This document shows positions 1 to 32,284 of a stretch of 32,284 nt of DNA, in pieces. Made by a program: the position numbers and the translations under genes. Below the pieces are notes generated by a model. The model saw nothing but the letters and a program-made list of their open reading frames with translations. It was not told where the DNA came from and ran no database searches. How positions within the stretch are numbered: position 1 is the first letter of the stretch; each line of letters begins with the position of its first letter. Source of the DNA: a virus (Duplodnaviria > Caudoviricetes); IMG/VR virus record IMGVR_UViG_3300025652_000290, positions 1 through 32,284 of that record. The stretch is one strand, 5' to 3'.

Positions 1-2435
1 ATACGATAAGTAGGCTGTTTCTTATTTTCCTTTGCCTGTTTGACCTTTTCTCCTACCTTTTTGAAATCAGTAGCTTCTTCCAGTTTCTTTATTAAGGAGT
101 CACTTACTTTTCCTTCTTTAATTGCTTTTCGGAGTCTAAAGGCATCCTTGAGAATGAGTTTAGCATTGTCAATAAATCGGTTGAAGATCTTTGTAAGTTT
201 TGCTCCGATCGATTGATGAACCTTGCCTTGTGTCGCAAAATGTACTGCTTTGGTTGAGAACCATTCGGGGTTGGATTCTCCTGTGTCTTGCTCTCCTGTA
301 GCTTCGTAATAGTTTTTTCTATCTTCTGTGATTTCTGCTTCAAATTTTTCTTCTCCTATATTTTTTATTTCAGCTTTATAATACTCTTCAGCCATTTCTT
401 CCTGGACAGCAACATACTCATCTGCCATTCTTTGTGGAGTTCCTGCTCTGGATATTTTAATAGATCCACCAAACGATGTACCAGTAATAATTATTTTATT
501 AGGATCGGTATTTTCGTCAATTCCATGATCTCGTAACACCTGTTTTGTCTTTTCTTCTGTCCATCCTTTTTCTTCTACTTCATCAGCTAATATTCGGTCC
601 AGGTATTCTTCTTCAATAGCTATATTAGGTGCTTCTTCTTTTACTTTTTTTATTAATGCACCAGTAAAATCTTTACCTTCCATTTGTTGCTGTTTAATAT
701 TTGCCCTGGCTCCAGCTTCTCTAAACTCTGTTTCTGTTTCTGGAAACTTATCCATCTCCAGATTCCTACGAATCATTTCTTTACCCAGATCAGATTGCCC
801 TTCTATTTCACCTGTTTCCTGGCTAATTCCAAGTTCCATTGCTTCTTCTTTCGTAAGAGATCTTGCAAAGTTGGTAATATCATCATCGGTTAATTGTCGC
901 AGTTGACCAGATTTAATTGCCTCTAATCCTTTGGCTTTTGATTTGTCTAATTTCTTTTTAGACCTTTTGTCTAATGCTTTTCCTGTACCCCTAACCCCTG
1001 CTGAAAAACCACCAATAGCAAAGGCTTCAGCTAACCATTCTTCTGCTGTAGGCATTTTAAATTCGTGTCCTTCTACTCCAGATTGTAAAAAATCTGTAAA
1101 TCTTTCTTCCATTAACTCTACTGGAACTGATTGTATACCTGCCTGTCTAACTGCTTGCATAAATTTACCAGGAGGTACATTTGGGTTTTTACGAATTAAT
1201 CCTTTTAGTAAACCATGAACAGCACTTTCTGGATTACTTTTTAAAAAAGTTTTAAACTCTTTACCTAAAAAGGGAATAGACTCCCCAGATTGTTCACCTA
1301 ACAATTCTAAATAAGTCAATAAATATCCATCTACAATAGACTTGCCTAAACTTTTCTCATTACTGGAGAATACTTCCAGCTTGCCATCTAATGCTCGATT
1401 TAATTCATAGTCTGGTAATAATTCATTACTGGCATTTGACACTACCCTACTAAACATTTTTGGATTTATGGTTCTTGCAAGTGTCCCTGTAGTTGCACCT
1501 ACTACACCCTTAACAACTTTTAAACCAAATTTATCTGCACCTTCTTTAAGGATCTTTTTACCTTGCTTTGATAGTACCCAATTCACTGATTCTTTCAGTG
1601 CTTTTTGACCTGCTTTCCTACCAACAGTATATGTACCAGCAGTCGTTGCAAATTCAAAAGCGTAAGCAGGAAGTTGTATCATTATATCCATAACCATTGC
1701 CCCAAAGTCACTATCTCGTTCCATTTCTAATTGGGCATTCATAACAATTGCATAATCTTGTTGGTCAGCAGTATTTCTTTGTATGTCTTTAATAGATTGC
1801 AGAAGGTCTAATGCTTCATAGGCTTCAACTCCACCACCTAAATATGGCAGTTTACTACCAAACTTTTTATAATCTGTGAATGTTTCTTTTAAGGTTCCTA
1901 AAAATGTACGCTTTGGTTCAAGTATCCCTTCGTCACTTAATCGCTTTTTTGTTTGCGATATAGCTTTTGTTTCAAGATCTTGTTCACTATAAACAGGCTT
2001 TCGATCAAAGGGACCTCGAATAACACTTTGATCCTCTGAAGTTTTAGGCTGACCAATATCCTGGGCTATTTTGTTGTATTCTTCTTGTAAATACGGTTGA
2101 AATAGTTGTTCGTATTGTTGGTATTTTTGTATTGTCTCCTCAAAACTTTTTTCTTTGTTTTCTTGCTTTTCAATAGAAGGAGGTTTATTTAATGGTTTCC
2201 CAGTATAATACGATGTATTTGTATATGCACTTTGTCGTACAGCTTCTTGGACTTCTGGTGCTTCGTTTTCTGTCTGCTTTTCAATTTTTTGTATCTCACC
2301 TAATCTCTGTGCTGGATCTGGTGCATTAATAATGTTATCCTGGCGTTGTCGTTCTACTTCCAGGTCATTATATGCCTGGTCCAGAATATCATCTAAATAA
2401 TTACGCTGTGGCTGTGTGTTAAAGGGATCTGCCAT
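1..2435 (-). CDS. Large internal virion / DNA-ejection (polyvalent-type) protein, N-terminal part; runs off the left end of the window
   Basis: Not in the ORF track because there is no stop in the window. ATG at 2435 overlaps the upstream TAA (TAATG). My manual translation (MADPFNTQPQRNYLDD...KENKKQPTYR) stays open for ~811 codons to position 3. It follows the nozzle and two smaller ejection-type genes. Confidence 0.75.
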   Translation of the reverse strand, partial: MADPFNTQPQRNYLDDILDQAYNDLEVERQRQDNIINAPDPAQRLGEIQKIEKQTENEAPEVQEAVRQSAYTNTSYYTGKPLNKPPSIEKQENKEKSFEETIQKYQQYEQLFQPYLQEEYNKIAQDIGQPKTSEDQSVIRGPFDRKPVYSEQDLETKAISQTKKRLSDEGILEPKRTFLGTLKETFTDYKKFGSKLPYLGGGVEAYEALDLLQSIKDIQRNTADQQDYAIVMNAQLEMERDSDFGAMVMDIMIQLPAYAFEFATTAGTYTVGRKAGQKALKESVNWVLSKQGKKILKEGADKFGLKVVKGVVGATTGTLARTINPKMFSRVVSNASNELLPDYELNRALDGKLEVFSSNEKSLGKSIVDGYLLTYLELLGEQSGESIPFLGKEFKTFLKSNPESAVHGLLKGLIRKNPNVPPGKFMQAVRQAGIQSVPVELMEERFTDFLQSGVEGHEFKMPTAEEWLAEAFAIGGFSAGVRGTGKALDKRSKKKLDKSKAKGLEAIKSGQLRQLTDDDITNFARSLTKEEAMELGISQETGEIEGQSDLGKEMIRRNLEMDKFPETETEFREAGARANIKQQQMEGKDFTGALIKKVKEEAPNIAIEEEYLDRILADEVEEKGWTEEKTKQVLRDHGIDENTDPNKIIITGTSFGGSIKISRAGTPQRMADEYVAVQEEMAEEYYKAEIKNIGEEKFEAEITEDRKNYYEATGEQDTGESNPEWFSTKAVHFATQGKVHQSIGAKLTKIFNRFIDNAKLILKDAFRLRKAIKEGKVSDSLIKKLEEATDFKKVGEKVKQAKENKKQPTYR

Positions 2436-2977
2436 TATCTATTTTTTACATCTGCTAATAATGGAATAATTCCCTTACCATGTTTTTTTATTAAATCTTG
2501 AATTGCCTTTTTTATAGCTAACTCTTGAGCATTTTTTGGACTTTCTTTTGCAAACCCAGGAGTATCATTTAAATGTTTTTGTACATTAGTATTAAAATTG
2601 CTTTTTATCATATCTTGATTTCTGTCAATTTTTCTTACATCTGGTGTTTTTCGACCATATTGTTGTGCTAATTCTGCCAATTTTAAACTATCTCCATATG
2701 CTTGTTCTTGTTTTCTAAATAATTCAGCACCTGGTCTTGGTAAGTATTGTATTGATTTTACATTATCACCATCTTCATTTACTTCTGTAACAACTGTTTC
2801 TTTGCGACCAAGATCTCTAAATTCTTTTTGTTTTTTACCAAATCGAAGTATATCATCTTGTGGGGATGCTTTTCTCATTTCTTCAGCATAAGATCTTTTT
2901 GCTTTTAAAGAATCTGTTTTCTTTTTTGTTTTTCGATTGCTTACATTATTAAGTAATTGCTTTTGCCAATCTTCCAT
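2435..2977 (-). CDS. Putative internal virion / ejection protein (180 aa, charged, helical)
   Basis: Translationally coupled on both sides; lies in the podovirus ejection-protein block. Confidence 0.5.
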   Translation of the reverse strand: MEDWQKQLLNNVSNRKTKKKTDSLKAKRSYAEEMRKASPQDDILRFGKKQKEFRDLGRKETVVTEVNEDGDNVKSIQYLPRPGAELFRKQEQAYGDSLKLAELAQQYGRKTPDVRKIDRNQDMIKSNFNTNVQKHLNDTPGFAKESPKNAQELAIKKAIQDLIKKHGKGIIPLLADVKNR

Positions 2978-3810
2978 TATTTTCCACCTCCCATTTTTAG
3001 ATAGAAATCATCTATTTCCTCATCTGTCATAAATTGTTTCAATTGCTTTCTCATTTCAGTATCATCAATTTTTCCAGTACGATAACCAGCGTAAGCACTT
3101 GCTAATGCTGTAGCATTTTTTATTCCTGCTTTTTGAGCATATACATCAATTGATCTTTTGTCATCTAAAGTTAAAGATCCTCTTGCTTCACCTGTTGATG
3201 GATCAAATCCACCCCCTTGATACCTGGTGTCTCCAGATGGGGTACTATAGGCAACTGCATTACCATATTTACTCATAGCATCCATGTACGATTTATCTTG
3301 TGCTTGTTGCTGTCCTTGCCTTGCACCATATTCTGTTGCTCCTGCTTGTAGTGCTGTATTTGCACCACCTGTAATCATAGAAGTCAAAGCACCTCTACGC
3401 TCTGAACTATCTTGATCCATTGCCCTTGCATAATTCATTTTTGCATTAGATTTCGCTGTTTCTTCATTTTGATATATACCTCTGGATGTATCTGTAACTG
3501 CTCTTCTTACATCAGCTTCAGATTCCCTTAACCCTCTTTGTAAAGCTACAGAATTACCCATTCCCTGGTTAATGGCACTACCTATATATTTATTTCTGGC
3601 TACTTGAGCATTGTTTCCTGCCTGTGTCCCCACTTTATTTAATATATTAGATTCCTGTGCTTGAGATAAATTTCCATTCCTGGATCTTTCTCGTAGCATT
3701 TGACCATACTTGGTATTCTGAAATCTTGGTTGTAATAATCGTGAACCACTTTGTGCCATATTGCCGACACCTTTAGCGATCATCATCATTGTTGCTGGAT
3801 TAATAGCCAT
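2977..3810 (-). CDS. Putative internal virion / ejection protein (277 aa, Ala/Gly/Gln-rich)
   Basis: Starts MAINPATMMMIAKGVG; Gly/Ala/Gln-rich; first gene after the nozzle, as for P22 gp7 / T7 gp14-type proteins. Confidence 0.6.
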   Translation of the reverse strand: MAINPATMMMIAKGVGNMAQSGSRLLQPRFQNTKYGQMLRERSRNGNLSQAQESNILNKVGTQAGNNAQVARNKYIGSAINQGMGNSVALQRGLRESEADVRRAVTDTSRGIYQNEETAKSNAKMNYARAMDQDSSERRGALTSMITGGANTALQAGATEYGARQGQQQAQDKSYMDAMSKYGNAVAYSTPSGDTRYQGGGFDPSTGEARGSLTLDDKRSIDVYAQKAGIKNATALASAYAGYRTGKIDDTEMRKQLKQFMTDEEIDDFYLKMGGGK

Positions 3811-3812
3811 AG

Positions 3813-6800
3813 TTACTCCGTTTCAATTCTCATTCGTTCTACCGAGAACACATTGGTACTCGATGGGGTTGTTAGTTCTATTTCAAAGTTTTTACCGTAG
3901 CGTTTAATTGGGAATCTGTTTACGCCACCATCGGCTGTAATATCTTTTGTAAAGGATACACTTCCTGCACCATCCAGATATATATTTACGGTTAAAGTGT
4001 CTGTGCCTGTAAATTTCACCATACCATAGCGAAGTAGTTTTTTCTGATCTAAATCCAATCGAAATCGTTTACTTTTCCAGGCTATTCCCACTGCTTCTGG
4101 CACATCAAATTTCTTTACATCGGTATCCGTATTATCCCACGCTACTGGTCCACTATTTTCACCAAAGGTAAGTATATCTAAATTGGTAGATGTGTTTACT
4201 TCACGCCAGGTTTTAAGTATTATATGATATGCCCACACCTCTTGGGTTGCAGGGCTTCCTGTTTGCCATGTATACAGGATTTCATTGTTCTTTTGATCAT
4301 AGACACCCTTAATGCTTTTTTTGTCTGTAGCAAGTAAAAATTGATTCTCTATTCCTAATGTAATTTTTTCCATAACAGAGGGAGTTGCATCGGAACTGGC
4401 TATTGTATTTGATTCTAATCTGTAAATACCATCGTGGTGTACAAAATAAACACTGTCATGTACTTCAACAATACCTTCTGGTGCAATATTACCTATATTA
4501 ATTTTTGATTCTTTTCGCACCCAGCTGGTTGGAGAAGAAGGATTTACTACATCCAGGACAAATATAGCCTGGGCTTTAAATACAATAAGTCTACCAAACA
4601 ATTCTGATAACCCTGTAATCTGTCCCCCTTCACGATCTGGAAAAGGAATTACATTGCTGACTGGTCTTACATCGTAAGCATTTAATTCACTGTACGCTAC
4701 CCAATCATTCTGCACTTCGTTTTCATTACCAGGATCCAAAACAATATTACCTAAAAATAATCTGCCCTTTAAGATCTTGGCATACTGTGCATTAATTTTG
4801 ATTTTAGTTTCTTGACCATAAGGATGTTCTCCTAACGAAGTCGATCCTTTGTCTATTATAGCAATTTCGTTTACATCTGCACTTACAACAGCAGAAACAT
4901 CTGAAAATGTAGATATAATTACTTCGCTATCGTTCCAGTTTCCACTTTGTGGTCCTTTATCTACCTCAATCATAGTAAACCCTAACTGCTCATCAAAAGT
5001 AGTGTAGGCTTTTTCTATTTTAAATGTTTTTGAAGTAGAAGAGGGTTTTGTTGCTGTAAACTTTTGACCTACAATACTATTTATCTTCATGGTTCCATCG
5101 GTATCTCTCCAGGGAGCCATTGTAAAATCTCCATTACTATCTTCGCTGGGCTGTGGCATAATAATACCCATGTATTTCCCAGCAAATGCACCTTCGCTTT
5201 TGGTGCTTACAATCGTTTTCCATCCTGGTCCAAAATTTTCTCGATACATTTTCCAGGATTCATTATGAAAACGACCATTCATATTATCATCAGTTGTTAT
5301 TTTATACCATCCAGTTACCGATAAATCTTCTGCTTTTATTGGAGCGTATTTACTGTGTTCTCTTGCATTTGTGAGGGCAGTAATTGTTTGACTTGACTGA
5401 CTTGCAGTTACTGGTATATCTATTACAAAATTAGTTGAATTGGTAATTTCTACAATCATCGCTCCACTGGGGATCCCAGTTGGACCAGTCATTATATGCC
5501 CAAGTGCTATAGATCCATTTGCACTGTGAGTAATGGTAGTTCCACCATTTGTATACTCAACTCCACTAATTGTATAATTGGGATAACCTCTGGTTACTTG
5601 TAAATCATTACCAATTACTTGATTTACATAAATTTTTTCATAGTTTTCAGCATTTACACCTTCACCATCATCTTCACTTCCCTGTGAATTTCCAACAGTC
5701 AAATCTCTAAATCCTAATCTGTATGTTCCATTTTGTACTACATTACCCGATGCATTATTAACAGTTATTGTTGTGTCTGTAGAGGTTAAATCTTCATTTA
5801 ATGTAGCCCCTGTCGCTTCATATCCTGTAATCGCATCTACTGTTTTAATTTTTTGTTTTTCAAAAGATCCAACCTTAATTGCAAATTCACTATAGTAAGT
5901 TTCCCATTGATATTTATCATTATCAGTAACCCCACCTACGTTATTTGTAACATTTCCTGTGCTTCCATCATTTAACCAGTTTTTTATTGCATTGTCCTGG
6001 TCTTTTACAAAAATGGTCTTATCATTAAATACTTCAAAATTCATAACCAGTTCTGTATCTGCTGATGTTGTTACATTAAGGGTATCATCTCCTGTATCTA
6101 CAAAATTATAAGAAGTAATTAGCTTATATGTTTCATACACTCCACTTAATTTATCTGCACGATATACATTAATTCCTGTAATACGCTTACTCATAGTGGA
6201 TATAGGTAAATTCAACACAAGTTTTACTTCTGATTTGCTTACATCGTCATTATCCCCAGTATTTGATACAACCTGCTTTAAACTTTCATCATTAATCTGT
6301 GTTTCCTGGACACCATCATAAACTGCTGTTACTGTGTATTTAACGGTATCAGATTGTCGTATTTCTTCATCGGTAACCTTTAATTCTACAGTTTTAAAAG
6401 TAAATGGATTTGTAAGCCTGTTTGCTTCAGCAAAGAATGTAGGACCGTATACAGTGTTTCCATTAAATAGACTACGATCAATATACCCTAACCAGGCACC
6501 TTTAGCTTCATTACTGCCTACCTTTGCAATATTACCTGGCAATACTCGTAAGGTATCTCCAAAGGGTATAATTGGGTTTCTGTCTTTTTTATGGTATAAA
6601 GTCGGTACATCGTATTTACTGGTAACATCAATCCAGCGATACTCACAATCTCCAGATCCATTCCAGGTATTTGCCAACCAACCAATATCGGTCATTCTGT
6701 ATAAATCAGCACTATTTGCCCCAGCTACATTTAGTGCTTCCGATCCATATATACCAATGTAGCCTTTAGCGTGTTCAAAAAACACTTCTCCACCATGTGT

Positions 6801-8543
6801 TTCGGTTACACAATCAGCAAAACAAGTCGGATTCCATTTACTTTTGGCAGATCCATCTACTACAACAGCTTGGTTATTTATAGTTACTACTGATAGCCCT
6901 GTGCTGACGGAATACAATTTACCATTTACTTGAACAGTCGGACTGCTAACACCATCAAAAACATCATCTGTACCGACTATAAGATATGTTGATCCTGGAG
7001 AATTGTATGTAGATGAAATAAATTCAATATCTGTATCATTTGCAAAAATACTTGTATTAATATCATTAAACCCTGTTAATACACTGGAATCAGAATGTGT
7101 TGAATACTGTAGTTTTGTATGTCCACTACTATTTAAATAATGAATAACCAAACTATGGCTTTTACCGTTATTTTGTCTAAAATTAGCTGATTCTATTGCT
7201 TTAAATGTTCCAACAATAGGTGTTCCATATTCTACCCAGGATCCAAAAGACAATGCATCGTTATAATATAAAATAAATCTTACCCCTGTGTTTTGAGCAA
7301 TAAATAAATATTCGTGATTTACATCAGAAGATCCAAGAGATCCATTCGTTTTAAAAAAATTTGTAGAAGATATTGAAGCAAGACCAACAAATTGACTTGC
7401 TGTTATTCCACTGGTGCTAATAGTAGAAACACTATCAGAGGGTGTGATCTGGTAGAGAGCAATTCCTTTAATCAATAAATAAAGGTTACCATTAACTACT
7501 TTCATCCAAGAATCGCCAGTTGCAAGGGTTGATGATAAGTTAGAACCCACAACAGATTCAGATACAGTTCCATTACTACTGCAAGTGTATTTTACTATAA
7601 AATTATTATTAGATCCACTTTCTGTGTATGAATGATGCACATAAATAGCGTTATTAAACCCAATCATGCTTCCTGTAAAGTATACACTTTCATCTCTGTA
7701 AGTATCATGAAATTGAGTGCTTAAATCAGCTACAGAAGAACCAACACAAGTAATTAAATTTTTTCCCTCCTGCGAAACTTTTGCAATACTTAATGCTCTA
7801 CCATTCATAGATGCGATTGCTACATCATATATTTTTCCCTGTAAAGTGCTGTTGTGAGATATTGAATCATGCATTAATAAATGAGTATTATGCTTCCCAC
7901 TAAAAGATTGTGCCGATGCACCAGTTGCTAATGTGTTACTAAAAAAACTACCACCCCATGTCTGGGCAGTATCTGTATTGATTCCTACTTTGGTTGTAGA
8001 AGGGATTACATCGGCAGATTCATATACTCCTATTGGTGTTGCTGGGCTCCCACTTGTGATAGATGTTTGTGGGGATGCATTATTTTTAATATCCTGGACT
8101 AATACCTGGTCATCTTCTGTAATGCCATGTGGTGATGCTGTTTGAAACCATACAATATTATCTTCTATTTGTAAATGATCTGTTACATCGGGTAATGAAC
8201 TATCCCACCACCATAATTTTACGGATTGATCGGTAGCTTCTACCGTTACTAATAAATATCGATACCCATCTCCTGCATCATTAATATCTCCTTCAAACTT
8301 ATCCGATACAAATGTAAATATATTATGCACTGTATAGGCTTTGGATGGGCTATAAGAATCGTTTACAAAGGTTAAGCCAATAGAAGGTATACCCGAAGCT
8401 GTTCCAGCCCCAAATGTCTTTTCTAATTTTCCTGCCTGGATCTTTAGGTTTTTTATTTCCTGGGCAACATTATCTGGAAGATCTTCAATATCAGCATTGG
8501 TTAAAACTCCATCAAATTCTTTTATGTCAATAAAATTTGCCAT
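3813..8543 (-). CDS. Tail nozzle / DNA-stabilisation protein (P22 gp10-like) with large insertions, 1576 aa
   Basis: N-terminus F.GV.T..D..DLP.N.A..I.NL....G.LEK and C-terminal propeller-type segments (GQITGLSELFGRLIVFK, GNIAPEGIVEVHDSVYFVHHDGIY, WKSKRF, RYGKNFEIELT) are typical of podovirus nozzles; follows the adaptor. Confidence 0.7.
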   Translation of the reverse strand: MANFIDIKEFDGVLTNADIEDLPDNVAQEIKNLKIQAGKLEKTFGAGTASGIPSIGLTFVNDSYSPSKAYTVHNIFTFVSDKFEGDINDAGDGYRYLLVTVEATDQSVKLWWWDSSLPDVTDHLQIEDNIVWFQTASPHGITEDDQVLVQDIKNNASPQTSITSGSPATPIGVYESADVIPSTTKVGINTDTAQTWGGSFFSNTLATGASAQSFSGKHNTHLLMHDSISHNSTLQGKIYDVAIASMNGRALSIAKVSQEGKNLITCVGSSVADLSTQFHDTYRDESVYFTGSMIGFNNAIYVHHSYTESGSNNNFIVKYTCSSNGTVSESVVGSNLSSTLATGDSWMKVVNGNLYLLIKGIALYQITPSDSVSTISTSGITASQFVGLASISSTNFFKTNGSLGSSDVNHEYLFIAQNTGVRFILYYNDALSFGSWVEYGTPIVGTFKAIESANFRQNNGKSHSLVIHYLNSSGHTKLQYSTHSDSSVLTGFNDINTSIFANDTDIEFISSTYNSPGSTYLIVGTDDVFDGVSSPTVQVNGKLYSVSTGLSVVTINNQAVVVDGSAKSKWNPTCFADCVTETHGGEVFFEHAKGYIGIYGSEALNVAGANSADLYRMTDIGWLANTWNGSGDCEYRWIDVTSKYDVPTLYHKKDRNPIIPFGDTLRVLPGNIAKVGSNEAKGAWLGYIDRSLFNGNTVYGPTFFAEANRLTNPFTFKTVELKVTDEEIRQSDTVKYTVTAVYDGVQETQINDESLKQVVSNTGDNDDVSKSEVKLVLNLPISTMSKRITGINVYRADKLSGVYETYKLITSYNFVDTGDDTLNVTTSADTELVMNFEVFNDKTIFVKDQDNAIKNWLNDGSTGNVTNNVGGVTDNDKYQWETYYSEFAIKVGSFEKQKIKTVDAITGYEATGATLNEDLTSTDTTITVNNASGNVVQNGTYRLGFRDLTVGNSQGSEDDGEGVNAENYEKIYVNQVIGNDLQVTRGYPNYTISGVEYTNGGTTITHSANGSIALGHIMTGPTGIPSGAMIVEITNSTNFVIDIPVTASQSSQTITALTNAREHSKYAPIKAEDLSVTGWYKITTDDNMNGRFHNESWKMYRENFGPGWKTIVSTKSEGAFAGKYMGIIMPQPSEDSNGDFTMAPWRDTDGTMKINSIVGQKFTATKPSSTSKTFKIEKAYTTFDEQLGFTMIEVDKGPQSGNWNDSEVIISTFSDVSAVVSADVNEIAIIDKGSTSLGEHPYGQETKIKINAQYAKILKGRLFLGNIVLDPGNENEVQNDWVAYSELNAYDVRPVSNVIPFPDREGGQITGLSELFGRLIVFKAQAIFVLDVVNPSSPTSWVRKESKINIGNIAPEGIVEVHDSVYFVHHDGIYRLESNTIASSDATPSVMEKITLGIENQFLLATDKKSIKGVYDQKNNEILYTWQTGSPATQEVWAYHIILKTWREVNTSTNLDILTFGENSGPVAWDNTDTDVKKFDVPEAVGIAWKSKRFRLDLDQKKLLRYGMVKFTGTDTLTVNIYLDGAGSVSFTKDITADGGVNRFPIKRYGKNFEIELTTPSSTNVFSVERMRIETE

Positions 8544-9268
8544 TAAGGATTTGGATAATTAGGGTAGATAGGATCAATTAATGAATTAGAGGAAGAATAA
8601 TCAAAGGGTAACCCTTCTCCTACGACTCCAGTAGCTGGATTCTGGTTGTATTTACCCAGATATTCATAAGCCCTGGTTAAAGCATTGTTCATGCGATCTT
8701 GTTTATTTACAGTTCTCCATAGTTCTGCTTCTGCAAATTCCAGGATTGCATCGTGAAAAATAGCATTTAAATCTGGAGCTATTGCTGGGGATGCTGTGCT
8801 GTTTAATACAGCAGGTGTTTTCATGTAGTAGCAGTCTACCTTCGCAGTATTGTTATAAATATATATTCTGTTTTTAAATATAAAGTACACTGGCTCTGTG
8901 CCATTAAAGGCAACATATCCTGTGCTGAAATCTTTGACCATATCAAAAGATACTTTGCGAATAAAGGTACTGTTTTGTATTCGTATTCCTAAAATACCTA
9001 ATGGTCCACCAAATGGATCCGAGTCTAATGCTCCTGCTTGTGTTGGTATAAAATAGCTACTAAAATGGCTATCTACATCGGTATCAGTAGACATAGTAAT
9101 ATCGGTTTTAATTACCTGTAGATCAGTTAATAAATGTGGGTGTAACGACTGAATCACTTTATCCTGGGCACGATTCAAATATCGTTCTTTGATAGTCGTA
9201 GAAAAGAGATCCCCTGCTGTATCTTCCATTCTATCGCCTAATATGGTTACCATGTCTGCTGTTGTCAT
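8543..9268 (-). CDS. Head-tail adaptor protein
   Basis: Motifs YLNRAQDKV and FHDAILEFAEAEL; lies between capsid and nozzle. Likely start is ATG 9268 (ORF track extends to 9286). Confidence 0.7.
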   Translation of the reverse strand: MTTADMVTILGDRMEDTAGDLFSTTIKERYLNRAQDKVIQSLHPHLLTDLQVIKTDITMSTDTDVDSHFSSYFIPTQAGALDSDPFGGPLGILGIRIQNSTFIRKVSFDMVKDFSTGYVAFNGTEPVYFIFKNRIYIYNNTAKVDCYYMKTPAVLNSTASPAIAPDLNAIFHDAILEFAEAELWRTVNKQDRMNNALTRAYEYLGKYNQNPATGVVGEGLPFDYSSSNSLIDPIYPNYPNP

Positions 9269-9281
9269 AATATTTCCAGTT

Positions 9282-9314
9282 ATCACAGCCCCAGGAAAAC
9301 CCCAGGGCTGTAAT
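9282..9314 (-). promoter_or_regulatory. Stem-loop immediately after the major capsid gene (no U-tract)
   Basis: Minus strand ATTACAGCCCTGGG-GTTTT-CCTGGGGCTGTGAT, about 14 bp of stem with G:U pairs. Confidence 0.6.
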
Positions 9315-9328
9315 CGTTATTCAGTTAC

Positions 9329-10456
9329 TTAAGCGTAATCCAATGGTGAGTAAAGATCTTCTACAACACAATGAGCCTTACGGTTTGTAACAACCATATT
9401 CCCATAAGTATGTACTTTCTGCACAAATGTGTTACTTTGTGTATCTTCAATCATATCGGATGCAGTGAACTTTGCACCAGAGTTAAAGAACATATGCAAG
9501 TATTCTGTGTTGATAAAATAAATTCTACCATCAAAGTTTGTACTTGCTACTGCTGGAGAAGCAACCTGCTGTTGTGCAGTTACCATATCCTGGTCAGCTA
9601 TAATGTCAATTCCTCTGAAGTTTAATCCAGTGAATCCCATTGAACCCATTTTTTCAGACATTTTACTACCTGTTTTTCGTGGATCAATTTCGCTTTCAAT
9701 AAGATCATACAAATACTGTGGCACAACAATTAAGTCTGGGTTTTCACCAGTTTGAGCCCTTGCATTTGCAACACCTTTAGCAAGAATACGAAGGATGTAA
9801 GTGTTTTTACTTGCATCAACCATATTAGCTTCTGATATATATTGAACTCCAGCATCTGGAGAATCACCTACATAATCACCACTTGCATCAGAAAAACTAT
9901 CATGATCTAATACAGGTGTTTTCCACCATGAATTAGATCCAGGTGCAAGACCACCAGCAGTTGCTGAATCATCCAACAAAACACCTAATGGATTGAAGGC
10001 ATCGGTTGCCAATGAAGTTGCAAACAAATTCTCTGCGACTTTCTTCTCTAATCCTTTTTGAAGGTTTTTTACTTTTGCACCAACAATGTTTTTGATAGCC
10101 TGTGGGCTATTCATTAACAATGTTTCTTCCTTTGTTACAAGAAAGTGACCTGTTAGCATTGTAGGATTGTAAGATGCTGTTTTTGCAATTTCAGCTTTTA
10201 CTGGTGTGTACCCAGTTGCAGGACTATCTGCATTGGCGAGACCATGTCTATCACCAAATACGCTTACACCAGCATCTGCGTGTTCTATTGGTACAACGAT
10301 TTCACGACCATTAAAGGTCTTTGCTTTTGCCTTCAGTATTGCAAGTAATGGATGAGACTTCTTAAAGATGTTATCATACAAAACAGGCATATAATACTGT
10401 TGGATTAAGGCACTTAATGAAGCAGAACCAGTTCCACTTACTACTATGTTAGACAT
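9329..10456 (-). CDS. Major capsid protein (HK97 fold)
   Basis: 375 aa, directly after the scaffold, SD AAGGAG. Motifs YDNIF...PLL..LK, GREIVVPI, PDLIV, GFTGLNFRGI, IYFINTEYL, YGNMVVTNR. Confidence 0.88.
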   Translation of the reverse strand: MSNIVVSGTGSASLSALIQQYYMPVLYDNIFKKSHPLLAILKAKAKTFNGREIVVPIEHADAGVSVFGDRHGLANADSPATGYTPVKAEIAKTASYNPTMLTGHFLVTKEETLLMNSPQAIKNIVGAKVKNLQKGLEKKVAENLFATSLATDAFNPLGVLLDDSATAGGLAPGSNSWWKTPVLDHDSFSDASGDYVGDSPDAGVQYISEANMVDASKNTYILRILAKGVANARAQTGENPDLIVVPQYLYDLIESEIDPRKTGSKMSEKMGSMGFTGLNFRGIDIIADQDMVTAQQQVASPAVASTNFDGRIYFINTEYLHMFFNSGAKFTASDMIEDTQSNTFVQKVHTYGNMVVTNRKAHCVVEDLYSPLDYA

Positions 10457-10476
10457 ACGCTAACTCCTTATTTCCG

Positions 10477-11394
10477 TTATGAATTAAAAAATGTTGCCAC
10501 ATCAATATCTTCGTAATTCGTGATCTTTGATTGTTTATCACTCTTTACGCCTACTTTCTTTTGGACATTGACAGGCACAGATGGTTTTGCTTTTACAGGA
10601 GTTTCTACTTTCGGTTTATCAAAACTCATGACTTTGTAGGCTTCTTCCAGCGTTAGTAATCTTCCAGACTCTTCGTGGGCGTTTATTGCATAGTCTAATA
10701 CTTCCTGGACTTGCTCACTTTTTAACGAATATTGTGCTTGGAGATTGGACATCGACTGGTCTAAAACCTTTTCAGCTTCCATCATTTCTACTTTTTCCCT
10801 TGCTTCTGTTAATTCAGATTCAAAGGGATTCGGAAGATCCTTGTTTTCCATCTTTAGGGACTGTTCAAACAGTTGCCCTGCTTCTTCACCAAGTTCATCT
10901 TCAATCGCTTCTTGAAGCGTATCTCTGAACTCTTCCGATTTGTTTAGTTGTTCTACTAATTGAACCAAAGGCTCTACAGCCCTACGCTGATCTGCTACTT
11001 CCTGGGCTTTCTCCGTATTGGATTTGCTCCATTCGTGGCGATTATCAGCATCCTTTTTCCAGGACTCTATATCTTCAACAGTGAATTGTTCGCCATCTTC
11101 TGTTTCGTAGTATGATGTTTCCTCTTCACCATCAGATAGTTCCTGTTGTGGTTCATTAGGTTCTTCTGTTTCGGCTGGTTCTACTGACTCTGTGGTCACA
11201 GCCTGTTCTGTATTCGATTCCTGTTCTGATTGCTCTCCCAAGAGTTCCCCAGGGATCGGAATATTGTCGTAGTCATCCGTAGAGGGTTGTACTTCTCCCA
11301 CTGTTGGATCTCCACTAAAATTTCCCACCTGTATCTGTTCAGATTCTGGTGTTACTTCTAAATTTGTTGTTCCTACTACATTTATTTTTGACAT
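10477..11394 (-). CDS. Capsid scaffolding protein
   Basis: Very acidic N-terminus, coiled-coil middle (TEKAQEVADQRR), LEEAYK motif; directly upstream of the capsid gene. Confidence 0.75.
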   Translation of the reverse strand: MSKINVVGTTNLEVTPESEQIQVGNFSGDPTVGEVQPSTDDYDNIPIPGELLGEQSEQESNTEQAVTTESVEPAETEEPNEPQQELSDGEEETSYYETEDGEQFTVEDIESWKKDADNRHEWSKSNTEKAQEVADQRRAVEPLVQLVEQLNKSEEFRDTLQEAIEDELGEEAGQLFEQSLKMENKDLPNPFESELTEAREKVEMMEAEKVLDQSMSNLQAQYSLKSEQVQEVLDYAINAHEESGRLLTLEEAYKVMSFDKPKVETPVKAKPSVPVNVQKKVGVKSDKQSKITNYEDIDVATFFNS

Positions 11395-11407
11395 ATTGTT
11401 ATCCTTT

Positions 11408-11427
11408 CAGTTGGTCTTTCGACACTG
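11408..11427 (-). promoter_or_regulatory. GAAA-tetraloop hairpin abutting the scaffold RBS
   Basis: Minus strand CAGT-GTC-GAAA-GAC-CA-ACTG followed by AAAGGA and the ATG at 11394. Confidence 0.45.
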
Positions 11428-11436
11428 GTTTTGAGT

Positions 11437-11486
11437 AAAAAAAAAGCCCAATGATCGCCAGGGTGTCCTGGGTAATCACTGGGCTT
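11437..11486 (-). terminator. Intrinsic terminator upstream of scaffold/capsid
   Basis: Minus strand AAGCCCAGTGATT-AC-CCAGG-ACAC-CCTGG-C-GATCATTGGGC followed by T9. Confidence 0.75.
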
Positions 11487-11524
11487 CTTTGTTAAAGATT
11501 GTCCCTATATTTTTATGAGTTACT

Positions 11525-11653
11525 TTATTCTTTTAGCTTAATACTTTTCCTTTCATTGATGTTCGCTACACCACCTTCAAAAAAATTAATTTCAATTTTT
11601 CCTGTAAACTTTTTTGCGATCTTTAATTGCAAATATGTAAATAACTTTCTCAT
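11525..11653 (-). CDS. 42-aa micro-protein, DUF2292/YezD-like
   Basis: Not in the ORF track. MRKLFTYLQLKIAKKFTGKIEINFFEGGVANINERKSIKLKE; ATG overlaps the oxygenase stop (TAATG). The pattern F.G.IEI.F..G.V..I....SIK resembles DUF2292. Confidence 0.6.
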   Translation of the reverse strand: MRKLFTYLQLKIAKKFTGKIEINFFEGGVANINERKSIKLKE

Positions 11654-12135
11654 TACTTTGTTGAAAAAAACATTAATAAAACACACCGTTTTCCAGCGTG
11701 TTGAGTTACCTTATGTTTCATAGGGTTGTTAAACTTTCCTGCTGAATACAATACACCATTTAAATAATGGTCTTTAATCTCAAATTCTTTTCCCTCTTGC
11801 TCAAAAAACAAATTGCCACCCTCAAATAAATTATTAGGGCTCAATAGCAGAGTAGATCCATAATTACACCATGCCATATGATTGTCTACCAGTTTCCCAT
11901 CTTCTTCTTTGCATCCATCGTAATGCCATTCATGTCCTTTTGGTCGTGTTTCTATTCTCCAATAGCTTGGACTTGTTAATACCAATTCCTGGTTATCTAA
12001 TTCCGATTGATACACTTTTGCTACCTTTTGTATGCTTTCATGAGAAAAGTCAGAATACATAGCCCCAGATTTCCCCATATCCTGGAGATCTTTTGCTTCG
12101 GTAGGGGTAAGTATGCCAGAAATAACCTGGATCAT
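11653..12135 (-). CDS. 2OG-Fe(II) dioxygenase (prolyl-4-hydroxylase-like)
   Basis: HxD (WHYDG), FEGGNLFF, distal His (MKHKV) and Arg (GKRCVLLMFF). Confidence 0.85.
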   Translation of the reverse strand: MIQVISGILTPTEAKDLQDMGKSGAMYSDFSHESIQKVAKVYQSELDNQELVLTSPSYWRIETRPKGHEWHYDGCKEEDGKLVDNHMAWCNYGSTLLLSPNNLFEGGNLFFEQEGKEFEIKDHYLNGVLYSAGKFNNPMKHKVTQHAGKRCVLLMFFSTK

Positions 12136-12236
12136 TAATATCCTTTTGATTTTGACAATGCTTTCTTGTACTCCTTCATTCCTGCTTTTGTGTATTTAAA
12201 CTTCTTTGTTTTCCCTTTCATTTTTAGTTTTGGCAT
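12135..12236 (-). CDS. 33-aa Lys-rich micro-protein
   Basis: Not in the ORF track. MPKLKMKGKTKKFKYTKAGMKEYKKALSKSKGY; SD AAGGA upstream; stop overlaps the oxygenase ATG. Confidence 0.65.
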   Translation of the reverse strand: MPKLKMKGKTKKFKYTKAGMKEYKKALSKSKGY

Positions 12237-12273
12237 TGTGTTATCCTTTTGTTAAGTGATGGGCAGAAAAACC

Positions 12274-14172
12274 TCAAGCCCTGGGTTGATCCATATTTGG
12301 ATCTTCTCCCTGCCCACCAACCAATCCTGCTACAGTGATAATACGATCCTGTATTTCACCTGGTAGTTGTTGAAAATCTGACGTTTCAGCCAAAGCTGGG
12401 TTTGCCATTATTAATTGTGCTAATTGTTCTTCTGCTGGTCCTCCCATTCCTTCCTGCATAATAGCTTCAATTAACATTCCTAACTGCTGTTGAAGTTCTT
12501 CTGCTTGTTGGACTTGTTGCTGTGGGGGAACCATCTGGTTACGAACATACCAATTCTGTATGATGTCCTGTTTATCGCTTACATTGAGAGCATTAACAAC
12601 CTCTTCAATACCATAGATCCCTGCCTGGTAAAATTCCATTGCTCGTTCTTCGTTAGCGACTCTGCCTTGTGCATATCTGGATCCATTGGTAACATCTATA
12701 TCAAATTCACTATCAGCTAATCGCTTGGCTGTTCCAGGATTAAACTCTGGTGTGCCTTCTTCGTTTCCATCTGCATCATAGACAGCCATTGGATTGTACT
12801 CTGTAAACTCAAATGATCCTTCTGCATCTCGTTGCCTAATAGATTTAATCTCTTCATCAAAGGTTAAGATCATCTGCACCATGTACTCACCTATTTCTTT
12901 TGTAAGTCTGGATACATCTTTGTTTATCTTGTGTCGTATTCTGGTCTGACTGGCTTCCTGCAAGGCTACAATGGCTCTACCAGACAAATCTTTTTCACTG
13001 CGACCTTGTGTGACATCATTTACACCAGTAATTCTTTCCATAAACTGACCAACCTGGGCAATATAATTCTGTATATATCCTGAAATTGGAGGAGGTGACT
13101 CAAACGTAACATCGCTTGGATCTACTACAGTTATTTCTTCTCCAGGGGCTCCTGTTATTGGTCGAGTTAATTGACCTTTGGCTCGTTGGGTTACTTTCCG
13201 AATTGGAAACCCCATACGCCTAATATTTTCATTAATAGCACTAAAGGTTTCATTCATCGCTTTGGTCTGTGTCCGAACATTTTCTGTTTCAGCCATACCC
13301 CAAAAATTGTGTGGTGATTTATAGTTGGATATCATAAATACTGGCATCCTGTATAATTCTAATGGTTCATCAACAATTAGTTTATCATTGACAATGACCG
13401 TATGTCTACCATTTGGATATTTTTCTTTATCAGATTCGTTACTGTAGCATTCAATAACCAATGCCATATCATAATCAGACTCTGCATTTGCACTTTCTAT
13501 TCCCCCATTATCCGTTACCTTTTGGTACGCTCTATAATCATCTAACTTTCCATCTGCACTTACCTTGATACCAAACTCCCTATAGATTCTGGTAGTTTCC
13601 ATAGGTACAGCAAACATAAAGTATTCTCCTGCTTTTAAATCTAATTCAGTAGCATAAGGATGAGGGACCACCGTAAAGGGATCAATTACTTGTATATCAA
13701 ATCCTTTAAATACACCTTCCTCTGTTAAAGATGGCAAGATCTGTAAGAATCCATTGGAGTAGATTAAACTATCTTTTACTGCCTGGAGGATCTGACCATA
13801 TAAATCGGTTTCTTCTACAATCTGTTGAAATCTTTTCTGCATCATTTCAGCAAAGAATATGTCGTTCTTTTCTCGTGGCATTACATCCACTGTAGGCTGA
13901 AAGTCATTAATGATAGGAAGAATAGTCTCTACAACAGCAAGAGGGAAATTAAAGATCATCCTGGACTGGCTTTCTGTTCCCTTGCTTGGGGTTGCCCAAT
14001 GCCTCCCATAGTACAATCGTTCATTTTTACGCCATCGATCTACCTGGGATGCTCTGGCTTTCTTGCTTTTATCTAACCAGCTACGAACCTGGGGTATTCT
14101 TTCTGATGCATCGGCTACTTGGTCCAATGCTTGTTCCTGGTCTAATGCTGGGTAATAGTCTAATCCTGCCAT
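12274..14172 (-). CDS. Portal protein (P22/SU10-like)
   Basis: 632 aa after TerL. Motifs RLYYGRHW, IDPFTVVPHP, FWGM, ITGVNDVTQG, SGRAIVALQE, EFDIDV and a Gln-rich C-terminal barrel region. Confidence 0.9.
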   Translation of the reverse strand: MAGLDYYPALDQEQALDQVADASERIPQVRSWLDKSKKARASQVDRWRKNERLYYGRHWATPSKGTESQSRMIFNFPLAVVETILPIINDFQPTVDVMPREKNDIFFAEMMQKRFQQIVEETDLYGQILQAVKDSLIYSNGFLQILPSLTEEGVFKGFDIQVIDPFTVVPHPYATELDLKAGEYFMFAVPMETTRIYREFGIKVSADGKLDDYRAYQKVTDNGGIESANAESDYDMALVIECYSNESDKEKYPNGRHTVIVNDKLIVDEPLELYRMPVFMISNYKSPHNFWGMAETENVRTQTKAMNETFSAINENIRRMGFPIRKVTQRAKGQLTRPITGAPGEEITVVDPSDVTFESPPPISGYIQNYIAQVGQFMERITGVNDVTQGRSEKDLSGRAIVALQEASQTRIRHKINKDVSRLTKEIGEYMVQMILTFDEEIKSIRQRDAEGSFEFTEYNPMAVYDADGNEEGTPEFNPGTAKRLADSEFDIDVTNGSRYAQGRVANEERAMEFYQAGIYGIEEVVNALNVSDKQDIIQNWYVRNQMVPPQQQVQQAEELQQQLGMLIEAIMQEGMGGPAEEQLAQLIMANPALAETSDFQQLPGEIQDRIITVAGLVGGQGEDPNMDQPRA

Positions 14173-14173
14173 G

Positions 14174-14323
14174 TTATTTCCTTGATGCTATGCTGTTTGC
14201 AACCAGGTTAGGATATTTCCATCCTTTACTGGCACTTAATTTTTTTGCATATGCTTTTTGTGAAGGGGTAAGTTTCTTGCTCTTTTTCTTCGGATTCTTT
14301 TTATCCCAAAATGCTTTTTTCAT
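14174..14323 (-). CDS. 49-aa Lys-rich micro-protein
   Basis: Not in the ORF track. MKKAFWDKKNPKKKSKKLTPSQKAYAKKLSASKGWKYPNLVANSIASRK; ATG overlaps the TerL stop and the ORF fills the TerL-portal gap. Confidence 0.7.
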   Translation of the reverse strand: MKKAFWDKKNPKKKSKKLTPSQKAYAKKLSASKGWKYPNLVANSIASRK

Positions 14324-15633
14324 TAATAATTGTCCCATTCTGGTTGTGTGTTATCTGCATCCACAACAATGTTATCAATAAACTTCATGGTGTCTGTCCT
14401 GGTGTCTGGTCTGGTTGCACTATCTACAATCTCACCTATCATGTATCGTAAAGCATCAACAGCATGATCATCTTTCTTTAATGGTTTCTCTGGAGCGTTT
14501 AGATCTGCCCTGGATGCACTGGGTTGCTCCCACTGATAATTGATTAATTCTCTTCGTAAGTTTTCGCAGGACCTGGTAATAAACATCTTATTGGTTTTAA
14601 TGCAGTTGGTTACTTTATCGATCCCACCTTGAACATCGTTGTTTGCTCCTACAACAGGGATATGTAATTGTCTGTAGCGATTCCCTATTGTCTCTGGATC
14701 TCCTTGCTTCCCTGCACCTGTACTCGGATCAATAACATACGTCTCATATCTGCCTTCATTTAAGTGAGCCTTCAAAGCCCTGGCATGATAGTCTACATCT
14801 TGACCTGCTTCGTAATGCTCTCTATAGATCCAGATCTTATCATCCTGGTCTACTGCACCCCACAATACTGCTGTTGGGTTTGTTCTTCCATGATCAATAG
14901 CAATAAACCTTCTCCAACCAGGATCTGGCATAAAATCATTTACAACATGGACACTTGGCTCAAAGTCGGGATAGATCTGACCTTCAAAAGCATCCCAGGA
15001 TCCATATAAATATCGATTCACCCAGATCTCATTGTAGTTGTTCATTAGACTGTCTACATAACCAGCAGGTAGGTTTGCAATATTCTCTTCGGTCTTTGCA
15101 TTAAAAATAATGTTCCCAGGGACTGGATCATGTATAAATCGATGCCATACCCAATTATGTCCTAATGGGTTGCCTGTTATCCAGCACTGTGGGTTTGATA
15201 CAGCCCTTAAACGACCTAATAACGTAAGGAAAACCTCTTCGCTAACCTCTTCAGCCTGGTCAATATAAAACCAGCCTAAATTGATCGATAATAACTTGGC
15301 TGGATCATCCAATGATCGAAAGATAATCTCGTGACCATTCTTAAAAATACATCGGTTTTCTTGCTTCTTGTATTCGTAATGGACTCCTGGTAAGAATCCC
15401 ATTAAATGCAATAATTCAAAGAAGGTACGCTGGGTTGAATCTCGTAATTCTGGGTAGGTCTGTCTGGCAATCATACCTAATTGTGGGCTATGATTTCCAT
15501 CAACGACTCGCAGGATCCCTTTTAAGATCCCTGCAAATGTTTTCCCATTACCGATTCCACCAAAGAATGCGATTACTTGATCTTCGCACTGCATGAAATC
15601 AGCTTGGTTTGGATTAAGTTTTATGTCAGCCAT
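14323..15633 (-). CDS. terL: Terminase large subunit
   Basis: Walker A GGIGNGKT, Walker B-like WFYIDQAEE, coupling motif TGNP, nuclease acidic residues IDHG and DDHAVDALRY. Likely start ATG 15633 (track extends to 15678). Confidence 0.95.
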   Translation of the reverse strand: MADIKLNPNQADFMQCEDQVIAFFGGIGNGKTFAGILKGILRVVDGNHSPQLGMIARQTYPELRDSTQRTFFELLHLMGFLPGVHYEYKKQENRCIFKNGHEIIFRSLDDPAKLLSINLGWFYIDQAEEVSEEVFLTLLGRLRAVSNPQCWITGNPLGHNWVWHRFIHDPVPGNIIFNAKTEENIANLPAGYVDSLMNNYNEIWVNRYLYGSWDAFEGQIYPDFEPSVHVVNDFMPDPGWRRFIAIDHGRTNPTAVLWGAVDQDDKIWIYREHYEAGQDVDYHARALKAHLNEGRYETYVIDPSTGAGKQGDPETIGNRYRQLHIPVVGANNDVQGGIDKVTNCIKTNKMFITRSCENLRRELINYQWEQPSASRADLNAPEKPLKKDDHAVDALRYMIGEIVDSATRPDTRTDTMKFIDNIVVDADNTQPEWDNY

Positions 15634-16018
15634 CGTCTGCCAATGAAATATTAATAACAGGCATTTGGACTTCACCATCTACTTGGTGCTTATCAGTAAA
15701 CATCGCCAGGTGCTTTCCCTGGAGTTCCGATGCTTTTAAAGAAATATTATATTGCTCTTTCCCCTCTGATAATTGTCTGACTCGCTCTATGTCATTCAAT
15801 ACTTTATCGGCAGTTAATTTTACTCTCTTCTCTCTCTCTAATTTTAATCGACTAATCTCTTCTTGTATAACAAGTTTAGACAAGTTTTCTGATGCTATTC
15901 TATTTGCTGTTTTTTCGCTGTACCCTGCTCGTATACACGCTTGTGTTGCGTTTAAGTCTATCAAGTATTCTTTACAAAACATCTGCTGTTTATCGGTTAG
16001 TTTAGGAATATCCAACAA
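15626..16018 (-). CDS. terS: Terminase small subunit
   Basis: LTDKQQMFCKEYLIDLNATQACIRAGYSEKTA...ASENL and LKASELQGKHLAMFTDK match the Terminase_2 pattern; TTG start with SD AGAGGT. Confidence 0.93.
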   Translation of the reverse strand: MLDIPKLTDKQQMFCKEYLIDLNATQACIRAGYSEKTANRIASENLSKLVIQEEISRLKLEREKRVKLTADKVLNDIERVRQLSEGKEQYNISLKASELQGKHLAMFTDKHQVDGEVQMPVINISLADDG

Positions 16019-16127
16019 TAACCTCTATAGGTACATATCCAGCTTGTAAAGCACTAATAGCAAGATGTGCCCAAAGTTCCTGGACATCATCAAATTCGTT
16101 AAAAGCATAATCAACCTCAACAATCAC
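16002..16127 (-). CDS. 41-aa hypothetical protein
   Basis: Not in the ORF track. GTG start overlaps the upstream TGA; MIVEVDYAFNEFDDVQELWAHLAISALQAGYVPIEVIVGYS; overlaps the terS start. Confidence 0.5.
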   Translation of the reverse strand: MIVEVDYAFNEFDDVQELWAHLAISALQAGYVPIEVIVGYS

Positions 16128-16288
16128 ACTTGATCCCAGTCTGGCTGGGGATCTGTTTCTTTTTTATTTAAATTAAGTTGTGGCACTATGGATTGATCGG
16201 ATTGTCCTCGCTGATACACATAAGCACCTAAAAAAAAAGCACAAAGAACAGTGATCCCTTGTACCAAATATAAAATAATAGCATTCAT
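16124..16288 (-). CDS. 54-aa single-TM membrane protein
   Basis: Not in the ORF track. MNAIILYLVQGITVLCAFFLGAYVYQRGQSDQ...WDQV; TAATG coupling and GGAG SD. Confidence 0.6.
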   Translation of the reverse strand: MNAIILYLVQGITVLCAFFLGAYVYQRGQSDQSIVPQLNLNKKETDPQPDWDQV

Positions 16289-16590
16289 TATTGCTCCAAA
16301 TTTGTATCAGTATCATTATTTATTGCTGTGACTTTCTTGCATTTAGGACAAATTTCTTTTGGCTTCCCATAATGAGGAAAATCAACATAGTAATATTGTG
16401 GTCCTTCTTCTTTACTAAAATTTCTATTATTATGATTCCATTGCCATACAGTTCTACACTTTGGACAGCTAATTAACTGATCCAGTATTTTTTTATTCTT
16501 AACTTTTTTGGTATAGTTTACCTGCTTCATGTAATTGTCTGCTGTACCTATCTCTGTTGCCTGTAAAATCTCAAGGATAAAATCGTTCAT
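16288..16590 (-). CDS. Zinc-ribbon protein (CPKC...CPKC), 100 aa
   Basis: Two CxxC motifs; ATGA overlap with the replication gene. Confidence 0.6.
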   Translation of the reverse strand: MNDFILEILQATEIGTADNYMKQVNYTKKVKNKKILDQLISCPKCRTVWQWNHNNRNFSKEEGPQYYYVDFPHYGKPKEICPKCKKVTAINNDTDTNLEQ

Positions 16591-17576
16591 ACTGCATATC
16601 CAAGTTTTTCTAATATTTGCTGATCGGTCATTAATACTTCTCCTCTACTTTCTTTTCCTTTCCTTTCATATCCTATCTTATCCTGCGACTTTCTGGTATC
16701 AGAAACTATTTTAGATGGATTGTCTTTTGCTTTCATTGTGTTGTACTCATAGGGCTTCATAAACTGGTCACCACACTCACAAAATGCATCGTTAGATGTA
16801 ATCTCTCCCTGGACTTCTTTCACCTTGTCACAGCCATAACAAATGTATTTAACTTTCTTTATTTCTTTTTGGATCTCTGGTGCTTTGACCTGGGCATCTT
16901 TATCCCAACTGAATGCAGTCATGTTCATCTTCCAGGTTGCCATCCTTCGCTTCATATCAAAGACCTTTTCCATTTCCCATCGCATCTTCTTTCCTCCTTG
17001 ATTTGTTGCACCCCAATGGTTGTTAAACTTTCGTTGTTCTACTTCTGGTAACCCTTGTTCCTTGCCCACTTTTTTTATCTGTTCTACAAATTTTAATTGT
17101 CTATCTTTGAGTGTGAGTGGTGATGCTTTTTTAGCATCGCCTTTTTTCTTATTAGTTTTATTAATCTTATTATCTTTTATTATAGTAGTGTCACTCACTG
17201 TCATAGCTGGTGTGTCACTCACTGTCATACCTACTGTGTCAGTAACTGTCCCTTCTTGGCTCTGATATTTCTCATAATTCATGATTTTCACGAGGGTAAA
17301 CCCAAAATCTGTATGTGTGTCAATCATTGTGTCAGCTTTTAGACGATTCATAAACTTTACTACCGTATTCTTTGCCATACCCCATCTCTCACCCAACTTG
17401 CGATAAGAAGAAGGAAACTCACCTCTTTTGATCGTTACGATCTGATCTTTGTATGGTTTTTTGACCTCCGAATAGTTCGCCATCATCAACATATCCAACC
17501 ATGCTTTTAGGTATTTAGGATCCTCCCATAACCAATGATTTCTTATCTGCTTTTGTAAACTAATCCAACCCCTCAT
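16587..17576 (-). CDS. Phage replication initiator (winged-HTH N-domain, C-terminal Cys cluster)
   Basis: GWISLQKQIRNHWLWEDPKYLKAWLDMLMMANY...RGEFPSSYRKLGERWG...IMNYEKYQ is the typical replisome-organiser N-terminus; internal direct repeats. Likely start ATG 17576. Confidence 0.8.
   Translation of the reverse strand: MRGWISLQKQIRNHWLWEDPKYLKAWLDMLMMANYSEVKKPYKDQIVTIKRGEFPSSYRKLGERWGMAKNTVVKFMNRLKADTMIDTHTDFGFTLVKIMNYEKYQSQEGTVTDTVGMTVSDTPAMTVSDTTIIKDNKINKTNKKKGDAKKASPLTLKDRQLKFVEQIKKVGKEQGLPEVEQRKFNNHWGATNQGGKKMRWEMEKVFDMKRRMATWKMNMTAFSWDKDAQVKAPEIQKEIKKVKYICYGCDKVKEVQGEITSNDAFCECGDQFMKPYEYNTMKAKDNPSKIVSDTRKSQDKIGYERKGKESRGEVLMTDQQILEKLGYAV
17188..17334. repeat. Iteron-like direct repeats, probable replication origin
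   Basis: GTGTCACTCACTGTCATA at 17188 and 17212 (24-bp period); degenerate third copy GTGTCAGTAACTGTCC at 17236; TGTGTCA at 17316 and 17328; AT-rich tract at ~17142-17185. Confidence 0.7.
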
Positions 17577-17953
17577 AGTGGAAACTCCATGTATCTGTAG
17601 AACCACTTCCTATGTGACTCCTGGTTATTCTTTGCTGTTTCTACTGCCAAGCATATCACCTCTTCATTTTCATAAGGATAATATGCGATTATGTCTTTCG
17701 GTGCATAATAGACTGCGATAACATCTATGTTGCTACCTACATATTTTTTTAGGCTTACTTCAATGCTCGATTTATGCCTTTTCTGCTTGTTTCTATACTT
17801 CACTTGAACTCTCTTAAGGCTCTTCCCTGTATCCACGACCATATCCACACCTACATCATCCACGATAGGTTCGTATACTGAAAATCCTTTATTCATCATC
17901 AAGTCTTTCTTGACACATTGCTCACCTACCCATCCTATTCTTTTCGTATTCAT
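17573..17953 (-). CDS. PD-(D/E)XK endonuclease (PDDEXK_5-like)
   Basis: IG..GE..V...L...GF.V..P......DMVV......RVQVK...ID.IAVY pattern. Confidence 0.75.
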   Translation of the reverse strand: MNTKRIGWVGEQCVKKDLMMNKGFSVYEPIVDDVGVDMVVDTGKSLKRVQVKYRNKQKRHKSSIEVSLKKYVGSNIDVIAVYYAPKDIIAYYPYENEEVICLAVETAKNNQESHRKWFYRYMEFPL

Positions 17954-18276
17954 CTTTCTTGAAAATTGTATTTAAAGTTTTCTTGTTCAACATCGTGCAA
18001 CACATCTCTTAATTTCTCTGCACCAACACAATGATCGTAGGTAGGAAAAAAATATTGCCAGGTTCCCCCTGCCATATTGATATGATAGAAAAATGCAATC
18101 CCTACTTTCCCTGTATTTTTTTTAAACTGTACATAAGCTGTAGACTCGCTTAATGGATGAATGCTTTTTACTTGAAAGGTTTCTTTCATAACATTCTTTT
18201 CTCGGTCTGGTCTACTAAAATTATATGCAACCTTTTCTGCTTTTTCCCTTAATGTAATTGCAACTGCTTTTCTCAT
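17950..18276 (-). CDS. Hypothetical protein (108 aa)
   Basis: ATGA-coupled on both sides. Confidence 0.6.
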   Translation of the reverse strand: MRKAVAITLREKAEKVAYNFSRPDREKNVMKETFQVKSIHPLSESTAYVQFKKNTGKVGIAFFYHINMAGGTWQYFFPTYDHCVGAEKLRDVLHDVEQENFKYNFQER

Positions 18277-18464
18277 ATCTTATCTACAACTTCCTTTACC
18301 ATCCTGGTCATTCTTAAATTGCCCATTTTAGCTTGATTATGCCTGTCGCAGATAACTTGTATGGCGTGTAATTTTGTAGCCAGGAGAGCAATATTTTGTT
18401 TTAATTCAGCGTTTTTCTTTTCCAACTCATCTACCTGGGATCTTTTTACAAATGGAAATGGCAT
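18273..18464 (-). CDS. Hypothetical coiled-coil protein (63 aa)
   Basis: Coupled ORF with heptad pattern. Confidence 0.55.
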   Translation of the reverse strand: MPFPFVKRSQVDELEKKNAELKQNIALLATKLHAIQVICDRHNQAKMGNLRMTRMVKEVVDKI

Positions 18465-18871
18465 TACTCCACTCCCTTCAGCTGAACTACTGTCCTGGGT
18501 TTGCTGGAATATTTTTTAATTGTTTTTAAATGACAGATCTGGCTATCATCTTTATAGAATACACCATTCAATGCATCCAACACTAACTTTACATAGTTAT
18601 CTATATCAGCCCTGGATGTATTCCATATCGGTGCAGAACTTTTTAATAAATGAGAATGTTGTCCTGTTCTAAAATGTGCCTTTGGTCTGCCGACATAGAA
18701 CTCGATGGACATAGAGATCGGTCCATATACAGGAGATTTGGGGGCTGTTTTTAAGGCTTTTTTTAAAAAAGTGTCTTTATCGCTCTTTGAAGGATCATAT
18801 GTAAATCCTTTGCGAGTATGCCTGTGTCTTTTTAAGGCTACAGGTGAGCCTTCTACAGTAAATTCTATCAT
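18464..18871 (-). CDS. rusA: RusA-family Holliday junction resolvase
   Basis: ADIDNYVKLVLDALNGVFYKDDSQI catalytic motif and KKYSSKPRT C-terminus. Confidence 0.92.
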   Translation of the reverse strand: MIEFTVEGSPVALKRHRHTRKGFTYDPSKSDKDTFLKKALKTAPKSPVYGPISMSIEFYVGRPKAHFRTGQHSHLLKSSAPIWNTSRADIDNYVKLVLDALNGVFYKDDSQICHLKTIKKYSSKPRTVVQLKGVE

Positions 18872-18903
18872 TGTTTTTCCTTTGGTATGTGGATACCAGG
18901 GTA

Positions 18904-19038
18904 TTATCTATTTAATTCGTACCTATCTGCTATTGCTGTGAACACTAACACGAATGCGAATAAACCAATGCCAAGTACACAGATGTACCCAGCCAGTTCA
19001 CCAAACATTCTTATTAATTCTGCTAACATTGAAATCAT
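18904..19038 (-). CDS. 44-aa membrane micro-protein
   Basis: Not in the ORF track. MISMLAELIRMFGELAGYICVLGIGLFAFVLVFTAIADRYELNR; ATGA overlap with the upstream gene. Confidence 0.55.
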   Translation of the reverse strand: MISMLAELIRMFGELAGYICVLGIGLFAFVLVFTAIADRYELNR

Positions 19039-19223
19039 GCTTTCCCCTTTTGTTTATCCCAGAAATCATTCGCATACTCCGTTAAGCGATCTACCAACTG
19101 CTGGGCTTGATTTACTTTATCATATTCGTTTTCTTTCTTTCCTTCTAAAATCACCTTTCCTAATCCTTCCATAATCAAAGTCATATCTTTTGTACTAATT
19201 TGATTTTTTTTCATTTCCCCCAC
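19035..19223 (-). CDS. Hypothetical protein (~59-62 aa)
   Basis: Coupled ORF in the early operon. Confidence 0.55.
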   Translation of the reverse strand: MGEMKKNQISTKDMTLIMEGLGKVILEGKKENEYDKVNQAQQLVDRLTEYANDFWDKQKGKA

Positions 19224-19552
19224 TTCTCCCTTTGCACCAATAAACTGATAATTGAATAGTTCCCAATATCTAAAAAACTATCTTCTATTGATTCGTTTTT
19301 TGGATCGGTTTGATTGATAAACAAATTCAACAATCGTTGGATCTTATCATTCATACGAAACCATACCCCTTGAAGGCTAAAATTCCTTTCCTCCTGGGTG
19401 TTTAATTGTGTTCCGACACTTATATTGCTTGGACCATAATCAAACTGTTTCTTGCAAAATAAATCATATTGCTCTTGCTGTATTTTTACAAACTCTGAAC
19501 AGGTCTCTGGATACATCTTCTCAACTTTTTTTACTATTTTGTTTTCGGACAT
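19211..19552 (-). CDS. DUF1599 / nucleotide-modification-associated domain 1 protein
   Basis: KKQFDYG..NI, RMNDKIQRL and ESIEDSFLDIGNYSII motifs; SD GGAGG. Confidence 0.8.
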   Translation of the reverse strand: MSENKIVKKVEKMYPETCSEFVKIQQEQYDLFCKKQFDYGPSNISVGTQLNTQEERNFSLQGVWFRMNDKIQRLLNLFINQTDPKNESIEDSFLDIGNYSIISLLVQREKWGK

Positions 19553-19719
19553 ATTCCCTCCTTAACTTTCTTATTAACCCTGCTAAATCTTCTGGCGAGT
19601 AACACCAAAGAGGGAGCCAACCCAGTATCATACGTTTCATTTGTAATACTTTTTTCGTACCTAACCCTAATGGAAAATCCAATTGGGCTCTTGAGTACGT
19701 TCTTTGATATTCTCGCCAT
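19534..19719 (-). CDS. Hypothetical protein (61 aa)
   Basis: ATG start; fills the gap between the annealing protein and DUF1599. Confidence 0.4.
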   Translation of the reverse strand: MARISKNVLKSPIGFSIRVRYEKSITNETYDTGLAPSLVLLARRFSRVNKKVKEGICPKTK

Positions 19720-19740
19720 TTCTTATTTCCAGAGTAGTCT

Positions 19741-20334
19741 TTAGACAAATTGACTGATGATTGATTTAGTTTTATCATCTAAATCTTTGACACTACTCAT
19801 AATCCACTTTATGTAGTCAAGATCCTCACCAGCTACCTGGGACCACATCTTACCTTTATGCTTTGTAAAATTGCAGACTGCATCTTTTATATCGTGGCTA
19901 TTGCCATTCATTTTACTCATTGCCTTGCCTACTATCTTATCTACACCTGTAGGTTTTTTCTGTGTTGGGGGAAACTGGCTACCATCATCCTTTGTTAGAT
20001 CTTCCCACTTTTCTATTTCTTCCTGGGATGCAAGTTCACTTTCACCACCATACATTGGATCAAAAAAAGCCAATGCTCTTCCTACTGCAACAGTCTCTGC
20101 CTTTTCTAAAGACTTTTCTTTTGCAATAGCATTAAAACCATGCCCTGTTGCTAAAATAACCCCCTCCTTGTTAAGAATTTCAGCCTTAAAAACAACATAG
20201 TTATCTGTAAGTGTGGTTATATTGGTTTGGATAAAAAAACCTTTGTCTGGATGGTATTTTTCTTTAAATGCAGTAAGCCTATCCACAACCTTTGTGTATA
20301 ACTTTCCACCTTGTACTCTGATTCGCTCATTCAT
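19741..20334 (-). CDS. Single-strand annealing protein (Sak/Rad52-like) with a small C-terminal F.KHKG..W domain
   Basis: Y..V.DRL..F, ATGH and LEKAET.AVGRALA motifs; adjacent to YqaJ; SD AGGAG. Confidence 0.7.
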   Translation of the reverse strand: MNERIRVQGGKLYTKVVDRLTAFKEKYHPDKGFFIQTNITTLTDNYVVFKAEILNKEGVILATGHGFNAIAKEKSLEKAETVAVGRALAFFDPMYGGESELASQEEIEKWEDLTKDDGSQFPPTQKKPTGVDKIVGKAMSKMNGNSHDIKDAVCNFTKHKGKMWSQVAGEDLDYIKWIMSSVKDLDDKTKSIISQFV

Positions 20335-20346
20335 AATTAACTCCTA

Positions 20347-21276
20347 TTATTTTAATCTGAATGTTCTTGATACTCCAGATTCCTTCACATACTTTGCATA
20401 TTCATCTGGATTTGATTTTTGGAAATCGCCTCGATCAAACACCTTCCTGGGTTTACTACTTTTCCAGGTAGCAAGCGTATCTTCACCGAAAGTGATTAAT
20501 TCACACCCTGCCATTTCTGATTTGATTGCGACTTCCAAACCTTTAATTGAGCCCTCTAAATCTTTCTTCTGGCTCTTTAATTCTTTTAATGCTTCTATCT
20601 GTTGTTTTAACTCGATAGATGCTTCCATAGATGCACCATTTGAATCTGGATACATCTTCTTCAGATCTTCAGCATTTGATGGATCTGGTGCAATTTGAAT
20701 TGCTACATGGTTATACCAGAAATCCACACATTTATTAACTACCATCTCTGCAAACTCTGGATTATAATCATACTCTTGGATCTCAAAGTTCTCTGGACCA
20801 GCATACCCAAAAGTAAGTATAGCCACATATGCCTTTCGTAAACCTGTGATAAGCATCTGTCCCTGGATCTGTGTATAATATTGTATAGGTAGTTCAGCAC
20901 CCCAGGATTGCCTGGCTAAACTGTTCGCTGTTTTAATCTCCAAAATAGATTTACTACCATCTTTATGGAAAATCTCTCCATCTAAATTGGTTGCTAAAAA
21001 ATCATGTTTTGGATGAAATTTCACAAACCCATCTACAGCCACTGCTACATCTAATTCTTCCTCTACCCACTTGGCGATCATTGGTTCTGCATCTCTGCCA
21101 AACCTCATGCGAAGATTGTCAAAAGGCTCATAGCCATATACTTTTTCCATATACACATCATATGGACTTTTGTATGCATTGTGTAACCCAGCAACCACAG
21201 CCCATTCAGAGGATCCGATATAAGTCTGTCGTAACTTTAGATCCAGGTCTGGTCCTTGCTTAATAGGATCTCTCAT
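20347..21276 (-). CDS. YqaJ-like (lambda-exonuclease family) recombination nuclease
   Basis: R...IGSSE...V.G...YKSP..VY.EK, FG...EP, LATNLDG, LEIKT, YYTQIQGQM. Confidence 0.9.
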   Translation of the reverse strand: MRDPIKQGPDLDLKLRQTYIGSSEWAVVAGLHNAYKSPYDVYMEKVYGYEPFDNLRMRFGRDAEPMIAKWVEEELDVAVAVDGFVKFHPKHDFLATNLDGEIFHKDGSKSILEIKTANSLARQSWGAELPIQYYTQIQGQMLITGLRKAYVAILTFGYAGPENFEIQEYDYNPEFAEMVVNKCVDFWYNHVAIQIAPDPSNAEDLKKMYPDSNGASMEASIELKQQIEALKELKSQKKDLEGSIKGLEVAIKSEMAGCELITFGEDTLATWKSSKPRKVFDRGDFQKSNPDEYAKYVKESGVSRTFRLK

Positions 21277-21359
21277 AGCACCCTCGCCACATTAAACAAT
21301 ACACAAAACACAATAAGGAGCATAATCACAGCTTCTATTACTTCTTCAAATTTCTGCAT
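21273..21359 (-). CDS. 28-aa hydrophobic micro-protein
   Basis: Not in the ORF track. MQKFEEVIEAVIMLLIVFCVLFNVARVL; stop overlaps the YqaJ ATG (ATGA); GGAG upstream. Confidence 0.5.
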   Translation of the reverse strand: MQKFEEVIEAVIMLLIVFCVLFNVARVL

Positions 21360-21609
21360 GGTCAAACTCCAACGGTAACGACTCACAACAATCCAAACAG
21401 ATTAGATCCTCACCTACATTGTTTTCTGGCTCTGCTGGTATCCACTCGACTTCTGTATGCTCACAAACCTCTACAATGTTGTCGATCTCAAACCATCTTC
21501 TATGCTTTCCCCAACGAGGGGCTCGACCTGGTAACTCATGCGGAGAAGTAGATGAGGACATTGAGCGGATGTCATCACCTCCAGGTCGAGTTAATGTTAA
21601 ATCTTTCAT
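21346..21609 (-). CDS. Hypothetical protein (87 aa; C-terminal C.H...CxxC)
   Basis: TAATG coupling; its 5' half overlaps a structured GC-rich element. Confidence 0.5.
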   Translation of the reverse strand: MKDLTLTRPGGDDIRSMSSSTSPHELPGRAPRWGKHRRWFEIDNIVEVCEHTEVEWIPAEPENNVGEDLICLDCCESLPLEFDHAEI

Positions 21610-21881
21610 TACTTGCCCCCCTGTGATTCTTCTTCCTCGATTCTTTCATATTTCTCACACTCTTCTCCATCATCTATGACCTCATAAGTAATGTGTTCAT
21701 AGACTAATCCAAGTAATGCTTTGGCAACCTTATCTCCACAATTTGACCATACATTGTCTACATTACCTCCACTGTGTACATGGACACGAAACCCCATATC
21801 TTTAAGTGTGTTTGCCAAAAAGTAAACTGGAATATCTTGTCTGTGATGGACATGATATACTTCATTCATTTTATGTTCCAT
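21609..21881 (-). CDS. Hypothetical protein (90 aa, His-rich N-terminus, acidic C-terminus)
   Basis: Second gene of the early operon, with a purine-rich SD-like sequence. Confidence 0.55.
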   Translation of the reverse strand: MEHKMNEVYHVHHRQDIPVYFLANTLKDMGFRVHVHSGGNVDNVWSNCGDKVAKALLGLVYEHITYEVIDDGEECEKYERIEEEESQGGK

Positions 21882-21898
21882 TGCTCATTCCCCTTTGT

Positions 21899-22111
21899 TT
21901 ATAGTGTATGTACTTGGTATCGTTTGCTCTCGATATATTGATCCAAGTCCTTTTGTTTAACTCTGTACTGCCTGGCACTTAATCGATGACCAGGTAACTC
22001 TCCTGTTTTAATTAACATCAAGACTAATCTGTTGTCTTTTAATGCTAAAATCTTTCGTACTTCCTCTACTGTAAGTAGCTGTAATATGTTTTTATTGCTA
22101 TTCAAATGCAT
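21899..22111 (-). CDS. Excisionase / Cox-like HTH_17 DNA-binding protein
   Basis: LLTVEEV...L........LIK.GELP..R.....YRV...DL..YI pattern; divergent from the repressor-integrase pair. Confidence 0.8.
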   Translation of the reverse strand: MHLNSNKNILQLLTVEEVRKILALKDNRLVLMLIKTGELPGHRLSARQYRVKQKDLDQYIESKRYQVHTL

Positions 22112-22226
22112 CTAATGTATCTTATTGTGTTATAATTAATTAAATAATTAACAGAATATAACTTATTATATTTTGTTATAAAAGTAATAATTTATAATAT
22201 TTTATAACTATCTGTAGGAGGATAAA
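22112..22226. promoter_or_regulatory. Lysis/lysogeny switch region with candidate operators and promoters
   Basis: Very AT-rich gap between divergent genes. Inverted repeats TAACAGAATATAA/TTATATTTTGTTA (22149-22178) and GTTATAAAA/TTTTATAAC (22175-22208); extended -10 TGTTATAAT at 22128-22136 (+); TATAAT on the minus strand at 22165-22170. Confidence 0.6.
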
Positions 22227-23018
22227 ATGGGCTCGGTTGATGATTTTATAAACAGTATTAAACTTAAAGAAGGGCTTCGATTTGATCGTGAAGTTGCTGA
22301 ATTAGTTGGTGTAGATAAACATACACTGGCAAATGCTAAATTAAGGAACAAACTTCCTCAATCTTATGTTATATGGTATTGTAAAAAATACAATATCTCG
22401 ATTGAAGCATTTAATAAAGAGATTTCTATAACAAAAGATAACACAGGAGAAGAAAAGATGCATGATTTTGCAATGAGTTTAGCAAAAGATAAGATCCAGG
22501 CATTGGAAATGGAAATAAATGAACTAAAAAAAAGAAGTCACCTCGTACAAAATCCGACTAAAATCATAACCACAAGTTTATGGGACACCATTGACTATGA
22601 TGTACAGACGTTCCAAACATATGACTCAAGAGACTTTGGATACTTTAAAAGTTATAAAATAATACGATGGCAAGAGTTTTTTGCTAAACTTGGTTATCAT
22701 GGCGAGGAAGCAGAGATTATGCATCAAGAACATCTTGATTCTATGGATATTAAAAATAAAAATACAGATAAAGCTGACGGTTACGAAAACTTCTTATTAC
22801 ACCATGAAGCTACAGATTCTCGCCTTTATGATAGAGAGACAAGTAATAAATTTTTTGAATATGAACGAAAAGCCCAAACTGTAAGTAAAATGAATAGATT
22901 TAATCTTAATTACAAGCATAAAAATGGTAGCTATGTACCAGCGATTTTACATTGTCTTTTCGATTTTGACAAATTAACAGGAATAAGTAAAATAAAATTT
23001 ATTGATATGGTTGAATAG
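22227..23018 (+). CDS. Immunity repressor: CI-type HTH, coiled coil and PAS-like C-terminal domain
   Basis: N-terminus IK...GL..D.EVAELVGV...TL.N...RN.LP.......C..YNIS resembles the Phage_CI_repr HTH; SD AGGAGG; C-terminal FFAKLGY..EEA and YKHKNGSYVP resemble PAS/PAC motifs. Confidence 0.7.
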   Translation: MGSVDDFINSIKLKEGLRFDREVAELVGVDKHTLANAKLRNKLPQSYVIWYCKKYNISIEAFNKEISITKDNTGEEKMHDFAMSLAKDKIQALEMEINELKKRSHLVQNPTKIITTSLWDTIDYDVQTFQTYDSRDFGYFKSYKIIRWQEFFAKLGYHGEEAEIMHQEHLDSMDIKNKNTDKADGYENFLLHHEATDSRLYDRETSNKFFEYERKAQTVSKMNRFNLNYKHKNGSYVPAILHCLFDFDKLTGISKIKFIDMVE

Positions 23019-23979
23019 TTTGAGCAGGATTTACAAAAGAAATGGATCTCCATATTGGTGGTATACCTATGGAACAGCCCCTCATAGAATCCAAAGATCT
23101 ACTGGTGCTACTGATAAAAAAGTAGCTGTTCGTATCCAGGCTAAATGGGATGAAGAATTGGCGTTAAGAAAAGCTGGTGTTTCCATACCGACTGTTGACC
23201 TGCAAATACCATTTCGGCACTACATAGATGTTATCCAACAAAATAAAAAGCATTCCAGGTATAAAGATATAAAATCAGCATTAAATATGTTTATGACATT
23301 ATGTCCCAGCATAACCAATAAACACCTTACTCCATTTTATTTGCAAGAATATTATGCAAAACGTAAAGCAATGGGCAGATCTCCAAAAACAATTTTAGAA
23401 GATCATAAGGTAATAAATAACTGGTGTGAATGGATGATTGTTATGGGTTACCTATCAAAGAACCCAGAAACAGGCCTAATTCGCCCTAAAAGAGTTAAGG
23501 TTAGACCTCGTAAGGCTTACACCAGGGATGAAATAAAACACGCTTTAAATGAAGCCTGGTTAGATCATGATAAGCGATTATGGAATACTCTTTACAAAAC
23601 AGGATTAAGGGCTGTTGATGGATGTACTTTAACAAATGACAATATTAATGGAAAATTTATAGAAGTGAGTCAAGGTAAAACCGAAACCTATGATAAAGAT
23701 AGTATTGTAGTCGTACCTATGCATAAAGATCTGCAAACAATGGATATATATAATATTATGAATCCTGGATCGATTGGAAACTCCAGAGAAAGACTTAAAA
23801 AGATTTTAGGACATGGCGATTTACATACCCTTCGCCATTCGTTTGCATCGCACTTGGAAGAATTTGGTGCTACCAGATGGGAAACCAAATGTTTATTAGG
23901 ACATAAAGCCGATAGCGTGACAGCACAATATGTTCATATAAATGTAGATAAACTTTCTCCCTTAATAAATCAATTATAA
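23002..23979 (+). CDS. int: Tyrosine integrase
   Basis: Arm-binding N-terminus IYKRNGSPYWW...RST; catalytic R (TGLR), K (GKT), HxxR (LHTLRHSFAS), LGH and Y (TAQY); adjacent to attP. Confidence 0.93.
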   Translation: MIWLNSLSRIYKRNGSPYWWYTYGTAPHRIQRSTGATDKKVAVRIQAKWDEELALRKAGVSIPTVDLQIPFRHYIDVIQQNKKHSRYKDIKSALNMFMTLCPSITNKHLTPFYLQEYYAKRKAMGRSPKTILEDHKVINNWCEWMIVMGYLSKNPETGLIRPKRVKVRPRKAYTRDEIKHALNEAWLDHDKRLWNTLYKTGLRAVDGCTLTNDNINGKFIEVSQGKTETYDKDSIVVVPMHKDLQTMDIYNIMNPGSIGNSRERLKKILGHGDLHTLRHSFASHLEEFGATRWETKCLLGHKADSVTAQYVHINVDKLSPLINQL

Positions 23980-24027
23980 TAAAGAACAATTTGATTGCTG
24001 TAATATAACCCAAATTGTGGAAAGTAA

Positions 24028-24053
24028 GGGAAGGGGGAGGGGATATATGGGGG
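24028..24053 (+). other. Canonical G-quadruplex-forming motif
   Basis: GGG-AA-GGGGG-A-GGGG-ATATAT-GGGGG. Confidence 0.55.
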
Positions 24054-24133
24054 TAGTCATTGTCACATTATTGTCACATTTTTAATCCTGCCTACTGCAT
24101 CTTATTCACACTAAACTACACTTCTTAAAAAGC

Positions 24134-24160
24134 AAAAAACCCCTCAATAAAGAAGGGTTT
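24134..24160 (-). terminator. Intrinsic terminator downstream of the tRNA fragment
   Basis: Minus strand AAACCCTTC-TTTATT-GAGGGGTTT followed by further T residues. Confidence 0.7.
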
Positions 24161-24167
24161 GTCGTCA

Positions 24168-24213
24168 GTACGCCCGGGAGGATTCGAACCCCCAACCTTC
24201 TGGTCCGTAGCCA
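24168..24213 (-). mobile_element. attP core: 3' half of tRNA-Arg(ACG)
   Basis: Minus strand TGG-CTACGGA-CCAGA-AGGTT-GGGGG-TTCGAAT-CCTCC-CGGGCGT-A-C gives anticodon loop, T-arm and acceptor 3' strand; no D-arm or 5' half. Confidence 0.9.
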
Positions 24214-24270
24214 CAAGTTATACTATATATATAAGAACTTACAGGGATGTGTCACATTATTTATGTGACA

Positions 24271-24750
24271 TTAAACTCGGATAGATCTCCGAAACCAACC
24301 ATACCAATACTTCTCCTGGCTTGATTTCTTATTTACAATGTCTGCAAACTTTAAAACTCGGTAAGACCTTAACCTTCCTGGCTCTACATTCTTACAAGCT
24401 GATAGGGTTGCTGGTCCAAGCCCACCGTCTACTGCTATAGTATATGTGTTCTTACCATTACAGGCTCTTTGTAATACCTTGACTGCACCTCGCTTTCCAA
24501 AATTAACCACCATGTCAAAATATATTTCACGAAGCTGTGCTGGTATTTGTTCTGCTTTGGAAGGGATCCAATAGTCTTTATAATAAATATCTTTTGCTTC
24601 ACGCTCTGTTAAACTTTCTATATCCAGGTCTGGGTATGCTCTTTGGGAAACACCATATTTAGTAGTTCCACCTGGATCCAGGGGATCCTTTGTTATCCTG
24701 GATCCCCCTTCTGATTCAATTACCTTATTAATCACTTCTTTAAATGTCAT
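24271..24750 (-). CDS. Endolysin, glycoside hydrolase family 108 with peptidoglycan-binding C-domain
   Basis: EGG, DPGGTTKYGVS, YYKDYW, FDMVVNFG, VDG.LGP.TL and GWFRR. Likely start ATG 24750 (ATGA overlap). Confidence 0.92.
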   Translation of the reverse strand: MTFKEVINKVIESEGGSRITKDPLDPGGTTKYGVSQRAYPDLDIESLTEREAKDIYYKDYWIPSKAEQIPAQLREIYFDMVVNFGKRGAVKVLQRACNGKNTYTIAVDGGLGPATLSACKNVEPGRLRSYRVLKFADIVNKKSSQEKYWYGWFRRSIRV

Positions 24751-24968
24751 TCTACTATATCTACTTTTGATTGAGTTTCCAACCATACTTTTGCACCACA
24801 AGATAAAGGTTTATTTGGACTGTATACAATTTCCGATGGACCATCAATTTTTACTTTTTTAGCATAATTATTTGATTTATATGTTTTAACTGTTAAAACT
24901 GGTTCATTTTTATTATGCTTATAGTTTGACTTTATTTTATGTTGATTAACATGAATTATTGTTTTCAC
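24747..24968 (-). CDS. Phage hypothetical protein (73 aa)
   Basis: IHVNQH.I..N......P.LTVK.......I.GPS..VYSP.KPL.CGAKVW.ET pattern, which I recall from other phage genomes. Confidence 0.65.
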   Translation of the reverse strand: MKTIIHVNQHKIKSNYKHNKNEPVLTVKTYKSNNYAKKVKIDGPSEIVYSPNKPLSCGAKVWLETQSKVDIVE

Positions 24969-25202
24969 TTAAAACGGTAAATCCTCATTCTCTGCCATTG
25001 CAGGTTCTTGCTTTCCCTGGAACTCTGAAACAGATATTGATAAGAATTGCTTTGATGGATCTTTCTTTGCAGTCTTTTTCCATCCAGCTAATCTCATTTT
25101 TGTACCGTTCATTGTTATATTGCCAGTATAGTCTGGCTGGTTTTCTTTTTCTTTCTTGTCATTGACAAATAAGACACCACTGTTATCATAGGGTTGGTCC
25201 AT
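24969..25202 (-). CDS. Small putative ssDNA-binding protein (DUF736-like)
   Basis: G.LF.N..K....PDY.G......LAGW pattern, SSB-like acidic tail EDLPF, SD AAGGAG. Confidence 0.65.
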   Translation of the reverse strand: MDQPYDNSGVLFVNDKKEKENQPDYTGNITMNGTKMRLAGWKKTAKKDPSKQFLSISVSEFQGKQEPAMAENEDLPF

Positions 25203-25230
25203 TTGTTCTCCTTGTTTTTTGTTATAGAAA

Positions 25231-25380
25231 TTAAAGTGTACTCACAAATACTTTTATTTTTGCTACTATTTTATCATCTTCTTTTGATGGTGTTACTTTT
25301 GCAATTAATTCTAATACTTTAATTACAAATCCCTTTACACCATACTTCTTTACTTGACCTTTGATGTATCTTTTTATCAT
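25231..25380 (-). CDS. 49-aa putative holin-like peptide B
   Basis: Not in the ORF track. MIKRYIKGQVKKYGVKGFVIKVLELIAKVTPSKEDDKIVAKIKVFVSTL; TAATG-coupled. Confidence 0.6.
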   Translation of the reverse strand: MIKRYIKGQVKKYGVKGFVIKVLELIAKVTPSKEDDKIVAKIKVFVSTL

Positions 25381-25529
25381 TACTTATCCTTCTTTACTAT
25401 TTTTGTTAATCCTTGAAATACAACATCTAACAAAATATCATCCTTATCACTTGGAGACATCTTCACAATCTTTTCTAATACCATAAATCCCAATAAAACC
25501 CATTCCCAATTACTTGTTAGCCATTCCAT
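25380..25529 (-). CDS. 49-aa putative holin-like peptide A
   Basis: Not in the ORF track. MEWLTSNWEWVLLGFMVLEKIVKMSPSDKDDILLDVVFQGLTKIVKKDK; TAATG-coupled; GAGG SD. Confidence 0.65.
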   Translation of the reverse strand: MEWLTSNWEWVLLGFMVLEKIVKMSPSDKDDILLDVVFQGLTKIVKKDK

Positions 25530-25741
25530 TACATAAACCTCATTATTATATTAACCATTATTGGAAACGTAACTAACGCTATAGCACCCCAAGTTTGTAT
25601 TTGAGCAATATCGGCATTATGCCTATTTACTTTTCCGTTAAGCTGTTCTAAATGTTTTTCAATTCGACCTAAAGACGAATAAATATTTTTAAGTCTTTCA
25701 TCGTGTCTTGTTAAAATTCTTGTTATATCATTATTATCCAT
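25529..25741 (-). CDS. XhlA-like protein: coiled coil plus C-terminal TM helix
   Basis: Coiled coil (RIEKHLEQLNGKV) followed by hydrophobic WGAIALVTFPIMVNIIM. Confidence 0.55.
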   Translation of the reverse strand: MDNNDITRILTRHDERLKNIYSSLGRIEKHLEQLNGKVNRHNADIAQIQTWGAIALVTFPIMVNIIMRFM

Positions 25742-26077
25742 TTATGGTCTCCCAGATCCATTGATCCTGCCAGAAATAAAACTTATTTTATCGCTCAAAT
25801 CATCTATTTCTTTCATTAGTGTTTCAAATCGTCTGGATGCAGACTCATTTTGTGTTTCGCTTATCCTGGTAGACTTATCAACTAATTTCAATATAATTGA
25901 TTGGCTATTGCTTATAACTTCACTCATTGCACTTATGTTCTCTCGTATTGCTTCTAACTCACCATCCTGGGCTTTCTGACTTTTAACCAGGTTGATTAAC
26001 ATATACCCCAGGAAAACAACACAAAACCCTGTAGCCCCAAGTGTCATATAACTTTCTATTAGTAATTGTGGATCCAT
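25742..26077 (-). CDS. Putative holin (BhlA-like: N-terminal TM plus coiled coil)
   Basis: TM segment LGATGFCVVFLGYMLINLV followed by a coiled coil; lies in the lysis cassette. Confidence 0.5.
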   Translation of the reverse strand: MDPQLLIESYMTLGATGFCVVFLGYMLINLVKSQKAQDGELEAIRENISAMSEVISNSQSIILKLVDKSTRISETQNESASRRFETLMKEIDDLSDKISFISGRINGSGRP

Positions 26078-26295
26078 TATTTACTTTTCCTTACCATTTC
26101 CCACTGACTGTGTGTAAAACACCAATTATCAAAATCAACATTAATTTGATCTGCATAAAAATGGCTTGTAGAGTCCTCATCGATAATTTCTACATATGAA
26201 TACATATTTGAATCCTCATGAAAACTTCCTACAGACCAACCATTAGAACAGCCACTAATAACAAAAACTAAAAATACCTGGGCTAATCTTCCCAC
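26077..26295 (-). CDS. Small lipoprotein (72 aa)
   Basis: Signal peptide with lipobox VISG-C. Confidence 0.6.
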   Translation of the reverse strand: MGRLAQVFLVFVISGCSNGWSVGSFHEDSNMYSYVEIIDEDSTSHFYADQINVDFDNWCFTHSQWEMVRKSK

Positions 26296-26804
26296 TTATC
26301 AGATCCTGCTATGTACGCTTTAACTTCTTCATTTGTATATGCCTCAACTCCACTTGGTAATGCATTTAATTCTGCTAATGTCCAATCACCTTTAATTACA
26401 AACTCGGAATCATCTGCACTAATTCTTTGAGCAAAATACTTTGGATGTCTGGCAATAAGATCGGATACTTTTGCTCCGTGATCTGTAGTCTCATCAACCA
26501 CCTCTGCCATGTAAGTATAAGACTCACTTACTGCTGGATGTCCATTCTCTAAAATATGCTCTCCTATGGCGTGAATTAAGTCTGCCTTTGTTCCACTTCC
26601 ACTTATAGAATGTGTGGTCATAAAGGACTGAATATCAGTTTTTAAATCATCTTCTGTTGGTAGTTCTACCATTACATCACGAGTACCAGTTCTTTCTACT
26701 TCTTTATAGGTGAATGTTTGCCAATCGTAACGATCTGTAATGCGTAAACCTAAACCTTGCTCTGTGTTTGGTATTTTTAAATAATGTGTATATTGACCTT
26801 TCAT
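26283..26804 (-). CDS. Fibre-associated protein with SAP/HeH-like motif (173 aa)
   Basis: Follows the LamG fibre; contains LK.DI..FM....I..SGTKADLI..I. Confidence 0.5.
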   Translation of the reverse strand: MKGQYTHYLKIPNTEQGLGLRITDRYDWQTFTYKEVERTGTRDVMVELPTEDDLKTDIQSFMTTHSISGSGTKADLIHAIGEHILENGHPAVSESYTYMAEVVDETTDHGAKVSDLIARHPKYFAQRISADDSEFVIKGDWTLAELNALPSGVEAYTNEEVKAYIAGSDKWED

Positions 26805-26812
26805 ATTAATCC

Positions 26813-29800
26813 TTAATTGCTATGTGCTGATTTTCCATTGTTGTAATTCTTTAAGACTTCTGTTGCTGATAGTGCTTTACCTTTATAAATCCTCACCTCA
26901 TCTATGCTTCCATTAAAAAACAAGGAATCTCCATTTGGTGCATCTGCACCTATAAATAACGTAGAAACTGAATTAAGTGAACCATTTTTTGCAGATATAT
27001 CATCAGTATCATCTAAAGCACCATCCAGATAAAATTTAGCATTTGCACTCCTATCTGCTGATACAATTACATGATGCCAATTACCATCATTAACAGCTGT
27101 ATTTCCACTAAAGCCAGAATTGCCAGAACCATCATTAAGTTCAAGATTTATTTTTTCAGAAGTATTTACACTTAAAGTAAATCCACTTGAGGCATCTCTT
27201 TTATCCATTATCCTTAAATAACCTTGCGATGTTGTTTTAAGCCAACATTCCAAAGTAAAATCAGATGTTCCAAGGTCTAAAGACTCTGAATCCTGTACTG
27301 ATATATACTCTGCACCTTTGAATCTGATACCACTTGATATTGAGTCTGTGTCTGTTAGGTAGTAGCCTTGTGAATCTCTGCCTTCATTAAGTCCTTCTGG
27401 AACTATGATTGATGCTGGATCACCATCTACTGTACCATTGTTAGAGTTTGTACTTCTATCTGTCCAAGTAGTAACACCATCATTTCTCCAGTATCCTACT
27501 AAATCGCTTGAACTTGCATAGTTACCACTATCAGTTGTTGTTAGTAAAGGTAGTCCAGAGTTGTATAAGGCTGTGATTTCATTGGCTGTTAAAGCTGAAC
27601 TCCAAATAGCTACATCGTTCATCATACCAGTAAAAGCACTATTAAACACACTATCGCCATCATTTCTATTAATACCTATATATAACCTTCTTGCTACTTG
27701 AGATATTGTTCCACTACCAGAATCAGTTGAATCTAAACTTCCATCAATATATATTTTAAAAGTAGAATTATCATAGGATAACGCTATGTGATGCCATGCT
27801 CCATTATGTACTGCATTGGTTGAAGTATGGTCATAAACTGTTGCACCAGAACTATTACCTTGATAGCTTCTTATTTTACCATCACTTGTAAGAGATGTAA
27901 AAAATTGATTATTAAGCATAACACCAGATGAATTATGCTTTAATTCTAATATAGTAGAAGATGCAGTTGAAGTTTTAATCCAGTAAGAAAAAGTGTAGGT
28001 ATTCCCAACCCAAGTAGCATCAGTATTATTTAATACATAATCATTACTACCATCAAACACCATAGGATTATTACTTCTTACTAATGGATGTTGAAAGCCA
28101 TACTCTTGTCCAGTTGCCCAAGTGATTCCACTTCCTGTACCATGATTCTGATTACCAGAGCCATCTAATATTGCAACTCCAGAACCTTCTTGCATTGGCA
28201 TATCTAACTTTAATGCTGATGAAGCTATGCCAGTAGGTAAGGTTAATTCTGGCTTTGTGTATAACTCTCTTACTTGATCTTGAGTTAAAGCTTCGGAGAA
28301 GACTTGCACATGAGACATAGAGCCTGTAAATGGTTGAGTTGCAAAACCACCCCCAGTTCCACCTAATTTTAATTGTTTGTCTACTCCTATAGTTACATCA
28401 TCCCAAGTTAAGCTATTTGATCCAATACTTTGACCATCTAAAAATATTTGTGAACTATCCCCATCTGATACAACTGCAATATGATGCCACTTACCTAATG
28501 TTATAGTGGAGTCTGTAAGCCACGATCTCAATGATCCATCATAATAAAAATATTGTATTTTTTTATTTACATCTAATTGAATAGCCCAATAAAGATTAGC
28601 ATATCCAATTAAAGTATCCTTATTGTAAACATTACTACCATGACTTGAAATGCTTGTTGCTTTAAACCACATTGAAATAGTTTTAGGTTTTTGCCATTCA
28701 ACACTATTAACTATATTAACATAATCATTCGTACCATCAAAGCTAACTGCATTCCCACCATAGACTTCTCCATAGTTTAATGGATCAGCTACACCACTTG
28801 GTGAGTTTGTGTATCCTGTGTTTGTGGTAGCACCATAGATAGAACCTTCGTTATCTCCTTGTGCATCTGGTGCTTGTATTTCTTTTACAACTACATTATC
28901 TATTGATCCAGTAAATGATGTTGTTGCTTCAAAGAAAAAGTTAGCACCACTACCACTTCCAAATAGTTCAACTTCAATAGAAGAATTAGCATTATAATAT
29001 CCACTTACTCCTTCACCTGTAGCAGAACTACCAGTTCGTACTCTTACACTTCCAGCAGAGTAATTAGATAAATCAAAAGTGATTTTATATTTTCTACCAA
29101 CTTCTATTCCTATGTCTTGAAATAAAAATGATGCACCACTTTGTGATCCATCACAACTTGCAAGACCATTAGCAATACTCCATCCTGTGTTTTTTGTCCA
29201 ATTACTATCAGTAGCAAAATCACCATTTGTTACTAAATCATTACCTAACTCTGTACTCCCAAGATCATACCAGCTTACAAGGTTTGTCTTTAATGCACTT
29301 GTTAATGTGCTATACGAAGAGAACATAATATCTTGTATTTCACTTTGGGTTTTTACATCCGAATAAATAGCTACATTTGCTATAGAGCCTTCAAAATATT
29401 CACCACCCGGTTGTCTACCTATCTCCCCTGTTGTTCCAGTAAAGCTATTAATTGTATTTGTGCCACTACCATCAAGAGAGCCATTTAAATAAATTTTAGC
29501 ACTACCATCTGAAACATCTACAGTAACAGAGGCATGATACCATACACCAGCAGATAATACTGTTGAACCAGCAATATTACTTCCATAGGTACTGCTATAT
29601 ACTTTGTATCCACCAGAACCACCATTCCATATTAATAAACTTCTTCTTTCACCAGTAGCTTGATCACCCCAATTAACTACTATTGAAGTTTGAGCAACAT
29701 CTAACTTAAACCATGCTGAAATAGTGTAGTTACCAGATTCTTGGAAAGGAAAAGATATATAATCATCACTTCCATCAAAAGAGGTACTCCCACTTGCTAA

Positions 29801-30580
29801 TGCTACTGCACCTTTTGGTGTGGCTTTATCTTGGATTCTTGGTAAGAAAGGAGAACTGGCAGAATAGGCATCTGTTAAGAAGGTTGCACCATTATTTGTA
29901 CCATTATTTGTTCCTGTACTATCATTAGCATCTGCACTTAAATTATACCAGCTAACCAGATTGGTTAATTCAGTACCTTTTAAATCTGCATATTGTCCTT
30001 TCCAGTAGATAGATTCTATTTCAGATAAAGACAAAGCACGATTCCAGATGCCGACATTTGCTATAGAGCCATTAAAATATGCAACATCACTATAGCTTTG
30101 TTTTCCAAACAGTAAATTTTGAGAAACAGAAACAGTTTGAGATGTAGAGGCAGAGGCTACTAAAGAACCATTTAAATATAGCTTTTGAGTAGTACCATCA
30201 TAAGTACAAGCTATATGATGCCAAGTATTTAAACTTGGATTTGATACAGTTATATCACTTGAATTTAATTGATAGGTAAGGTTACTATCATATAAAAACC
30301 GAATACCATCATCATTTGCATCTCTATTATCAAAAACTACTCCACCTGTGGCTGATGCATTTACCCAGGCAGATATAGTATGATTTGTATTACTGAATGC
30401 TGTTCCTGTATTTATATAATCATCACTTCCATCAAAAGAGGTAGCACCAGATAGTAGTAGTTCTGGCTGTGATTCGTTAAAGGTTTCAGTGAATCGGTAA
30501 TATAACTTTAAACCATCTCTGATAAATGATTTTGATACCCTTCTTATAGCCGATATGGCTGTAGAAACACCTATAAACAT
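26813..30580 (-). CDS. Fibre/adhesin with five LamG (concanavalin-A-like) domains and one CBM-like domain, 1255 aa
   Basis: Five repeats of [ST]FDG..DY...T.S.W...WHH......Y.[ND]G.L...F.G.I..V.I[WY]..AL; LVTNGDFATDSNW marks a carbohydrate-binding-like module. Confidence 0.85.
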   Translation of the reverse strand: MFIGVSTAISAIRRVSKSFIRDGLKLYYRFTETFNESQPELLLSGATSFDGSDDYINTGTAFSNTNHTISAWVNASATGGVVFDNRDANDDGIRFLYDSNLTYQLNSSDITVSNPSLNTWHHIACTYDGTTQKLYLNGSLVASASTSQTVSVSQNLLFGKQSYSDVAYFNGSIANVGIWNRALSLSEIESIYWKGQYADLKGTELTNLVSWYNLSADANDSTGTNNGTNNGATFLTDAYSASSPFLPRIQDKATPKGAVALASGSTSFDGSDDYISFPFQESGNYTISAWFKLDVAQTSIVVNWGDQATGERRSLLIWNGGSGGYKVYSSTYGSNIAGSTVLSAGVWYHASVTVDVSDGSAKIYLNGSLDGSGTNTINSFTGTTGEIGRQPGGEYFEGSIANVAIYSDVKTQSEIQDIMFSSYSTLTSALKTNLVSWYDLGSTELGNDLVTNGDFATDSNWTKNTGWSIANGLASCDGSQSGASFLFQDIGIEVGRKYKITFDLSNYSAGSVRVRTGSSATGEGVSGYYNANSSIEVELFGSGSGANFFFEATTSFTGSIDNVVVKEIQAPDAQGDNEGSIYGATTNTGYTNSPSGVADPLNYGEVYGGNAVSFDGTNDYVNIVNSVEWQKPKTISMWFKATSISSHGSNVYNKDTLIGYANLYWAIQLDVNKKIQYFYYDGSLRSWLTDSTITLGKWHHIAVVSDGDSSQIFLDGQSIGSNSLTWDDVTIGVDKQLKLGGTGGGFATQPFTGSMSHVQVFSEALTQDQVRELYTKPELTLPTGIASSALKLDMPMQEGSGVAILDGSGNQNHGTGSGITWATGQEYGFQHPLVRSNNPMVFDGSNDYVLNNTDATWVGNTYTFSYWIKTSTASSTILELKHNSSGVMLNNQFFTSLTSDGKIRSYQGNSSGATVYDHTSTNAVHNGAWHHIALSYDNSTFKIYIDGSLDSTDSGSGTISQVARRLYIGINRNDGDSVFNSAFTGMMNDVAIWSSALTANEITALYNSGLPLLTTTDSGNYASSSDLVGYWRNDGVTTWTDRSTNSNNGTVDGDPASIIVPEGLNEGRDSQGYYLTDTDSISSGIRFKGAEYISVQDSESLDLGTSDFTLECWLKTTSQGYLRIMDKRDASSGFTLSVNTSEKINLELNDGSGNSGFSGNTAVNDGNWHHVIVSADRSANAKFYLDGALDDTDDISAKNGSLNSVSTLFIGADAPNGDSLFFNGSIDEVRIYKGKALSATEVLKNYNNGKSAHSN

Positions 30581-30593
30581 TTGGTATCCCTAC

Positions 30594-30860
30594 TTAATAT
30601 AAAAATAAAACATCACCAGCAGAAACAGCCGATGATAAACCAGAATTAGTAGCTACTTTGGTTGGTCTTATTGGGAGAATGCTTCCTTCCTGGCAGTTCT
30701 TAAATTGTACTGCACTACCATTCATTTCAAAATAATATGAACCTGTAGTACCAATGTAAACTGCTTTCGGTTGATTTTGTGCAGAAGTTGCAGAAATGCT
30801 AACTGCCTTATCGACAGATCCAAGTCCCTTGACTACGGCTATTGCTGATCCTGTTGCCAT
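30594..30860 (-). CDS. Head-spike base protein (RcGTA Rcc01079-like), 88 aa
   Basis: AVYIGTTG......G..V.F.N...GSILPIRP.KV...V..LY pattern; directly upstream of the fibre gene. Confidence 0.65.
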   Translation of the reverse strand: MATGSAIAVVKGLGSVDKAVSISATSAQNQPKAVYIGTTGSYYFEMNGSAVQFKNCQEGSILPIRPTKVATNSGLSSAVSAGDVLFLY

Positions 30861-30882
30861 TTTCTTTCCTTACTGTGGGGAC

Positions 30883-30918
30883 AAAAAAAGCCCCAGGTGA
30901 ATTAAATGTCCCAGGGCT
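30883..30918 (-). terminator. Intrinsic terminator between the ejection gene and the spike-base gene
   Basis: Minus strand AGCCCTGGG-N12-CCTGGGGC followed by T7. Confidence 0.7.
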
Positions 30919-30971
30919 AATAGGAGGATCTAAATTTATTAAATGTTCACTATTTGTTCATACCACTTTTT

Positions 30972-32284
30972 TTAATCAAGGTATACTGGATTACCTATTT
31001 TAGGTTTCTTCTTTTTCTTTTTCTTTTTCTTTTTCTCCATAGGAAAACCTAAACCTTTAAGGGTTTTATCTTTTAATGATAGGTCTGTTTCTTCCGTTAA
31101 TACCTCAATTGTGTTTTCTATTGCTCGTTTTGGTCCACTGTAAGGAACTCCAAATACTTTAGAGAAACCAGATACAAATGTATCTATAATAAAAAACAAT
31201 TTTTTTGCATTAAACTCTTTACCATTAAATGTTTTTTGCACACTTTTCCCAAAATCTGTAAATGGATCAAGAATAGAAACAGGTCCCATTGGATAGGCTA
31301 AATTATAGATAGATTTAATAACATGTTCAACGCCTTTACCAAAAAACAATAACCCAGAAAATGGAAATAGTAGTATTGATACAGCTTGATCTTTATCATC
31401 CCATTTAAAACCATTAGATATAAACTGAAATAAGGTTGGTAATAAAAATTGACCTACAAAAATTCTTCTTAAATTTTCTGATTTGTCTCCACGACCAGCA
31501 AAAAAATTTCTATACCCACCAATAACCATTCGATAGTATTGATTAGGTGATGTCATAAACATAGTAAATAATTTTGCCAGTGAACCTCTTCTTTGAAAAT
31601 CTGCTAAATCTTCTACATTACTTGCTTGTTGTGATCGCAGACTTGCTTCTTCAAATTTTTTCATAGCTATTTGCTTTGCATTCTCTATTGACTTGCCATC
31701 TTTTACAGCTTTTTTATAATGGTATTTATATACAGCCCACCCACCTAAAAAAATCGCCTGTTTATCTCCCATTTTTGTAAAAGCATAAGCAAAGGTGTTA
31801 ACAAAATCGGTTCCACTAATTAATTTACCTGGTTTTTGGTTTTGTAATGCTGTTACCATATCACGCTCAAACCCCTGGTCGTATCTCATTTCTACCATTT
31901 TGCTTTTTGATAGCGTTCTGTACATTCTTTTAAATTCAAGTGGATTAAATACTTTAGCAAATTCTGTTGCCCAATCTAATGCTGGAATATCTGCAATATA
32001 CGCTGGTATAGAGGCTAACTGTTTGGCGTAAACAACTGGATTTATACCAATGACAGATCTGCTAAAATTGGCTCTTAACTTATCCATCCATTCTAAATTT
32101 TGAGCCCTATCTACTCCTCCTCTGGCAATGTCATCCATAAACTTATTTAGCACTTGACTTATACCAGATCCATGAAAATCTGCAATAGACTTTGATATAT
32201 TTCGATTCATAAATACAGATCTCATTTCTCTCATTACATCTGTATAATGTATAAAGTGTTCCATTTCTGTAATATGTTTCATTA
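30972..32284 (-). CDS. C-terminal part of a large ejection / polyvalent protein, 5'-truncated by the window
   Basis: Frame is open to the right end; A...F......SQQ...LF.MF.T.P..Y pattern seen in giant virion-protein C-termini; hydrophobic segments and a poly-Lys tail. Confidence 0.7.
   Translation of the reverse strand, partial: MKHITEMEHFIHYTDVMREMRSVFMNRNISKSIADFHGSGISQVLNKFMDDIARGGVDRAQNLEWMDKLRANFSRSVIGINPVVYAKQLASIPAYIADIPALDWATEFAKVFNPLEFKRMYRTLSKSKMVEMRYDQGFERDMVTALQNQKPGKLISGTDFVNTFAYAFTKMGDKQAIFLGGWAVYKYHYKKAVKDGKSIENAKQIAMKKFEEASLRSQQASNVEDLADFQRRGSLAKLFTMFMTSPNQYYRMVIGGYRNFFAGRGDKSENLRRIFVGQFLLPTLFQFISNGFKWDDKDQAVSILLFPFSGLLFFGKGVEHVIKSIYNLAYPMGPVSILDPFTDFGKSVQKTFNGKEFNAKKLFFIIDTFVSGFSKVFGVPYSGPKRAIENTIEVLTEETDLSLKDKTLKGLGFPMEKKKKKKKKKKPKIGNPVYLD

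Follow-up and report, generated by a model that had tools for sequence, protein, structure and literature searches.

A likely immunity repressor with a predicted PAS-fold domain in a probable phage of marine Marinimicrobia

The phage record analyzed here (the window, 32,284 nt, is the whole record) codes for a likely immunity repressor of 263 amino acids (22227 to 23018, plus strand), in which a helix-turn-helix (HTH) is followed by a long helix and by a domain predicted to fold as PAS, in place of a self-cleaving S24 peptidase. This uncommon architecture is real and, with its clear modular reassortment, looks like a variant of the immunity repressor that resembles a one-component sensor. That the PAS-fold domain binds a small molecule, and that this replaces RecA-triggered self-cleavage, is a reading to which we give an even chance, since this domain is a portable and diversified module that host regulators also use.

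Gene surroundings and architecture of the repressor

The window contains genes for a P22-like portal, terminase, major head protein, recombination, replication and endolysin (Pfam and PHROGs). The open reading frame of the repressor, with the motifs quoted in an earlier sequence-only reading, is present and has the divergent early genes on one side and the integrase on the other. An AT-rich control region of 115 bases (22112 to 22226) separates it from a divergent excisionase/Cro-like HTH_17 gene of 70 amino acids (21899 to 22111, minus strand; Pfam E 4.4e-10; phrog_66), the first of the leftward early genes. Its 3' end overlaps the gene of a tyrosine integrase (23002 to 23979, plus strand; PF00589, E 6.5e-11; phrog_1, E 1.9e-33).

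The sole Pfam match of the protein up to E 0.1 was Phage_CI_repr at residues 6 to 60 (E 0.0013; 19.5 bits, below the cut-off of 22), and PHROGs gave none. This match and eight HTH rows over residues 1 to 74 in a structure search agree with the CI-type N-terminal HTH read from the sequence (CI/Cro type, residues 1 to 64; 22227 to 22418, plus strand). The coiled coil placed behind it appears in the AlphaFold model as a long helix (residues 74 to 105; 22446 to 22541, plus strand) of low-to-middling pLDDT (41 to 71 in 10-residue blocks), and is likely to serve in dimerization. The reported lack of an autocleavage peptidase was confirmed: neither Peptidase_S24 nor PAS families matched up to E 0.1, and the Ala-Gly and Cys-Gly dipeptides of the cleavage site are absent from the whole 263-residue sequence.

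That the C-terminal domain folds as PAS is supported by the predicted structures and weakly by sequence comparison. Over residues 118 to 260 (22578 to 23006, plus strand), both AlphaFold models have two strands, a helical run and three strands, i.e., a five-stranded sheet with a helical connector in PAS order. In the search of 48,161 chains, 41 of the 42 rows over this domain were PAS/LOV entries, some identified by title and others by what we take the entry to be, and the alignments to the PAS rows span the greater part of the target domain in each case. The two PAS-typical motifs picked earlier lie at the expected positions, and an alignment of 169 family domains ranks them with its most conserved columns (L155 89%, G156 92%, Y157 82% and E161 74% in the first; Y229 89%, K232 89% and G234 72% in the second). 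Comparison by hhalign of the domain profile with 30 PAS_9 domains gave probabilities of 7 to 50%, whereas 70 column shuffles stayed at or below 0.6%, and Atlas features indicated PAS-clan families (0.84 to 0.85), which we treat as a lead. No conserved cofactor motif was found across the 169 domains. The flavin-binding cysteine motif of LOV domains is not in the sequence, and the single cysteine of the domain (residue 243) occupies a non-conserved column. The MltR ligand-binding domain gave no Pfam match, and the best PDB sequence match (E 0.23) was unrelated.

HTH and C-terminal domain reassort independently among relatives

A near-identical phage (L007) shares 91 to 94% identity with the window along three long stretches. 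Over the 270 columns that end at 22130 the two differ at 3; from there on, the control region and the HTH are replaced as a unit (22130 to 22433). Then come only 2 differences in about 270 columns, to about 22702, and a second divergent block that takes in the PAS-fold domain except for its first third (22703 to 22980, plus strand). In this one pair, the operator region co-varies with the HTH. Immunity variants show such coupled replacement of the operator region and the HTH; because control region and HTH are swapped together, and because of its position, the gene is likely the immunity repressor of the phage, as had been proposed. Candidate operators are found in the control region, where four GTTATA half-sites form two inverted pairs of 34 bp (22129 to 22162 and 22175 to 22208, together 22129 to 22208). 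The signal is modest, four copies being reached in 12 of 500 shuffles at a word length of 6, the best among three lengths (70 of 500 at 5 and 29 of 500 at 7). The HTH is predicted to bind this divergent region.

A search with a profile of the domain at E ≤ 0.001 picked out, from 1.84 billion, 154 representatives of clusters at 50% identity (150 of the 154 are listed). The domain was near complete in 169 of 183 proteins; in 141 of the 169 it starts between residues 80 and 139, and in 159 no more than 9 residues separate its end from the C-terminus. Among 144 aligned members, Pfam matches were to HTH_3 in 55, HTH_19 in 35, HTH_26 in 31 and Phage_CI_repr in 23, and no PAS or S24 family was among the matches listed for these members (25 of 64 families). 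The HTH and the domain reassort independently, the latter as a portable module. Across the first 33 proteins (528 pairs, not independent of each other), identities of HTH and domain were uncorrelated (rho 0.001); the window-type HTH was joined to four domain clusters and the window-type domain to five HTH clusters. For example, one relative (P0007) has an HTH 83% and a domain 33% identical to those of the window; for another (P0003) these values are 13% and 88%, and for P0010 compared with P0017 they are 95% and 22%. L013 and L014 have a common HTH and different domains.

The 33 tabulated loci leave out L002, L004 and L006 (domain identical to that of the window), L008 (partial), and L009 and L013 (which duplicate L005 and L079). 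Three of the 33 end too early to show a downstream gene. An integrase directly follows the gene in 20 of the other 30, some of them near-duplicates (16 detected by a custom profile, 3 by PHROGs and 1 by an identical start of the downstream protein), and is missing from that position in 10, including L079 and L094. This recurrent neighbor speaks for a role as repressor. L079, L094 and L014 carry a convergent 550-aa ParB-like gene where the integrase would be, and are possibly plasmid-like prophages. In L001 (3942 to 4750) and L013 (7956 to 8754) the regulator gene does not stay in frame, owing either to a real break or to an assembly error. In BFVD, two phage proteins (A0A6J5QVN9 and A0A6J5NY05, labeled "PAS domain", 195 to 205 aa) align weakly over 209 to 233 columns and may be other HTH-PAS phage proteins.

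The same C-terminal domain is found behind an HTH in chromosomal regulators of Marinimicrobia (P0034 to P0037; loci L036, L037 and L040 to L043), present in 6 of 401 genomes by a profile that contained the first two host members, themselves found independently. They differ from the window protein in type and in their non-phage surroundings. Two of the six carriers are response regulators (PF00072 and PF00196) next to a gene that is presumably a kinase, and four are stand-alone XRE/HTH genes amid cellular genes. What we take, from its motifs, to be an asparagine synthetase B-like gene directly follows three of these four and lies ~4 kb from one. The loci with an HTH-plus-domain gene beside or near such a gene are L044 (8647 to 11153), L045, L048 and L046. 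This neighbor gives a faint hint of an amino-acid cue. With the first profile, the domain was found in none of five genomes matching the attachment site, all incomplete. Phage and host regulators would have come to have the domain in common through exchange.

Attachment site and likely host

Downstream of the integrase, the attP core (24167 to 24213, minus strand) corresponds to the 3' part of a tRNA-Arg(ACG). Four TGTCACAT repeats, likely integrase arm sites, flank it (at 24061, 24072, 24250 and 24263; span 24061 to 24270), and no further copies occur elsewhere in the window. A 43-base stretch of the core is matched exactly in 21 species genomes; the titles of 11 of them name Marinimicrobia or Neomarinimicrobiota, and those of the other 10 give no phylum. 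This stretch fell inside tRNA-Arg(ACG) in all 10 loci checked out of the 21. Identity at host loci extends over 44 to 47 nt, and over 65 in one (L034, around 1501 to 1560, matching window positions 24149 to 24213), 18 bases past the usual end, which may be a prophage junction. L007 has nearly the same integrase, with no tRNA-like core behind it by pattern search (L007, 9417 to 9710).

Judging from these matches, the phage likely infects uncultured ocean Marinimicrobia. The sequence-only reading had taken it for a prophage; since the record is a whole phage with intact attP, we infer instead the free form of a temperate phage. The record looks circular: its joined ends are crossed by two long minus-strand frames of 859 and 454 aa (window 1 to 2438 and 30972 to 32284), which may be a single large gene whose frame is broken where the ends meet. 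A 436-aa open reading frame has a match confined to the end of a 2231-position PHROG. A 1255-aa protein (26813 to 30580) with five Laminin_G_3 stretches, mosaic in comparison with L007, is likely the receptor-binding fiber. In the candidate hosts, TTAC-N2-GTAA was found in three of four regions upstream of lexA-like genes (L104, L106 and L107), repeated in two, and is a candidate SOS/LexA box.

Release of the repressor and competing explanations

Repressors of the lambda CI/LexA type resemble that of the window in their N-terminal HTH and in their place at a divergent switch, next to an integrase and a Cro-like gene. However, they have Peptidase_S24, whereas here this peptidase and its cleavage dipeptides are missing and a PAS domain is predicted. 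With no self-cleavage domain, release must have another source. We propose that the repressor dimerizes through its long helix and that its HTH would occupy the divergent region, shutting the leftward early genes, with repressor and integrase made from a single rightward transcript. DNA binding would be turned on or off when the predicted PAS-fold domain takes up a small host molecule. The HTH and operator block would set the immunity type, and the PAS block the inducing cue.

The CI repressor of coliphage 186 is similar to that of the window in HTH class (Phage_CI_repr, here a weak match), in being codirectional with the integrase and in the lack of self-cleavage. 186 CI and other non-cleavable repressors have oligomerizing C-terminal domains and are released by antirepressors; in the window, by contrast, a PAS domain is predicted and no antirepressor family was found. 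The PAS-fold domain could nevertheless be an oligomerization or antirepressor dock without any small molecule, in the style of the 186 and TP901-1 repressors, and induction would then go through a small phage protein, possibly SOS controlled. We regard this as possible and rather unlikely. A LexA-like gene in four of the five candidate host genomes makes an unrecognized antirepressor possible, several small early open reading frames have no family, no cofactor motif is conserved, and the diversification of the domain could mirror partner specificity. On the other hand, the earlier failure to recognize an antirepressor was borne out by PHROGs, with no antirepressor family in 43 window open reading frame scans (24 + 19, many small frames being matchless). 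The two window copies of the candidate LexA box both fall within a 1576-aa open reading frame. Besides, host response regulators and XRE regulators use the same domain, and it is not evident what a phage antirepressor would do there.

The domain might also sense through a host protein, for example by joining with its counterpart on host regulators or by being tagged for proteolysis, so that the state of the host is perceived by contact. Host homologues exist, and the domain mostly ends close to the C-terminus, but the homologues were found in just those 6 of 401 genomes and in none of the five with a matching attachment site (first profile, incomplete genomes); we regard this as quite improbable.

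Marginally less probable still is that the gene is not the immunity repressor and codes for an activator or auxiliary regulator of the integrase or early genes, like the VqmA of vibriophage VP882. VqmA has an N-terminal PAS and a C-terminal LuxR HTH, and is linked to Qtip. Like the window protein, it is encoded by a phage, binds DNA, contains PAS and is connected with the decision between lysis and lysogeny (PMC8284805). VqmA is, however, a separate activator with the PAS domain first, whereas the window protein has a CI/XRE HTH first and stands in the place of the repressor; the reverse domain order and the CI-type HTH rule out a VqmA-type architecture. The 10 loci without an adjacent integrase, some with the ParB-like gene, and the modest operator signal would suit an activator; against it, this is the sole rightward regulator beside the integrase, the window has no second repressor candidate, and control region and HTH vary together. 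Finally, that the domain has some other alpha/beta fold whose sheet resembles that of PAS is highly improbable, since nearly all the top structure rows are PAS with most of the target domain covered and both motifs are in their expected places.

Ligand binding by a PAS-like domain behind an XRE-type HTH has a cellular counterpart in the MmyB/MltR regulators, MltR having been solved with a fatty acid bound (sections of PMC3406030, where PAS domains are also described as driving dimerization). These share with the window protein the order of domains, a conserved head and a divergent tail. In contrast, they are cellular and mainly from actinomycetes, while the window protein belongs to a phage, has no sequence match to MmyB/MltR and has a predicted coiled-coil linker. 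Our literature search, over titles, the openings of abstracts and parts of mostly open-access articles, found no description of a PAS-bearing phage repressor; there was none in the sections covered of a review (PMC13760530), and in those of a PAS survey (PMC10468136) phage is mentioned only in a reference.

A broader and more tentative proposal, which we hold to be slightly more doubtful than credible, is that a large family of Marinimicrobia phages would decide between lysis and lysogeny by a PAS repressor gated by a ligand and independent of RecA, in which operator-plus-HTH and PAS cassettes recombine independently and the sensor is common with host regulators. A self-sensing repressor would, if true, be a one-protein answer to how marine prophages are induced without DNA damage. 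There are many natural head-tail combinations, and the window and L007 make a ready pair for operator specificity that does not need host culture. An abundant uncultured phylum gains a phage family, an attB site and a Pfam-unmatched domain that is common to its own regulators.
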